A stretch of 64,000 bases of DNA from an uncultured delta proteobacterium. Lineage in GTDB: Bacteria; Desulfobacterota; Binatia; UBA9968. The stretch's first letter is position 1. Each line of letters starts with the position of its first letter. The notes under the pieces were generated by a model, which worked only from the letters and a program-made list of their open reading frames with translations, was not told where the DNA came from and searched no databases. Shown here piece after piece: positions 1 to 64,000 of the stretch. The position numbers were made by a program, and so were the translations under genes. The DNA lies in the NCBI GenBank assembly GCA_963745035.1, contig CAVUVW010000013.1, positions 1,632,001 to 1,696,000 on the forward strand, in the 5' to 3' direction.

Positions 1-947
1 GCGATCTCCCGGGGGCGATAGCCGCGCCCGGTGATCACCGTGTACTTCTTGCCCTGCTTCACGAGGCGAACGTACAGCAAGGCCAAGGTTAAGCCGAGGA
101 TGAGCATGATGGCGCCGTACGCACCCGCCAAGCCGTAGTCGGGCAAACCGGTCGATGGCGTTGTCGAAGTAAAAATAAGCGAGCTGAGAACATGAATGCG
201 CGCGGGTAAGCCAATGATCGCCGGCACTTCGAAGACCGCGATGGCTGTCATGAACAAGTAGACCATCACCGCGGCGATGGCAGGCCACGTTATCGGAATG
301 TTGATCTTCAAGAAGGTTCTGAGCTTCCCCACACCGGAAGTGTAAGCGGCCTCCTCCAAGGACGGATCCATGGAGCGGTAAGCGGCGGCGAGCATGAAAA
401 ACGCACCGGGCACAAACGAGACGCCCTGCACGAACGCCATACCCGTCAGGCTGTATAAATTGAACGGCGGCTCGGCGAGAGAAAAAGCTTCTTGCAGCCA
501 TTTGTTGACCAGACCGATGCGCGGGCTGAGCAGCAGTATCCACGCGATGGTGCGCAGGAACACCGGAATAAGAATGCCGATGGTAAGCAGAACGTAGATA
601 GTTTTCTTGAACGGTATGTCCGTGCGCATGAGGATCCAGACCAGCGGCACGGCGATCACGAGCGTGATGGACACGGCGGAGACCGCGAAGAAAATCGTGT
701 TAGCGAGAATTTCGTAGGTTCGCGGCGTCAGGTAAACCGTCGAAAAGTTTTCCAGCGTGAATGGAACGCTCTCGCCGGGGAAGCCGGTGCGAAGGCTCAT
801 GAGAATGACCATCAGCACCGGCACCCCGATCAGCAATATCAATAATCCCGAGAGACCGGTCGCGAATAGCGTCACCCCCTGCGGCAGGAAGCGGCTCAAG
901 CCCTCCCATGCGCCCACGGTCGGTTCAGTGCGGGATTCTACCTTCAT
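1..947 (-). CDS. ABC transporter permease (FbpB/iron-type), truncated by the window edge
   Basis: Manual minus-strand translation from ATG 947 (MKVESRTEPT...LLILLIGVPVLMVILMSLRTG...IAWILLLSPRIGLVN...SMDPSLEEAAYTSG) shows multiple TM helices and an EAA loop; lies downstream of an SBP gene. Confidence 0.85.
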   Translation of the reverse strand, partial: MKVESRTEPTVGAWEGLSRFLPQGVTLFATGLSGLLILLIGVPVLMVILMSLRTGFPGESVPFTLENFSTVYLTPRTYEILANTIFFAVSAVSITLVIAVPLVWILMRTDIPFKKTIYVLLTIGILIPVFLRTIAWILLLSPRIGLVNKWLQEAFSLAEPPFNLYSLTGMAFVQGVSFVPGAFFMLAAAYRSMDPSLEEAAYTSGVGKLRTFLKINIPITWPAIAAVMVYLFMTAIAVFEVPAIIGLPARIHVLSSLIFTSTTPSTGLPDYGLAGAYGAIMLILGLTLALLYVRLVKQGKKYTVITGRGYRPREI

Positions 948-975
948 ATCGCCTTCCTATGCGGCGTACGCCGTC

Positions 976-2010
976 TCAATCGAAACCGAGGATCTTGCCG
1001 ATCTGTCGCGAAATCTTGTCGACTTTCTCGGCTTGGTCCTGCTTCATGTACAGCACTTTCTTGCCCTGGGCGAATTTATAGGCGTCCGTTCCGGGCACAT
1101 ACGCGGAAGTATGTCCGGTGTATTTTTTCCAGACCGGCTGCACTTCGGCGGAAGCCATGAAAGCGACCATGAGATGGCCCACATTCGGGTGCGCGGCGTT
1201 CTTCAGAACTCCTACGTGATACTCCGGCGAGACCACGGGTGAAACCTGTTCGGCAAACGCCAGCGGCGCGCCCGATTCCTTTGCCTCGTGCAGTTGGCTG
1301 TCTTGCAAAGTTGCCGATACCAGCACTTCGCCCAGAATCAGCCGCTGAGCCATTTCGCCAGCGCGGGTCAGCAGCGGTTTCTGCGCGGATAGCTTTTTGA
1401 TGAAATCGAGGGTTTTCTCGTCACCCCATGCACCGACCGCCAAACGACCCCAATGATGCGTTGAGTTGATGACGCCGATTTTGCCCTTCCATTTTGGATC
1501 GAGCAAATCTTCCCAGGTTTTTGGCACGTCTTTAGCGGGCAGGAGCTTGGTATTGTATGCCGGCAAGGCGAACTGGTTCGCGACGGACACTGTGCCGTTG
1601 TCATACTCCACTCTCTGCTTATCAACGCCGACCGTGGAGTAGTCAAAGGTTTTATGCTGCTTCCGCAGAAAAAGCGAACCGTGATGAGCATCGGTAACGA
1701 GCATGATGTCCCATTCCGGGGGTTGCCCCGAGGCGGACAAGCCAATAACTTTCGCGGTATCCCGCGTCATGTTTCCGGAGGGCGTGAAGTTGACCTTGAC
1801 GTTCAAGTTGTACTTTTTGTTGAACGCGGAAACGATTGCTTGAGCGCCTTCAGGACCTAACGTGGACGGGCCGTAGAAATCGATAACGCCTTCTTTCTTG
1901 GCGCCGGCGATCAGATCATCGACGGGGGCGGCAAAGCCGGGAGCGGTCAATACCACGAGGGCGATCAATCCCAGGCAAAAACCTGTGAGTTTCGTTAAAA
2001 AGCTGTTCAT
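976..2010 (-). CDS. ABC transporter substrate-binding protein (Fe3+/thiamine/polyamine-like cluster)
   Basis: Signal peptide; AKKEG, YNTKL..PKTWEDLLDPKWKGKI and NAAHPN motifs; GGAGG RBS. Confidence 0.85.
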   Translation of the reverse strand: MNSFLTKLTGFCLGLIALVVLTAPGFAAPVDDLIAGAKKEGVIDFYGPSTLGPEGAQAIVSAFNKKYNLNVKVNFTPSGNMTRDTAKVIGLSASGQPPEWDIMLVTDAHHGSLFLRKQHKTFDYSTVGVDKQRVEYDNGTVSVANQFALPAYNTKLLPAKDVPKTWEDLLDPKWKGKIGVINSTHHWGRLAVGAWGDEKTLDFIKKLSAQKPLLTRAGEMAQRLILGEVLVSATLQDSQLHEAKESGAPLAFAEQVSPVVSPEYHVGVLKNAAHPNVGHLMVAFMASAEVQPVWKKYTGHTSAYVPGTDAYKFAQGKKVLYMKQDQAEKVDKISRQIGKILGFD

Positions 2011-2049
2011 TCTATTCCTCCTTCGCTATTGGGTTTATCGGAGCAACCT

Positions 2050-2931
2050 CTATTTAGACGTCTCCCGATAGAAACTCTCGTCATAATAGTTCGCCAAATC
2101 TTGGCCCATCGGCGGCGTGAGTTTGAATTGCACGCGCAGATCGAGCACGCTCTGAAGGCCGGGCAAATTCAGCCGGCCGCTTTTGGGCAGTTGCCGCAGC
2201 CGATTGGCCGCCGCTTTTTCGTCGATCTTCTCGGCTTCGGCAAGGAGCCGGATCGCCTCATCGCGATTTTTTTCTTCGTGGCACCAGCGCAGCGCTTCAT
2301 TCCAGGCGCGCAGATATTTCAGTACCAGCACGCGGGTTTCATCCGCCCATCGCCGTCCCACCGCGTAAACTCCGCCTGGGTAGTCCGGCAGCACTTCGCG
2401 ATGATCGGCAAAACGGACCATCCCAGCCGCAGCGGCCTTGACGTCCCACGGCGGATTGAGAACGCCGGCGAAAGTTTCACCCTGCATCATCGAATCCAAG
2501 CGATGGCCGGTAGTCCCTTTGGCGATCAGCGTGTAGCCGCCGCGCTCCATTTCGAGGCCGTGTGCCAACAACACCCGCCGCAGCACCAGCGCATACGCCG
2601 TATCGACGGCGTCGACTGCCAGCGGCTTGCCGCGGAGATCCTCCCAAGTTTTGATCTCCGGCCGCACATAGACGGGCAAGGTGATACCTTGGGCCACTTG
2701 GGCGATGGCAACGATCTCAGTGCCTTCGCGGCCGGACCAGCCGAGCACGTTGTCGAAGGCTGTCGACACGATCTGCCAGACGCCTTTGCCAAGCCCGCGC
2801 ATCTGGTCTGTCGAGTTGGGCGTAACCAGGACATCCACTTCCAGACCTTCGGCGCCAAACATCGCTTTGGCGCGCCCCACGGCCAGAGCCGCATCGACAT
2901 TGAAGACGTTTACGAGCAACCGATCAGCCAT
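2050..2931 (-). CDS. NMT1/THI5/SsuA-like substrate-binding-fold protein, no obvious signal peptide
   Basis: FGAEGLEVDV, IKTWEDLRGKPLAVD, LNPPW motifs; start chosen at MADRLL. Confidence 0.75.
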   Translation of the reverse strand: MADRLLVNVFNVDAALAVGRAKAMFGAEGLEVDVLVTPNSTDQMRGLGKGVWQIVSTAFDNVLGWSGREGTEIVAIAQVAQGITLPVYVRPEIKTWEDLRGKPLAVDAVDTAYALVLRRVLLAHGLEMERGGYTLIAKGTTGHRLDSMMQGETFAGVLNPPWDVKAAAAGMVRFADHREVLPDYPGGVYAVGRRWADETRVLVLKYLRAWNEALRWCHEEKNRDEAIRLLAEAEKIDEKAAANRLRQLPKSGRLNLPGLQSVLDLRVQFKLTPPMGQDLANYYDESFYRETSK

Positions 2932-3023
2932 AATGATCTTCCGGGATAAGTTGCATTCTTTCCTCGCTCCTCTTTCCTCCCCCGCATCGCGAGGCAGCAT
3001 GAAGGTGGGAGCAGCGCGCTCAA

Positions 3024-4217
3024 CTACTGAATGTTCGGCCCGGTGTACTCGAGAACGTACAACCCGCCCTTGATCCGGTCCGTCACATAGATCAAACCGT
3101 CGGTGTCGACGTAGAGGTCGTTGAACATCGGCGCCTTCTGTCCGTCGGGCGCCGGCGGAATAAAGAATCCCACTTCTTCCGGGCGAAACTTGTTTCGGAT
3201 GTCGAACACGCGCAAACCGGCATTGTAATAGGTGATGAAAATAATGTTCTCACTGTGGAATGAGCCGGGACGCATCTCGTGCACGTTATGCGGCCCGAAA
3301 CGAAGACCGCGTTTGCAGAAATCGCCCTCCGGCACCGGGCAGGAGCTGACGATCACGGGATTTCTTTCCTCGCGGATATCGATGAGCCAAACCCGCTTCT
3401 CGCCCTCGGCGCAGTCGTATTTCACCGACTCGTCGACGGCGACGACGAGTTTTCTGCCCGGCAGCGGCAAGGTCGTGTGCGCATAGCCGCCGAACGGCGG
3501 GCTCCAGTCGATATGGCTGATGGTTTTCGGTCTGCTGATGTCCGAAATGTCCAGAATCGCCATGCCGGCGTCGACCAAAGCGACATAAGAGCGATTGCCG
3601 TCGGGGATGGCACCATGCACATGAAAATGCTCACCTTCGAACGGCGTCCAATCCGACGGCGTTTCTTCGCCTTCTTTAGTTCCCGGAATCCACCAGCGGC
3701 CCGCCTCTTTCGGATTGGTCGGATTGGAAATATCGGCGATCAGGTAGGCGCGCTCTTTGATGCCCGGCAGCATGGCGCCGACGTGCGCATACTTGCCGTC
3801 GGTGAACCACATGCGATGCACGCCCTTGCCGGGAATTTTTAGATTGCCGATCTCGCGCGGCTCCGTGGGTTTTTCGATGCTGTAGACTTTGATGCCGGCC
3901 TCATTGGGCGTGCTGGCGGGCAGGTTCCGGTCAAAATAAGGCCGTTCCTGATTTTGGATCAAGATATCGCCGGCGATCTGAACTTTATGTGAGTGGGTGT
4001 TCGGCGCGTGAGGGACTTGCGTCACCACGCGCGGATCGGTTGGATCGGCCACGTCGATGATGCTAAGAGCCATCGGCGAAGTGCCCAAGTGAGCGAGATA
4101 GACGTAGCGACCATGTTTTAGCAGCTGCATGCCATCGCCGTGACCATTGAGGTCGTGATGGCCGATGACTCGCATGTTCCAACTTTCGCTTTTCGCCTGC
4201 ATGTCCGCGATCGTCAT
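3024..4217 (-). CDS. LVIVD-repeat beta-propeller protein (His-rich, putative metallohydrolase)
   Basis: Repeats IIDVADPTDP, IADISNPTNP, ILDISDISRP, LIDIREERNP, VFDIRNKFRP; His motifs HSHK, VHRM, HVH, AHT, GPHN. Confidence 0.85.
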   Translation of the reverse strand: MTIADMQAKSESWNMRVIGHHDLNGHGDGMQLLKHGRYVYLAHLGTSPMALSIIDVADPTDPRVVTQVPHAPNTHSHKVQIAGDILIQNQERPYFDRNLPASTPNEAGIKVYSIEKPTEPREIGNLKIPGKGVHRMWFTDGKYAHVGAMLPGIKERAYLIADISNPTNPKEAGRWWIPGTKEGEETPSDWTPFEGEHFHVHGAIPDGNRSYVALVDAGMAILDISDISRPKTISHIDWSPPFGGYAHTTLPLPGRKLVVAVDESVKYDCAEGEKRVWLIDIREERNPVIVSSCPVPEGDFCKRGLRFGPHNVHEMRPGSFHSENIIFITYYNAGLRVFDIRNKFRPEEVGFFIPPAPDGQKAPMFNDLYVDTDGLIYVTDRIKGGLYVLEYTGPNIQ

Positions 4218-4379
4218 GGCGCCTCGTTTCCTTCGCTGAGCTGAATGCACGCTTTTGGCAGCGCGCATGGTTCTGTTATACTCCGGAAGTCGCAAAGTCA
4301 ATAATGGTACCTCTTGGACGCTGCGGGTTTTACATGTTAATAGCCCGTGCACAAATTGCGACATGAGTTAGGAGTCCGC

Positions 4380-5357
4380 ATGAAGCGAGTTGTGTTCTTT
4401 CTGGCCTTTGCATCTTTGATGTTCCACGCCAACGCGCATCCGCAGACCAAGCGCATTCCGGTCGCTTATAGCGCCGTCAGCGCGACTCAGTCCTCGTTCT
4501 ACCTCACCAAAGAAGCGGGTTATTTTGAAAAACATGGCTTGTTCGTCGATCCCGTTTACGTCGCGTCTGGAACCAAAGTCGCTCAGGCCATGATCGCCGG
4601 AGAGTTTCCGATAGCTTTGGCGGGCGGCACCGTGGTGAACGCGAACCTAGCCGGCGGCGATATTGCGATTTTTGGCGGCGTGACCAACGTGCCGTCGTTT
4701 TACGTTTTCGTGCATTCCTCGATCAAGCGACCAGAAGATCTCAAGGGCAAGACCGTGGGCATCACGACCTTTGGCTCATCGACGGATTTTTCTATTCGCT
4801 ACCTGATTAAGAAATTGGGCATGGAACCGGATCGCGATGTGAAAATTCTGCAGATGGGCGGGCAGCCGCAAATCGTCGCCGGAATGGTCGCCGGGGCGGT
4901 TCAAGCCGGTGTTTTGTCTTCACCCGCGAACTACAATGCGACCAAAGCGGGCTTTCAGATGTTGGTCGATTTCAAGAGCGTCGGTCTCGACTATCCCACT
5001 GTGAGCCTGGTCTCCACGCGATCTTACATCAAGTCGGATCCTCAGACCGTGCGGCGTTTCTTGATGGCTTACAGTGAAGGAACCGAACGTTTGTATCGCG
5101 ACAAAGAGTTCGCCATGAAAGTGATCGGCAAATACACCAAAACCGCCGACCGCGGAGCGCTCGAAGCCGGCTACAGCTTTGCCACGACTTTCGTGGAACG
5201 CCCGCCGCGCTTGCCTTACAAAGCCGTGGAAACGATCCTGGCGCAGATCGGCGAGAAAGATCCCAAGGCTAAAGCGCACAAAGCCGAAGATTTCATCGAT
5301 CCGACGTTCTATAACGAGTTGGAAAAGAACGGCTTCTTCAAATCCCTGTCGAAGTAA
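4380..5357 (+). CDS. NMT1/SsuA-family ABC substrate-binding protein
   Basis: Signal peptide; GYFEKHGL, EDLKGKTVGITTFGSSTD; GGAG RBS. Confidence 0.85.
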   Translation: MKRVVFFLAFASLMFHANAHPQTKRIPVAYSAVSATQSSFYLTKEAGYFEKHGLFVDPVYVASGTKVAQAMIAGEFPIALAGGTVVNANLAGGDIAIFGGVTNVPSFYVFVHSSIKRPEDLKGKTVGITTFGSSTDFSIRYLIKKLGMEPDRDVKILQMGGQPQIVAGMVAGAVQAGVLSSPANYNATKAGFQMLVDFKSVGLDYPTVSLVSTRSYIKSDPQTVRRFLMAYSEGTERLYRDKEFAMKVIGKYTKTADRGALEAGYSFATTFVERPPRLPYKAVETILAQIGEKDPKAKAHKAEDFIDPTFYNELEKNGFFKSLSK

Positions 5358-5399
5358 ATCTGCGTGGGGCCACCGCTCGGCGCCACTATCCCTTCGCAA

Positions 5400-6445
5400 A
5401 TGAAAGCGATCGTCCTCAGGCAATTCGGCGGCCCGGAAGCGCTGCGCCTTGAAGAGGTGCCCGCGCCGAAGCCGGCGGCGGGTGAGATTCTAGTCAGGAG
5501 TTCGCTCCGTATCCGTGAATCGCACGCTTGATTGCACTGTTCGCGCGGGAAAATATCCCGTCGAGATCAAAATGCCGCACGTGCTTGGCGTCGATCCAGC
5601 AGGTGAAGTCGTCGAGGTCGGCGCGGGCGTTGAGAGATTCAAAACCGGCGATCGCGTCGCCACGATCTCGGTCATGCCTTGTCTAAAATGCAAGCAATGC
5701 CTTAAAGGGTTGGAAGCCAATTGCCTCGCCAGCCAGCATATCGGCCTGCATCGCTGGGGCGGCTACGCCGAATATATCGCGGTGCCGGAGCGCAACGCGT
5801 TCAAGATTCCGCGACAACCTGAGCTTTGCCGAAGGGAGTGTGATCACGCGTCACTTTCCGATGGCGTTCAATCTGCTCACGAGCAAAACGACGATCAAAG
5901 CCGGCGAATGGGTACTGGTCATGGGTGCCGCCGGCGCCCTCGGTAGCTGCTGCGTTCAAGTTGCGAAGATGTACGGCGCCAAGGTGATTGCCGCGGCCGG
6001 CGCCGATGACCGCGTCGCAACAGCGCTGGAATACGGCGCCGATTTCGGGATCAACTATCGCAAACAGGATCTCGCGAAAGAAGTCATGAAGCTCACCGAC
6101 AACGACGGCGTCGATGTCGTCTGCGAAAACATCGCCGATCCCAGTCTTTGGCCCGGCGCCTTCAACAGCTTGGCGATTGCGGGGCGGTTGGTTACCGCGG
6201 GAGCGCACGGTGGCGGCATCGTCGAGCTGGACGTCAAGCGGCTGTATCTCCGCCGTCAAAGCATTCTCGGAGCCGCCGGCACCAATCCGCCGGATGTCGA
6301 GAAAGCACTGGACGCCGCTCGAGCCGGCAAAATTCGCGCGATGAATTTTCAAATCATGCCGCTGAGCGCCGCCGCCGAGGCCCACCGTATGGTCGAGAAG
6401 AACCAGATCGCCGGCAAATTGATTCTCGACCCGATGTTAGAGTAA
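5400..6445 (+). CDS. Zn-binding alcohol dehydrogenase/quinone oxidoreductase (MDR family), interrupted by two +1 frameshifts (~5498, ~5811)
   Basis: [21 protein letters not shown] continues in the next frame as [23 protein letters not shown], then [24 protein letters not shown]. Confidence 0.8.
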
Positions 6446-6505
6446 CCGCCGTCTCAACGATTGAAGCCGGCCAATGGCCGCACTTTCGTTAAGCCGTTCC
6501 ATAGA

Positions 6506-6628
6506 TGTCATCCTGAGCGTAACGCGAAGGATCTGCTTTTTCTTTTCTCCATTACGCACTCGATTGGTGCTAAAAAAAGACCCGCTTTAAAGCAGATTCT
6601 TCGTCAGCTATGCTTCCTCAGAAAGACA
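6506..6628. repeat. REP-like intergenic palindromic element (GTCATCCTGAG...CGAAGGATCT / AGATTCTTCG...CTCAGAAAGAC type)
   Basis: Two pairs of imperfect inverted arms: TGTCATCCTGAG/CTCAGAAAGACA and CGAAGGATCTGCT/AGCAGATTCTTCG. Confidence 0.75.
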
Positions 6629-6708
6629 TTGACGGCGGCAAACGCTCGGTCATTTACACCTCGAACCGCGCATGATAGAAACCAAGCAACGAGTCTAGGA
6701 GGTAAGTC

Positions 6709-7554
6709 ATGGCCCAGATCGTGTCGATCATCGGCATCACCCACAATCCGTTCATGCCGCGACTGTTCAAACAACCGCAGCAGCCGCCCGGCGCTGCCAA
6801 AGTCAAAGAGCGCATCGCCATGATGCGTGAGAAGCTCGCGGCGGCTAAACCCGACGTTCTGGTTTGCATCGGCAACGACCACCTGCACCAGTTTTTCATG
6901 GACAACATGCCGGCCTTCATGATCGGGAAGATGGAGGAGTACGACGGCACCTTCTACGACGAGGAGCGCGAATTCGGATTGCCGAAATGCAAGCTTGCCG
7001 GCGATGTCGACGTCTCCGACGCGATCATGGAAGGCGCGTTCGACCGCGGCGTCGATTTCGCCTACTCCAATGAATTGACTATCGATCATTCGATTATCGT
7101 GCCGATGCTTTTTGTCCGCCCTGAGATGGACATTCCCGTAGTGCCGATCCTGACCAATTGCATCGCGCCGCCGATGCCGAGACCGAAGCGCTACTTCGAA
7201 GTCGGCAAAGCGATCCGCGCGGCCATCGATAGTCTGCCGACAAACAAGCGCATCGGCGTGCTCGTGAGCGGCCATTTATCCCTAGAAGTCGGCGGTCCGA
7301 AGCAATTCGAGCGCCATTTGACCGATCCCAATTTTGACGCTGCCGCCGTCGGCTGGATCGTTAACGGCGACATCGACGGCGCTGCAGTGGGATGCACACC
7401 GGAGAAGATGATCGCGTCGGGTAATATGACCAGCGGCTACTTGAACTTTCTGATGATGATGGGTGTGGCGAACTCGACAAAGCCTTCATACGCGGAGGGC
7501 CTGGATGCCGGCTTTCCGGCAATCCCGTTTTTTAGTTGGGACAAGCAAGCGTAG
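6709..7554 (+). CDS. Class III extradiol ring-cleavage dioxygenase, LigB-like subunit
   Basis: GITHNP, PDVLVCIGNDHLHQFF, IDHSIIVP, PVVPILTNC, SGHLS motifs; GGAGG RBS. Confidence 0.85.
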   Translation: MAQIVSIIGITHNPFMPRLFKQPQQPPGAAKVKERIAMMREKLAAAKPDVLVCIGNDHLHQFFMDNMPAFMIGKMEEYDGTFYDEEREFGLPKCKLAGDVDVSDAIMEGAFDRGVDFAYSNELTIDHSIIVPMLFVRPEMDIPVVPILTNCIAPPMPRPKRYFEVGKAIRAAIDSLPTNKRIGVLVSGHLSLEVGGPKQFERHLTDPNFDAAAVGWIVNGDIDGAAVGCTPEKMIASGNMTSGYLNFLMMMGVANSTKPSYAEGLDAGFPAIPFFSWDKQA

Positions 7555-7566
7555 ACCGGTGGCCAA

Positions 7567-7839
7567 ATGGATTTGAGAATTCTCGCAACCGTCTTCACTT
7601 CAGTTTTCATCGCCGAGCTCGGCGATAAAACCCAGCTCGCGACGATGTTGTTCGCTGCCGACAAAGAGGCGAGCAAACTCACGGTTTTCATCGGCGCTTC
7701 ACTAGCCCTGGTGTTTACTTCAGCCATCGGGGTTCTAGCTGGCTCCATCATCTCACAATACGTTAGCGAAAAAACTTTGAGCTATCTGGCAGGCTTCGGT
7801 TTCATCGTGATCGGAATCTGGACTCTCGCGAGAGCATAA
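7567..7839 (+). CDS. TMEM165/GDT1 (UPF0016) family half-transporter
   Basis: FIAELGDKTQLATM signature; 3 TM helices. Confidence 0.9.
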   Translation: MDLRILATVFTSVFIAELGDKTQLATMLFAADKEASKLTVFIGASLALVFTSAIGVLAGSIISQYVSEKTLSYLAGFGFIVIGIWTLARA

Positions 7840-7851
7840 GAGGAAATCGCT

Positions 7852-8163
7852 ATGAGCAAGTACCTGATGAACAAACTGATTCACCTGGTCAACATGGACG
7901 AACAGGCGGAAGAGAAATACACCGCTAGCCCGCGCGACTTTGTTGAGAAGTGGGAGAAGACGCAAAAGCTAAAACTGGAGCCGGAAGAGCGCGAAGCGCT
8001 CGCGACCAAGGACTATGGCAAGCTCTATGCTCTCGGCGCGCACCCGTTTACTCTCTGGAGCTTTACTGAAGCTGTCTGGGTCCACGAAAAGGGCCGCGAA
8101 GAACTCGTCACCGACTATAAAGCTCAGGCGGCCAAAGCTGGCTATCCAAACTTCAAGACGTGA
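7852..8163 (+). CDS. LigA-like small subunit of an aromatic ring-opening dioxygenase
   Basis: MSKYLMNKLI..LEPEEREAL..DYGKLYALGAHPF pattern; close to the ligB-like gene. Confidence 0.7.
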   Translation: MSKYLMNKLIHLVNMDEQAEEKYTASPRDFVEKWEKTQKLKLEPEEREALATKDYGKLYALGAHPFTLWSFTEAVWVHEKGREELVTDYKAQAAKAGYPNFKT

Positions 8164-8244
8164 ACTATTGCCTGACGTTGCTGGCGATTGCCGCACCTGC
8201 GATCTGAACAGCCAGCTCGACACGTCCAGATAAGCATCTCGCGC

Positions 8245-9252
8245 CTACTGCACTTCGAAGCGTGTCTCCCGCTCGGAAACGTTGTTAAATGCTTTAGGTT
8301 GAACGATTCCTCGGCTGTAAAAAACCATGCGCAGAAATCCCGGGCTGCCGGTGATCCGATGTGAGATGCCGCGCGGGATCATCGCGGTCTGTCCGGCATC
8401 CAGCTCCATCGCGCCCCATTCGGTGTGGTTGAGCGAATGGCCGCGAAACTGAAACCATATCTCGTCCTCATCGCAGCCCCGGTGAAAACCGCGCTGTTCT
8501 TCTTCGAGATTGTAGACATCAACCCTGAACTCTTTGCCGTTATAGAGCACCGGCGCCCGGGCGCCACCCTTGCCGGTCATGCCGGTGAAATAATCGAAGG
8601 CGGCGATTTTCTTGACCGGCCGGGAACCGTCGGTGACGGCGCCGATTAGCGCCGCGGCGTCGCGCTCGATCCAAACATCCGATTGCGGATCCCAAAAGCT
8701 GATGTGCTCGAGTGTAAGGTCGTTCGGTTTTCCTTGGCCGGTGTGGCCGTTGGCGTTGAACGGCTCCGAAGACTGCACGCGGAATTTCGTTTGCGTCAGG
8801 GGCTTTTCCGGATCCACGCCCAGATTCAATAGCTCCCGGCTCGCCACGCGCAGGCGCAAACACTGATCACTGCCGGTCGAACGATGAGAAATCGCGGCGG
8901 GAATCAACAGCGTTTCACCGGGATCGAGCTCGACAACGCCGCACTCGCTCTCTACTTTAGAGTGGCCGGAAAACTGGAAAAAAATCACATCATGATCGGC
9001 CGCCCGCGTGAGCTGCTCTTCCGGACCGTCGAGAGATTCGGTCGCGATGCGCAGAGTATCGCCTTCCCAAACAGTCACGCGCGTACGATTGCCGGAGCGC
9101 GGCGCGCTGCGCAGCAAGTCGAAGGGCCGGATCTTCGGTACGATGCGCTGGCCCATGCGTGCGGTGCCGATCACGGCGCTCTCATCGCGCTCGACCCAGA
9201 TGTGCTCGTCGGGATCACGATGCGTCATGAATTCGCGAATTTTCTTGCCCAT
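8245..9252 (-). CDS. Tandem-duplicated cupin (bicupin), homogentisate-dioxygenase-like
   Basis: Two homologous halves (FFQFSG..ELDPGETLLIPAAISHR and WFQFRG..ELDAGQTAMIPRGISHR); FHRGCDEDE in the C-half; GAGG RBS before ATG 9252. Confidence 0.7.
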   Translation of the reverse strand: MGKKIREFMTHRDPDEHIWVERDESAVIGTARMGQRIVPKIRPFDLLRSAPRSGNRTRVTVWEGDTLRIATESLDGPEEQLTRAADHDVIFFQFSGHSKVESECGVVELDPGETLLIPAAISHRSTGSDQCLRLRVASRELLNLGVDPEKPLTQTKFRVQSSEPFNANGHTGQGKPNDLTLEHISFWDPQSDVWIERDAAALIGAVTDGSRPVKKIAAFDYFTGMTGKGGARAPVLYNGKEFRVDVYNLEEEQRGFHRGCDEDEIWFQFRGHSLNHTEWGAMELDAGQTAMIPRGISHRITGSPGFLRMVFYSRGIVQPKAFNNVSERETRFEVQ

Positions 9253-9323
9253 GCGATCCTCCTCTGGTTGAAACGGATTGTCGATGAAGTTTGACAATCC
9301 CATTACACCGAAGCCCAGGAGCG

Positions 9324-10303
9324 TTACAACTTGGGCTTCCAGCTTTTTTGAGCTCGGCGTAGACTTTCCTGATGATGCTGTAGTCGTAGAGGTTGGCCGG
9401 GTCGGGAGCACTCGGAGCTTTGATCAACTCGGCGCGGATGAGAACTTCTTCCTTGAGCACGTCATCGGGCACGGTGCCTTCGTCGGTCATGCTGGCCAAC
9501 GCGGTTTCATAGTCGACAAGCAGAGCTTCGGGGGAAAAAGGCGTGTGTTTGGCCACCATGGCGATGGTCGGCTCCTTGTAACGGCGCGCGAACTCTCGTC
9601 CCTTCGCCAGAGCACGAAGAAAGCGTTCCACCAGCGCAGGGTTTTCCGCAAGCAATCGGTTCGACACCGCCACGCCGTTCCAAACCAGCTGAATTTCCTT
9701 GCTGATGTCGGCGATAGTATTCGTGCGCATCTGCCCGATCTGCGCGATGTCTCGCGGCGACAACGGCGCGGCGTCGATGGAGCCCGAGAGAAATGCCGGG
9801 AAGCGCGCTTCGCTCCGGACCGCGATGAAAACAAACTGTTTCGGGTCCATCCGGTACTTCTTGAGCAGCAATAACGTCGCCAGATGCCCGGTGTCGCCGA
9901 ACGTGTTGATTGCGATCTTCTTGCCGATCAGGTCCTGGAGCGTCTTAATCTCGGGTTTGTTCGCAAGCAGCTTGTAGGTCGGTTGCGACTGATTGGTATA
10001 AACAATCTTGAGCGGTCCGCCGCGCAGAGCCGCGCTGAGCGCCGAGCCCGCCGAGGAGCTGAAGTGAATCTGCCCCGACAACAAGGTCTGCGTCGCCGAT
10101 CCGCCGCCGGACCTCATGATCTTGACGTTGAGACCTTCCTCGGCGAGATAACCCTTCTCCATCGCCGCGACATGATCCATGTAGGCTGCGCCGATCGAAG
10201 CGTAAGAAACCGTGATTTCCTCGGCAGCGCCCGCAAAACTCCAACCTGATAAAAATAGCGCCGAAAAAAATGGTAGTAGTTTTCTTTTTGCGATTTTCTT
10301 CAT
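9324..10303 (-). CDS. NMT1/SsuA-family ABC substrate-binding protein; probable 1-nt homopolymer deletion near the C-terminus
   Basis: KGYLAEEGLNVK, IKTLQDLIGKKIAI; one extra A in the run at ~9344-9349 gives LKKSWKPKL* (TAA 9324-9326) and removes the overlap with the cupin gene. Confidence 0.8.
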
Positions 10304-10330
10304 CACATGCCAGCGCTTTGGCCTATCGCT

Positions 10331-11877
10331 CTATTTAAACTGTACCTTCTTGTTCAAATAAAACTTTCGCATCGCCGGCCGGTACTTGTCCATGATGTCT
10401 TTGTTTAGATCCACCGGCGGCTTGGCTCCTTCCGGGAGCAACGAAAAATATTTCGTCTCCTTAGTGTCTTCATCGAACTGTTTCTTGGCGGCGGCGCGAA
10501 GCTCAGGAGAGGTCAACAGGTCGAGCACGGACGCAGCGATAACCTTTGCCCCGACCACGGCGCCCTTGTGGGCGATAGACATGGTCGGCGTGATTCCTGC
10601 CGTCCAGTGGTGCCCTTGGACGCCAGGCACGACGACCGGAAACCGCACAGTGGCCGTCGGTACAACCCAGGTAATATCGCCAATATCGTTTGAAGAACTG
10701 TTTTGCCGCGACGCTCGCAGCGGTTCTATTTTGGTTGGGAGGCCCTCTTCCTTTTTTCCCAACGATTTTGCAATTCCTTGGCGAATTTGTTTTCCGCATC
10801 CGTCCATTTGGGTAAACCGACCATCTCGATGTTTTTTTGAATCGCTTCGGCAATCGCTTTATTTCCTAGCGATGGCCACGCGGCACCGAACGGCTCCATC
10901 TCCATGGTCGTTCCGGTCATGAGAGCCGCGCCTCGCGCAATGTTGACCAGCTTATCGAAATTCTCTTTGGCCCAGGGACCATTGGCGTCGCGAACAAACC
11001 ACCAGATTTGGCCCATATCCGGGATGATGTTCGGCTGCACACCGCCATGGGTGATCGTGCGGTGGCCGCGATAGGTCGGGCGCAAATGCTCGCGCAATTT
11101 GTCGAAACCGATGTCCATCAACACTACGGCATCGACTGCGTCCTTGCCGTCCCAGGGATTTACGCCGCCATGCGCAGTTCTGCCTTTGAACGTGAACTTG
11201 GCGCCGACGAGGGCATAGTTCTGTAAGCCGTAGCCGGTCGCCGAATTGTCGGCAACATGCGTGAGAATCGCCGCGTCGACGTCCTTGAAATAACCGTCGC
11301 GAACCAAATATGGCCGGCTCATCAACTGTTCTTCGGCCGGCCCGATGGAGAGCACGATGGTGCCGGGAATCTTGAATTGCTCCATCGCCTTCTTCACGGC
11401 GAATGCCCCGCCGATCGCCACCGCGCCCATGACGTTGTGCCCTTCCATGTGGCCGGGCGCGCCTTCGACGAGCGGCTTGCGCGGAATGCTTCCCGGCGTT
11501 TGCGAGCCTTCTGGCAAAGCGTCCATCTCGGTGGCGATCGCGATCACCGGTTTGCCCGAGCCCCAAGTCGCCCAGACGTTGGTCGGCATGCCGGCCCCGC
11601 CAAGCTCTACTTTGAAACCCGCGCTCTCCAGAGTTTCTTTGACGAACTTCGCGCTCTCATGCTCCTGCATGCCCGGCTCGGCGTAATAGTAGAGCACGTC
11701 GCCTGTGGTGGCGATCTGCTCGGCGTTGCGCTCGACAACATCAAACGCGACACGTTTCGGATCGCCCGGCGATTCCGCGGTGCCGGCAGGAAACACGACG
11801 GCCAGGGCGAGCACAACGACGATAGAAGTTACAACATTTCTGAGATGCTTCTGCCGAGAAACACCAAAAAACCGCAT
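10331..11877 (-). CDS. M20 amidohydrolase (AbgB-like) with signal peptide; frameshift at ~10767
   Basis: EPGMQE, EMDALP, GHMEGHN, PAEE, QPNIIPD in ORF 10726-11877; SNDIGDITWVVPT and GHHW in ORF 10331-10807; joined by adding one base to an A4 run. Confidence 0.85.
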
Positions 11878-12131
11878 AGGAATATCCTCCTCAACATCAT
11901 CGACTTACCATGATTGGCGGTAAAAAAGATAGAATGGCGCGCCGAGAATCGGGAAGCGGCAGAGAAAATCATTCGGCGTGCGTGCAAAAATTTTTGTCAC
12001 ACCAAGTCGACGGTTCGCGTACCGACGCACGCGCCACAATTCTGCTGCGTATCACGCAAAATTTTTTCACTAAATTGCTTGCATGGTCCGCGTCGTTTCT
12101 GTATCGTTCGCGAGACCTCAGGTTTCTCGCC

Positions 12132-13548
12132 ATGCGCACGATCAAAGTAATATTTGCGCTCTCCTTGGGAATTACTGGAATGATCGGATGCGCGAGCACC
12201 GAGCGTTTGGTCCAACAAGCGCCGCCGACCGCCGTCCAACTCCCGCAAACCAAACCACCATCTGAAAATTTTCCGCAGTCGGCAACCGCTGCCCCCGCGC
12301 CGCAGGCGAGTGCGCCTTTCGTGGCAGAATCGCTGCCGTCGGAGCGCGACTCGCTGGCTCCGGTGCTCGGAGCGGAGCGCGCCGCCATCGGCTGCGCCGG
12401 TCGAAACCAAGCCGGAGCGCGCCGACAACCGCGAGAAGGCCGCGCCGGCGCCGGCGAAACCATCATCCCCGACCGGGGAAGCTCAAAGCGGCTTTCAAGC
12501 CGACAACCGTCTGTTGGAATTGTTGGGGAGAGACATCGACAAAGCGGTCGAGCAACCGGCGGAGCGCCGTCGCTTGCAGTTCTCCAGGGAAGTCGTCGCA
12601 AATCCCAAAGTGCGTCATTTCATCAAGCACTATTCCGGCACCGTGAAGAACGCCTTCGAAGAGCTGCTCGCGCGCTCGGGAAGATACATGCCGATGATCG
12701 CCACGGTGCTCGCGCGCGAGGGTTTGCCGAAGGAGCTCGGCTATCTCGCGTTGCTCGAAAGCGAACTCATTTTGGACGCCACGTCGCGCAACGGCGCCGT
12801 CGGTTTGTGGCAATTCGTCGCAGCGACCGCGCGGCAATACGGGCTGCGCATCGATTCCTGGGTCGACGAACGGCGTGATCCAGTCAAGTCGACGCGCGCG
12901 GCCGCCGCCTACCTGAAGGATTTGCACGATTATTACGGAAGATGGTTTCTCGCCACCGCGGCATACAACGCCGGGCCGGGAAACGTCGACAAGGCATTGC
13001 GCCAAAGCCAAGCGAAAGACTTCTGGAGCATCAAGGCCAAAGCCGAGCTCAGCGAAGAGACCCGCAACTTTGTCCCGAAATTCATCGCGATCGCGCTGAT
13101 CGCAGGCGACCCGCAAAAATACGGTTTTCACGATATCCGTTATTTGCCAGCGCTGGATTACGAGGAAGTCGAGCTGCCCGCTCCGCTCAAGTTGGAAACT
13201 TTGGCGGAGCTCGCCGAAACGGACGTGGCAACGCTCAAAGCTCTCAATCCGGCGCTTCTCCGCACCGCCACGCCGTCCGGGGAGACCGGCTTTCGCGTAA
13301 ATCTCCCGGTGGGACGAGCGGCGACCTTTCTCGCCAAGGCCAAGGACAGAAGCTTGGAAAAGGATGAGGAGCCGGTCAAAGTGGTAACCCACGAAGTGAA
13401 GCGCGGCGAGACCCTGTTCTCGATCGCGCGCTATTACGGCTCCACCGTGCGCGCGCTGATGGAGCTGAACGGCCTCACCACTTCGCAAGTGAAAATCGGT
13501 CAGAAACTGGGAGTCTTACTGCAAGGAATCCGCGCCACCTGGCGCTAG
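12132..13548 (+). CDS. mltD: MltD-like lytic murein transglycosylase lipoprotein (SLT + LysM); frameshift at ~12340-12390
   Basis: Lipobox-like GMIGC from ATG 12132; LLESE, GAVGLWQF, AAYNAG, ETRNFVPK; C-terminal LysM HEVKRGETLFSIA. Confidence 0.8.
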
Positions 13549-14837
13549 GATGACTGGCGCTTTTCCATCGGTACGTAGTCGCGTTGCTCCGCGCCCAGAT
13601 AAAGCTGCTTTGGACGGGCTAATTTCTGGTCCGGATCGGTCAGCATTTCTTCCCATTGGGCGATCCAGCCGCTCGTGCGCGGAATCGCAAACAGCACCGG
13701 AAACATGTCCATCGGCAGGCCTATCGACTGGTAGATCAACCCGGAATAAAAATCGACGTTGGGATAAAGCTTGCGTCGGATAAAGTACTCGTCCTCTAGC
13801 GCGATGCGCTCGAGCTCGAGGGCGATGTCGAGCAAGGGATTGCGTCCTTTGACTTCGAAGACCTGATCGGCGATCTCCTTGATGATCTTGGCGCGCGGGT
13901 CATAGTTCTTGTAGACCCGATGGCCGAAACCCATCAAACGTCCTTCCCCGCCTTTTACCTTTTTGATGAATTCGGAAACTTTGGCCTTGGAGCCGATCTC
14001 CATGAGCATCCGGAGCACGGCTTCATTGGCGCCGCCGTGCAGCGGCCCATAGAGCGCCGCGGCGGCGGCGGCGACCGCCGAATAGGGATCGACCTGGGAG
14101 CTGCCGACGCTGCGCATGGCGTTGGTGCTGCAATTCTGCTCATGGTCGGCGTGGAGAATGAAGAGAATATCGAGAGCGCGCTCGAGCACAGGATTCGGTT
14201 TGTATTTGAGCTCGGTCATCTTGAACAGCATGTTGAGAAAATTTCCCGTGTAGCTCAAATCGTTGTCGGGATAGGAATACGGCAGGCCGAGGCTGTGCCG
14301 GTAGGCGAACGCCGCCAAGGTCGGCATCTTGCTGATCAGACGATAGGTTTGGTCGTGCCGCGAGTTGACATCGAAAATCTTTTTGGCTCCCGGATAAAAT
14401 GTCGAGAGCGCGCCCACGGTGCTGACCAGAATGCCCATCGGGTGCGCGTCATGATGAAAACCGTCGATGAGCTTTTTGATGTTCTCGTGAATGATCGAAT
14501 GATAGGTGATATTGTGGGTCCACTCTGCGAGCTGCGATTTGTTGGGCAGCTCGCCATAAAGAATCAAGTACGCGGTTTCCAAGTAGGTGCTTTTTTCGGC
14601 GATCTGTTCGATCGGATAGCCACGATAGCGCAGAATGCCACGGTCGCCGTCGATGTACGTGATCTTGCTTTGGCAGGAGGCGGTGTTCATGAAGCCGGGG
14701 TCGTAGCAGACGATTCCATCATCTTCCGTGACTTTGATTTGAAACAGGTCGGTCGCTTTGATGCCGCCGTTTTTGATCGGAATGTCGTACTTCTTGCCCG
14801 TCCGGTTATCGATAATGGTCAAAGTGTCTGAAGCCAT
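13545..14837 (-). CDS. gltA: Citrate synthase
   Basis: GILRYRGYPIE, HADHEQN, GPLHGGANE, GFGHRVYK, YPNVDFYSG. Confidence 0.97.
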   Translation of the reverse strand: MASDTLTIIDNRTGKKYDIPIKNGGIKATDLFQIKVTEDDGIVCYDPGFMNTASCQSKITYIDGDRGILRYRGYPIEQIAEKSTYLETAYLILYGELPNKSQLAEWTHNITYHSIIHENIKKLIDGFHHDAHPMGILVSTVGALSTFYPGAKKIFDVNSRHDQTYRLISKMPTLAAFAYRHSLGLPYSYPDNDLSYTGNFLNMLFKMTELKYKPNPVLERALDILFILHADHEQNCSTNAMRSVGSSQVDPYSAVAAAAAALYGPLHGGANEAVLRMLMEIGSKAKVSEFIKKVKGGEGRLMGFGHRVYKNYDPRAKIIKEIADQVFEVKGRNPLLDIALELERIALEDEYFIRRKLYPNVDFYSGLIYQSIGLPMDMFPVLFAIPRTSGWIAQWEEMLTDPDQKLARPKQLYLGAEQRDYVPMEKRQSS

Positions 14838-14917
14838 CGGTTCAACCTTTCACCTCTGCTTTGGCACGATTCTTTTTAGAACATCCCCCTGCCGCGGTCA
14901 ACTCCGCGTCAGCGAGC

Positions 14918-15367
14918 TTAAGGCGCGATCTGCCAGCGAATTTTCCACTCGGTCGCGGATTTCACGCAGCACACCATCGAGGCGGGGAGAAACTCGGCAG
15001 CGGGACGTTCGGAATCGCCGTGGAGCAGCAAGCCGGTCAGTCGGCTCATGAACGGCAGGTGCCCAACCAACATGAGCGAATCGGCGGCGAAGTCGAGCTC
15101 GATTTTGATGATCGCGGGATCGTCATCGGGCAGCAGCCCGGAGAGTTGGGCGACTCTTTCAAGGGAAGGGAAATGCCGCGCCAAAATTTCTGCCGTCTCC
15201 GCGGCACGCAAGATCCCCGAATGATAAATGGCCGAAGGCTGAACATTGCGCTCAACGGCCAATCGCGCCGTCTGTTCGACGTGACGCCGGCCCGCAGCGG
15301 ACAGCGGGCGCAGCGGATTGTCCGCCGCGGTCATGGCATCGCCATGTCGCACTAAGTAAAATCTCAC
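14918..15367 (-). CDS. sixA: Phosphohistidine phosphatase SixA
   Basis: LVRHGDA, RPLS..G, RAAETA, LVGHLP. Confidence 0.9.
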   Translation of the reverse strand: MRFYLVRHGDAMTAADNPLRPLSAAGRRHVEQTARLAVERNVQPSAIYHSGILRAAETAEILARHFPSLERVAQLSGLLPDDDPAIIKIELDFAADSLMLVGHLPFMSRLTGLLLHGDSERPAAEFLPASMVCCVKSATEWKIRWQIAP

Positions 15368-15567
15368 GACGGGTCAGGCACCTCGATAGACTGCGGCGAT
15401 CGCGATACGAAAGCGCAGTGGCTGGCACCGCAGTGCGCGCCGACGATGACGGCGAATGTTTCGTGCGACCGCGCCGCGCGCTCGTGGTTGCAAAAGGCAG
15501 GTGTTCATATAGTATGCCGGTCAGAAATTTGCAATCGAGCGGTCCATGGGACGCGCGTTCGGCAACC

Positions 15568-16296
15568 GTGATCGAATTTCGCAAGGTCAATAAATGGTTC
15601 GGTTCGCTTCACGTCCTCAAGGACATTGATTTAACCGTAGAAGCGGGCAACGTCGTCGTCGTCTGCGGGCCGAGCGGCAGCGGTAAAAGCACCTTGATCC
15701 GCTGCATCAACCGGCTCGAAATCATCCAATCCGGCGACATCGTCGTAGACGGCCGCTCGGTATCCGATCCGCGCCTGGACGCGGCGAGCTTGCGCGCCGA
15801 CGTCGGAATGGTGTTTCAATCGTTCAATCTCTACCCGCACATGACAGTGCTCGAAAACATCACGCTGGCGCCGATCAAGGTGAAGCGCCTGGCCGCCGAG
15901 GAGGCGAAAAAAATCGCCACCCAGCTCCTGGAACGCGTGGGTATTCCCGATAAGGCCACCGCCTTTCCGGCTAATCTCTCCGGCGGCCAGCAGCAGCGCG
16001 TGGCGATCGCGCGCGCTCTGGCGATGAAGCCCAAGATTATGTTGTTCGACGAGCCCACATCGGCACTCGATCCGGAAATGATCAATGAAGTCTTGGAAGT
16101 GATGACCGATCTGGCGCGCGACGGCATGACGATGATCGTGGTCACGCATGAGATGGGCTTTGCCCGCCGCGTGGCCGATCGAGTGGTCTTCATGGACCAG
16201 GGACAGGTGATCGAAGCCAATCCGCCGGAAAAATTTTTCGCCGCGGCGGAGTCTCCTCGCGCGCGGCAATTCTTAAGCAAGATCCTTTCTCACTGA
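15568..16296 (+). CDS. Polar amino acid ABC transporter ATP-binding protein
   Basis: GPSGSGKST, LSGGQQQRV, FDEPTSALD, VTHEMGF; GTG start at MIEFRKVNKWFG. Confidence 0.95.
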   Translation: MIEFRKVNKWFGSLHVLKDIDLTVEAGNVVVVCGPSGSGKSTLIRCINRLEIIQSGDIVVDGRSVSDPRLDAASLRADVGMVFQSFNLYPHMTVLENITLAPIKVKRLAAEEAKKIATQLLERVGIPDKATAFPANLSGGQQQRVAIARALAMKPKIMLFDEPTSALDPEMINEVLEVMTDLARDGMTMIVVTHEMGFARRVADRVVFMDQGQVIEANPPEKFFAAAESPRARQFLSKILSH

Positions 16297-16306
16297 GGAG
16301 CGCGAC

Positions 16307-17164
16307 ATGAAACGATCCTTTTGCCTTTGGTTCATCGCTTTGCTTGGCATTGCAGTCCACGGCTCGGCGCGGGCGCAAAGTGCGCTGGAAAAAATCGACA
16401 AGAGCGGAACGCTGATCATCGGCGCGCGGACCGGCTCGCCGCCATTCGCTTACGTCAACAAGAACAACGAGTGGGTGGGTTTTTCCATCGACCTGGTAGA
16501 AAAGGCGATCTTGCCGGCGCTCAACAAGAAGCTAAACAAGCAAGTGAAGCTCGAAAAGAAGGAGTCCGCGCCGCAGACGCGCATCCCGCTACTCACCTCG
16601 AACGCCGTGGACCTGATCGCCGAAACCATGACCGACACGCAATCGCGCCGCGAGACCGTCGATTTCAGTCTCACCTTTTTCGCCACGGGCGCGCAATTCC
16701 TGGTCAAGAAAGGTAGCCCGATCAAGGGCCTTCAAACCGTCGCCAACCGGCGCGTCGCGGCGCAGCAAGGCTCCACCAACGCGAAAATTATCCGCGAGAG
16801 CGTACCGACCGCCAAGCTGCTCGAGTTTCCCGATCAGCCGGCGGCCTTTCAAGCCCTCGCTCAAGGCCAGGTGCACGCCTACACCAATGACGGCATTCAG
16901 CTTGCAGGTCTGAAAGCCAAGGCGCCCAAACCGGACGAATGGGCGGTGGTCGGCGAGTTTTTCTCCTACGAGCCTTACGGCATGGCGATGAGAAAGAACG
17001 ATTCCGATTTTCGCCAGATCGTGAATGTAGCCCTGATGGACGCCATCACCAGCGGTCTCTATTTCGAGATCTACGAAAAATGGTTCGGGCCCAAAGGCGA
17101 AGTCCCCTATCCTCTGACTGCCGAGACCAAGCGCTTCCTGCAAATGCAAGTCGTGCCCAAATAA
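16307..17164 (+). CDS. Polar amino acid (Glu/Asp-like) ABC substrate-binding protein
   Basis: SPPFAY, RIPLL, TMTDTQSR, VDFS, EPYGMAMRK. Confidence 0.92.
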   Translation: MKRSFCLWFIALLGIAVHGSARAQSALEKIDKSGTLIIGARTGSPPFAYVNKNNEWVGFSIDLVEKAILPALNKKLNKQVKLEKKESAPQTRIPLLTSNAVDLIAETMTDTQSRRETVDFSLTFFATGAQFLVKKGSPIKGLQTVANRRVAAQQGSTNAKIIRESVPTAKLLEFPDQPAAFQALAQGQVHAYTNDGIQLAGLKAKAPKPDEWAVVGEFFSYEPYGMAMRKNDSDFRQIVNVALMDAITSGLYFEIYEKWFGPKGEVPYPLTAETKRFLQMQVVPK

Positions 17165-17252
17165 GGCACGAGGCAACAGGCGTGAGGCGTAGGGAAAAGG
17201 ACAGACGGTTTTTCTTACTCGCGACTTTCGCCTGAAGCCTCACGCCTGCCCG
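17165..17252. repeat. Heptamer-periodic intergenic hairpin (AGGCNNN units and complement)
   Basis: AGGCACG AGGCAAC AGGCGTG AGGCGT followed by CGCCTG AAGCCTC ACGCCTG. Confidence 0.7.
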
Positions 17253-17256
17253 CGAA

Positions 17257-17982
17257 ATGAATTACCAATTTGACTGGAGCGTTCTCTGGAGCGGCCAGAC
17301 CGGCGCGTGGCTCCTTCGAGGCATCCTGATCACGCTTCAGCTCTCCGCGCTTGGCTGGCTGGCCGCGGTCGCGCTGGGTACCGTCGCCGGCGCGCTGCGC
17401 ACCGTAGCGATTGCGCCGCTGCGCTGGCTCGCCGGCGCCTATGTTGAATTTTTCCGCAACGTTCCACTGCTCGTCTGGATGTTCTTTTGGTACTTCGGCA
17501 TGCCGCCGCTCTTGCCCGAGGCGATCCAGGAATGGCTGCTGGATCACGGCGCGGAATTCTGGGCAGGCGCATGCGCCTTGGGCGTCTATCACGGCGCGCG
17601 CTTCTCCGAAGTGATCCGGTCCGGGATTCGCTCGATTCCAAAAACCCAGTATGAAGCCGCCGTCTCCACCGGCTTGACGGTGCCGCAAACGTACCGCTTG
17701 ATCATCCTGCCGGTCGCGCTGCGCCTGATCGTCCCGCCCGCCACCAATGAAACGCTCAATCTTCTGAAAAACTCCTCCGTCGCACTGACCATCGGCGTGG
17801 CGGAGCTGACCTTTCAGACCCGACAGATCGAAACATACACCGCCAAGGCCTTCGAGGCGCTGGCGGCCGGAACGCTGATCTACCTCGCGCTCTGCCTGGC
17901 TATCGCCACGATCATGGCGCGCGTGGAGCGGCGAGTGGCGATCCCGGGCATGATCGCGCGCGGCCAGAGCGGCGAGCTTTAG
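17257..17982 (+). CDS. Amino acid ABC transporter permease
   Basis: YVEFFRNVPLLV, SEVIRSGI..Q.EAA, LLKNSS. Confidence 0.93.
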   Translation: MNYQFDWSVLWSGQTGAWLLRGILITLQLSALGWLAAVALGTVAGALRTVAIAPLRWLAGAYVEFFRNVPLLVWMFFWYFGMPPLLPEAIQEWLLDHGAEFWAGACALGVYHGARFSEVIRSGIRSIPKTQYEAAVSTGLTVPQTYRLIILPVALRLIVPPATNETLNLLKNSSVALTIGVAELTFQTRQIETYTAKAFEALAAGTLIYLALCLAIATIMARVERRVAIPGMIARGQSGEL

Positions 17983-17983
17983 C

Positions 17984-18658
17984 ATGGACTTCCGCGTTGT
18001 CGCCGACAATTTTTCCTTTCTGATCGTCCAAGGCTTTATCGGTTTCGGCTCCTTCGCCGGCGGCACCCTGCGTCTGGCGCTGCCTGCCATTTTTTTCGGC
18101 TTCCTGCTCGGCACCGGCATCGGGGTGGCGCGTCTAGCGCGGTCTCGGTGGGTAAATCTACCAGCAAAGGTTTACGTAGAATTTTTTCGCGGCGTGCCTC
18201 TGGTCATGGTCATTTTCTGGTTTTGGTTCATCATTCCCACTCTGCTCGGCAGGTCGCTTCCCGAATACAGCGTCGCGCTGACGGCTTTCGTGGTTTTCGA
18301 AGCGGCCTACTTGGCGGAAATCGTGCGCGCCGGCATTCAGTCTGTGCCGCGCGGTCAAATCGAGGCCGCCACCGCGACCGGCCTGACGCGCGCGCCGATG
18401 ATGCGCCACGTCATTTTGCCGCAGGCGCTGCGCAACATGATTCCGGCGCTGGTGACGCAATTCATCGTGCTGCTGAAAGATACCTCATTGGCCTCGATCA
18501 TCGGCTACGTCGATCTCACCAAGGCCGCGCAGATCGTCAACAACCGCGAAATTCGCCCGTTCGAGCTCTATCTTTTCATCGCGGTAGTTTACTGGCTGTG
18601 CAGTTACGCGATGTCGCGCTACGCCCGCCGGTGGGACGGGGCTCAGCCTGCCGCCTGA
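17984..18658 (+). CDS. Amino acid ABC transporter permease
   Basis: YVEFFRGVPL, AEIVRAGIQSVPRGQIEAA, LLKDTSL. Confidence 0.93.
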   Translation: MDFRVVADNFSFLIVQGFIGFGSFAGGTLRLALPAIFFGFLLGTGIGVARLARSRWVNLPAKVYVEFFRGVPLVMVIFWFWFIIPTLLGRSLPEYSVALTAFVVFEAAYLAEIVRAGIQSVPRGQIEAATATGLTRAPMMRHVILPQALRNMIPALVTQFIVLLKDTSLASIIGYVDLTKAAQIVNNREIRPFELYLFIAVVYWLCSYAMSRYARRWDGAQPAA

Positions 18659-18919
18659 ACCTGTGTCAACGAAATTTAATCATCTTGCCGGCGTCCACGG
18701 TTGACTGCTTCAAGAACGGTGCGATAAATTTCGGAGACCGCAGCGCGACCGTTGAGTTCAAGCAACACTGAATTTCGTGAATACGATGACCGAAACAATT
18801 GAGGATGCCATCGAGGAAATCGCTCTCGGACGCGGCCTGCCGTTGCCGCGCCGGAGCATCCATCCCGACTCGATGATTTTCGGCTTGCCCGCTGACCTCC
18901 GGCACGGAAGTGAAATAAT

Positions 18920-20335
18920 ATGGCTCACTACGATTTATTGGTGATCGGTTCCGGCCCCGCCGGCCAGAAAGCCGCCATCCAGGCGGCCAAGGCCGGCAAG
19001 ACCGTCGGCATCATCGAGCGGCGGACAGTTGCCGGCGGCTTGTGCATCAACATTGGCACGATCCCGAGCAAATCCCTGCGCGAGGCCGTGATGTTTCTCT
19101 CCGGCTTTCGCCAGCGCAATCTCTACGGCGCCAGCTACCGGGTGAAAAAAGACATCACCTTCGAAGACCTGGCGCAACGCTGCGATCACGTAGTCAAGGC
19201 CGAGCAGGAAATTATCCAAAACCAGCTCATGCGAAACCACGTCGACTTTATCGTCGGCACCGCTTCCATTCTCGATTCGCACCGGATCGCCATCGACGGG
19301 GGAGCCGAATCCCAAGAGCACACTGCCGACTACATTGTCATCGCCGTGGGGACCGAGCCGGCGCGCCCGCCGGAGATTCCCTTCGATGGCGAAGCGGTCA
19401 TCGACAGCGACGAGCTGATCTCGCTCAAGCAGCTGCCGAAATCGCTCACCATCGTCGGCGGGGGCGTGATCGGTTGCGAATACGCCTGCATCCTCGCCAC
19501 CCTGGGCATCCCCGTGGTGCTGGTCGAGCGGCGGCCCAGGCTGCTCGAGTTCGTCGACAGCGAGATGATCGAGTCGCTGCAATACCAGATGCGTAACATC
19601 GGCGTGACCTTGCGGCTCCACGAGGAAGTGACCGGCGTTCACAAGGCAAACGACGGCTCCGTGGTGCTGCAACTCAGGAGCGGCAAGCAGATCCGCTCAC
19701 CGCTGCTCATCTACTCGGCGGGCCGCGTGGGCGCAACGAAAAACCTGGGCCTGGAGCGGATCGGCATCGCGCCCGACGAGCGCGGGCGGCTCAAAGTCAA
19801 TGCAGATTTTCAGATGGCAGTGCCGCATATTTACGCCGTCGGAGACGTCGTGGGATTTCCGGCGTTGGCATCGACTTCGATGCAGCAAGGACGCCACGCC
19901 GCCTGCCATGCGTTCCAGCTTCAATGCGATACGGCCACTCACCTTTTGCCGTACGGCATCTACACGATTCCGGAGATCTCCATGGTCGGGCGCAATGAAG
20001 ACGAGCTCACCAGCGGCGGCGTTCCCTATGAAGTCGGCGTCGCCCGCTACCGCGAGATCGCCCGCGGGCAGTTGATCGGCGACACCGTGGGCATGCTGAA
20101 ACTGCTGTTTCATAGCGAGACCCGCGAGTTGCTCGGCGTTCACGCGATCGGCGAGGGCGCCACCGAATTGGTTCACATCGGCCAAGCGGTCATCGCCCAC
20201 GGCGGCAAGCTCGACTACTTTATCGACGCGGTTTTCAACTACCCGACCTTGGCGGAATGCTACAAAGTCGCCGCACTCGCCGCGCTCAACAAATTTCCCA
20301 GCGACGCCCTAACATGCAAAGTGCCGCCGTCCTGA
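18920..20335 (+). CDS. sthA: Soluble (Si-specific) NAD(P)+ transhydrogenase
   Basis: GSGPAG, GGLCINIGTIPSKSLRE (CxxxxT), GFPALASTSMQQGR, YTIPEIS, FNYPTLAECYK. Confidence 0.93.
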   Translation: MAHYDLLVIGSGPAGQKAAIQAAKAGKTVGIIERRTVAGGLCINIGTIPSKSLREAVMFLSGFRQRNLYGASYRVKKDITFEDLAQRCDHVVKAEQEIIQNQLMRNHVDFIVGTASILDSHRIAIDGGAESQEHTADYIVIAVGTEPARPPEIPFDGEAVIDSDELISLKQLPKSLTIVGGGVIGCEYACILATLGIPVVLVERRPRLLEFVDSEMIESLQYQMRNIGVTLRLHEEVTGVHKANDGSVVLQLRSGKQIRSPLLIYSAGRVGATKNLGLERIGIAPDERGRLKVNADFQMAVPHIYAVGDVVGFPALASTSMQQGRHAACHAFQLQCDTATHLLPYGIYTIPEISMVGRNEDELTSGGVPYEVGVARYREIARGQLIGDTVGMLKLLFHSETRELLGVHAIGEGATELVHIGQAVIAHGGKLDYFIDAVFNYPTLAECYKVAALAALNKFPSDALTCKVPPS

Positions 20336-20356
20336 ATCGATCCGTCGGTTTCTGGA

Positions 20357-20755
20357 TTAGCCCACGTTGGAAACTTTATCGGGACGAATCTTGTAGATCA
20401 CGCGCACCTCGTCTGGGGCGCGAAATGGATAGCGTTCTTTGTCCAGGTATTTTTTCGCCAGGGCGTCGATGTGCGCGTCCGCGCCGCTTTCCGTGATTTC
20501 GTCGACATTGCCGCGAATCGCGAGATAGCGATAGGGGTTGTCCGGATCCTGGATGGACAACGCCACTCGTTTGTCGCCGCGCATGTTTTTGTCCTTCAGC
20601 CGGCTTTTGGCGGAATTGATGCGGACATGGGTGCCGTCGAAATCGCACCACACCGGCGTCACTTGCGGGCTCCCATCCGGCATCAAGGTCGCCAAGTGGG
20701 CGAAGGCGCGCTTGTTCAGTATGTCTTTGAGCTCCTCGGGAATCTTGGACGCCAT
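20357..20755 (-). CDS. PPOX-class putative F420-dependent oxidoreductase
   Basis: AHLATLMPDGSPQVTPVW, K.KNM..D.RV, AKKYL...YP. Confidence 0.88.
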   Translation of the reverse strand: MASKIPEELKDILNKRAFAHLATLMPDGSPQVTPVWCDFDGTHVRINSAKSRLKDKNMRGDKRVALSIQDPDNPYRYLAIRGNVDEITESGADAHIDALAKKYLDKERYPFRAPDEVRVIYKIRPDKVSNVG

Positions 20756-20781
20756 GGGATTCTCCTTTCCGATTGCCGCTG

Positions 20782-21435
20782 TCAGTAAAAATAGTTTCGC
20801 AACTCGCTCAAATGCTCGATCATCAAGTCCGGCTTGGCCGCGCTCAACCGATCCTTATCGCCGAGACCGTAGCTCACGGCGCAGGTGATCACTCCGGCGC
20901 GTCGCCCCGCCTCGATGTCGGTCTCGCCGTCACCGACCATCACGGCGCTCGACGCCGCGGTTTGAAATCGTTCCAACGCCATCGTAACGAGCGCCGGATG
21001 GGGCTTTTTTTCCGCAGCGCTGTCGCCGCCCAAGATGAGGTCGAAAGATTCTCCAACGCCGAGCCCGCGCACCACCGCTTCGGCCAGCCGCTGGATCTTG
21101 TTTGTTGCCACGATCCTGCGCTTACCGCTAAAATACTCGAGGATGTCCTGAACTCCCGGATAGAGCACCGTCTTGTCGAGCAAATGCGCCTCGTAGTGCT
21201 CCACAAAGACTCCCAGGACTTGATGGAAATGCTCGCCGTCCTTGATCGGCAAAGTGTGCCGCAGAAGATGCTCGACACCGAGGCCGACGTGGGCATGGAT
21301 TCGTGCCGCCGCGAGCGGCGCCAAATCGAATCGCGCGCGCGTAAAATTGACCGCATCCGCAAGATCCGCCCCCGTGTCGGCGAGTGTTCCGTCGAGGTCG
21401 AACAGGATCAAGTCCACCCGCTTTTTCATACTCAT
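20782..21435 (-). CDS. gph: HAD hydrolase, phosphoglycolate phosphatase-like
   Basis: FDLDGTL, ATNK, KKPHP, MVGDGETD. Confidence 0.85.
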   Translation of the reverse strand: MSMKKRVDLILFDLDGTLADTGADLADAVNFTRARFDLAPLAAARIHAHVGLGVEHLLRHTLPIKDGEHFHQVLGVFVEHYEAHLLDKTVLYPGVQDILEYFSGKRRIVATNKIQRLAEAVVRGLGVGESFDLILGGDSAAEKKPHPALVTMALERFQTAASSAVMVGDGETDIEAGRRAGVITCAVSYGLGDKDRLSAAKPDLMIEHLSELRNYFY

Positions 21436-21628
21436 GGATTGAAATTGAAATCCCCAGCCAAGTCAACGCGGCGGTGCGGCGCGGGAGAAGATTGCCGAGC
21501 CGCGACTTCGCGTGACCGCTGGCGAACTGCCGGCCCAGCATTTGACGAGGAACTCTTTGCGCATTGCTGGTGCCTTGTGTAAGTTGGCGCGTCGGCGCCA
21601 GTCGAAATATTCTGTGCGGAGGTCATCG

Positions 21629-22621
21629 ATGAAGCAAGGTCCCATTGCCGTTCTCGCCGCGGTCGCTTGCCTGTTTCTGACAGCGCAAAGCTCGCCCGCG
21701 GCGGACAAATTGAATACTTCGTACATCTCCACGACCCCGGGCTCCTCCTCGGTGCTGTGGGTCGCCAAAGACGCCAAGATCTTCGACAAGCACGGCATCG
21801 ACGCGACGGTGATTTTCATCTCCGGCAGCGTGCGCGGCATTCAATCGATCCTCGCCGGCGAAATCCCGATCGGCGAAGGCGGTGGGCCGGGTCTGGCAAG
21901 CGCGCGGCTCGCCGGCGGCGACGTCGTCGCCGTTGCCGGCAACGTCAATGTGTTGCCTTATTACCTGGTGTCCCAGCCGAGCATAAGAAAACACGAAGAC
22001 TTGCGCGGCAAGGTCGGCGGGACTCATATCGCGGGAACAACCGCCGAATTCGCCTTGAAAGTGGGTCTGAAGAAAATTGGTCTCGATCCCCTGAAGGATG
22101 TCAACCTCCGCGTGATCGGCGGCGCCATCGAGCGCATGGTGGCACTGCAAAAAGGTATCGTTCAGTTTACGGTGGTGACCGAGGCGGGCAAGGCGATGGC
22201 TGAAAAACTCGGCTATCCCACCGTCGTTGATATGGTGACGCTGCAGATCCCTTTTCCGCAAAACGGCATTTATACTTCGACGAAGCTGACGCGAGAGAAT
22301 CCGGACTTCGTCCGCCGTTACCTGCGAGCGTACGTCGAAGCGATTCACTACTACAAGACTCACAAGGAAGAGACGATCAAAATCATGCGCAAATATTCCC
22401 GTCTGGACGAGCGAAAAATTCTCGAAGAAGCCTGGGACTGGCACAGCAAATTCATGCCCGACGCGCCCTATCCTCCTGCGGAAGGGTACCAGCTCGTGCT
22501 CCAGGACATGGCGGAAAAAAACCCCAAGGCCGCGCAAGCCAACGTGAAGGACTACATCGACACGCGGTTTATCAAGGAACTGGAAGACTCCGGGTTTATC
22601 AAGAATTTATCGCGGAAATAG
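21629..22621 (+). CDS. NMT1/SsuA-family ABC substrate-binding protein
   Basis: GGAGG RBS, signal peptide, IFDKHGID, EDLRGKVGG. Confidence 0.85.
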   Translation: MKQGPIAVLAAVACLFLTAQSSPAADKLNTSYISTTPGSSSVLWVAKDAKIFDKHGIDATVIFISGSVRGIQSILAGEIPIGEGGGPGLASARLAGGDVVAVAGNVNVLPYYLVSQPSIRKHEDLRGKVGGTHIAGTTAEFALKVGLKKIGLDPLKDVNLRVIGGAIERMVALQKGIVQFTVVTEAGKAMAEKLGYPTVVDMVTLQIPFPQNGIYTSTKLTRENPDFVRRYLRAYVEAIHYYKTHKEETIKIMRKYSRLDERKILEEAWDWHSKFMPDAPYPPAEGYQLVLQDMAEKNPKAAQANVKDYIDTRFIKELEDSGFIKNLSRK

Positions 22622-22640
22622 CCTCGCCACGACGAATTGG

Positions 22641-22692
22641 GTTCAAATAGTTCAAATCTTCGATCTGAACAATTTGAGCGGCTTGAGCGAGC
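22641..22692. repeat. Short periodic palindromic repeat between convergent genes (possible terminator)
   Basis: GTTCAAATA GTTCAAATC ... TGAACAA TTTGAGCG GCTTGAGCG. Confidence 0.5.
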
Positions 22693-23147
22693 TAGATTTT
22701 ATCCCGTGCCGCTTGCAGCACCTGATGCAGCGGCTCGATGTCGATGACCAAGGACGAGAGCTGCAGTTTTTCCTCGCGCAGTTGATCCGGCACCGCTGCA
22801 ATCACTTCCTCTTCAAGAACGTGATACACGGGAATTTTTAGCGCCACCCCGGCAAGTGGTCCGGCGTAACTCGGATCGCCTTCGGTCACGGTCTCTGCAA
22901 AGACCTCCACCCCGTTGGCTTCACTGTTGCCTAAAACCACCGTCAGATTTTCCGGACCATACTGGTCCGCCAAGCGCCTGATGACTCCCTGGTTTTCGAA
23001 GTTCATCGCGCCTGCGGCGGTTCAGACAAAGCACTCGGTGACTTGAAAAACGACCTCGTAACCTGCGCCTTCGAGGCATTCGGCGATGACCGGACCCGGC
23101 ACTCCGTCACGCTCACCGATGGCGATGATTTTCTTTCCTTTTTCCAT
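22692..23147 (-). CDS. grdA: Glycine/sarcosine/betaine reductase selenoprotein A (Sec at codon 42)
   Basis: GGAGG RBS; ATG 23147 reads [19 protein letters not shown]...TECFV-TGA(23022-23024)-TAAGAM, in frame with ORF 22692-23006 ([22 protein letters not shown]); CxxU motif of GrdA. Confidence 0.93.
22967..23021 (-). promoter_or_regulatory. Putative bacterial SECIS hairpin immediately 3' of the grdA UGA
   Basis: CCGCC/GGCGG and AGGCGC/GCGCUU lower stems; GAUG(A)ACUUC/GGAGUCAUC upper stem; loop GAAAACCAG starts with G, 24 nt after the UGA. Confidence 0.7.
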
Positions 23148-23157
23148 TCGACCTCCG

Positions 23158-24582
23158 CTAAACGTCGTTGCGATCTACCAGGAACGAACAACCGTCGGAC
23201 AATTGCGTCATGCGGCCGAGAAACAGGCTGCCTTTGGCGATCAACAGCGCCTGGCGAATTTTTCCACTGCGCAGGCTTTCCATAGCATGGCCCAGATAGA
23301 CGATGGCCGAGGGAATATGTCCCTGAGTCGGCGCATAGCCTAGCATACCGCGATGGCGCACGAAATCTTCCATCTGGCTTTTCTGGATTTGCCCGCGCAT
23401 CACCGCCAGCGCTGCCAAAGTCAAATAGTTCGTGCGCGGCACGTCGCCGCTGCCCGATGGCACCGTAATCTCGGGATTGTGCAGCTCGACGCCGTAGCGA
23501 TCCACATCCGTCAACTTGAGCCCCAGCTTTGCCAGCGGTTTTTCCGCGAGAGATTCCGCCATCGCCTGCGGCGCCGCTCCGGCCCGGACGGGGTGAAAGG
23601 CGACGGAGTCGAGACGAATCGACGGCTGTCCGGGTTTGGCAGGCGCCAAAATCGCCGCAAAGCTGCCCAGCACGTCTTCAAGAACCGGCATATTCTTTTT
23701 CAAGTGCGATTCGAACTTCATGCCGAGCTTGGCGAGCGAGCCGCCCGCGACCACCGCGACTTTCCTGGCAATGCCCGCCTGAATCAGACTCGCGCCGTGC
23801 ACCATCGCGTACATCGGCCCGGCGCAGAACGCTTTGGTATCCGAACCGGAAGCATTCTCGCAGCCGACGTCTTCGGCAATCGCCTTCGCGAGATTGCCGC
23901 CGCCGCGATTGTAGCGGTCGCCGACCGCTTCCTCGGAGCAGCTGATGACGTAATCGATTTCGCTTCGATCGATCTTGAGCGCGTTGAGTGCGGAGCGCAG
24001 GGAATGAGCTGCGGTAACCTTCGCCGCGATATTTTCCAACAGAATTTCAGCGACGAGATTGGCGTCTTCCTCGTGGCCCTGCTCGAAGGCGCCGATCAAG
24101 CGGTCGCCGGAATAAAGCCCCAGTGCGCCCTTCGCGCAGCGCATCTCGATATCCGCCAGCGAATTCACGCGGGGAGCGCGGCCGATCGCATGCCGTGCCG
24201 CGCATTCGCCAAACCAGCGCTCGTCGAAGGTCACGAGCTCGAACCGGTCCGCGCCGCCGAGTTGTGCGTAAAATCGGTTTTGCTCGACGAGATCACCGAA
24301 ACGTCCCTCGACCGTGGCGCCTTCGATGAGCTTGTCATACCAGGGCTTGGCCAGATCGGTCAATTTTTCCGGCGCCAGATTGCCGATGTAAACCTGATGC
24401 GGCGCATAGGCGACAGCGGCGTTGAAGTCGCGCAGGCGCCCGGCCAATTGCCCGCCGAGGGCGGGACGAGCGCGGATCTCACGCAGCGGCTTAGAGCCGT
24501 AGCGCACCAGGTCCGGCACATGCGCCAACGAATATGAGACACCCTCGATTCCAACACGCACAGGTTTCATTGAATCCCGCAT
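23158..24582 (-). CDS. grdC: Glycine/sarcosine/betaine reductase complex component C, beta subunit (FabH-like fold)
   Basis: [78 protein letters not shown]; start could be 24570. Confidence 0.92.
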
Positions 24583-24928
24583 CTGCTGCCAATTCTCCGT
24601 TTCAGTTTCGTCCCGTGTTCAATTCAACATCGGAAGCTAAATCACGATACCGTTCCATTCATTAACTACTCGGCAAAGGCATGATATTTCAAGAACACAC
24701 CGGCATCGCTCGCGATACAATTGCTCGGCGTGGCTGATGGAGCAGCACCCTGTGTTGTGTTCGTCGCACAACTCTGGAGATAACACCCCATGTCTATTTT
24801 CCCAATCCAAAAATAATCGGTACCTTCCCTAATCACCTCTCGATGGCCTTTCGGCGGCTGAATTTGAAAGTCGTTTTTTCTCTCTTCTGAATTTGCACGG
24901 TTTTCTCCGTCATTCTCTACAGGCGAAT

Positions 24929-24958
24929 TTGACACTTTTACCCCCGTTCGGTTACAAT
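24929..24958 (+). promoter_or_regulatory. Putative sigma70 promoter for the three-gene cassette
   Basis: TTGACA (24929-24934), 18 nt spacer, TACAAT (24953-24958). Confidence 0.65.
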
Positions 24959-25062
24959 TTTTCTTCCCGTGTACACAGCCTAGTCGATGAAAGCAAACTA
25001 GCGAATACGATGACCCGACACTGTTAACAGAATCTTTTTGTGGAGGCGGAGGCAAGAATTCC

Positions 25063-25257
25063 ATGATGGTGCTCCTGTTCACATTTCTTTTTCTAAGCCT
25101 TTTCGAAGCCCGAGCTTATGCCTACCTCGATCCCGGGAGCGGCAGCTACTTGTTCCAGATCATGGTGGCAAGTCTGGTCGGGGCGGCATTTGCGATCAAG
25201 ACCTACTGGATCAAGATCAAAAATTTCGTGAAAGATCTTTTTCAAAAACACCCCTGA
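25063..25257 (+). CDS. Small membrane protein with YLDPGSGS motif
   Basis: GGAGG upstream; hydrophobic leader ending ARAYA, YLDPGSGS, one TM helix, Lys-rich tail; stop overlaps the next start (TGATG). Confidence 0.8.
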   Translation: MMVLLFTFLFLSLFEARAYAYLDPGSGSYLFQIMVASLVGAAFAIKTYWIKIKNFVKDLFQKHP

Positions 25258-26654
25258 TGAGCCCGCCGGAATGCGTTGCTGAAGCGAGTTCCTTTCGTGA
25301 TCCGCATGGCTTTGTTTTTTATCGTGACGGAACCGTCTATCGCCAAATCAACAAACCGCACGAGGCCGCCTTTACTCAACTGATTCAATCGGGACTATAC
25401 GAGTCCTTGGTTGATTCAAAGTTGCTGGTGTCGCACAAAGAAGTCGACGCGGCTCCGGCTCGTGGGGAGGGTTTTTTCAAGATCATCCAACCCGAACGGA
25501 TTCCATTCTTATCGTACCCCTATGAATGGTGTTTCAGCCAGCTTAAGGACGCCGCGCTCGTCACCCTGAATATCCAAAAAAGAGCCCTCGATCTCGGCAT
25601 GTCGCTGCGCGACTGCAGCGCCTATAATATTCAATTCATCCACGGTCGGCCCATTTTGATCGACACTCTGTCATTCGGGATTTACAACGTAGGAGAGCCT
25701 TGGGCCGCATACAAGCAGTTTTGTCAGCATTTTCTTGCTCCTCTAATGCTGATGAGCCACCGGGACATTCGGCTAAATCAGTTGTGCGTGACCGAACTCG
25801 ACGGTATTCCCCTGAAACTGGCGAGAACGTTGCTTTCACATCGTGCTTATGCGAGCTGGCCGGCGTTTTTACACATCTGCCTTCACGCGCATTACGAGAA
25901 TTTTTATAGCCAACGACTCGTGCGAAGGGACTCCGGCGGCAAGCGCTTCAGCAGTCATTCCTTTAGAGGTTTGGTCGACAGCCTCGAAAGCGCCGTCATG
26001 AATCTCACGGTCAAGCAACCTAAGTCGGGATGGCTGACGTATTCCACCGAAGGGCACAACTATAGCGATGATTCGCTCAATCATAAGATGGAAGTCGTAA
26101 ATTCCTATCTGAGAAAGTGCAATCCGCGGGAGGTGTGGGATTTAGGCTCCAACACCGGCGTGTTTAGCCGGATCGCAAGCGAACACCACACCCGGGTGAT
26201 CGCATTCGATCAAGATCCGTACTGTGTCGAAGCCCACTACCTGCAATCCAGGAAAGATGATTTGGACATCCTCCCATTGGTGGCGAATCTTTCCAATCCA
26301 AGTCCCGCCATCGGTTGGGAAAATCAAGAGAGACGCTCGCTTTTAGAGCGCGCCAGCGCAGATACCGTTTTAGCTCTCGCATTGATTCACCACCTGACAA
26401 TCACCAACAATGTACCCCTGGAGAACCTGGCGAAGTTTTTCGCGAAGATTTGTCGTTGGCTGATCATTGAGTTCGTCCCCAAAGAGGATGCCAAGGTTCA
26501 GTTTCTCTTGGCCCATAGAGACGACATCTTCCCGGACTATACCCTGGGTGGCTTTGAGCGAGCATTTTGCCCACGCTTTTCGATCGAGAGCCGCACGGAA
26601 ATTCGCTCATCAAAGAGAATTTTGTTTCTCATGCGGCGACTGCACGAAGCATGA
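25257..26654 (+). CDS. NoeA-like protein: N-terminal kinase-like domain + C-terminal class I SAM methyltransferase
   Basis: SFRDP..FV, ISYPYEW-like PFLSYPYEW, LRDCSAYNIQF, ILIDTLSF; VWDLGSNTGVFS, IAFDQD, LALALIHHL; ATG 25257 coupled to the upstream TGA. Confidence 0.85.
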   Translation: MSPPECVAEASSFRDPHGFVFYRDGTVYRQINKPHEAAFTQLIQSGLYESLVDSKLLVSHKEVDAAPARGEGFFKIIQPERIPFLSYPYEWCFSQLKDAALVTLNIQKRALDLGMSLRDCSAYNIQFIHGRPILIDTLSFGIYNVGEPWAAYKQFCQHFLAPLMLMSHRDIRLNQLCVTELDGIPLKLARTLLSHRAYASWPAFLHICLHAHYENFYSQRLVRRDSGGKRFSSHSFRGLVDSLESAVMNLTVKQPKSGWLTYSTEGHNYSDDSLNHKMEVVNSYLRKCNPREVWDLGSNTGVFSRIASEHHTRVIAFDQDPYCVEAHYLQSRKDDLDILPLVANLSNPSPAIGWENQERRSLLERASADTVLALALIHHLTITNNVPLENLAKFFAKICRWLIIEFVPKEDAKVQFLLAHRDDIFPDYTLGGFERAFCPRFSIESRTEIRSSKRILFLMRRLHEA

Positions 26655-28207
26655 AGCGTTCGCTGGTTTTCCACCCGTTTCTCATCGCGCTATTTCCGGT
26701 AATCAGCATTCTCGCCGAAAACACCGGGGAATTGGAGTATGCTCCGTTGATACCGGCAGCAGTCGCATGCCTGGCAATGGTGTTGGTCGTTCTGTGTATT
26801 TGTCAGATCTTACTAAGAGACATGCTCAGAACCGGCCTCGTTGTTTCCGGTTTCCTTATCTTCTTTTTTTCCCCTTTCCATGTTTTTACAGGCTTGGCCA
26901 ATTGGCTTGCCGATTATTCAGGCGAGGAATGGCATTTATCCATCGGTCCGTTTTTGATGGTATGGATCCTGGCGGTCTCCGGGTACATTTATTTTTTTGC
27001 CAAAAAAGCGACGGGCCTGAAGCAACTCAACACGATTTTTAATGTGGTTTCTCTCTGCCTGATAAGCGGCCCGGTATTGACCATCGCCGTTGTGAAGTTC
27101 TCCGAAAAGATCGACTGGTCAAGCATTCATCAGCAGCAACAGACGGAGCCGCTCGTTGCGGCGGTAGCGCCGAAAAGTCAATTGCCGGATATTTATTACA
27201 TCATCATGGATCGTTATGCCGGTTCGGAGACGTTGAAGACGACTTACGGCTTCGATAACAAAGAATTTTTGACTTACCTTCGCGCGAAGGGATTTTACGT
27301 TGCCGCTGACAGCGCCGCGAATTATCCGTCCACGACACAATCTTTGGCGTCTTCGTTAAACTTTCAATACCTCAACTACGTAGGAAAATTCGTCGATCCG
27401 GAATCGAACAGTTGGATACCCCTTCAGATGCTGTTGCAAGATCACAAGGTCGGACAATTTCTCAAGAACATGGGATACCGGTACATTCATCTGGGTTCTT
27501 GGTGGGAACCGACCAGGAAAAACAAGTTGGCCGACGAGACCGTTTACTTTGTTCCTTTTCCGGAATCATTTTACACGTTATACGGCACAACAATGTTGTA
27601 TCCAATTTCATCCGCACTTCGCATGCTGGACCTTCGCTATGAGCACTGGCGAGGACATCGCCGCCAGTTCGAGAATCTCCTGAAAACGGTCGAAGTCAAA
27701 GGACCTAAGTTCGTGTTCGCACATTTCCTCTTGCCGCACAGCCCCTACGTATTCGCCCGCAATGGCGATTATGTACCTTTCGATCACGCAAGCAAACAAG
27801 GGTTGGAAGCCGCCTATATCGACCAGCTAATCTCCACGAACCGTCTACTACAAGGGACCCTCGACAGTTTGCTTTCACAAAGCAAACAACCACCGATAAT
27901 CATCCTGCAGGCGGACGAAGGGCCGTGGCCCCACCGATATGAACTCGACCAGAACAAATTCGATTGGCGCTTGGCGACCAATGCAGAAATCAAGCAAAAA
28001 ATGAGAATTCTAAACAGCTATTACTTACCCGGCACAGACTCCCGGGCGCTCTATCCGACCATTTCGCCGGTGAATACGTTTCGGGTCATATTCAATCTCT
28101 ATTTTAAGACCAATCTACCGCTTCTACCGGATGAAAGCTTCATCTATCAAGAGCAGCGGCATCCTCACAATCTATCGGATATCTCGTCGCGCTTGCGCCG
28201 GAACTGA
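26651..28207 (+). CDS. Membrane protein with extracytoplasmic alkaline-phosphatase/sulfatase-superfamily (LtaS-like) domain
   Basis: About 5 N-terminal TM helices; PDIYYIIMDRY, NYPSTTQSL, FAHFLLPHSPY, IIILQADEG; ATGA overlap with the upstream gene. Confidence 0.85.
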   Translation: MKRSLVFHPFLIALFPVISILAENTGELEYAPLIPAAVACLAMVLVVLCICQILLRDMLRTGLVVSGFLIFFFSPFHVFTGLANWLADYSGEEWHLSIGPFLMVWILAVSGYIYFFAKKATGLKQLNTIFNVVSLCLISGPVLTIAVVKFSEKIDWSSIHQQQQTEPLVAAVAPKSQLPDIYYIIMDRYAGSETLKTTYGFDNKEFLTYLRAKGFYVAADSAANYPSTTQSLASSLNFQYLNYVGKFVDPESNSWIPLQMLLQDHKVGQFLKNMGYRYIHLGSWWEPTRKNKLADETVYFVPFPESFYTLYGTTMLYPISSALRMLDLRYEHWRGHRRQFENLLKTVEVKGPKFVFAHFLLPHSPYVFARNGDYVPFDHASKQGLEAAYIDQLISTNRLLQGTLDSLLSQSKQPPIIILQADEGPWPHRYELDQNKFDWRLATNAEIKQKMRILNSYYLPGTDSRALYPTISPVNTFRVIFNLYFKTNLPLLPDESFIYQEQRHPHNLSDISSRLRRN

Positions 28208-28309
28208 GTTTGAGCATCTGCCTGCAATGCTCCCGTCCCGCCGAGACGTCCTGTGTTCCGATCCAAAATCGAAAATCTGAAAAGATCTTCCCGTTTTTTC
28301 CGTTTCTTG

Positions 28310-28861
28310 CTAATCCGTGAAAACGTGGTGTCTCAAGAACACCTCGGCATCCCCGCGGGCGAAGAATACCAAGCGAATTTCGTGGATGGCGCTTTCCGCG
28401 CCCAAGAATTCCTCGATCGCGCGCGCGGCTACGTTCGCCGCTTCGTCCTGCGGATAACCGTAAACTCCGGTGGATATCGCCGGAAAAGCGATCGTCGTAA
28501 GACCATTGCTCGCCGCCAACGCTAGCGAGTTGCGGTAGCACGCCGCTAGCAGCTCGGCTTGGTCGCGCCCGCCCCGGCGGTACACCGGCCCGACCGTGTG
28601 GATGACGTGTTTGGCCGGCAGGTTGCCGGCCGTGGTGATCACCGCCTGACCCGTCGGCAAGCCGTCCGGATACCGTTCCCGGCGAATCTGCCGGCACTCC
28701 TCTAAAATTGCCTTTCCGCCGGCTCGATGAATCGCGCCATCGACGCCGCCGCCGCCGAGCAACGTGCTATTGGCGGCATTGACGATCGCGTCAGTGTCTT
28801 CCTTGGTAATATCGCCGACTTTAATGCGCACGCGGCCGGCCAGAAAGCTTGCTAACTCCAT
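28310..28861 (-). CDS. ymdB: Macro domain O-acetyl-ADP-ribose deacetylase (YmdB-like)
   Basis: GDIT, AIVNAANSTLLGGGGVDGAIHRAGG, VIHTVGP, FPAISTGVYGYP. Confidence 0.93.
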   Translation of the reverse strand: MELASFLAGRVRIKVGDITKEDTDAIVNAANSTLLGGGGVDGAIHRAGGKAILEECRQIRRERYPDGLPTGQAVITTAGNLPAKHVIHTVGPVYRRGGRDQAELLAACYRNSLALAASNGLTTIAFPAISTGVYGYPQDEAANVAARAIEEFLGAESAIHEIRLVFFARGDAEVFLRHHVFTD

Positions 28862-29044
28862 GGAGCACCCGATCGGAAGTTTTGATGGTCGTTCGCGAGT
28901 TTCCCGCGACATCTCTGATCGTCACCTTAGCGAAATTGAGGACGGATGGGAATCGCGGCGGAGCGCGCCGCCGCCCTTGACTCGCGCGCGAGGATCAAGT
29001 GAAAGTACGATACCGTCCGTTTTTTCAAACGCGCGGGTCAAACG

Positions 29045-30010
29045 ATGATCATAAACTGCGTCGCATATCAGAACGGCCGAAAGCTCGCCGACATTCCCGC
29101 AAGTGAGATCAGCTCTTATATCGCCCGGCCAGACTGTTTCGTCTGGGTCGCGCTGAAAGATCCTGAGCCCGCAGAGCTTCAGGCGATGCAGCACGAATTC
29201 GGCCTGCATGAGCTGGCGGTGGAAGACGCGCAGCACGGCCACCAGCGGCCCAAGATCGAGGAATACGATCATGCGCTATTTGCCGTGCTTCACCTGATCG
29301 AGCACAACGATGGCGAACTCAATGTTGGTGAAGTCGCGATATTCGCCGGCGCCAACTATGTGCTTTCCGTGCGCTCGCGCGCCGAGCGCGGATTTGTCGA
29401 CGTGCGCGCGCGCTGCGAGCAGGAGCCCGAGCTGCTGCGGCATGGCGCGGGGTACGTGCTGTACGCGTTGATGGATGCCGTGGTCGATCGCTATTTTCCG
29501 GTTCTTGACGCCATCGAGTCCGCCATCGAAGACATCGAAGAACATATTTTCGCCGAACAGCCCGACCGCGAGCAAATCGAAGCTCTGTACTCCGCAAAGC
29601 GCCGGCTCATGATTCTCAAACACGCCACCGAACCCTTGCTCGAGGCTAGCGCCAAGCTCTACGGCGGGCGCGTCCCACAGCTTTGCGTCGCGTTGCAAGA
29701 TTATTTTCGCGATGTTTACGATCACTTGCTGCGACTCAACCAGGCGATCGACAGCCTGCGCGACATGGTGACCACCGGGATCTCGGTGACGATTTCGCTG
29801 ATCTCGATTCAGGAAAATGCCGTGACCAAGCGCTTGGCGTCCTACGGCGCGCTCGTCGCGGTGCCGACCTTGATCGCCGGCGTCTACGGCATGAACTTTC
29901 AGAATATGCCGGAATTGAGCTGGCTTTGGGGCTACCCCTTCGCCCTGTTCTTGATGGTGGGAATCGACTCTTATCTTTTCTATCGCTTTCGCAAAGCGAA
30001 ATGGCTCTAG
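29045..30010 (+). CDS. corA: Magnesium/cobalt transporter CorA
   Basis: HQRPKIEEY, PTLIAGVYGMNF..MPEL, two C-terminal TM helices. Confidence 0.95.
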   Translation: MIINCVAYQNGRKLADIPASEISSYIARPDCFVWVALKDPEPAELQAMQHEFGLHELAVEDAQHGHQRPKIEEYDHALFAVLHLIEHNDGELNVGEVAIFAGANYVLSVRSRAERGFVDVRARCEQEPELLRHGAGYVLYALMDAVVDRYFPVLDAIESAIEDIEEHIFAEQPDREQIEALYSAKRRLMILKHATEPLLEASAKLYGGRVPQLCVALQDYFRDVYDHLLRLNQAIDSLRDMVTTGISVTISLISIQENAVTKRLASYGALVAVPTLIAGVYGMNFQNMPELSWLWGYPFALFLMVGIDSYLFYRFRKAKWL

Positions 30011-30060
30011 CTCAGTTCCGGCGCCCGGCCCGTGCCGCATCGCACGAAGATTCCCGGCGC

Positions 30061-30795
30061 TCAACCCAATGGCGTCAGCCCCTTCAAGGTCGGCAGCAAC
30101 TCGTCAAAGCTGTGAATGATCGCTCTAGGCTGCGCCGCCGCCAAGGTTTCCTCGTCGTTGTAAGAATGCTCCGTCGAGAGCGCGATAGGTAGGACTTCAA
30201 GATAAGTATCGCCGACCTTGCAGCCGTGCGTGTTGTTCCCCGCCCTGAGATAAGTCGCCGTGCCACTCAGCAAAACCACGCACATGTGCTTGGGTCTGTG
30301 CTTGCGATACAGAGAATAAATGCCCTGCTCCTTGGCGTAGTAGGTTTGATCGCGGTCGATGATCTCCTCGAAGTAGCCGCCGATGCCGGCTTTTTCCATC
30401 GCTTCGTGTTTGTACCGCCGCCCGCCGGTCGTCAGCAAAACATTCTTGAGTCCGGCCTGCTTGGTCTCCTGCAATGATTTCTCGATGCCGGAAATAAAGT
30501 TCGGCGGCTCGACATCGTAACGGTGCTTTTGCGCGATTTCCAGAGCATACTTTCGAATCTCGCCGCGCCTTGCTTCATTGAACGGCAAGCTCGGATCTTT
30601 TTCATATTCCTTGGCGAAAATCAGCGGTATGAGAAAAAGATCGAAGGGGCCGTCGGCGATCTTTCTGAGCCGCTCGAAACTGAGAGTCGGGAGGTTATAG
30701 CGCGGCAGGAGCTCGTTGACGATCGTCAACACCCGTTGAATGTCGGTCTCCACCGTGTCGGACATCGTGCGCAGTAAAAAGGTTTCGATGGCCAT
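30061..30795 (-). CDS. HAD-fold protein with degenerate catalytic motifs
   Basis: HAD-like layout (LLTTG, GIGGYFEEII, AAQPRAIIHSFDEL) but motif I reads LRTMSDT instead of DxDGT; GGAGG RBS. Confidence 0.55.
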   Translation of the reverse strand: MAIETFLLRTMSDTVETDIQRVLTIVNELLPRYNLPTLSFERLRKIADGPFDLFLIPLIFAKEYEKDPSLPFNEARRGEIRKYALEIAQKHRYDVEPPNFISGIEKSLQETKQAGLKNVLLTTGGRRYKHEAMEKAGIGGYFEEIIDRDQTYYAKEQGIYSLYRKHRPKHMCVVLLSGTATYLRAGNNTHGCKVGDTYLEVLPIALSTEHSYNDEETLAAAQPRAIIHSFDELLPTLKGLTPLG

Positions 30796-30848
30796 GGCTC
30801 ACCTCCGCGCCGATCTTATGGAATGCCGCGAAGTTGCGCAACCGCGAT

Positions 30849-31130
30849 TCATTCGTCGACCTGCTCGAAGGGCAGCCGATGCTTGCGCTCGACATTGCAC
30901 TTTTTGCAGCTCGGCACCAGATTTCCTTTGGTCGATTTTCCGCCGCGGATGATCGGCACCAAGTGATCCATGGTCAGATCACCGGGTGGAAATTTCCCGC
31001 CGCAATGGTGGCACAGACCCGCCGCCCGCTTGCGCTTCCACCACGGGCTGGCGCGCAACTCGCGCGCCTTTTGCCGCTCGAGGCGCATGTGCTCTTCGGA
31101 GACTTCCACGAGAAAGCGCGCGGCTTCCAT
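30849..31130 (-). CDS. HNH endonuclease family protein
   Basis: CHHC...LTMDHLVPIIRGGKSTKGNLVPSCKKCN; ATG 31130 within a TGATG overlap. Confidence 0.88.
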   Translation of the reverse strand: MEAARFLVEVSEEHMRLERQKARELRASPWWKRKRAAGLCHHCGGKFPPGDLTMDHLVPIIRGGKSTKGNLVPSCKKCNVERKHRLPFEQVDE

Positions 31131-31322
31131 CACTTGTACCACCGTTTCAAAGTCGTCAAGATAAATACCGAAGCCAAGCGCCACAAGAAAGTACAGCGCG
31201 CTCCGCGCCATCGTCCAGGAATCGCCGCCGTCAAGGAAACGGCGCAGCTCCCACGACGCGAAGAAGACGAAAAACACGGTCGCGCTGGCGATCAATATTT
31301 TGTGCGCCGTGATCAGCTTCAT
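31130..31322 (-). CDS. Small 2-TM membrane protein (appears fused to the HNH only through a probable 1-nt insertion)
   Basis: [12 protein letters not shown]...GFGIYL; removing one base at ~31158 gives [11 protein letters not shown] overlapping the HNH ATG. Confidence 0.6.
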
Positions 31323-31431
31323 GGGTATCTCAGCTTACTCAAGCACAGCCGGCGCGCCCGGCGCAAGCATTGCCACCCGGCAAGATCCTGTTATAAATCT
31401 CGTGCAATCCATTGCGAGGAGAAAGCAAAAG

Positions 31432-31812
31432 ATGGACAAAGAAGTGGTGAGCACCGCCGACGCGCCCAAAGCCATCGGCCCGTATGAGCAGGCGATCAAG
31501 GTCGGAGAGTTCGTTTACATCTCCGGTCAGATCCCGCTCGATCCGAAAACCGGCAGCCTCGTCGAAGGCGACATCAAAATCCAAACCCGCCGGGTGATGG
31601 AAAACTTAAAAGCGATCCTCCAAGCCGCGGGATCGTCCCTCGAGCGCGTCGTCAAGGCGACCGTGTTCCTCAAAAGCATCGGCGACTTCGCAGCCATGAA
31701 CGAAATCTACGCCGAGTATCTCGGCGCCGCCAAGCCGGCGCGCTCGACGGTCGCCGTCGCCGATTTGCCGCGCGGCGCGCTGGTTGAAATCGATCTGATC
31801 GCCCTGGTGTAA
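31432..31812 (+). CDS. ridA: RidA/YjgF family enamine/imine deaminase
   Basis: [35 protein letters not shown]. Confidence 0.93.
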
Positions 31813-31823
31813 CTTGCCGGACT

Positions 31824-32392
31824 CTAAACGCCGAGGATCATCCGGACCAGGCTCCGCAGCGCGAGTTTCGCGGCGCCTTTCAGCGAACCATCGGCGAGTT
31901 CCTCGTTCTCTCCCGTGCCGCGCGGATAAGCAAAAATCCCTCTCGTGCCGGTCACCACCCAGGATTTAGGATCGGCGTAGACTTGCGGCAGCTTTGCGAC
32001 GATCGCGGCGTCGCTCATTTTCTTGAGGCGGGTGCTGCGCTGGTAATTTTTGTAGCGCCGGAATTGGCCGCGGTTGAGCCACAGGCCGTCGCAGTGGCGG
32101 CAGCGGCTGCAGTTGAATGTCCTTGGGCAGAATCGGGTCGGCGAAGATTGCAAGCTCATCGGCGCAGCGCGGGCAATAAAGAGTCTTTTCGCAAGTGTGA
32201 CTTTATCGCGCAGCAGACCTTCATCGAGCGGATCGAGTGTCTAGCTTCGTCGCCGTCGAGCGGAAAGAGCTCCCATTTGTCGCACCAGATGCCGCCGCAC
32301 CGGCCGCACTGGTCGATTTGAATGAGTGACCCGGGCGTCGCCCGCGCCGTCACCTCGGCCATCTCTCGGCTGCACTGAGGACACTGGAGCAA
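31824..32392 (-). CDS. Double zf-TFIIB-like zinc-ribbon protein, broken by several frameshifts
   Basis: CPQC..CGRCGGIWCDKWEL; second ribbon (YCPRC...CRHCDGLWLNRGQ) spread across frames between 32100 and 32240. Confidence 0.65.
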
Positions 32393-32406
32393 AATGCGCC
32401 TCGCCT

Positions 32407-33399
32407 TTACGAAATGGCCGCGACGCCCGTTTCCCGCATGCGAGAAAGCTCGGATTCACCGTGCGGGATGCCTGCCATTTGATACAGCAACTGTATCCTC
32501 CGCCCGATCGGCGGATGGCTGGCGAGCAGATCCGCCACCTTGCCGTCGCGGTCGTCCGCCGCGCGCCGCAGCGGATTGACAAAGAACAAATGCGCCGTGC
32601 CCCGCGTCGCTTTGTGAAACGGCATGGCCGCGGCGCCGATCTTCTCCAACGCCCGCGCCAAGCCGACCGGATTGCGGGTGTACTGGACCGCGGTGGCGTC
32701 GGCCAGATACTCCCGCTGGCGCGACACCGCCATCGCCAGCAGCCGCGCGATCAGCGGCGAGAAGGCGATCAAGAGCAGCAGCGGAAGAAACACCAGCGGA
32801 TTTTTCCGGCTCAGATGCCGGCCCGTGCGCGCGCTGTAAAAACCCCGCCCGCCCCAGTCGGCAAGCACCGCGATGCCGCCCAAAAGCACGCTCACCAGAG
32901 TCATGAGGAGAATATCCTCGTTGCGAATATGTGAGATCTCGTGCGCCACTACGCCTTGGGTTTCCTCCCGGTCGAGCAGGGTCAACAAGCCGGTCGTTAT
33001 GCAAATCGCCGCGTTCTTTTCGTTGGTGCCCGTGGCCAGCGCGTTGGGCGCCGGATCGAAGATCACGTACACCCGCGGCATCGCCGAACCCGACGCCAGC
33101 GCCATTTCGGTCACCACGTTGTGGAGCTCGCGGTGCTCGGGAGTTTTCAAGTTCAGCTTCTCGGCGCCGAGAGAGGAAAGAATCATGTCGCTGCCACCGT
33201 AGTACGCCGTCAACGTCGTCGCCGTCGCTATACCGAGCGCGAAAAGAGTGGCGAACGGCAGCGCCGGTCCAGTTGGCGTGAAGGCGTCGAAATAAAGGTA
33301 ATCGACGGCCGCACCGATGACGAGGAAAAATAAGATGAAGACGGCCACCAGCGTCGCGCTCCAGCGCTGGTTGCGCGCTTGCCTGGCGGCGAAGTCCAA
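32407..33399 (-). CDS. htpX: HtpX-like M48 zinc metalloprotease
   Basis: PNALATG, VAHEISH, SRQREYLAD, SHPP..RI; follows lemA. Confidence 0.88.
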   Translation of the reverse strand: MDFAARQARNQRWSATLVAVFILFFLVIGAAVDYLYFDAFTPTGPALPFATLFALGIATATTLTAYYGGSDMILSSLGAEKLNLKTPEHRELHNVVTEMALASGSAMPRVYVIFDPAPNALATGTNEKNAAICITTGLLTLLDREETQGVVAHEISHIRNEDILLMTLVSVLLGGIAVLADWGGRGFYSARTGRHLSRKNPLVFLPLLLLIAFSPLIARLLAMAVSRQREYLADATAVQYTRNPVGLARALEKIGAAAMPFHKATRGTAHLFFVNPLRRAADDRDGKVADLLASHPPIGRRIQLLYQMAGIPHGESELSRMRETGVAAIS

Positions 33400-33432
33400 G
33401 ACTTGCGGCGGATTCAGCGGCGCTTCCCCGGC

Positions 33433-33993
33433 CTAACGAGTGAGCGAGAGATTGACGCGCGGCACGGCCTTCTCCGTCTCCGCGACTTCGAACAGTTCGC
33501 TGGGCTTGAATCCGAAAAATCCCGCAAGCATGTTCGAGGGGAAAACCTGTTGTTTGGTGTTGTACTGCGTCACCAGGTCATTGTAGTACTGGCGCGCGAA
33601 GGTAATCTGATTCTCGGTGGTCGTCAGCTCTTCTTGCAGATCCAAAACGTTCTTGTTGGCCTTGAGGTCCGGATAGTTTTCCATCAGGGCGAATATTTTG
33701 CCCAACGACTGATTGAGGACGTTTTCCGCTTCGGCAGTCTCCTTCGCGCCTTTGGAGCCCATCGCCTGACTGCGCGCCTCGATGACTTTCTGTAAAGTAT
33801 CCTGCTCGTGCTGCATGTACCCTTTGACGGTTTCGACGAGGTTGGGGATCAGGTCGTAGCGCCGCTTGAGCTGAACGTCGATCTGCCGCCAGGCGTTTTG
33901 AATTCTCAAGCGCAGCGCGGTGAGCGCGTTGTAGGTCAAAATGATCCAGATGCCGAGCGACGAAGATGATGCGCCCAAATGATAAAACATCAT
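33433..33993 (-). CDS. lemA: LemA family protein
   Basis: AWRQIDVQLKRRYDLIPNLVETVKGY, ENYPDLKAN, ARQYYN; N-terminal TM segment possibly garbled by indels. Confidence 0.93.
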   Translation of the reverse strand: MMFYHLGASSSSLGIWIILTYNALTALRLRIQNAWRQIDVQLKRRYDLIPNLVETVKGYMQHEQDTLQKVIEARSQAMGSKGAKETAEAENVLNQSLGKIFALMENYPDLKANKNVLDLQEELTTTENQITFARQYYNDLVTQYNTKQQVFPSNMLAGFFGFKPSELFEVAETEKAVPRVNLSLTR

Positions 33994-35018
33994 AGGCTGC
34001 GCAATCCTCCCGTCTCATCACGGAACAGTATCGCCTTGGTGACGTCGCGCACGCGCGCCACGCCGGTCATCGTCAGCACGCGCTGCATCTCCTCGGCGAG
34101 GATGTTGTACACGCGCTCGACGCCGCGCGCGCCGAAGGCGCCGACGCCCCAGGCCACCGGCCTGCCGACCAGCACCGCTTTGGCGCCGAGCGCCAACGCT
34201 TTGACGATGTCGCCGCCGCTGCGGATGCCGCTGTCGAGCAGCACCGGCACTTTGCCGTTGGCCGCATCGACCACTTCCGGCAGAGCCTCGAGCGCTGAGC
34301 GGTTGAAGTCGAGGATGCGCCCGCCGTGATTGGACACCACCAGCGCGTCGGCGCCGGAATTGATCGCGACCTGCGCGTCGTCGGCGCCCATGATGCCCTT
34401 GACGACCACGGGCAAGTCCACCTGCTGCTTCATCCACTCGATGTCTTTCGGCGTCGACTTGTGTCCCTTGCGCGGCTTGCCGTCTTTGGTCGAGAGCGGC
34501 ACTTCATCGCCGATCTTCACCGGCCGCGCCGTATCCATGGTGATGCCGACCGCCGCAAAGCCGAGATCCTCGGCCGTTTTGGCGTACTCCGAAACTTCTT
34601 CTTTGCCGCGATTCATGTAAGCCATGAATACCAGCGGCGACTTGGCGGCGCTGCGCCAGCCCTTAGGGTCGAATTTGGCCGCCTGGCTGGTGAACATCAT
34701 GGCGCCGACCCGTTCGCCGCCTTGAGCAACTTCGCGCTCGGCGTCCTCGCCGATCAAGCTGAAGCTTCCGACCGGCGCGGTGATGGCCGGAATCGGCAGG
34801 GTGTGGCCGAAGAGCTCCACCGAAATATCGGGCTCGGCGACGTCATGAAAGATCTTCTGGCGGAAAAGATACTGGCGGAAAGCGCGCGGATTGCGATGAA
34901 ACGTCGCCTTGGTCTCCGCCGCGCCGTTGAAATGCTTCCAGGCTTCGGCAGGGACGCGCCGGCGCATGATCTCGCGCAGCTCGCGCAGACCCATCTGTTC
35001 GAGCGGTTTTTCGGTCAT
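33990..35018 (-). CDS. FMN-dependent alpha-hydroxy acid oxidase/dehydrogenase family protein
   Basis: TAPVG, VVKGI, VSNHGGRILD, DSGIRSGGD, GAKAVLVGRP. Confidence 0.9.
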   Translation of the reverse strand: MTEKPLEQMGLRELREIMRRRVPAEAWKHFNGAAETKATFHRNPRAFRQYLFRQKIFHDVAEPDISVELFGHTLPIPAITAPVGSFSLIGEDAEREVAQGGERVGAMMFTSQAAKFDPKGWRSAAKSPLVFMAYMNRGKEEVSEYAKTAEDLGFAAVGITMDTARPVKIGDEVPLSTKDGKPRKGHKSTPKDIEWMKQQVDLPVVVKGIMGADDAQVAINSGADALVVSNHGGRILDFNRSALEALPEVVDAANGKVPVLLDSGIRSGGDIVKALALGAKAVLVGRPVAWGVGAFGARGVERVYNILAEEMQRVLTMTGVARVRDVTKAILFRDETGGLRSL

Positions 35019-35024
35019 GGAACC

Positions 35025-35876
35025 TCAATTCTGCGAGGCGACCTCCCAGCAGTTGGTGCCGGGATCGCGGAAACAAAAGGATGCCGAGCCGTTCTGCTCT
35101 TGCAAAGGAAAGAGTTCGGTGATGCCCAACTCCTCGGCGCGCTCGCTGAACTCGCGATGAGCGTCTTCGACCGCGGCTCGGGATTCCACCGCCAGGGTGT
35201 TGCGAAAGTTCGGCGAAAACACTTTTGGATTTTCGCGCAGGGCGCAAACGATGAAAGTCTTGGTACTCGGATGCTTCAGGTAGATCACGTGGCTGCTGAA
35301 TCGATGCACATCGAGATTCAAAACGCTGGTGTAGAAATTCTTGCTGACTTCCATATCGCAAGAGACCAGTGTTCCGTGGGTGAACGCCTGCGGCACGTAG
35401 CCTCGGCCCGGAAATCGCTCTTCAGGATAAACTTCTTCCCAGTGGGGTTTTTTCACGCCGCCGAACTTTTGCGCGGTCGCTTCCTTGCGCGCGAAATCTT
35501 CGTAGCACTCGATTTCCCAACCGTTGGTGCCGGGCTCGACGAAGTAGCAGGAATACGAGCCATGGCTCCAGGTCGGCTTGCCGATGGCGCCGAGCTTGTA
35601 CTGCGCTTTGTGCGCGTTCAGATACTCGTAAGCCTTATCGACCTCTTCTTTGGTGGTCACGCGCACGCCCCAGTGATTGTGCATGGGCTTGGCCGGCGCG
35701 TCGGGCCCGGCCTCGTGCAGCACCAGCACCCACGGAGAATTGGGATGCTTGAGGGTCGCCTCGCCGGCTGTTTCAGAGATCTTCTCGAAGGCCAGCAAAT
35801 CGGTCATCACCGCGAGCGATTCCCGCAGATCGCGGCATTCCATGTGGGTTTTTGAGAGCGCGATGGGCTTGATCAT
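35025..35876 (-). CDS. VOC (glyoxalase/extradiol dioxygenase) family two-domain protein
   Basis: THMEC, NHWG, YFVEPGTNGWEI, THGTL, FRDPGTNCWEV. Confidence 0.85.
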   Translation of the reverse strand: MIKPIALSKTHMECRDLRESLAVMTDLLAFEKISETAGEATLKHPNSPWVLVLHEAGPDAPAKPMHNHWGVRVTTKEEVDKAYEYLNAHKAQYKLGAIGKPTWSHGSYSCYFVEPGTNGWEIECYEDFARKEATAQKFGGVKKPHWEEVYPEERFPGRGYVPQAFTHGTLVSCDMEVSKNFYTSVLNLDVHRFSSHVIYLKHPSTKTFIVCALRENPKVFSPNFRNTLAVESRAAVEDAHREFSERAEELGITELFPLQEQNGSASFCFRDPGTNCWEVASQN

Positions 35877-35905
35877 GGCCGTCCTCACATGCCAGTCGTG
35901 GGGAA

Positions 35906-35934
35906 AATTTACAGCGCTCCGCCTACCCTGTCAA
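35906..35934 (-). promoter_or_regulatory. Putative sigma70 promoter of the VOC/oxidase/lemA/htpX unit
   Basis: Minus-strand TTGACA (35934-35929), 17 nt spacer, TAAATT (35911-35906). Confidence 0.65.
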
Positions 35935-35935
35935 A

Positions 35936-35968
35936 TGAGATACTCCCGACACAGTCGGGAGTATCTCA
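35936..35968. repeat. Perfect 15-bp inverted repeat with 3-nt loop between divergent promoters
   Basis: TGAGATACTCCCGAC-ACA-GTCGGGAGTATCTCA. Confidence 0.85.
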
Positions 35969-36033
35969 CCCTGAACAAAGTGAAGGGCTTGCTTTTCTCG
36001 TCAATCACACGACATAGCTGGCTCAAATCCAGC

Positions 36034-36062
36034 TTGACACAAAACAGCCTTTTCCTTAGATT
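36034..36062 (+). promoter_or_regulatory. Putative sigma70 promoter of the Bug/TctC gene array
   Basis: TTGACA (36034-36039), 17 nt spacer, TAGATT (36057-36062). Confidence 0.65.
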
Positions 36063-36095
36063 CGCGCAGCTTTGCGGAAAGAGGAGAGCCCGGTA

Positions 36096-37124
36096 ATGAA
36101 AATGCGCTGCGTCTTGTTGATTTTCGTTCTGTTCGCCTTGCTGATGTCCGGCGCGGTCTCCGGTTTCGCGCAAGAATCGTTCTACAAGGGCAAAACCATC
36201 CGCATGATCGTCGGCACTTCGGCCGGCGGAGGATTCGACACATACACGCGCACCCTGGCGCGCCATTTCGGCAAGCATGTGTCTGGACAGCCGGCGATCG
36301 TGGTCGAAAACATGCCCGGCGCCGGTCATTTGATTGCCGCCAACCACATGTTCAAGGTCGCCAAGCCCGACGGTTTGACCGTCGGCCACTTTCATGGCGG
36401 CTGGTTTCTCTATCAACTCTTTCAACGCCCCGGCATCGAGTTCGACGCCATGCAGTTCGAATTCGTCGGCTCGCCGATCAAGGAGAGCCGCGCCTGCGCG
36501 TTTACCAAAGCGAGCGGCATCACCAGCGTCGAGAGATGGCTCGCGTCCAAGACGCCGGTAAAAGTCGGCGGCATCGGCGGCGGTGCGCCCGACGACATGG
36601 CGCGCATGCTGGCGGCGACCACCGCGCTGCCGATTCAGCTCGTCACCGGATACAAGGGCACGGCGGAAATCCGTCTCGCCGCCGAGAGCGGCGAGCTCGC
36701 CGGCGGCTGCTGGACTTGGGATTCGATTCGCGCGACGTGGAGCAAAGCGATTCAGTCCGGCGAAGCCGTTGTCGTTCTCCAGGCCGTGGGCAAACCGCAT
36801 CCGGAGCTGCCCCGCGTGCCGCTGGCGCAGAGTTTGGCCAAGAACGACGAGGCGCGCCAACTCCTCAAGGCCGGCGTGCAAGACCCCGCCGATTTTTACC
36901 GCCCCTACGTCACACCGCCGCGCACTCCCAAGCAGCGGGTCGAAACCTTGCGCCAGGCTTTCGATGTGACGATGAAGGACCCGGAGTTTTTAGCCGACGC
37001 CAAAAAAGCCAATCTCGATCTGGAGCCTATCACCGGCTTGGAAATGGAACGGATCGTTTCCGGAATTTTTAAGCTCGATCCGGCGCTGACGGCAAAATTG
37101 AAAAGCATCTTGAATCCGAGCTGA
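36096..37124 (+). CDS. Bug/TctC tripartite tricarboxylate transporter substrate-binding protein
   Basis: SAGGGFDTYTR, VENMPGAG, KPDGLT, GYKGTAE. Confidence 0.9.
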   Translation: MKMRCVLLIFVLFALLMSGAVSGFAQESFYKGKTIRMIVGTSAGGGFDTYTRTLARHFGKHVSGQPAIVVENMPGAGHLIAANHMFKVAKPDGLTVGHFHGGWFLYQLFQRPGIEFDAMQFEFVGSPIKESRACAFTKASGITSVERWLASKTPVKVGGIGGGAPDDMARMLAATTALPIQLVTGYKGTAEIRLAAESGELAGGCWTWDSIRATWSKAIQSGEAVVVLQAVGKPHPELPRVPLAQSLAKNDEARQLLKAGVQDPADFYRPYVTPPRTPKQRVETLRQAFDVTMKDPEFLADAKKANLDLEPITGLEMERIVSGIFKLDPALTAKLKSILNPS

Positions 37125-37167
37125 AGTATCGTCGTCAAATCTACGTATGCTGCAAAGGAACCGAACC

Positions 37168-38190
37168 ATGAAGAAATTGTTTTTTCTCTTTGTGTGCGCG
37201 CTCGGCGTTCTTGCCTTCCACGGCGCTCAGGCCTTTGGTCAGGCGAACTTCTACGAAAACAAGACCATCCGGATGATCGTCGGTTTCACCGCCGGCGGCG
37301 GTTACGACGCCTACACGCGCACGATCGGCCGCCACATGGGCAAACATATTCCCGGCAATCCGGCGATCTTGGTGGAGAACATGCCCGGCGCCGGCAGCAT
37401 GATCTCCGCCAACTACACCTTCAAAGCGGCAAAGCCCGACGGCCTGACGATCGGCCATTTCATCGGCGGCCTGTTTCTCCAGCAACTCTTGGGCAAGCCC
37501 GGCATCGAGTTCGACGCCAGCCAGTTTCAGTACATCGGAGTTCCGGGCCAGGATAATTTCGTCATCGGCGTCGCCAAGTCGACGGGGATCACCGACGTCG
37601 ATTCCTGGTTGGCTTCGAAACAGGTCGTAAAATTCGGCGGCGTCGCGTCCGGTTCCGGCTCGGACGATGTTCCAAACATACTGAAAGCGACCCTCGGATT
37701 CCCCATCCAGCTGGTCTCGGGATATAAAGGCACCGCCGACGTTCGACTCGCGTTTAACAGCGGCGAAGTCGCCGGCCTCAGCAATTCATGGGAGTCGACG
37801 AAATCCACCTGGCGCAAAGAATTGGAGAGCGGCGATCTCAAACTGGTACTGCAGGCAACCCTCAAGCCGCACCCGGAATTTCCCAAGCTACCGATGGCGC
37901 TGAATTATGCTAAGACGGACGAAGCCAAGCGGCTGATCTCGACAGTCGCGCGCGTGCACGGCCCGACGGTCAGGCCCTATGTCTTGCCGCCGAATACCCC
38001 CAAGGACCGCGTGCAGATCATTCGCAAGGCGTTCATGGACACGATGAAAGATCCCGATTTTCTCGCTGAAGCCAAGAAGGCCAATCTCGACATCAATCCC
38101 GACGACGGCGCGACCCTCGAACAGAATGTCAAAGAGATCTTGAAGCTGGAACCCGCGCTGATCGCCAAGCTCAAGGAAATTCTGAAGTAG
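37168..38190 (+). CDS. Bug/TctC substrate-binding protein (paralog 2)
   Basis: TAGGGYDAYTR, VENMPGAGS, GYKGTAD. Confidence 0.9.
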   Translation: MKKLFFLFVCALGVLAFHGAQAFGQANFYENKTIRMIVGFTAGGGYDAYTRTIGRHMGKHIPGNPAILVENMPGAGSMISANYTFKAAKPDGLTIGHFIGGLFLQQLLGKPGIEFDASQFQYIGVPGQDNFVIGVAKSTGITDVDSWLASKQVVKFGGVASGSGSDDVPNILKATLGFPIQLVSGYKGTADVRLAFNSGEVAGLSNSWESTKSTWRKELESGDLKLVLQATLKPHPEFPKLPMALNYAKTDEAKRLISTVARVHGPTVRPYVLPPNTPKDRVQIIRKAFMDTMKDPDFLAEAKKANLDINPDDGATLEQNVKEILKLEPALIAKLKEILK

Positions 38191-38230
38191 CTCATCTCGA
38201 ATCCGAGAGAAGCGGGGATATGAGGCGCCT

Positions 38231-39244
38231 ATGGGTCGGATCAGTCTTATTTGCTTCGTGCTGCTCGCCGCTTGGCCGGCAGGCGCCCGCGCGCAAGCCA
38301 ACTTCTACGAAGGAAAAACCGTTCGTATCATCGTCGGTCTGGCGGCCGGCGGCGGCTACGATCTTTACGCGCGCACGCTTGCCCGCCACTTCGGCAAACA
38401 TATTCCGGGGAATCCCGCCGTCGTTGTCGAGAACATGACCGGCGCGGGAAGCATTATCGCTGCCAATCATCTATACAAGATCGCCAAGCCGGACGGCCTG
38501 ACCATCGGACACTATCTCGGCGGCATCGCGCTGCAGCAACTGCTCGGTAAATCCGGCATCGAATTCGACGCCCGGCGGTTCCGATACATCGGCGTGCCGG
38601 CGCAGGACAACTTCATCATCGGCGTGCACAAGTCGACGGGCATCACCGACGTCAACGCCTGGATCGCGTCCAAGCAGATGGTCAAGTTCGGCGGCATCGG
38701 CCCAGGCGCGGGCAGCGACGATATTCCAAAAATATTGGCCGCGACGATCAACCTTCCCGCCCAGGTCGTTTCCGGCTACAAGGGCACCGCGGACACGCGT
38801 TTGGCGTTCAACAACGGTGAAGTTCAGGCAACCAGCAACGCGTGGGAGTCGACGAAATCCACGTGGAAAAATGAGCTCAATTCGGGCTTACTCAAAGTCG
38901 TTTTGCAGGCAAACCTCAAGTCTCACCCTGAGTTGAAAAATATTCCCGTATCCTACGAAATGGCCAAAAGCGACGAAGCCAAAATTCTCATGGCGACGGT
39001 CTTGCGCGCCAATAGCCCGACGGTCCGTCCTTTCATGGCCCCGCCGGGTACGCCCGAGGATCGAGTGCAGATCTTGCGCAAGGCATTCATGGCAACAATG
39101 ACTGACCCTGAGCTCATGGCGGAAGCGAAGAAGGCAAACCTCGACATCAATCCTCTCGATGGCGCGGAGCTCGAGCAAAATGTCCGGGAGATCTTCAAGG
39201 TCGAACCGCCGCTCGTCGCCAAGCTCAAAGAAATTTTGAAGTAA
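38231..39244 (+). CDS. Bug/TctC substrate-binding protein (paralog 3)
   Basis: AAGGGYDLYAR, VENMTGAGS, GYKGTAD; very similar to paralog 2. Confidence 0.9.
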   Translation: MGRISLICFVLLAAWPAGARAQANFYEGKTVRIIVGLAAGGGYDLYARTLARHFGKHIPGNPAVVVENMTGAGSIIAANHLYKIAKPDGLTIGHYLGGIALQQLLGKSGIEFDARRFRYIGVPAQDNFIIGVHKSTGITDVNAWIASKQMVKFGGIGPGAGSDDIPKILAATINLPAQVVSGYKGTADTRLAFNNGEVQATSNAWESTKSTWKNELNSGLLKVVLQANLKSHPELKNIPVSYEMAKSDEAKILMATVLRANSPTVRPFMAPPGTPEDRVQILRKAFMATMTDPELMAEAKKANLDINPLDGAELEQNVREIFKVEPPLVAKLKEILK

Positions 39245-39340
39245 GGAAAATTTTAACCTCTAATACGGACGGAACAAAAGTCTCTGACGGCTTGAACGAT
39301 TGAACGTCTAGAACGTTTTGAACCGTCCGCGGGAGAAGCG

Positions 39341-39559
39341 ATGAAGATCACCATCGATCGAACCAAGTGCGACGGCTATGCCAAGTGCGTCCAAGCCGCG
39401 CCCAAAGTGTTCCGCCTCGACGCCAAGATGATCGCCGAAGTCATTGATCCCAAAGCCGACACCGACGAAAAAATCTTGCTGACAGCGAAGATCTGCCCGA
39501 CTAAAGCGATTGTTCTGGAAGAGGAAGAAAGCGGAAAGAGAATCTTTCCTACGGAATGA
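39341..39559 (+). CDS. Small ferredoxin (3Fe-4S type)
   Basis: IDRTKCDGYAKCVQAAP...ICPTKAI (second Cys position is Tyr). Confidence 0.85.
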   Translation: MKITIDRTKCDGYAKCVQAAPKVFRLDAKMIAEVIDPKADTDEKILLTAKICPTKAIVLEEEESGKRIFPTE

Positions 39560-39594
39560 CCACCGCAGTTGAGCAGCGGTAGCCTTCCGTCATT

Positions 39595-40317
39595 TTATGG
39601 CATTTCCGCCAGCAGCCGCCCATAGCCTTGCTGTGGCTGCCGCACGCGTAAACGTTTTTGAATTTCCCAACACTGCGTCACGCCGGGATGAATCACCGGC
39701 ACTCCCAGGTCCTGCTCCAACGGTTCGATGATGTCGAGGATACGCAGCTTGCCGCCTTGAAAATAGATCGCGTCGGCATCGCGATGGCGCAGGAACAAAC
39801 TTCGCGCTTGATGATAAATATCCTTCGATGACAGCCGGCCGACTTCCTCCCAAGGTCCGGGAAGTTTCGCCAATTCCAGGACATCAAAGCCAGCATCGGT
39901 AAAATAGCGCGCGACGATGCTCGTGTCATCGAAGTCGTAGCCGATGCCGACGAACTTCTTGATCGCGAGCGCTTTCATCGCGGCGACTTGATTCGTACCG
40001 GAAGTGAAGATCGGAATGCCGAACTGCTTTTCCCATTTGGCGATGAGCTCCGCCTCGCCTTTGTAGCCGAGCAGCATGAACGGCGGCGTGCCCGCGGGGT
40101 GAATCAGATCGACCTGGTCTTTCGCCAGCTCGGCGATCTTTTCCTCGTATGCTGGAATCGCCGCCTGAAATTCTTCGATCTTGCCGTGGCGCACGTTGTT
40201 GAACAGGGGAATCACTCCGATTCCGTCCGGAAGCATTTTGATCAGCTCGACGAGCGAACCGGAACCCTTGGTCGGTTTGATCATTCCGACCATGCCGCGC
40301 CAGCAATCGTATGGCAT
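39595..40317 (-). CDS. Maleate isomerase/arylmalonate decarboxylase (Asp/Glu racemase superfamily) homologue
   Basis: GMIKP, VDLIHPAGTPP, ADAIYFQGG, IEPLEQDLGVPVI, GYGRLL. Confidence 0.8.
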   Translation of the reverse strand: MPYDCWRGMVGMIKPTKGSGSLVELIKMLPDGIGVIPLFNNVRHGKIEEFQAAIPAYEEKIAELAKDQVDLIHPAGTPPFMLLGYKGEAELIAKWEKQFGIPIFTSGTNQVAAMKALAIKKFVGIGYDFDDTSIVARYFTDAGFDVLELAKLPGPWEEVGRLSSKDIYHQARSLFLRHRDADAIYFQGGKLRILDIIEPLEQDLGVPVIHPGVTQCWEIQKRLRVRQPQQGYGRLLAEMP

Positions 40318-40335
40318 CCCTCTCTCCTCAGATCT

Positions 40336-41004
40336 TCAGAGTTTGGCAGCGTGGTGATTCCGGCGTGACGGCTGCAATGAGCCGTGGCTTTTGATTGCCA
40401 TGGTTGCACCACGTGCCTCGCGGGCAACGACAAACGCGGAACGAAGAAAGAGCCCGCAGATGACGGCTCCGACGATGATGTCCGGCCACGAGGAATCAAG
40501 CCTCCACACGGCAACCGAAGCTGCCAAAACAAAGCCATTTGCCGCGATATCGTTTCTCGAACAGAGCCAAACCGAGCGCATGTTGATGTCTTCGGCCCGA
40601 TGACGCCATAACAGCATGGCGCACGCCGCATTGACGAGAAGCGCCAGCGTACCGACCGCTCCCATGGCGTGATAATCGGGGACTTCAGGAAACACGAGTT
40701 TGAAAACAACTTGACCGAGAACAAAGGCGCCGAAAAGCCCCATTACGCCCGCCTTGGCTAGCGCCGCTCGCGCCTTCCAGATCGACGCTTGGCTCACGAC
40801 GTACAGGCTGAATCCGTAGACAAGCGCGTCACCCAACATGTCGAGGGAATCGGCGACCAGCGCGACCGAACCCGCAAGAAACCCCGCGACAACTTCGATG
40901 ACGAACATCGCGATGTTCAGAATCAAGACAATCCTGAGCGTCGCGGCCTGGCGCTCTCGGAGTTGCTCCAAAGTACAAGCTTTATCGTTGCAGCAATCAT
41001 CCAT
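40336..41004 (-). CDS. Cation diffusion facilitator-type (Co/Zn/Cd) transporter
   Basis: MDDCC, SVALVADSLDMLGD, DINMRSVWLCSRND, WPDIIVG. Confidence 0.88.
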   Translation of the reverse strand: MDDCCNDKACTLEQLRERQAATLRIVLILNIAMFVIEVVAGFLAGSVALVADSLDMLGDALVYGFSLYVVSQASIWKARAALAKAGVMGLFGAFVLGQVVFKLVFPEVPDYHAMGAVGTLALLVNAACAMLLWRHRAEDINMRSVWLCSRNDIAANGFVLAASVAVWRLDSSWPDIIVGAVICGLFLRSAFVVAREARGATMAIKSHGSLQPSRRNHHAAKL

Positions 41005-41037
41005 GAAACTATTCCGGACAACCGGCGCTTGACGTGG

Positions 41038-41580
41038 TCACGAGCCGCCATGCTTGTCCCGCACCGCCTGGATATCTTCCAGGCAACTCGCGCACATGTA
41101 TGCCGCGTGCGGGAGAAAAATCAGCTCGTCGCTCTCGCGCTCCTCCATGCAGATGCCGCAGAGGCGGTTTTCCTGAGCGTGCGGCTTTGATTTGCTTTTG
41201 TGGCCGTCGGGGTCCTCGGTGAGAATATTTTTGCAGAGCTCGACGCATTCGTCGCAGATATGCACGGCCGGCCCGGCCACGAGCTTGCGCACCTCGGCCT
41301 GGCTCTTGGCGCAAAAGGAGCAACTTGCCGTTTTGACGGCGTCGTCGAACTTGGGAATGTGCGCGTCCCAATCGTCGCCGATGGCTTTCGTAAGCGTTTC
41401 CTCCAGCGCGGTGCCGATCTGCTGCAATTCGCGCGCGATCTCACCCCGTTTCGGCGCGCTTTTCGATTCGAGAAACTTGCCGACCGCCTGCTGAAATAGC
41501 CTCAAGGCGGCGCCGTATTTCTGATCGCTGACCAGATCGGCGCATTCGATAAATCCGAATTTAGAGGCCTTTGTCATCAT
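41038..41580 (-). CDS. ClpX C4-type zinc finger protein with a second CxxC...CxxC
   Basis: [27 protein letters not shown]; CGIC...MCASC; no AAA+ domain. Confidence 0.8.
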
Positions 41581-41905
41581 CGCATTACTCCTTGTTGCTT
41601 CGCGTCACAAAGCCGCTTCGGGATCGGCGGCAAATTCGATACTGAAAACGGCGCGCGCCGATGCCCGCTCGCGACGAACTTGAACCCCCCATCTCACAAC
41701 TTCGTGGTACGGTCAATAAACGTCGCATAAATTCCGCCGAGCCAATTGGCATCCAATACCGATCAACATCGGCCAGCGCACCTCAGCGAGTGTTCGCTCG
41801 GCCGGGACCGCCGGGTGGGCCGCACGTTAATCCCGCAAGGATTAAAAATCTCGCCGGCGCCGCGCGTTTGCGTGAGATCGATAAAACGAGCGATCCCTTC
41901 GATCT

Positions 41906-42655
41906 TCAGAACATATAGCTGCCACAGTTGATGTCGTAGGACTGCCCGGTGACGTAAGCCGCCGCGTCGCTGGCGAGAAAGAGAATCGGGCCGGCGATGT
42001 CTTCGGGCTCGAGGATGCGCGGCAAGGGAGTTGAACGCAACCGCGCCATGACGTCTTCCTCCGAGCGGTGCTGGCGCGGCATCGAGGTATTGGCCGACCC
42101 TGGACAGATGGCGTTTACGGTGATCCCATCGGGTCCGACCTCGCGGGCAAGCGCCTTGACGAATCCCATGACGGCGGCCTTGGAAGCCGCGTAATGGGCG
42201 AATTGCCGCATGCCGTAATGGCCGATGCCCGAAGCGAGGCTGATGATCCGGCCGCTCTTTTGCGCGCGCATCGCCGGCACAAACTCGCGGCAGCAGAGAA
42301 AATTGCTGCCGACGTTGATGTCGATCGTGCGGTCCCAATCTTCTTCGGAGAGATCGACGACGGATGCCTTTGGATAGTAAATGCCGGCGACGTTGACGAG
42401 AATATCGGCGCGGCCGAAGCGTTCGAACGCGCTCGTCGCCATGCGTTTCACCGACGACTCGTCGGCGACGTTGACGTCGACCGCCGCTGCTTGCGCTCCG
42501 AGGGCGCGCAGCTCGTTGGCGACCGACTGGGCTTTCTCCGCCTGCAAGTCGGCGACGACAACCTTGGCGCCTTCGCGCGCCATGCCGAAAGCCACCGCGC
42601 GGCCGATGCCCTGCGCGCCGCCGGTCACCACAGCAACTTTGTCTTTGAGTCTCAT
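41906..42655 (-). CDS. SDR family oxidoreductase
   Basis: TGGAQGIG, NVAG, YAASK; ATG 42655 overlaps the upstream stop. Confidence 0.92.
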   Translation of the reverse strand: MRLKDKVAVVTGGAQGIGRAVAFGMAREGAKVVVADLQAEKAQSVANELRALGAQAAAVDVNVADESSVKRMATSAFERFGRADILVNVAGIYYPKASVVDLSEEDWDRTIDINVGSNFLCCREFVPAMRAQKSGRIISLASGIGHYGMRQFAHYAASKAAVMGFVKALAREVGPDGITVNAICPGSANTSMPRQHRSEEDVMARLRSTPLPRILEPEDIAGPILFLASDAAAYVTGQSYDINCGSYMF

Positions 42656-43395
42656 GGCATCACCACCCCGCCGTTGACGTGAAATGTTTGCCCGGTGATC
42701 GCCGCGCTCTCGGGCGTCGTCAAAAAATAATACATTTCCGCGAGGTCCTGGGGCACGGCCGTGCGCCCGAGTGGAATATTGGGCCACCAGCGCTGCCTGC
42801 GCGCCTCGGCGGATTCCTTTTCCATCACCCGCGGCGTATCCGTCGGCCCCGGCGCCACCGTGTTGGCGAGCACCCCGTCGGGCGCCAGCTCCAGCGCCAG
42901 CGATTTGGTGAAGGTGATGATGCCGGCCTTCGCCGCAGCGTAGGGCGTTCGCAGCGCAGAGCCCGTAACGCCGTAATTGGACGCCGTGTTGATGATGCGC
43001 CCGCCCTTCTGACGCTGCATCATCGGCGCGACTTCCCGGCACATGAGAAACGTTCCTTTCAAATTGGCGTCCATGACTTCTTTCCACTCCAGCCACGTCA
43101 ATTCCTCGATCCGTTTCGTGTACGCGCTCCCGCCGGCGATGTTGGCGAGGATGTCGATGCGGCCGAAGCGCTGCTCCACTTCCATTACGGCCGCTTTCAC
43201 TTCGCGCGCCGCGGTCACGTCGAGCGCCAGCGCTTCGGCTTGCCCGCCGGCTTTGGCGATTCCATCCTTGACTCGTTCAGCAGCGGCGCCGTCGTAATCG
43301 GCGATGACGACCGTAATGCCCGCGCCCGCCATTCGCCCGGCGACTGCTCCACCGATCCCGCCGCCGCCTCCGGTGATCAACGCGACTTGATTCAA
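42652..43395 (-). CDS. SDR family oxidoreductase
   Basis: TGGGGGIG, NIAG, YAAAK, PGPTDT; TTG start with AGGAG RBS. Confidence 0.92.
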   Translation of the reverse strand: MNQVALITGGGGGIGGAVAGRMAGAGITVVIADYDGAAAERVKDGIAKAGGQAEALALDVTAAREVKAAVMEVEQRFGRIDILANIAGGSAYTKRIEELTWLEWKEVMDANLKGTFLMCREVAPMMQRQKGGRIINTASNYGVTGSALRTPYAAAKAGIITFTKSLALELAPDGVLANTVAPGPTDTPRVMEKESAEARRQRWWPNIPLGRTAVPQDLAEMYYFLTTPESAAITGQTFHVNGGVVMP

Positions 43396-43552
43396 GTTCC
43401 TGCTCCTTTCAGCTCCGGCGAATCGTCGCCTTCAATTTTTCTGCCATCCGAAAAAAAATCGCAACCTTCGTGCGCTTCGTGCCTCCTTCAAAAATTGCGG
43501 ATCGCTGATCGATAGCATCAGGGCTCCGATACGACACGTAAACGCGCCTTTC

Positions 43553-43580
43553 CGTCATACCCGCGAAAGCGGGTATCCAG
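43553..43580. repeat. REP-like palindrome (CGTCATACCCGCGAAAGCGGGTATCCAG)
   Basis: ATACCCGC-GAAA-GCGGGTAT hairpin preceded by CGTC. Confidence 0.8.
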
Positions 43581-43697
43581 GCTAATTGACGAATCGGAGG
43601 AAAACGTGCCCGAGGGAAACCTCTCCATTTTTCATTCTCCGTGGGCGAGCGTAAGCTCGTGATCGTTCTTCTTCTTGGTGCGGCTACTCGCGCGATG

Positions 43698-45071
43698 TCA
43701 TAACTCGACGAACCGTGCCGGATCGTAGGGCGATCTTTGCGCGTCCTCTATTTTTTTCAACCCCTTTATTTCTTCGCGGTGCGCGCAAGCATAAAGAACC
43801 GCCTCGGCGGCGTCGTCGAGGTGCCCGCGCAGGTACTTGCGCGCCGGCACGGCAAGCCGCAGTAGTTGCGCGCCTTTGGCCGCCTGGCTTGGCGCCGGCG
43901 GCGGCCCTTTGGTCACTCGAACGCCGGAGATCTGATAAAGAAACGCCGCCAAAGCTTCAGCGGGAAATTTTTCCGGCGGAAGATCCGGCAGAAATTTCTC
44001 TAGATCGATGAACACGGCATGGCCGCCGGCCGGATGGATCAACGGCGCGCCGTCCTTGAGCCGGCGCCACAAATAGTCCACGTCGGCCACACGATGTTTG
44101 ATGTAAGACTCGGCGAAAAATATCTCGTCAAGCGCGACGGCCAAAAGCTCCATGGCGCCGCCGCCGAGCTGCGCGCCGTCGACAAAGCTCTGCATCAGCG
44201 CCTTTCGATAGGCCGCTTCATCCCGCGTCAGGATCAACCCGCCCGATGAGACCAGGAAATCTTTGAGCGCGCTCAACGTGCAGCCGTTCGCCTGGGCGCA
44301 AGTTTCGTGGACGATCTCCAGAATCGTGCGCCGCTGGTAGCCGGGTTCGCGCTCTTGGATGAAGTGGCTGTTCTCCAGAATACGGCAGGCGTCGAGAAAC
44401 AGCGGAATCCTGTGCGCTTCGGCCAGCTCTCGAACCGCTTTGAGATTGCCCAGCGAAACCGGCTGGCCGCCGCAGGCATTGAGCGCAAGCTCGACGTAGA
44501 TGCAAGCGATCGTCTCGGCGCCGCGCGCGCCGATCACGCTTTCGAGCCGGGCGATGTCGACATTGCCCTTGAACGGTTCCGGCGAGGTGAGATCGTGCGC
44601 GGCATCGCCGACCACGTCGATCAGCGTCGCGCCGTTCATTTCGATATGGCTGCGGGTCGACGGAAACAGCATGTTGCCGGCGACCACTGTGCCGGGCTTG
44701 ACGTGGATTTTTGTCCAGATGCGCTCGGCGGCGCGCCCCTGCGTCGTCGGCACGACAAACGGAAAACCAAAAATGCGTTTGACTTCTCCCGCGAGGCGCG
44801 CGAATGAACGGCTTCCTTCCACCGCCAATCCCATCCCGGGCTCAACGCCGCTCGCGCCGACGAGCGCCGCGAGCTGGTCGGTGCTGAGCGCGCTGACGCC
44901 GCTGTCGGTGCAAAGATCCACATAGATCATATCCTGCGGGATCAGCTCCGTGTTGTAGTGCGCCGCGCGCAGCGCATCCTGCCGCTCGGCGAAGCTCGTC
45001 TGACGCAGCGGCCGCACCGCGGCGATCTCGAATGGCACGGAAAAAGTCATGCCGGGTGAACGGGTCTGCAT
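43698..45071 (-). CDS. Tryptophanase/tyrosine phenol-lyase family PLP enzyme (divergent)
   Basis: DLCTDSG, QGRAAE, FKGNVD, GGQPVS, LDACR, SALKD, GGHAVF, RLAVP. Confidence 0.85.
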   Translation of the reverse strand: MQTRSPGMTFSVPFEIAAVRPLRQTSFAERQDALRAAHYNTELIPQDMIYVDLCTDSGVSALSTDQLAALVGASGVEPGMGLAVEGSRSFARLAGEVKRIFGFPFVVPTTQGRAAERIWTKIHVKPGTVVAGNMLFPSTRSHIEMNGATLIDVVGDAAHDLTSPEPFKGNVDIARLESVIGARGAETIACIYVELALNACGGQPVSLGNLKAVRELAEAHRIPLFLDACRILENSHFIQEREPGYQRRTILEIVHETCAQANGCTLSALKDFLVSSGGLILTRDEAAYRKALMQSFVDGAQLGGGAMELLAVALDEIFFAESYIKHRVADVDYLWRRLKDGAPLIHPAGGHAVFIDLEKFLPDLPPEKFPAEALAAFLYQISGVRVTKGPPPAPSQAAKGAQLLRLAVPARKYLRGHLDDAAEAVLYACAHREEIKGLKKIEDAQRSPYDPARFVEL

Positions 45072-45132
45072 TCCGAAGCGCTCTCGGTCAAAGCAAGCCG
45101 GAGCTGGCGCGAATCAGCACACGAAAAGCAAG

Positions 45133-45945
45133 CTAGGAATTGCCCTGTGCCGCCGGCGGCCGCCGCTGTCCCTGGCGTGATCGCAGCGTCGACAGCGCTC
45201 GATGCACCATTTTTCTCTCGGTGGCGAACTTGAGCTGCTTGATCGCCTGTTCGATTGGAAACCAGCGCACGTCGTCGGCTTCATGGTCATGGTCGCGCAC
45301 GTCGCCTTTGAGATAGCGCAAGAGAAAAAAATGCACGCGCTTGTGGATGCGCGCCATTTCGCCCTCCTTGGTCTTGTCCCGGTAGGAATAGCGGATATCG
45401 CCGAGCTTGCGAATCAGCTTCCCTTCGAGCCCGGTCTCCTCGCGGACCTCGCGCAGCGCCGCTTCCTCGTCCCGCTCGCCGGCCTCGACATGCCCTTTGG
45501 GCAGGCCCCAGCGATTGCGCGCGTAGATGAGCGCGACTTCGAAATCGTCGCTGTTCCGGCGATAGATCACCCCGCCGGCGGAGATTTCCGTAACCGTGCG
45601 GACATTTTCATCCGCCGGCCGCGCTTCCCCCGCCACCTGGTCGCGCAGCCAGCCCAAGTAGGCCGCGCTGCCGGCGACGATCGGCAGCGCGATGATCTCG
45701 GGGACCGAATAGCTGTGCAGCTCACGCACTCTTTTCTCTACGGCGCTGAATAGTTCTTTGCGTGTCTTGATGATGAGCAGCTCTTCATCGGCCTGCTCGA
45801 CCTGGCCCTGCCACCGGTAGACCGATCGCACCGACTTGATGCGATTGACGCAGGCCGCGAGTTTCTCGCCGACCAAGGTCTGCGCCACTTGCTCGGCTTC
45901 CTCCGCCGACCCCGTAGTCACATAAATGACGATAAAACTCTCCAT
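45133..45945 (-). CDS. CutA1 - NUDIX hydrolase fusion protein
   Basis: N-half LAACVN..SVYRWQG..HSYSVPEII (CutA); C-half SAGGV..LPKGHVEAGE..AALREVREETGL (Nudix box). Confidence 0.88.
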   Translation of the reverse strand: MESFIVIYVTTGSAEEAEQVAQTLVGEKLAACVNRIKSVRSVYRWQGQVEQADEELLIIKTRKELFSAVEKRVRELHSYSVPEIIALPIVAGSAAYLGWLRDQVAGEARPADENVRTVTEISAGGVIYRRNSDDFEVALIYARNRWGLPKGHVEAGERDEEAALREVREETGLEGKLIRKLGDIRYSYRDKTKEGEMARIHKRVHFFLLRYLKGDVRDHDHEADDVRWFPIEQAIKQLKFATERKMVHRALSTLRSRQGQRRPPAAQGNS

Positions 45946-45952
45946 AGCATCG

Positions 45953-45982
45953 ATCTTACAACCGGCCTTCCGGAACAGTCAA
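45953..45982 (-). promoter_or_regulatory. Putative promoter giving a leaderless cutA-nudix transcript
   Basis: Minus-strand TTGACT, 18 nt spacer, TAAGAT ending 7 nt before ATG 45945; no SD sequence. Confidence 0.5.
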
Positions 45983-46100
45983 TAAAGTGGCGCAGAAGGC
46001 GTGGGCTTGAGGCGAAAGGCGTGAGTACGGATGAGATGTATTGACGTGAAGCCGACACGACGATTTGCCCCTGCGCCGCGATATGGATACTTTGAACTCG

Positions 46101-46808
46101 ATGTCCACTAAGGATCAAATCCGTGAGCAGACGTGGCAAATTCTGAAAGAGAAGCGCGTCGCCCGTTTCCCTGGAGCCGAAGGAAGAATTCCCAATTTCC
46201 TCGGCGCCGAAGCTTGCGCCAAGGTGTTAGCCGAAACTCCTTACTGGAAGGCGGCGCGCGTCCTCAAGGTCAACCCCGATTCACCGCAGCGGGCGATTCG
46301 CCAGCGCGCGCTCGCCGACGGCAAGGTCATCTACATGGCGGTGCCCCGTCTGCGCAGCGAGAAGCCGTTCATCGAGCTCGATCCCAAGAGGCTCAAGTGC
46401 TCGCCATACGCCGCTTCTTCGATCAAAGGCGCGGGACAGCACGGCCGCCCGGTGGCGCTCCAGGAAGTGCGAAAAATTGATCTGGTGGTGTGCGGTTCGG
46501 TCGCCGTCAACCGCCAAGGCGCGCGGGTCGGCAAAGGCGGCGGTTACTCCGACCTGGAGTTCGCCCTACTCACCCAAGAAAAGAAAATCGGCGCCAAGAC
46601 GCCGATCGTCACATCGGTCCACGCGTTGCAACTGATCGACCAAGAGATCCCGATGACCGAGCACGACATCCCGCTCAGCGCAATTGTGACACCGGCGGAA
46701 ACCATCGAAGTCAAAGCGCGATTTCCCCGACCGAAGGGAATTTACTGGAACATGCTGCCCCAGGAAAAAATCGACGCGATTCCGGTGCTCCAACTGCCTC
46801 GCCATTGA
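46101..46808 (+). CDS. 5-formyltetrahydrofolate cyclo-ligase family (MTHFSD/COG0212-like)
   Basis: GRIPNF.GA, KVNPDSPQ, GSVAV..GARVGKGGGYSDLE, HDIP. Confidence 0.88.
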   Translation: MSTKDQIREQTWQILKEKRVARFPGAEGRIPNFLGAEACAKVLAETPYWKAARVLKVNPDSPQRAIRQRALADGKVIYMAVPRLRSEKPFIELDPKRLKCSPYAASSIKGAGQHGRPVALQEVRKIDLVVCGSVAVNRQGARVGKGGGYSDLEFALLTQEKKIGAKTPIVTSVHALQLIDQEIPMTEHDIPLSAIVTPAETIEVKARFPRPKGIYWNMLPQEKIDAIPVLQLPRH

Positions 46809-46877
46809 GCGCCAGCGCGACAACCGTTGAAGCCCCTTTTTATCTATGTTAGCTAAACGTTTCCGAGGAAAATTCGT

Positions 46878-47261
46878 ATGGCGGTGGAGAAAATCGACTT
46901 TGCCAAAGGTAACGGCTTGGTGCCGGTGATCGTGCAGGACTATCAAACGCGCGACGTGTTGATGGTCGCCTACATGAACGAGGAGGCGTGGGAAAAAACC
47001 AAGGAAACCGGCAAAGCGCATTACTACAGCCGCTCGCGCAAAGGCCCTTGGTTCAAGGGCGAGGAGTCCGGCCATTTTCAGGAAGTGAAAGACGCGTTCA
47101 TCGACTGCGACAACGACACCATTCTACTCCAAGTCAATCAGATCGGCGGCGCGGCCTGTCACGAAGGCTACCGCAGTTGTTTTTTCCGCCAGCGCGACGA
47201 CGGCGACTGGAAACTCGTCGCCGAGCGAGTTTTCGATCCAAAAGAGGTTTACAAAAAGTGA
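46878..47261 (+). CDS. hisI: Phosphoribosyl-AMP cyclohydrolase
   Basis: [34 protein letters not shown]. Confidence 0.96.
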
Positions 47262-48148
47262 GCGAGTTGAAGCTGGGCATCCCGAAGGGAAGCCTCGAGG
47301 AAATGACCATCGAGCTCTTCAAGCGATCGGGATGGAAGATTTCCACCACGAGCCGGAGCTACTTTCCCTCCATCGATGACGACTCGATTCGCTGCAGCAT
47401 GGCGCGCCCGCAGGAAATGTCGCGCTACGTGGAGATGGGCACGTTGGACGTCGCCATCACGGGCAAAGACTGGACGTTGGAAAACGCTTCGGATGTTCTG
47501 GTGGTGTGCGAGATGGTGTACTCCAAAACCAGTTTTCGCCCGACCCGCTGGGTTGTGGCGGTCCCCCAGGACTCGCCCATCAAGAAAATCGACGACCTCA
47601 AAGGCAAGCGCATCTCTTCCGAGATGGTCAATTTCACCAAACGCTACTTCGCCGAGCGGAACATTCCGGTGACCGTGGAATTCTCCTGGGGCGCCACCGA
47701 GGCCAAGGCCGCCGAGGGACTGGTCGATGCGATCGTGGAAGTCACCGAAACCGGGAGCACGATCCGCGCCCACGGCCTAAAAATCATCCACGAGCTGATG
47801 GAATCCTGCCCGCAGCTCATCGCCAACAAGCAAGCCTGGCAGGATCCCTGGAAAAAAGAGAAGATCGAGCAGATCAAACTATTGCTGCTGGGAGCGCTTT
47901 CCGCCGAGAACAAAGTCGGCATCAAGCTCAACGTCTCGGAAACTAATCTAGAGAAGGTCGTCGAGCTGATTCCGAGCATCACCGCGCCGACGGTGGCGAC
48001 GCTTCATCCCTCGCCCAATCTCAAGGGCGTGAAGTGGTATTCCGTCGAAAGCGTGCTCGAAGAAGCAAAGGTGCGCGATCTGATTCCCAAGCTGATTCAG
48101 AACGGCGCGGTCGGAATTATCGAGTATCCGCTGAACAAGATCATCTAA
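47258..48148 (+). CDS. hisG: ATP phosphoribosyltransferase (long form)
   Basis: GTG start overlapping the hisI stop; GIPKGSL, RPQE, GATE, ETGST, APTV C-terminal domain. Confidence 0.95.
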
Positions 48149-48223
48149 AAGGCAACAGGCGTGAGGCGCGAGGCAACAGTGAATCGCGTTGTTACTGTTG
48201 CCCGTTACCGGTTGCCGGTTGCC
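48149..48223. repeat. Heptamer-periodic hairpin between convergent hisG and pycB-like genes (possible bidirectional terminator)
   Basis: AGGCAAC AGGCGTG AGGCGCG AGGCAAC ... GTTGCCC GTTACCG GTTGCCG GTTGCCC; same unit as 17165-17252. Confidence 0.7.
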
Positions 48224-49571
48224 CTTCTTGGCGTCCGTTCCGGTGTAGAAAATAATCCTTGGCGATTTCCGGAAAGAGCGCAAAGCTCAGCACATCCTCT
48301 TCGTTCTGAGCGAGGCCGCCGGCGTCTTTGCGCGCCTGATCGAGGCCCGGCTTCAGCAGATCGGCCGGCCGGCAGCTGATCGGTTCCTTTTTTCCAAGTA
48401 CCTTGCTTTTCATTTCTTCGCTGATTTGCCCCGGCGGCTCGCCGTAAAGACCCATGACGTAGTTGCGCGTTTCCATCGCCACGACGGAATAGCGCTTGCC
48501 GGTCATCACGTTGAGCGCCGCCTGAGAGCCGACGATCTGGCTGGTCGGGGTCACCAGCGGCGGATATCCGAGATCCTTGCGCACCTGGGGCATTTCCGCG
48601 AGCACCGCGTCGAGCTTGTCCTCGGCCTTCTGCTGGCGTAGTTGCGCGACGAGGTTCGACAGCATGCCGCCGGGAATCTGTGAGATCAGCACGTCGGTTT
48701 TGATCTGATTGTTGACCGGGCTCTCGAACTCCGCGTAGTTCTTGCGCACGCCATAAAAATAGTCCGCGATCTTGCCCAGCTTGGTGAGATCGAGCCCCGT
48801 ATCGTAGGGCGTATCCTTGAGCGCCGCGACCACTTGCTCGGTCGCCGGTTGCGAGCTGCCCTGGGAGAACGGCGCGCTGGCCGTATCGAGAATGTCGGCA
48901 CCGGCTTCGATCGCCATCAGGTAGTTCATCGGCGAAAGTCCCGCGGTGCAGTGTGAATGAAGATGAAGCGGCAGGGAAATGCGCGATTTGATTTTCTTGA
49001 TGATCTCGTATGCGGCATAGGGCGCCAGCATGCCGGCCATGTCCTTCAGGCAAATGACTTGCACGCCCATGCCCGCAAGTTTCTCGGCGACGCCAAGAAA
49101 ATAATCCGTCGAATGAACCGGGCTGATCGTGTAGCACACCGTTCCCTCGACCAGCTTACCGGCCTTGAGCGCCGCTTCGATGGCGGTTTTCATGTTGCGG
49201 ATGTCGTTCATGGCATCGAAGATGCGGAACACGTCGATGCCGTTGGACGCCGCGCGCGCCACGAACGCCTGTACGATATCGTCCGGGTAGTTGCGATAGC
49301 CGACCACGTTCTGGCCGCGCAAGAGCATTTGAAAGCGCGTTTTGGGCATCGCCGCGCGCAGCTTGCGCAAGCGCTCCCACGGGTCCTCTTTGAGAAATCG
49401 TAGGCTCGCATCGAAGGTCGCCCCACCCCAGGTTTCCAGCGACCAATAGCCGATATCGTCGAGCTGAGCGGCGATCGGCAGCATGTCCTCGGTGCGCATG
49501 CGCGTCGCCACCAGGCACTGGTGCGCGTCGCGCAATACCGTTTCCATGATCTCTATTTTTCTCCCGGCCAT
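48192..49571 (-). CDS. Pyruvate carboxylase subunit B / oxaloacetate decarboxylase alpha carboxyltransferase domain, without biotinyl domain
   Basis: LRDAHQ, WGGATFD, MLLRGQN, KDMAG, HSHCT, IPGGM, PPLVTPTSQIVG; no EAMKM. Confidence 0.9.
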   Translation of the reverse strand: MAGRKIEIMETVLRDAHQCLVATRMRTEDMLPIAAQLDDIGYWSLETWGGATFDASLRFLKEDPWERLRKLRAAMPKTRFQMLLRGQNVVGYRNYPDDIVQAFVARAASNGIDVFRIFDAMNDIRNMKTAIEAALKAGKLVEGTVCYTISPVHSTDYFLGVAEKLAGMGVQVICLKDMAGMLAPYAAYEIIKKIKSRISLPLHLHSHCTAGLSPMNYLMAIEAGADILDTASAPFSQGSSQPATEQVVAALKDTPYDTGLDLTKLGKIADYFYGVRKNYAEFESPVNNQIKTDVLISQIPGGMLSNLVAQLRQQKAEDKLDAVLAEMPQVRKDLGYPPLVTPTSQIVGSQAALNVMTGKRYSVVAMETRNYVMGLYGEPPGQISEEMKSKVLGKKEPISCRPADLLKPGLDQARKDAGGLAQNEEDVLSFALFPEIAKDYFLHRNGRQEGQPATGNGQQ

Positions 49572-49594
49572 GCGCCCTGCCTCCCCCTAGTCCG

Positions 49595-50140
49595 TTACTC
49601 GTAAAGCTCGCCTTGTTTGTCTTCCAACCGGGCTTTTTCCTCGGGACCGACCACGTAAACCCCATCGACCTGTTTTATCTTGGTGATGTCGTAAAAATAC
49701 TCGGAGATCTCCAGACCATCGTCGAACTCGTACATCTTGATCGCGTCCCATGGGCAGATTTTCTTGTCCAAGCGGTCCTCGGATTCGGTGCCGATCAGTT
49801 GGAGCTGGATGCGCTTGGGCACCGCGTCGGGCGGCACGGGTTTTTTATTGCTGTCGAAAAAACGGTTGTTGTACTCGTAAAAAATCTCCCCGGTCTCTTT
49901 GTGCTGCTGGATCTTGGTGAGATCGTCGCTGTAGCACATCTGGCAGCCAATGCACTTGTCGTTGTCAACGAATACACGATACGGTTTGAGTCCGCCCTGG
50001 GGCAGCTCTTCGTAGAGCAAATTGATGCAGCCGTCCACCGGACAGTGCACTTCGCACAGCGGCGAGCCGGCGCAGCTCGAGCAGTTCTCGTTCATCACGG
50101 CCAGCAGGGCCGTGCCTTTGCGCTTTTTCGCTTCAGCCAT
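49595..50140 (-). CDS. 2x[4Fe-4S]-type ferredoxin with a large insertion
   Basis: CSSCAGSPLCEVHCP and CIGCQMC...ICPWDAI. Confidence 0.75.
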   Translation of the reverse strand: MAEAKKRKGTALLAVMNENCSSCAGSPLCEVHCPVDGCINLLYEELPQGGLKPYRVFVDNDKCIGCQMCYSDDLTKIQQHKETGEIFYEYNNRFFDSNKKPVPPDAVPKRIQLQLIGTESEDRLDKKICPWDAIKMYEFDDGLEISEYFYDITKIKQVDGVYVVGPEEKARLEDKQGELYE

Positions 50141-50954
50141 TCGCTTGCATCCTCGCTTTCTTAAACCGCGCCCGGAGCGCGAGCGCTATCGCCGCCGACA
50201 GCAAAATCCACCAATATCGAATGAGACCGATTCTGCCCCATTCCAGCCAGTAGACGAAATTGGGCGAGCGGGAATTGAGCTCGCCGAGCGCCCGCTGCGC
50301 TCCGGCGTAATCCCTCACTTCGCGCAGCGCCTGCGACAGACCGTAGAGCGCCCCGTCGTCGCGCGGATCGAGCTTGAGCGCCGCCTCGAAATCGGCCCGC
50401 GCCGCGCTCCATTTGCCCTGCTCGGCGAGAATCCAGCCGCGCGCGGTCATTGCCGCGGCGGAATTCGGTTTGAGCTCCAGCGCCTTGTTGAAATTGGCCA
50501 GCGCCGCGCCGAACTCGCCTTTGCGCTTATGCGCCACCGCCAGGTTGCTGTAGGCGTCGGGCAGCTCGGGGTGGAGCTCGATAATCTTTTTATATTCACC
50601 GATGGCGGCGTCAACGTCGCCGCGCACCTCCAATTCGATCCAAGCTAGGAAAGTTCTTGCGTCGATGTGTTTGGGGTCGAGCGCGATGGCCCGCTTGGCG
50701 GCCAGGATTGCGCCCTGCGGATCGCGCAAACGGAGCTTGGCCATTCCCAAAAACAGGTGCAGGTCCGCCTCGTTGGGGTACTCCTTGAGCAGCTCCTCAA
50801 AAATCGACTTTGCCTCGCCGGCCTTGCCTTGCGCCAACCCCTTGCGCGCTTGTTCCCATCGTTGATCGTTGGGCAATGAAGACTGGGTTTCTGCAGCGTT
50901 GGATAAACTAAGCCCGACGAGGAGGACGGCCGCGACGGCCAGCCACATCCTCAT
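50133..50954 (-). CDS. Exported TPR protein with C-terminal membrane anchor
   Basis: Signal peptide; TPR repeats (AIALDP, ALELKP, ALKLDP); YWWILLSAAIALAL followed by basic residues. Confidence 0.8.
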   Translation of the reverse strand: MRMWLAVAAVLLVGLSLSNAAETQSSLPNDQRWEQARKGLAQGKAGEAKSIFEELLKEYPNEADLHLFLGMAKLRLRDPQGAILAAKRAIALDPKHIDARTFLAWIELEVRGDVDAAIGEYKKIIELHPELPDAYSNLAVAHKRKGEFGAALANFNKALELKPNSAAAMTARGWILAEQGKWSAARADFEAALKLDPRDDGALYGLSQALREVRDYAGAQRALGELNSRSPNFVYWLEWGRIGLIRYWWILLSAAIALALRARFKKARMQANG

Positions 50955-50959
50955 CATTA

Positions 50960-51145
50960 CTATTTCCACATTTCATTGGAGATCTCGTCTTCTCTGCCTT
51001 CTTCAATCAGCTTGTCGTTTTTGAACGCTTGGCGCAGGCCCAGCCAGGAGAAGAAGATGACGAGAATCAGCATGCCGACAATCGGGATGTTATCGGGCTT
51101 GGTCACGATTTCGAGAAAATTTTGCCAACCGCTAGGCTCTTCCAT
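50960..51145 (-). CDS. Small single-TM protein with KPDNIPIV motif
   Basis: FLEIVTKPDNIPIVGMLILVIFFSWLGLRQAFKND; 5 nt from the TPR gene. Confidence 0.7.
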   Translation of the reverse strand: MEEPSGWQNFLEIVTKPDNIPIVGMLILVIFFSWLGLRQAFKNDKLIEEGREDEISNEMWK

Positions 51146-51287
51146 AAAAGTTAAGCACCCGTAAAATCAAGATAATTTAAAATTATTAAAAAGCCGTCCT
51201 AAAGTCAACGCAAGGTTCCTGCGACGATCGATGCTGGCCGATGGGGATCACGCACTGCGAAAAGCCACTTTCTATCCTCGGCCCTAA

Positions 51288-52868
51288 CTAATGCTGCTGA
51301 TGGTGCCCTCGGCCATGTTCGGTATGGCGGAAGATCAGTGACTTGATGACCACCGGCACCGCCTTGGCGTCGGGCAGCTCTTGGCCGATATCGATGAAAT
51401 CGAAATCTTTCAGATCGATGCCGTCGATGGAAACGATGCCGGCGCCGGGAACCAACTCACGCTCGATAATATTGCCCATCAGCTTGGCGATATCGGCGTC
51501 GAACACCAAAACCAGCGGCTGCCCGTTGTCGATATGCCCCTTCATCGCCGCGACCAGACCTTCGGCGAGCGTACGGATCAGCGGATACGACGGCCCAAGC
51601 TCCCAGCGGATCGCCAGGGCCACGGCCCGCTCGGTGTCGGTCGCGTCGAAGCGCTGCAGCGCCCGCTCCACCGCGGCGCTGATCTCGGCGGCGCTGATCG
51701 CCTCGGTCTGCTCGAAGGCGGGGGTGACGACTTGTAAATTGCGCAGCGGCAGCGACTCGGGGTGGGAAAGATAAATGGTATTGCCGCTCACTTGCACGGT
51801 GTACTGCGAGGCGCCGATCACGGTGGCGCGGATGCGCACTTCGGCCGGGCGCAGCGGAATGTTGCCGCCGCCCAGCTGATTCACCCGGGCGCGCACTTTC
51901 TTGCCGAACTGAACTCCCAGATCGCCCAAATTGCGTTTCTCGTAGCCGTAGATAAATTCCGACACGCCGCCGGAAAACATCACGGCATGGATCGGATCGG
52001 CGTAGTCGAGATTGGGAGTCAGCAGAAGATTCTCCACCTCGGGCGAAAGTTTCTTGCGCTCCAATACTTGAAACAGCGAATCGCACAGCGCCTGGGAAAA
52101 TTTGTCTTTGTCCTCGTCGCTCATGACGCCGCCGAGCGCGAGGTTGGAAATGCCGGCGATCTTGGCGATCTTGAGAGCGGTGTCTTCGAGACGGTTGATT
52201 TTGCCGTTCTCATCCATGGCGATGAGGCGCGCGCCGACCTCCACGGCGCAGGTGTCGATCACCTTGCCGCCTTGGACGATGGCGACCTTGCTGGTGCCGC
52301 CACCGACGTCGACGTTCATCACCGTGAAGTCGCCGCCTTCGTGGTAGGTCATGTGCACCGCGCCCGAGCCGTACGAAGCGAGGATCGCTTCCAGATTGTG
52401 GCCGGCGGTGGCGCACACGAACTTGCCCGCTTCGGCGGAAAAGATCGCGGCGATGGCTTCGGCATTTTTCTTTTTCGCGGCCTCGCCGGTGACGATGATC
52501 GCGCCGGTATCGATATCTTCCGGCGTGAGATTGGCCGTGCGGTAGGCCCCGTGGATGAAATCGCCCAGCTGATTGGTATCAATGGTCGTCTTGTCGACGT
52601 AGGGCGTCAAGAGAATCGACGACTCGTGAATGATCTCCCGGTTGATCACCACAAAACGGCTCGACAGCGCGACTCCCTGGCGGCGCAAGGTCAGGCGCGA
52701 GAAAATCAGGTGCGAGGTGGACGAGCCGATGTCGATGCCGACGGAGTTGAGGGTGATCCGCTCCGAGCGCCACATCGGGTGGTTTTCGTCGATGAGCTCC
52801 TCTTCGCCGTCGAAGTCATCCTCATGCCCTTCGTGCAAACGCAAAATGTCCGTGCCGAGATTATCCAT
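51288..52868 (-). CDS. EutA-like ASKHA ATPase (ethanolamine ammonia-lyase reactivase homologue)
   Basis: SVGIDIGSSTS, AIIVTGE, FVCATAGHNLE, NVDVGGGTS, FSGGV, IRATVIGA, DFIDIG, PVVIKSL. Confidence 0.88.
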   Translation of the reverse strand: MDNLGTDILRLHEGHEDDFDGEEELIDENHPMWRSERITLNSVGIDIGSSTSHLIFSRLTLRRQGVALSSRFVVINREIIHESSILLTPYVDKTTIDTNQLGDFIHGAYRTANLTPEDIDTGAIIVTGEAAKKKNAEAIAAIFSAEAGKFVCATAGHNLEAILASYGSGAVHMTYHEGGDFTVMNVDVGGGTSKVAIVQGGKVIDTCAVEVGARLIAMDENGKINRLEDTALKIAKIAGISNLALGGVMSDEDKDKFSQALCDSLFQVLERKKLSPEVENLLLTPNLDYADPIHAVMFSGGVSEFIYGYEKRNLGDLGVQFGKKVRARVNQLGGGNIPLRPAEVRIRATVIGASQYTVQVSGNTIYLSHPESLPLRNLQVVTPAFEQTEAISAAEISAAVERALQRFDATDTERAVALAIRWELGPSYPLIRTLAEGLVAAMKGHIDNGQPLVLVFDADIAKLMGNIIERELVPGAGIVSIDGIDLKDFDFIDIGQELPDAKAVPVVIKSLIFRHTEHGRGHHQQH

Positions 52869-53013
52869 GCCCGCCGTCGGTTCCTTTCTCGCTGACTTTC
52901 AGGTATCCAAGTTGCATAACACAAGACTTGCGCGCTTGCCACCGATGAAGCGCCGCGGCGGCGGGATAGACAAGCCAAAACATCGGCGATAATATGCGTG
53001 TATTCGTAAATTT

Positions 53014-56000
53014 ATGGGGCAAGAGGAATATCAAGAGCTGGCCTCGTTCCTGCGCCGCTTCCGCCGCCGCCTGAGGCTGCTGCGCGGGCTCGAAGGGCTG
53101 TGCCTGATCGCGATCTGCGGACTCCTGCTCTTCGCCCTCGGCGCCGGCATCTTCGAGCTTAAAGACTTCTTTCCCTACGCGCCGCTGGCCTACAGCGTTC
53201 TTACCGCCGCCGTCTTGATCGCCGTCATCGGCTGGTCGTTGTTTGGTTTTCTGCGCCGTCTGTCACAGGAGCGCGCGGCGCTCTACATCGAGCAAAAACA
53301 GCCCAAGCTACGCAACAACCTGATCAACTCGCTGCAGCTCTACCCGCAGATAGCCCAGGCGCAGAGCGCGCCCGGCTTTTCCGCGTCCATGGTCATGGCG
53401 CTGCTGCGCACCACTCGCAACCAGGTCGCCACCTTGAAAATCGACGAGCTGGTCGATGACCGCAGGCTCCGATCCAGCTTGCGCTTCCTCGGCTACCTGC
53501 TTCTGCCGGTATCGGCGCTGGTGCTGTTTCATCCGTCGTGGGTGGGCGGCACGATCAATATGTTGACCCGGCCGCTGGACCACCTGCCGCCGAGCCAGAC
53601 CACCATTGAAATCGAGCCCAAGGGCTTGCGCGTCGTGCGCGGCGCGCCGGTGACGATCCGGGCAGCTACCGCGGGCGCCCCGCCCGAGTCGCTGGAGCTG
53701 ATCACCTGGAGCGGCGCCAACGAGCGCGGCGAGCTCATCGGCGCCGAAAAGACGCCCATGGAAAATCTCGGCGACGGCAAGTTCAGCGCCAAAATCGCGC
53801 GCCTGGAAAAATCGCTGCGCTACCGCGCGGTCACCGGGCCGTTTGCCTCGGCGACCTACAGCGCCGAAGCCGTCGATGCCCCCGAGATCGCCAACGTGCA
53901 GCTCGCTCTCTATCCGCCGGCCTACACCGGTCTGGGCTCGGTTTCCGTGCCCGAAGGCAGCATCGAAGGACTTAAAGGCTCGAGCCTGCGCCTGGACGCC
54001 GTCGCCACCAAAGACGTGGCGAAAGCGGAAATCGTCATGGACGACGGCAAGAAAATCCCGCTCAAGATCGATGGGCGCAAGCTCCAGGCCAATTTCGTGC
54101 TCTTTCAGTCGCAGTCGTATCGTATCCTCGTCGAGGACGCCCACGGTTTTCGCAACGCGCCGATCACCTACGAGCTCAAGGTCAAACCGGACGGTTTTCC
54201 GACCGTCGATCTGCTCCAGCCCACCCAGGATTTGGAAATCAACGGCGACGAGATTCTGACCCTGGAGTACGGCGCGCGCGACGACTTCGGCATCGCCGAG
54301 GTTGCGCTGGTCGTCAAGATCGGCGAGCGCGAAGACAAGATCTCGCTGCAGAAAGAAGACGCCAAGCGGCTTATCCTGCGCGAGCAGTATAAATGGGACC
54401 TCGGGCGACTCGCTCTGAGGGAAAACGAAGAGGCGGTTTTCGTCCTGCAAGTTTTCGACAACGACACGATTTCGGGACCGAAGATCGGCACGTCGCGCTC
54501 GGTGCGCCTGAAGCTCAAGAATCTCAAAGGCGAGCACCAACAGGTGGCGGAGATGATCCGCGATTTGAACCATCGCATGGTCGATCTCCTGGGCGACCAC
54601 CTGGAAACGCCGCTGCCGGGCGACAAAACGCCCGCCAAGGAAACCGAGAACAAGTTGCAGCAAAACCTCGCCGAGGCGCTCAAACGTACGGACGAAGTCA
54701 TGAGCCGCGTCGAAAAAGACCGCATGTCCGATTTCGCGACTTGGAGCGACCTCGAGGCGCTCAAACGCAACCTGGAATTCACCAAGGACGATCTCCTGCG
54801 ACGGCAGGAGCAGGCGGCGAGCGCGGAAGAGAAGCTCAAGGCGCGCGACGACATTGCGACCGAATTGGAGCGCATGTCGCTCTTATCCGAAGACATCGGC
54901 AAGCGCATGAAGGCCCAGGAGCTGGCCTCCTCCGCGCAGGACCTCGCGCGCAGCCAGGAGCGCTTGATGGACGCGCTCGAAAAGCTCCAGAGCGGCGATA
55001 AAAATCTCGACGCGATCATGAAGCAGATCGGCGAGCTGTCAAAGACCCTCGACGCGCTCCAGCGCGCCGCCGCGGAGCTGTCACAGCAGATGCCGGAAGA
55101 TTTCATGAACGCCGAGACGATGAAGGGCCTGGGCTTCGACGACATGCAGCGCGCGCTGGACGAAATCCGCAAAAAACTTGCCCAGGGCGACCTCGAAGGC
55201 GCGCGCCAGCTCGCGCGCGAGCTGTTCAATCAGATGGCGCAAATGGTCGCCGCGCTGCAAAACGCCCAGCGTTCACAGATGGCTTCGAGCATGGGACGGA
55301 TGCAGGGGGAGATGCAGCGTCAGAGCAACGAGCTTCAGGAGATCGCCCGCGAGCAGCAGGAAATCCTGGTGAAGACCGAAGGTATCAACAATAGCGCGCT
55401 CACGGAGCACAACGCGGCGATTAAGAACAAGCTCGACGAATTCTTAAAGAAAGCGGTCGCGGAGCTCGGCCAGTTGACCGAATTATTTCCCGACCGGGAA
55501 GGGCCGGACGATCCGAGCCTGCTCACCAACATGGACGACGCCACGATGAACGCGCTGTTGCGTAACCTGATTGCCAAGCTGAGTAACAAGGATTTTCCCG
55601 GCTTTGGCGAAGGCGATGGTCTCACACGGAAAGAGCTCGCCAAAAAGCGCACCCCGGCCCAGGAACCGCGCGCTCAGCGCGCCGAGAAAAGCCTTGACGG
55701 CATCAAAGCGGATCTGGAGAAGCTCCTCGCCGCGCCGGCCCAGGCGCTCTCGGACGGCGACAAGAGAACTTTGCGCGATCTCGCGCACCGCCAGGACGTG
55801 CTCAAGGAGCGCACCGAAGAGCTGCACGAGAAGCTCGAATCGTTGTTTCAGCTCTTTCCCCAGCTCGATCCCAAGATCGTGCAAAACATCGGCGAGGCCG
55901 GAAAATTCATGGGCGGGGCGCAGAACCGTTTGGGCCAGCTCGACTCGCGCGGCGCGGTGCCGCCCGAGCAGAGCGCGCTCGACCGGCTGGCGCAGTCGCA

Positions 56001-56319
56001 GCAGCAGATGCAGCAATCGATGCAGCAGATGGCCCAGCGCGGCCAGCTGGGCAACATGCCGATGACCCGGCTTTACCGCCAGGGGCGGTTTTTGCCGTTC
56101 GGGTCGCTGACGCCGCTTCCCGGCATGCCGCAGTTTCCGGAGTTCAATATCGAAAGCGGCTTTACCGGCCTGGACACCGAAAAATTCCGCCTGCCCGGCA
56201 AGGACGAATACAAGGCGCCGCGCAATTTCCGCGAGGAGATTCTGGAATCTCTCAAGCAGGGCGTCCCGCCGCAGATGAAAGACCAGATCGAGCGCTATTT
56301 CAAAAATCTCTCCGAGTGA
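53014..56319 (+). CDS. DUF4175-like large membrane-anchored coiled-coil protein
   Basis: N-terminal TM helices, YPPAYTG and ARDDFGI Ig-like motifs, long Gln/Glu-rich helical region, ending IERYFKNL. Confidence 0.75.
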   Translation: MGQEEYQELASFLRRFRRRLRLLRGLEGLCLIAICGLLLFALGAGIFELKDFFPYAPLAYSVLTAAVLIAVIGWSLFGFLRRLSQERAALYIEQKQPKLRNNLINSLQLYPQIAQAQSAPGFSASMVMALLRTTRNQVATLKIDELVDDRRLRSSLRFLGYLLLPVSALVLFHPSWVGGTINMLTRPLDHLPPSQTTIEIEPKGLRVVRGAPVTIRAATAGAPPESLELITWSGANERGELIGAEKTPMENLGDGKFSAKIARLEKSLRYRAVTGPFASATYSAEAVDAPEIANVQLALYPPAYTGLGSVSVPEGSIEGLKGSSLRLDAVATKDVAKAEIVMDDGKKIPLKIDGRKLQANFVLFQSQSYRILVEDAHGFRNAPITYELKVKPDGFPTVDLLQPTQDLEINGDEILTLEYGARDDFGIAEVALVVKIGEREDKISLQKEDAKRLILREQYKWDLGRLALRENEEAVFVLQVFDNDTISGPKIGTSRSVRLKLKNLKGEHQQVAEMIRDLNHRMVDLLGDHLETPLPGDKTPAKETENKLQQNLAEALKRTDEVMSRVEKDRMSDFATWSDLEALKRNLEFTKDDLLRRQEQAASAEEKLKARDDIATELERMSLLSEDIGKRMKAQELASSAQDLARSQERLMDALEKLQSGDKNLDAIMKQIGELSKTLDALQRAAAELSQQMPEDFMNAETMKGLGFDDMQRALDEIRKKLAQGDLEGARQLARELFNQMAQMVAALQNAQRSQMASSMGRMQGEMQRQSNELQEIAREQQEILVKTEGINNSALTEHNAAIKNKLDEFLKKAVAELGQLTELFPDREGPDDPSLLTNMDDATMNALLRNLIAKLSNKDFPGFGEGDGLTRKELAKKRTPAQEPRAQRAEKSLDGIKADLEKLLAAPAQALSDGDKRTLRDLAHRQDVLKERTEELHEKLESLFQLFPQLDPKIVQNIGEAGKFMGGAQNRLGQLDSRGAVPPEQSALDRLAQSQQQMQQSMQQMAQRGQLGNMPMTRLYRQGRFLPFGSLTPLPGMPQFPEFNIESGFTGLDTEKFRLPGKDEYKAPRNFREEILESLKQGVPPQMKDQIERYFKNLSE

Positions 56320-56326
56320 TCTTCCG

Positions 56327-57913
56327 TTGATGTACCGATTGTCGTTTTTCTCCGCCGTTGTGCTTTGGCTTTTTCTGGCGGCTCAGGTCTTGGCGGGCGA
56401 AGCCGACAAGTTCAAGGCGGGCGAGGAGTGGCTCGACGCTTGGCGCATCGCCCAGGCCGAAGAGCTCGCCGCCCAAGCGCTCAAGGAAAACAGCAAATCG
56501 CCCGCCGCGCTGGACTTCGACGCGCGGGTGAAATTTTATCAGGGCCGCTACGGCGAAGCTTTGGCACTCCTCGACCGCGCCCTCGCCGTCGAATCGACCA
56601 ACCAGCGGCGCCAAGCGCTCAAGCTCTTCACCCAGCTCACCGTCGACGTGCACAAAAACCTGCGGCGCCACGAGAGCGCGCATTTCGTTTTGTTCCTCGA
56701 CGACAAGCGCGACGGTATCCTGGCCGCCCACGCCCTCGATACCTTGGAGAAAGCCTACCAGGCCGTCGGCGCCGAGCTCGGCTACTTCCCGAAGGAAAAA
56801 GTCCGGGTGGAGATCGCCCCGGACGCGCCGAGCTTCAACGCCATTTCGACCCTGTCGCTGCGCGATATCGAAGAGACCGGCGCCGTCGGCATCTGCAAGT
56901 TCAACAAGCTCATGATCATCTCGCCGCGCGCGTTGAGCTTCGGCTACCGCTGGCTCGACTCGCTGAGCCACGAGTACCTGCACTACGCCATCGTCGGCCT
57001 CACCAATAATCAGGCGCCGATCTGGCTCCACGAAGGCATGGCGCGATTTTATGAGACGCGCTGGCGCAAGGGCGCGCCGCAGGGCGATGCCGCCGAGGAC
57101 TATCTGACGCCGGCCAATCAGACCCTGCTGGTGCGCGCGCTGGGGAAAAATCAGTTTGTCGGCTTTAAAAAAATGGAGCCGTCGCTGATCCATCTCGACA
57201 CGCCGGAGCAAGTCCAGCTCGCCTACGCCGAAGCCGCTTCGGCCGTCGACTTCATCAACCAGAGCAAGGGCCAGAGCGGCATCCGCGACTTGCTCGCCGC
57301 GCTCAACGATAAACCTACGCCCGAAGCCATCGAGAAAATCTACGGCCTGTCGTTCGACGCCTTCGAGGGAAAGTGGAAAGACTTCCTCAAAGCCAAGGGC
57401 TTGAAGGAGATCGAAGGTAGCCGGGTGCGCCGGTTGAAGGTCAAGAAGGACCAGCGCGAAGACGAGGAAGTCGTCGAGCTGCGCGAGATCCAGTCGGCGG
57501 TGGCGCGCAACCGCACCCATCTCGCCGACCAGCTCCTCGCCCGCGGTCGCGGCGCGGCCGCGGTCAACGAATATCAGCGCGCGCTCGACGTAAGCCCCAA
57601 CTCGCCGGTGATCTTGAACAAGCTCGGGCGCGTAATGATCGGCCTGAATCGCTCGGAGGAGGCGCTGCCGCTCTTGAAGAAAGCCTTGGACGTCGATCCG
57701 GACAACGCCAACGCCTACGTGCAATTGGGCCGGGCCTATCACGCGACGAAAAATTTCAAAGAGACCCGCGTCGTGCTCGAAGAAGCTATCCACATCAACC
57801 CTTACAACCCGCTCATCTACCGTTTACTCGGCGATGCGTACGCCGCGCTCGGCGAGCATGAAAAGGCTCGTCTCGCCAAAGCTGCGCTCGATCGGCTCGG
57901 CGGCGCCTACTGA
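56327..57913 (+). CDS. Exported TPR protein with gluzincin (peptidase MA-like) domain
   Basis: Signal peptide; HEYLH...PIWLHEGMA..YE; LAYAEA; flanking TPRs. Confidence 0.85.
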   Translation: MMYRLSFFSAVVLWLFLAAQVLAGEADKFKAGEEWLDAWRIAQAEELAAQALKENSKSPAALDFDARVKFYQGRYGEALALLDRALAVESTNQRRQALKLFTQLTVDVHKNLRRHESAHFVLFLDDKRDGILAAHALDTLEKAYQAVGAELGYFPKEKVRVEIAPDAPSFNAISTLSLRDIEETGAVGICKFNKLMIISPRALSFGYRWLDSLSHEYLHYAIVGLTNNQAPIWLHEGMARFYETRWRKGAPQGDAAEDYLTPANQTLLVRALGKNQFVGFKKMEPSLIHLDTPEQVQLAYAEAASAVDFINQSKGQSGIRDLLAALNDKPTPEAIEKIYGLSFDAFEGKWKDFLKAKGLKEIEGSRVRRLKVKKDQREDEEVVELREIQSAVARNRTHLADQLLARGRGAAAVNEYQRALDVSPNSPVILNKLGRVMIGLNRSEEALPLLKKALDVDPDNANAYVQLGRAYHATKNFKETRVVLEEAIHINPYNPLIYRLLGDAYAALGEHEKARLAKAALDRLGGAY

Positions 57914-57931
57914 GCAATACGAAGGACAGTC

Positions 57932-58959
57932 ATGGAAGCCACAGAGATCCAGCAACAGGAGATCGCCGAGATCGAAGAGTTCGCGGCCAAGCGGGACCGG
58001 ATGCTCGACGAGATCCGCAAGGTCATCGTCGGCCAGGATCAGGTGATCGAGGAAGTCCTGATCGCGCTGTTCGCCCGCGGCCATTGCCTGCTTGTCGGCG
58101 TCCCCGGCCTGGCCAAAACCCTGTTGATCAGCACCCTGGCCGAAATCCTCGATCTCGATTTCAACCGGATTCAATTTACGCCGGATTTGATGCCGTCCGA
58201 CATCACCGGCACCGATATCTTGCAGGAGGACGCGGCCACCGGCCGGCGGACCTTTCAATTTCTGAAAGGTCCGATCTTCACCAACATTTTGCTCGCCGAC
58301 GAAATCAACCGCACGCCGCCCAAAACCCAGGCCGCGCTGCTGCAATCCATGCAGGAGTACAAGGTCACCGCCGGCGGCACGACTTTTCCTTTGGACTTGC
58401 CCTTCTTCGTGCTCGCGACCCAGAATCCCATCGAGCAGGAAGGCACCTATCCGCTGCCCGAAGCGCAGCTCGATCGCTTCATGTTCAACATCGAGATCCG
58501 CTACCCAACTTCGACGACGAAGTGCGGATCGTCATGCAGACGACATCGACCAACAAGCCCGCGCCGAAAAAAATCATGGACGGCTCGGCGATCCTGCGCT
58601 ACCAGGAGCTCGTCCGCAAAGTGCCGGTTTCGCCGTTCGTCGTTTCCTATGCGGTCGCCTGGCGCAGCGATCGCGGCCGCAAAACGGCGATGCGCTGCCA
58701 GTACGTCAAGGACTACGTCGAATGGGGCGCCGGGCCGCGCGCCTCGCAATATCTCATCCTCGGCGCCAAGGCGCGCACGATTCTCCAGGGCCGCTACGCA
58801 GTCGCCATCGAGGACATCCAGGCCCTCGCTCCGGCCGTGCTGCGCCACCGGATCGTGCCCAATTTCAAGGGACAAGGTGAAGGACTCACTTCCGTCGATA
58901 TCATCAAACGGCTTCTCAGCGACATTAAGCCCTCGACCGACGGCAAAGCCGCGCGCTAG
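57932..58959 (+). CDS. moxR: MoxR family AAA+ ATPase; frameshift at ~58505 plus compensating indels at ~58658/58701
   Basis: [49 protein letters not shown]; C-terminus ([14 protein letters not shown]) is in another frame ending at 58959. Confidence 0.92.
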
Positions 58960-59016
58960 ATTTTTCCGATCGCGAAGCTGAGCCGGCCCGGATGATTCAT
59001 CGTCCTGCGAACGGAA

Positions 59017-59253
59017 GGGTCGAGGATCGCAGATCGAGGATAAGAATGGCGATCCTCAATTCCCCCTTCTCGACCCGTGCCACGAAGCCTACGATTTAAA
59101 ACTCTCGTGAAACGAAGCACAATCCGAGCTATCGTCATAGCGGCCTGCTAGATTATCGAAAACGCCGGTGGTAGAGATTGGCGGAAGAACCGAAGAAGTC
59201 GAGGATGGAAGATCGAGGATGGAGGATGGCGATCCTCGATTCTCATCCTCGAC
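59017..59253. repeat. Two related GAGGATCG/GAGGATGG periodic hairpins in the moxR-DUF58 intergenic region
   Basis: Copy 1 59017-59076 (GGGTCGAG...CTCGACCC); copy 2 59198-59253 (GTCGAGGATG...CATCCTCGAC); shared core AGATCGAGGAT..ATGGCGATCCTC. Confidence 0.7.
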
Positions 59254-59268
59254 CTTGAACGCAAACGC

Positions 59269-60159
59269 ATGGCGGTTAATGACAAGAACTATTTCGATCC
59301 CAAGGTGCTCGCCGGCATCGCCAACCTTTCCCTGCGCGCGCGCTGGGTGGTCGAGGGGCTCATGTCCGGCGTGCACAAGAGCCGCGCCAAGGGCTTCAGC
59401 GTCGAGTTCGAGGAGCACCGCGAGTATTCGCCGGGCGACGAGATCCGGCGCATCGACTGGAAGGCGTTCGGTAAATTCGACCGCTATTTCATCAAAGAGT
59501 ACGAAGACGAAACCAACCTGCGCGCCTACCTGCTGCTCGACGCCAGCGCATCGATGAACTATGCGTCCGACGGCGTCACGAAATTCGACTACGCCTGCAC
59601 GCTCACGGCCTCGCTCGCTTATTTGATTCTCAAGCAGCAGGATGCCGCCGGCGTCGTGACCTTCTCCGATCGCATCGAAGCGTTCATCCCGCCGCGCGCC
59701 AAGCGCGATTATCTGGCGCAGATTCTCCACGCTCTGGAAAATCGCGGCCCGGGCGGCGAAACCAAGGTCGGCAAGATCCTCGACGACATCGCCGGCCAGG
59801 TGAAGCGCCGCGGCCTGATCGTCCTGGTCTCCGATCTGCTCGACGAGCCTGCGGAGATTCTCAAGGGCTTGCGCCAGTTTCGCTTCAAGGGCAACGACGT
59901 GATCGTGTTTCATGTGATGGATCCCGCCGAGCTCGACCTCCCTTTCGACGGCAACGTTTTGTTCGAAGATCTGGAAGCGACTAATATACGCGTGATTACC
60001 GATCCGCGCGCGATTCGGTCCACTTACCGGCAAGTGGTCGATGAATTTATTGCCGACATGCGCAAGCAGTGCCACGACAACGCCATCGACTATCAGTTGA
60101 TCTCGACGGCGACCCCGCTCGATCGGGCGCTCGCGAGCTATCTGAGCTGGCGGGGTTGA
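59269..60159 (+). CDS. DUF58 family vWA-related protein
   Basis: G.H.S..KGFSVEFEEHREYSPGDEIRRIDWK, LLDASASM, VSDLL. Confidence 0.92.
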   Translation: MAVNDKNYFDPKVLAGIANLSLRARWVVEGLMSGVHKSRAKGFSVEFEEHREYSPGDEIRRIDWKAFGKFDRYFIKEYEDETNLRAYLLLDASASMNYASDGVTKFDYACTLTASLAYLILKQQDAAGVVTFSDRIEAFIPPRAKRDYLAQILHALENRGPGGETKVGKILDDIAGQVKRRGLIVLVSDLLDEPAEILKGLRQFRFKGNDVIVFHVMDPAELDLPFDGNVLFEDLEATNIRVITDPRAIRSTYRQVVDEFIADMRKQCHDNAIDYQLISTATPLDRALASYLSWRG

Positions 60160-60166
60160 GCGCGGC

Positions 60167-62260
60167 ATGTCGCTGTTCTTTTTGTACCCGGCGTTCCTGG
60201 TCGGTCTGCTCGCCGCCTCTCTGCCGATCCTCATTCATCTGCTCAATCGCCGGCGCCTGCAGCGCATCCAATTTCCCGCCGTGCGCTTCATCTTGCTGTC
60301 GCAAAAGCGCATCTCGCGGAGCTATCGGCTGCGCCACTGGCTGCTGCTCGCGCTCCGCACTCTGGCGGTCGTGTTTCTTGTGCTGCTGCTCGCCAACCCG
60401 ATCTTTCAAACCGGCGCCGGACTTTTCGCCGGCGGCGGGCCGGTTTCCCTGGTCGTGCTGCTGGATAATTCGCTGAGCATGACCTGGAGCGGCGACGGCA
60501 ACGGCTTCGCCCAGGCCAAGGAGGCTGCGAAGATGCTGTTCGCGGCCCTCGACGACGGCGATCGCGCGGCGCTGGTGCCGACCAGTGTCACCGGCAAGGA
60601 AGTCATTCGCCTCAAGGGTCAGAAGGACGTGCTTTCGCGCGAGATCGACGCGGTCGAGATCGCCGACGGCACGGCCAACCTCGCGGCGGCGCTCGACAAG
60701 GCCTACGAGCTTTTGAGCGAGCCGGCCGGCCAAAAAGAAATCCGTCTGATCACCGATATGGGGCTCACGGGCTGGGACCAATTTTCCGTCGCCGCTTTGA
60801 AGCGGGTGGATCCGTCAATTCCCATCAAGGTGATTCGCATCGGCCGCAAGGAGCAGCCGCTCAACGCCAGCATCAGCTCGGTTCGTCTCGGCAGCCAAGG
60901 CGTCGGCGTGAATCTGCCGCTCCAGATCGAGGCGCGATTGAACAACTTCGGCGATCAGGAGATCAAGGACGTGCTCGTTCAGCTCAGCATCGACGGGCAG
61001 AACAAGGAACAAAAGCTCGCAACCCTGCCGCCGCGCGGCGAAGCAATGGTAAGTTTTCAGACTCGCGTTAGCCAAGCCGGCGCGCACACGGGACAGGTGA
61101 GCTTCAAAAAAGACGGGCTTGCCGGCAATCCGGTCGTCGATTTCACTCTTGACGCCCAGGATAAGCTCCGGGTGCTCGTGGTGGACGGCGATCCGCAGAC
61201 CTCGCTGGTGCAGAGCGATAGTTTTTTTCTGAGCCGTGCTCTGAACCCGACCGGCGAGCAGGGCTCATCGCTGTTTTTGCCGACGGTGATTCTCGCCGAC
61301 GGCTTGAACGCGGCGGCGCTCGATACTTATCAGGTCGTGATTCTCTGCAACGTCGCCGCGCTACCGGACGCTTTCGCAGGCCAACTGCAAACCTTTGTCC
61401 GCCAGGGTGGCGGGCTTCTGATCTTCGGCGGCGATAAGCTTCAGTCCGAAAGCTATAATCAGAAACTGGCGCAAACCGCGCCGGCGCAGTTGCGCGAGAA
61501 AAAGACCGGCCTCGAAGTCAACGGCGAAAAGATCGCCAAGTTCGACGCCGAGCATCCGGCGCTGCAGATTTTGAGCGATCCGATCTTGGCCGAATCGCTC
61601 AGCTCGAGCCGCGTCTGGGGCTACACGCGCGCGCAAGCGCGCGGCAAGCCGCTGATCGCGCTCGCCAACGGCGATCCGCTGCTCGCCGAGCAGAAAGTCG
61701 GCGACGGCAAGGTCATGCTGGTGACCACCACGGCAGATCGCGACTGGACCGACCTGCCGCTGAAGACCGCTTACCTGCCGCTGGTCCACGCAATCACGCA
61801 ATACCTGGCCGGCGGCAAGCGCGGGCAGTTGGACCCGGGGATTACGGTCAACACGGATAAGGAAATTTCGCTGGCGCCGACGTTTGTCGGTAAGAGCCTG
61901 CGCGTCACCAAGCCGAACAAACAGGAGACGGAAGTGCCGATCGTCGGCGCAAAGGAGCGCGCCCAAGCGACGATTACCGATAACGATCGCGCCGGCATTT
62001 ATCGTCTTTCGCTGGCAGCCGGCGCGGCGAAGGACAGCGGCGCGCCGCAGATGTACGCGGTCAACCGGCCGTTTCTCGAATCACGCCTGGAAGAAATTGG
62101 CGCGCGCGAGCTGCAAGCCAAGCTCGCGCCGGTCCGCGCCGAGGTGATTCCGGTCGAAGCCCTCAAGGAAGGCGGCAAGCGCACCGATCTCGCGCTTCCG
62201 CTCCTGGCGCTGTTGATTGTAACTTTGTTGCTCGAGGGCTGGCTGGGACAGAGGTTTTAA
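60167..62260 (+). CDS. BatA-N + vWA + CARDB-like/GATase-like membrane protein
   Basis: LPILIHLLNRR (BatA N-term), LDNSLSM MIDAS, ITD, FVRQGGGLLIF, DWTDLP, C-terminal TM. Confidence 0.85.
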   Translation: MSLFFLYPAFLVGLLAASLPILIHLLNRRRLQRIQFPAVRFILLSQKRISRSYRLRHWLLLALRTLAVVFLVLLLANPIFQTGAGLFAGGGPVSLVVLLDNSLSMTWSGDGNGFAQAKEAAKMLFAALDDGDRAALVPTSVTGKEVIRLKGQKDVLSREIDAVEIADGTANLAAALDKAYELLSEPAGQKEIRLITDMGLTGWDQFSVAALKRVDPSIPIKVIRIGRKEQPLNASISSVRLGSQGVGVNLPLQIEARLNNFGDQEIKDVLVQLSIDGQNKEQKLATLPPRGEAMVSFQTRVSQAGAHTGQVSFKKDGLAGNPVVDFTLDAQDKLRVLVVDGDPQTSLVQSDSFFLSRALNPTGEQGSSLFLPTVILADGLNAAALDTYQVVILCNVAALPDAFAGQLQTFVRQGGGLLIFGGDKLQSESYNQKLAQTAPAQLREKKTGLEVNGEKIAKFDAEHPALQILSDPILAESLSSSRVWGYTRAQARGKPLIALANGDPLLAEQKVGDGKVMLVTTTADRDWTDLPLKTAYLPLVHAITQYLAGGKRGQLDPGITVNTDKEISLAPTFVGKSLRVTKPNKQETEVPIVGAKERAQATITDNDRAGIYRLSLAAGAAKDSGAPQMYAVNRPFLESRLEEIGARELQAKLAPVRAEVIPVEALKEGGKRTDLALPLLALLIVTLLLEGWLGQRF

Positions 62261-62349
62261 GAAGTAAAAAGTAAAAAGGCAAAATTAAAAAGGGACAGAA
62301 GTCTGACTTTTCCTAACTTTTGACTTTTTACTTTTCACTTTTAACTTCT
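62260..62349. repeat. AT-rich heptamer-periodic hairpin (AAGTAAA / TTTTACT-type units)
   Basis: AAGTAAA AAGTAAA AAGGCAA AATTAAA ... CTTTTGA CTTTTTA CTTTTCA CTTTTAA CTT. Confidence 0.75.
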
Positions 62350-62355
62350 AATCGT

Positions 62356-63129
62356 ATGAATCGCCGAAAATTCATCCAAACGATCGCTTACGGCATGCTC
62401 GGGTCAGGGCTCGCGCCGGATGTCGCGCGCGCCGCCGCGGCGGCCGACGACAAGCGCCGGCTGCAGTTCGTCTTTGCCCAGATCAAATATCGCGGCGGCG
62501 ACTGGAACCCGCATCCTTTGTCGGTGACGCCACTCATGGAAGAGCTGATGGCGCGCACCAGCGTGGAGGCCGCGCCGGCGCCCCACGAAGCGACCCTCGC
62601 CGATCGCGATTTATTCAACTATCCGTTTCTCTATCTCGCGGGCAAGTACGAGTTCGAACCGTTTACGCTGGAAGAGATCGAGAACCTGCGCCGCTTTCTC
62701 ACCTACGGCGGTTTCTTGCTGATCGACGATGCGCTCGGCCAGCAAGGCTACGGCTTCGACAAGGCCGTGCGCCGCGAAATGCAGCGGATTTTTCCCGGCA
62801 ACGAGTTCAAGCGCATTCCGCCCGGCCATGCGGCGCTGCGTAGCTATTATTTACTGCGCCGCGTCGGCGGCGTGCGCATCGTCAGCCCGAACCTCGACGG
62901 CATCGTCGTCGGCACTTCGATGCCGGTCGTCTACTGTCAAAACGATCTCGGCGGCGCCTGGGAGCGCGACCAGACAGGCAAATGGATCAACCCCTGCACG
63001 CCCGGCGGCGAAGCCCAGCGGCGCGACGCGTTTCATCTGGGCATCAATCTGATCCTTTACGCGATGACGGAAAATTACAAAGACGACTTGATCCACGTGC
63101 CGTTCATCCGGCGCCGGCTCACCCGCTAA
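62356..63129 (+). CDS. DUF4159 family protein with Tat signal
   Basis: MNRRKFIQ twin-arginine leader; YPFLY, LRRFL..GGFLLIDD, NDLGGAW, GINLILYA. Confidence 0.85.
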   Translation: MNRRKFIQTIAYGMLGSGLAPDVARAAAAADDKRRLQFVFAQIKYRGGDWNPHPLSVTPLMEELMARTSVEAAPAPHEATLADRDLFNYPFLYLAGKYEFEPFTLEEIENLRRFLTYGGFLLIDDALGQQGYGFDKAVRREMQRIFPGNEFKRIPPGHAALRSYYLLRRVGGVRIVSPNLDGIVVGTSMPVVYCQNDLGGAWERDQTGKWINPCTPGGEAQRRDAFHLGINLILYAMTENYKDDLIHVPFIRRRLTR

Positions 63130-63132
63130 GCC

Positions 63133-64000
63133 ATGCAGGATCTTTATCTCATCGGCGCCGTGCCCCAATGGCTGATCGCGCTGATCGCGCTCGCCACTCT
63201 GGCCTTGCTGGTCCAGCAGTTCTTCGGCCTCAGGCGGCGGCTGCCGCTCGGCCAGGGTCTGTTTCTCACGGCGCTCCGCGCGGTCGTCTACGCGAGCTTG
63301 ATCTTTTTTCTCTTCGGCCCGGCGCTCATTGATCGGCGGACGACCAAACTGCGCCGGCCGCTGACTGTGCTGATCGATAGCTCGCAGAGCATGAGTTTTC
63401 CGGCGGACACAGGAACTGCATCGGGCGATAAAACACCGGCGAGCCGGCTTGACCTAGTGCGCGAGAAGCTCACGGCGGGAGAGGAGCCGTTGATCCAGAA
63501 ATTGAATCGCGACTACGATCTCCGCTTGGCCCGCTTCGGCACGACCATCGAGCCCATTGCGCCGGGCAGCTTACCTGGAATGCGCCCCCAAGACCCGGGA
63601 ACGAGACTCATCGAGCTGCTCCAGGCCGCCGCGCGCGAAAGCGTGGCGCAGTCCGCGATTATCGTCTTCAGCGACGGCATCGCCAACGGCGATCGGAAAA
63701 CGCTTGACGGCATGGCGCCCCTGCCGGTGCCGGTTTTCGCCGTCGGCGTCGGCCCGGCGGAAGGCTTTACCGACGTACGCATCGCCAAGCTCGGCGCGCC
63801 GGAGTTCGCCTTTCGCGGCCGCGAGTTCAAGATCGATCTGACGATCCAAGCCTCTGGCATGAAGGGCAGGACCGTGCCCCTGCTCTTCAATCGCGGCCGA
63901 AACCTGATCACGACGCGCCAAGTCGCCATCGACAGCGACTTGTTCGAGCACAAAGTGACCCTCGCCTTTACGCCCAAAGAGATCGGCACCCACGGCTTTT
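63133..64000 (+). CDS. Membrane vWA-domain protein of the MoxR cluster, truncated by the window edge
   Basis: Manual translation MQDLYLIGAVPQWLIAL...LIDSSQSM (MIDAS)...FSDG...PVFAVGVG; open to the end of the window. Confidence 0.8.
   Translation, partial: MQDLYLIGAVPQWLIALIALATLALLVQQFFGLRRRLPLGQGLFLTALRAVVYASLIFFLFGPALIDRRTTKLRRPLTVLIDSSQSMSFPADTGTASGDKTPASRLDLVREKLTAGEEPLIQKLNRDYDLRLARFGTTIEPIAPGSLPGMRPQDPGTRLIELLQAAARESVAQSAIIVFSDGIANGDRKTLDGMAPLPVPVFAVGVGPAEGFTDVRIAKLGAPEFAFRGREFKIDLTIQASGMKGRTVPLLFNRGRNLITTRQVAIDSDLFEHKVTLAFTPKEIGTHGF

Follow-up and report, generated by a model that had tools for sequence, protein, structure and literature searches.

A NoeA-like protein with a predicted kinase-like and a methyltransferase domain in a three-gene cassette of an uncultured delta proteobacterium

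Introduction

The gene noeA, the founding member of its family, is a rhizobial host-range gene. A relative of it lies in a stretch of 64,000 nucleotides from an uncultured delta proteobacterium, and this whole stretch is here called the window. A sequence-only reading of the window proposed that the product of the gene, a methyltransferase, starts with a protein-kinase-like domain, and that it resembles WbdD of Escherichia coli O9a with the order of the two domains swapped. The locus raises the question of what the two halves of the protein are, and of what such an enzyme might do together with the products of the adjacent genes.

The reading of the protein as kinase-like plus methyltransferase is right in outline, and it had already been published for the NoeA/Lani_1194 family in 2022. 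In passages of their computer analysis, Krysinska et al. (2022; PMC9758233) describe this family as a kinase-like domain combined with a methyltransferase. According to the same passages, the kinase-like domain has Arg for Lys72 and keeps the equivalents of D166, N171, and D184, and NoeA is a homologue of Lani_1194. A literature search found no biochemical data on any NoeA-family member.

The Cassette and Its Surroundings

The NoeA-like gene is preceded by a gene encoding a microprotein and followed by one encoding a NoeB-like membrane protein (Table 1). The ATG at 25257 is likely to be the start of the NoeA-like gene, since the stop of the upstream 64-aa ORF overlaps it (TGATG) and alignments with homologues begin at residue 7-11; a longer ORF with a TTG start at 25038 is not required. 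The microprotein stop codon TGA (25255-25257) shares one base with this ATG, and the ATG of the NoeB-like gene overlaps the stop codon of the NoeA-like gene (ATGA). The three genes are thus a translationally coupled cassette with overlapping start and stop codons at both junctions. A promoter-like site around 105 nt 5' of the microprotein start is a candidate promoter for the cassette, but a mere lead, because the region contains three such sites and shuffled sequences contain 3.0 on average. A hydropathy scan gave no transmembrane segment in the NoeA-like protein.

Table 1. Positions in the window of the cassette genes, of the two domains of the NoeA-like protein and of a promoter-like site.
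Feature	Position	Strand	Product or evidence
Promoter-like site, TTGACA / 18-nt spacer / TACAAT, 11/12 matches	24929..24958	+	
64-aa membrane microprotein	25063..25257	+	ORF, hydropathy, S. meliloti counterpart
NoeA-like gene	25257-26654	+	Translation is a 465-aa soluble protein
Kinase-like domain of the NoeA-like protein (predicted), residues 1-252	25257..26012	+	Conservation, AF2, Foldseek, VIA-align, hhalign
Class I SAM-dependent methyltransferase domain, residues 253-465 plus stop	26013..26654	+	Pfam, VIA-align, profile, conservation
NoeB-like membrane protein, 518 aa	26651..28207	+	ORF, NoeB match, sulfatase profile matches

The cassette sits between glycine-reductase genes and a macro-domain gene, in a stretch whose G+C content (0.50-0.53) is lower than that of the remaining window (0.56-0.62). 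The ten neighbouring ORFs (approximately 18.9-30.8 kb) gave oxidoreductase, NMT1, GrdA, reductase C beta, macro, and HAD matches, and none of them is a transporter, glycosyltransferase or glycan-synthesis gene. Among 80 genome loci, each recurring sugar-nucleotide or glycosyltransferase neighbour is present in just 3-7. No Rfam RNA family was found across 22-30 kb of the window.

Relatives of the NoeA-Like Protein

The window protein is 36% identical to NoeA encoded by S. meliloti pSymA (E 2e-82, query residues 10-461). Altogether 65 plasmid records were matched; 57 of these are from Sinorhizobium, and several are annotated noeA. The gene order small ORF (71 aa on pSymA), noeA, noeB is common to the window and pSymA. 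The NoeA-like family is very large, with 6216 clusters at 50% identity matching at E<=1e-3 and 1877 at E<=1e-30, and nearly all of the 150 matches listed span about 450 residues. Of the 185,579 species genomes scanned, at least 598 contain a member; the family extends over many bacterial phyla (more than 20) and some archaea. In a FastTree phylogeny the window protein is placed in a separate, well-supported clade of metagenome proteins that are 64-74% identical.

Judged by its sequence, the window gene is a member of the NoeA/Lani_1194 family, the link to Lani_1194 being provided by the homology with NoeA stated by Krysinska et al. (2022). The protein displays NoeA homology, a kinase-like N-terminal domain, and a C-terminal methyltransferase on the same chain, and the gene has a small ORF and a NoeB/Lani_1195-type gene as neighbours on the same strand, as is typical of this family. 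That it belongs to the family and has both folds can be held with high confidence.

The N-Terminal Kinase-Like Domain

All the motifs that the sequence-only reading had quoted are present in the 465-aa translation, in the order given there. Those of the kinase-like half are VYRQI (27-31), IIQPERI (76-82), LGMSLRDCSAYNIQF (113-127), and PILIDTLSF (132-140), while those of the methyltransferase are DLGSNTGVFS (295-304) and LALIHHL (374-380). Conservation was assessed in an alignment of 123 homologues that are 38-51% identical to the NoeA-like protein of the window, and given this conservation the motifs exceed what chance would produce. R29 is kept in all 123 sequences, D119 in 121, and N124 and D136 in 122 each. 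A lack of conservation of the Asp, Asn, and Asp residues among homologues had been named beforehand as the observation that would speak against a kinase-like domain, and it is not what the alignment displays.

The AlphaFold2 model of residues 1-265 has a pLDDT of 94.7 and a pTM of 0.91. A Foldseek comparison with PKL folds had been suggested for residues ~1-260, and the model does match kinases: the PDB search gave at least 147 matches at E<=1e-3, each of those among the matches listed being a kinase or kinase-like protein (TM 0.31-0.45). When the model was compared with 48,161 chains using VIA-align, the best 50 were all kinases or pseudokinases (Z 8.1-9.6), with 168-210 residues aligned at an rmsd of 4.0-5.4 Å over a model span of 1-262, and the first-ranked match was the IRAK3 pseudokinase. 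At these Z and TM values the predicted matches to the kinase fold are only moderate. In the model, R29 is found in strand 26-32, the loop that joins strands 115-117 and 125-128 carries D119 and N124, and D136 follows directly on strand 131-134, so the motifs fall where the sequence-only reading had placed beta3, the catalytic loop, and DFG. The order of the secondary structure elements is a strand containing R29, helices, a strand, a long helix (93-112), a strand, the D119..N124 loop, two strands, and D136. The claim of a protein-kinase-like N-terminal half is thus borne out by the matches of the fold model among the PDB rows listed and by the conserved catalytic residues.

The N-lobe deviates from that of canonical kinases in that an SFRDPxG motif replaces the glycine-rich loop and that the invariant R29 occupies the place of the beta3 Lys. 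The conservation list contains no nearly invariant Glu among residues 30-75, and an ion-pair (alphaC) Glu was thus not identified. Arg for the beta3 Lys without an ion-pair Glu is a combination known also from pseudokinases and from enzymes that use the kinase fold for a different chemistry. The passages on the kinase-like domain of NoeA/Lani_1194 do not identify this Glu either (PMC9758233). The N-terminal domain of the NoeA-like protein thus has the bilobal fold, the catalytic-loop Asp and Asn, and the metal-binding Asp of PKL proteins, and it lacks the beta3 Lys-alphaC Glu pair.

Residues 1-265 lie outside every Pfam and NCBIfam match, and the N-terminal domain is therefore truly hidden from routine annotation. 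A PDB sequence and profile search using this domain gave no matches at E<=10, and the whole protein gave a single chance match to a ribonuclease. The domain was further compared, using hhalign, with kinase-family alignments built from the genomes of relatives. Against APH, D119, N124, and D136 fall on H-x-D..N..D with a score of 30.9 (P 0.0023), which is reached by none of 100 column shuffles; the match comprises just 27 columns at a probability of 12.6%, and the C-terminal domain used as control gave P 0.39. The same register is obtained with Pkinase (P 0.34), while the best local alignment to Kdo is in another region and probably spurious (P 0.012). The profile-profile support for a kinase domain is thus narrow, the match appearing significant against APH alone of the three families. 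ESM Atlas searched with one homologue (P0033) returned only clusters of the NoeA-like family and no named kinase cluster. A word-index search with the profile of the domain gave mostly truncated copies of the NoeA-like family, with no bridging family and no alternative fusion, and Pfam gave no extra domain in six longer homologues (486-593 aa).

The C-Terminal Methyltransferase Domain

That the C-terminal half is a methyltransferase agrees with the class I SAM fold of residues 253-465, for which VIA-align gives Z up to 18.8, and with weak Pfam matches to Methyltransf_11/12/23/25 at residues 290-402. Motif I is D295-L-G-S-N-T-G, followed by the acidic D318 and the H378-H379 pair; among the 123 sequences D295 is kept in 123, G297 in 121, N299 in 120, G301 in 121, D318 in 116, H378 in 121, and H379 in 123. 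K277, E405, and R454 are invariant, while R365 and R359 are nearly so. The segment N347-P348-S349-P350 is also well conserved (102, 119, 82, and 99 of 123) and, as we take it, resembles the (D/N)PP(Y/F) motif of amino-methyltransferases. The full-length model has a pTM of 0.94, and the kinase-like and methyltransferase domains are therefore predicted to pack together confidently.

WbdD is the top PDB profile match of the methyltransferase (E 0.0023) and occupies Foldseek ranks 1-3 when the full-length model is used (E 6.8e-8). In the VIA-align comparison with model residues 253-465 the matches listed have Z 16.8-18.8: ChlM 18.8, NodS 18.7, MePCE 18.4, BCDIN3D 16.9, and WbdD 16.9. ChlM and NodS rank above WbdD, and no listed match is more than 2 Z units away from it. 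The likeness to WbdD is thus weak in sequence, and structurally it is no better than that to many other class I methyltransferases. Phosphoethanolamine and phosphatidylethanolamine N-methyltransferases are among the weak matches (4krg, profile E 0.02; 8ys9, Foldseek E 6.8e-7).

The HMMER alignment places H132 and H133 of WbdD (FHH; numbering of chain 4uw0_A) on H378 and H379 (iHH in the family). A passage on WbdD describes these two residues as lying at the methyl group of SAM and as being required for phosphate methylation (PMC3482155). The pair is not specific to phosphate methylation, because NodS and RebM are reported, in the same source, to have two His or two Tyr at this position (PMC3482155).

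The Microprotein and the NoeB-Like Protein

The microprotein consists of a hydrophobic N-terminal segment, the sequence A-Y-L-D-P-G-S-G-S, one transmembrane helix, and a basic tail, and the hydropathy scan gives two hydrophobic segments. Its counterpart on S. meliloti pSymA, a 71-aa ORF flanked by nodL and noeA, shares 35% identity with it (E 3e-13). Pfam and NCBIfam gave no match, and a literature search for the motif (DPGTGS and similar) returned unrelated papers only. A motif scan was run on 83 loci, 75 with at least 220 nt of upstream DNA, and in 70 of the 83 it gave the microprotein just 5' of the NoeA homologue; tblastn found it near the NoeA homologue in 73 of 83. Y21, D23, P24, G27, S28, and Q32 are invariant in 40 aligned sequences. 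Of three plasmid records inspected, two leave the small ORF upstream of noeA without annotation. Lani_1193 may be the counterpart of the microprotein. Prediction of a complex between the NoeA-like protein and the microprotein, run without controls, gave scores of 0.06 and 0.02, the mark being 0.32, and weighs neither for nor against binding.

The NoeB-like protein contains five hydrophobic segments within residues 4-147, followed by a domain of the alkaline-phosphatase/sulfatase superfamily. Its match to S. meliloti NoeB is weak (E 1e-5) and it has no Pfam Sulfatase match, while a profile of 26 homologues finds soluble sulfatases in the PDB (best E 4.5e-7). H358, H363, and D422 are invariant, and D187 and T228 nearly so. 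tblastn places a NoeB-like homologue close to the NoeA gene at 39 of 83 loci, and clustering does so at 44 of 80. The homologue from Singulisphaera is annotated 'LTA synthase family protein'.

A Proposed Mechanism and Its Alternatives

It is proposed that the NoeA-like protein is a two-domain cytoplasmic enzyme of the NoeA/Lani_1194 family that would first phosphorylate and then methylate, with roles also for the other two products of the cassette. This proposal as a whole is given a probability of roughly 0.55. The kinase-like domain would phosphorylate a hydroxyl group using ATP-Mg; D119 would serve as base, the metal would be bound by N124 and D136, and R29 would substitute for the beta3 lysine. 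The acceptor is envisaged as a precursor of the envelope located on the cytoplasmic side: a sugar, or else a lipid-linked or lipid head group. Methylation of the product by the methyltransferase would follow, most simply on the new phosphate as in WbdD. Outside the membrane the NoeB-like protein, with its five transmembrane segments and alkaline-phosphatase fold, would use or install a group containing phosphate, and the microprotein might be a membrane-bound third subunit. It is probable that the kinase-like domain is an active phosphotransferase. Methylation of the phosphate itself is a more tentative suggestion and less likely than not; it is supported by the retention of the His-His pair needed by WbdD and of several invariant Arg and Lys residues. 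Counting against the proposal are the replaced beta3 Lys and the missing ion-pair Glu, the moderate fold matches, the narrow profile-profile support, a His-His pair that is not confined to phosphate methylation, the VIA-align rank of WbdD below ChlM and NodS, the lack of glycan-synthesis genes beside the cassette, and the small number of loci (3-7 of 80 each) with sugar-nucleotide or glycosyltransferase neighbours.

Both domains could instead be active with the methyl group placed elsewhere, the methyltransferase N-, O- or C-methylating another position of the substrate or an amino-alcohol head group. NodS N-methylates Nod-factor precursors, and NodS and ChlM score at least as high as WbdD against the model. 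The ethanolamine-type N-methyltransferases among the weak matches and the conserved N347-P348-S349-P350 segment point in the same direction. However, the class I fold is no guide to the acceptor atom, the phosphate O-methyltransferases MePCE, BCDIN3D, and WbdD score equally, and K277, R454, R365, and R359 would suit an anionic substrate. A search for choline kinase (PF01633) in 101 genomes of the phylum gave no match, and neither did its controls, so it does not bear on the amino-alcohol idea. Off-phosphate methylation is considered a possible but rather doubtful alternative.

It is unlikely that the N-terminal domain is a kinase fold without phosphotransfer, either a pseudokinase-like module binding substrate or nucleotide and positioning the methyltransferase, or an enzyme with other chemistry. 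Some kinase-fold enzymes catalyse nucleotidylylation, and the altered N-lobe is what such an alternative would draw on: the invariant Arg for the beta3 Lys, SFRDPxG instead of the glycine-rich loop, the ion-pair Glu identified neither here nor in the passages of Krysinska et al. (2022), and IRAK3 as first VIA-align match. On the other side, homologues sharing just 38-51% identity with the query retain each of the three catalytic and metal-binding residues in 121-122 of 123 cases. A pseudokinase has, as a rule, lost one or more of the three.

The tight linkage of the microprotein allows yet another role for it, namely that of substrate or carrier, with the kinase-like domain modifying the invariant Ser28 or Tyr21 of its Y-x-D-P-G-x-G-S motif and the methyltransferase and the NoeB-like protein acting on the modified peptide. 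Its gene is the tightest NoeA-linked neighbour (70 of 83 loci, against 39 of 83 or 44 of 80 for NoeB), its stop codon overlaps the NoeA start, and its invariant residues include a Tyr and a Ser. By the positive-inside rule, however, the motif would face outward, away from a soluble cytoplasmic enzyme, a structural subunit is equally compatible with tight linkage, and direct support was not found; the microprotein is therefore an improbable substrate. A fuller version, equally improbable, would make the cassette an envelope-modification machine in which the NoeA-like protein phosphorylates and then methylates, or methyl-caps, a Ser or Tyr of the microprotein before or during membrane insertion, and the outward-facing NoeB-like enzyme transfers or removes the group. 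If true, the cassette would represent a novel type of system built on a modified membrane peptide, present in more than 20 bacterial phyla and some archaea.

A WbdD-type terminator of O-antigen chains with permuted domains has in its favour that the same two enzyme classes are found on one chain and that WbdD is the best profile and Foldseek match of the methyltransferase. Such a function is nevertheless very improbable. The domain order is reversed, the coiled-coil tail is absent, the chain ending with methyltransferase strand 455-461 of 465, and there is neither a wzm/wzt nor a mannosyltransferase gene among the ten neighbouring ORFs. The alignment to WbdD is confined to the methyltransferase domain, and Krysinska et al. 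(2022), in the passages concerned, keep their kinase-methyltransferase families apart from WbdD. Membership of the WbdD family was rejected on the reversed order, the missing C-terminal coiled coil, and the lack of an ABC-transporter-dependent O-polysaccharide cluster. A PrmA-type (ribosomal protein L11) methyltransferase, as suggested by the name 'ribosomal protein L11 methylase PrmA' that JGI gives to several homologues, can practically be dismissed, as the N-terminal 250 residues are kinase-like, the gene context is membrane/envelope and not ribosomal, and the Pfam and NCBIfam matches include no PrmA model even at E<=1.

Returning to the proposal of a cytoplasmic enzyme that phosphorylates and then methylates, the window copy adds no new principle and is one more member of a widespread family. 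It is compact, translationally coupled, apparently mobile, and derived from a non-symbiont, and it could serve for heterologous reconstitution. Of use to biochemists may be the independent, model-based confirmation of the two folds, the His-His pair that the NoeA-like protein has in common with the phosphate-methylating site of WbdD, and the close association with a small ORF left without annotation in two of three plasmid records.

Comparison with Known Systems

An analogy in composition is offered by WbdD of E. coli O9a (PDB 4azs, 4azt, 4ax8, 4uw0), where a kinase fold and a class I SAM methyltransferase are also found on one polypeptide. Model residues 253-465 align to WbdD 6-224 over 187 residues (Z 16.9, rmsd 3.0 Å), and the His-His pair is common to both methyltransferases. 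The sequence similarity is, however, marginal (E 0.0023) and limited to the methyltransferase domain, and the WbdD kinase is described as eukaryotic-like (PMC3482155), while the window protein has Arg for the beta3 Lys. As the methyltransferase of WbdD is its N-terminal domain (PMC3482155), the swapped order claimed by the sequence-only reading holds: residues 1-252 are kinase-like and come first, and residues 253-465 align to the N-terminal methyltransferase of WbdD. The NoeA/Lani_1194 architecture is likewise contrasted with WbdD in passages of PMC9758233, whose kinase-methyltransferase families are distinct from WbdD.

APH (PF01636) is the only known kinase family with a significant profile-profile match to the N-terminal domain, with D..N and the metal-binding D in register, and AmiN, an amicoumacin kinase resembling APH, ranks among the best Foldseek matches to this domain (E 9e-5). 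The NoeA-like protein differs in having no Pfam APH match and in its N-lobe, where SFRDPxG and Arg for Lys are found.

Compared with the nodL-noeA-noeB operon of S. meliloti, the window copy lacks nodL and a nod box, while it has the small ORF upstream and the NoeB-type protein with alkaline-phosphatase fold downstream. The latter is presumably built in the same way as the membrane phosphotransferases of the EptA/LtaS type, its five transmembrane segments at the N-terminus leading into an alkaline-phosphatase-superfamily domain in which Asp, Thr, and His residues are conserved.

The N-Terminal Domain of the NoeA-Like Protein

Routine annotation covers only the C-terminal half of P0001, the NoeA-like protein in the window. 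Pfam gives weak class I methyltransferase matches to residues 290-402 (best E 0.0024, under the gathering score), NCBIfam gives nothing meaningful, and residues 1-265 match no model even at E≤10. The hydropathy scan revealed no transmembrane segment. Translation plausibly begins at the ATG at 25257, since the stop of a 64-aa ORF upstream shares one base with it (TGATG) and alignments to homologues begin at residue 7-11.

The sequence-only reading had proposed that a kinase-like domain precedes the methyltransferase, and the motif strings it quoted are all present in the translation in the order claimed. A profile of the N-domain alone found nothing in the PDB. Compared profile to profile with an APH alignment from the genomes of relatives, it gave one local match (P 0.0023, score 30.9), which places D119, N124, and D136 on the H-x-D..N..D residues of APH. 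None of 100 column-shuffled queries reached this score (null 15.3 ± 2.8, maximum 23.5); reversal of the query gave 15.0, and the C-domain control P 0.39. A Pkinase alignment yielded the same register as APH at a non-significant P 0.34, and a Kdo alignment matched elsewhere in the domain (P 0.012).

In the confident AF2 model of residues 1-265 (pLDDT 94.7, pTM 0.91), secondary-structure elements follow the canonical kinase order, and the four motifs sit at β3, at the hinge, in the catalytic loop, and at the DFG position, as had been proposed from the sequence. Foldseek returned at least 147 PDB matches at E≤1e-3 (best E 4.3e-5, TM 0.31-0.45); all of the matches listed are kinases or kinase-like proteins, namely PknG, MSK1, AmiN (an APH-like amicoumacin kinase), CK2, ROCK1, and AceK, with two pre-40S ribosome entries among them for which the matched chain is not named. 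When the model was compared with representative structures using VIA-align, the best 50 of 60 chains at Z≥8 were all kinases or pseudokinases (Z 8.1-9.6, 168-210 residues aligned, rmsd 4.0-5.4 Å). As the Foldseek and VIA-align matches listed are kinases and the motifs occupy canonical positions, the model-based assignment to a kinase-like fold holds.

The NoeA Family and Its Conserved Residues

The family is very large and of constant length, about 460 aa. A word-index search with P0001 gave at least 8000 candidates. In an exhaustive search, 6216 clusters (50% identity) matched at E≤1e-3, 1877 of them at E≤1e-30; of the 150 listed, nearly all match P0001 along approximately 450 residues. Relatives were found in at least 598 of at least 599 pattern-matching stretches when one genome of each species was scanned; these relatives are spread over many bacterial phyla and some archaea. 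NoeA from the S. meliloti plasmid pSymA is 36% identical to P0001 over residues 10-461 (E 2e-82).

In an alignment of 123 sequences with 38-51% identity to P0001, R29 is invariant, and the Asp/Asn/Asp set on which the proposal depended is nearly so: D119 is found in 121, N124 in 122, and D136 in 122. The methyltransferase half conserves K277, D295, G297, N299, G301, D318, H378, H379, E405, and R454. The catalytic competence of the kinase-like domain is only inferred, because the fold scores are moderate and an arginine replaces the lysine; a domain keeping the kinase fold without phosphotransferase activity is a less probable rival reading, against which the near-invariance of the three residues speaks.

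Stand-alone kinase-like domains may also exist, since clusters of 234-263-aa "hypothetical proteins" in the ESM Atlas match the N-domain alone (TM 0.91-0.95; the query was the homologue P0033), with the caveat that many short database matches to this domain are contig-end fragments.

The Cassette and Its Genomic Setting

Three co-directional genes, of which the P0001 gene is the second, form the cassette; start and stop codons overlap at both junctions (TGATG at 25255-25259 and ATGA at 26651-26654).

Features of the cassette and its flanks
Feature	Position	Strand	Length	Remarks
Glycine reductase selenoprotein A (GrdA)	22692-23147	-		In-frame TGA in motif C-F-V-U
Reductase complex C beta subunit	23158-24582	-		Adjoins GrdA
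Microprotein	25063-25257	+	64 aa	Motif AYLDPGSGS, one transmembrane helix, basic tail
NoeA-like protein P0001	25257-26654	+	465 aa	From translation
NoeB-like protein	26651-28207	+	518 aa	Five N-terminal hydrophobic segments, alkaline-phosphatase/sulfatase-superfamily domain
Macro-domain protein	28310-28912	-		Pfam Macro, E 2.3e-48; follows the cassette immediately, on the opposite strand

Translationally coupled to the NoeA-like gene, the microprotein has the tightest linkage to NoeA of all neighbors. In 70 of 83 loci it immediately precedes the NoeA homologue (75 of the 83 have enough upstream DNA), and tblastn detects it in 73. Neither Pfam nor NCBIfam has a model that matches it, and the small ORF is listed as a gene in only one of three plasmid records inspected. 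The 71-aa ORF between nodL and noeA on pSymA is 35% identical to it. Among 40 aligned sequences Y21, D23, P24, G27, S28, and Q32 are invariant, giving the motif Y-x-D-P-G-x-G-S.

The domain of the NoeB-like protein was assigned from the PDB matches of its profile (best E 4.5e-7), and the similarity to S. meliloti NoeB is weak (E 1e-5). By tblastn, 39 of 83 loci have a homologue of it close to the NoeA gene; by clustering, 44 of 80 do. Some genomes (e.g., those with loci L026, L048, and L065 of the species scan) have two or more NoeB-like or sulfatase-family genes next to the NoeA homologue, 56 copies in 44 loci, and a separate 736-aa Sulfatase-family cluster occurs at 3 of 80 loci. The remaining recurrent neighbors are rare: a sugar-nucleotide epimerase/dehydratase (7 of 80), a ManC-like nucleotidyltransferase (6), a GT2 glycosyltransferase (4), and a cytidylyltransferase (3).

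The cassette is flanked by glycine-reductase genes on one side and on the other by the macro-domain gene, which has no evident link to it. A plain ORF list holds only the post-TGA part of GrdA (Pfam GRDA positions 47-146). The cassette coincides with a dip in G+C content, which is 0.53 and 0.50 at 24-28 kb (24001-28000), compared with 0.56-0.62 elsewhere in the window. Searches of 12 same-genus genomes (one of them, G005, unpublished) gave no near orthologue of P0001, although two of the 12 carry copies about 30% identical; one genome of the same order has a 53% identical copy that is placed elsewhere in the FastTree phylogeny. In this 100-row tree P0001 belongs to a fully supported 19-row clade with metagenome proteins 64-74% identical to it, one labeled Candidatus Binatia, and the phyla are otherwise intermingled. 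The G+C dip and the lack of near orthologues among the same-genus genomes searched suggest horizontal acquisition, and together with the mixed phyla in the tree they fit an accessory, horizontally moving cassette.

Possible Function and Relation to Known Systems

Both folds, the conservation of the key residues, and the linkage of the genes are established; the phosphorylation-methylation chemistry is a proposal. On the cytoplasmic side of the membrane, the kinase-like domain would phosphorylate a hydroxyl group of an envelope precursor, and the methyltransferase would next methylate the product, most simply on the phosphate. The NoeB-like enzyme would act on a phospho-group outside the membrane. 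The microprotein would be a membrane subunit; that it is instead the substrate is an unlikely rival reading. The full-length model (pLDDT 95.2, pTM 0.94) implies that the two domains pack in a fixed arrangement.

Phosphate methylation by WbdD requires H132, H133, R203, and Y16 (PMC3482155), and the two histidines align onto H378/H379 of the family (HMMER). This His-His pair is consistent with phosphate methylation and is not diagnostic, since NodS and RebM carry two His or two Tyr there (PMC3482155); methylation of another atom is a rival to the phosphate. WbdD is the top PDB match in the sequence-profile search (E 0.0023, confined to the methyltransferase domain), and it ranks 1-3 in Foldseek with the full-length model (E 6.8e-8; next match 9.5e-8). 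The C-domain, METHYLTRANSFERASE, modeled as residues 253-465, aligns to WbdD 6-224 with Z 16.9 in VIA-align. Higher scores go to ChlM (18.8), NodS (18.7), and MePCE (18.4), and no more than 2 Z units separate any of the 50 matches listed from the top one, so the modeled methyltransferase is not specially close to WbdD. Membership of P0001 in the WbdD family fails on domain order, coiled coil, and locus type.

The closest known system is the NoeA/Lani_1194 family. Krysinska et al. (Sci Rep 2022, PMC9758233) describe Lani_1194, together with its homologue NoeA, as a class I methyltransferase preceded by a kinase-like domain; R38 is equivalent to PKA K72, the D166/N171/D184 equivalents are conserved, and no ion-pair Glu is identifiable. 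The methyltransferase is present in 94% of about two thousand kinase-domain homologues, of 816 neighborhoods, 65% contain a Lani_1193 homologue and 38% a Lani_1195 homologue, and NoeB/Lani_1195 has an alkaline-phosphatase fold (PMC9758233). No biochemical characterization of Lani_1194, NoeA, or NoeB was found in the literature searched, as far as its accessible text goes. The P0001 gene is an ordinary further member of this known family. The domain order read from the sequence is correct, being confirmed by motifs, fold model, and conservation; it is not new, since the same architecture was published in 2022 as a bioinformatic prediction for the NoeA/Lani_1194 family (PMC9758233).
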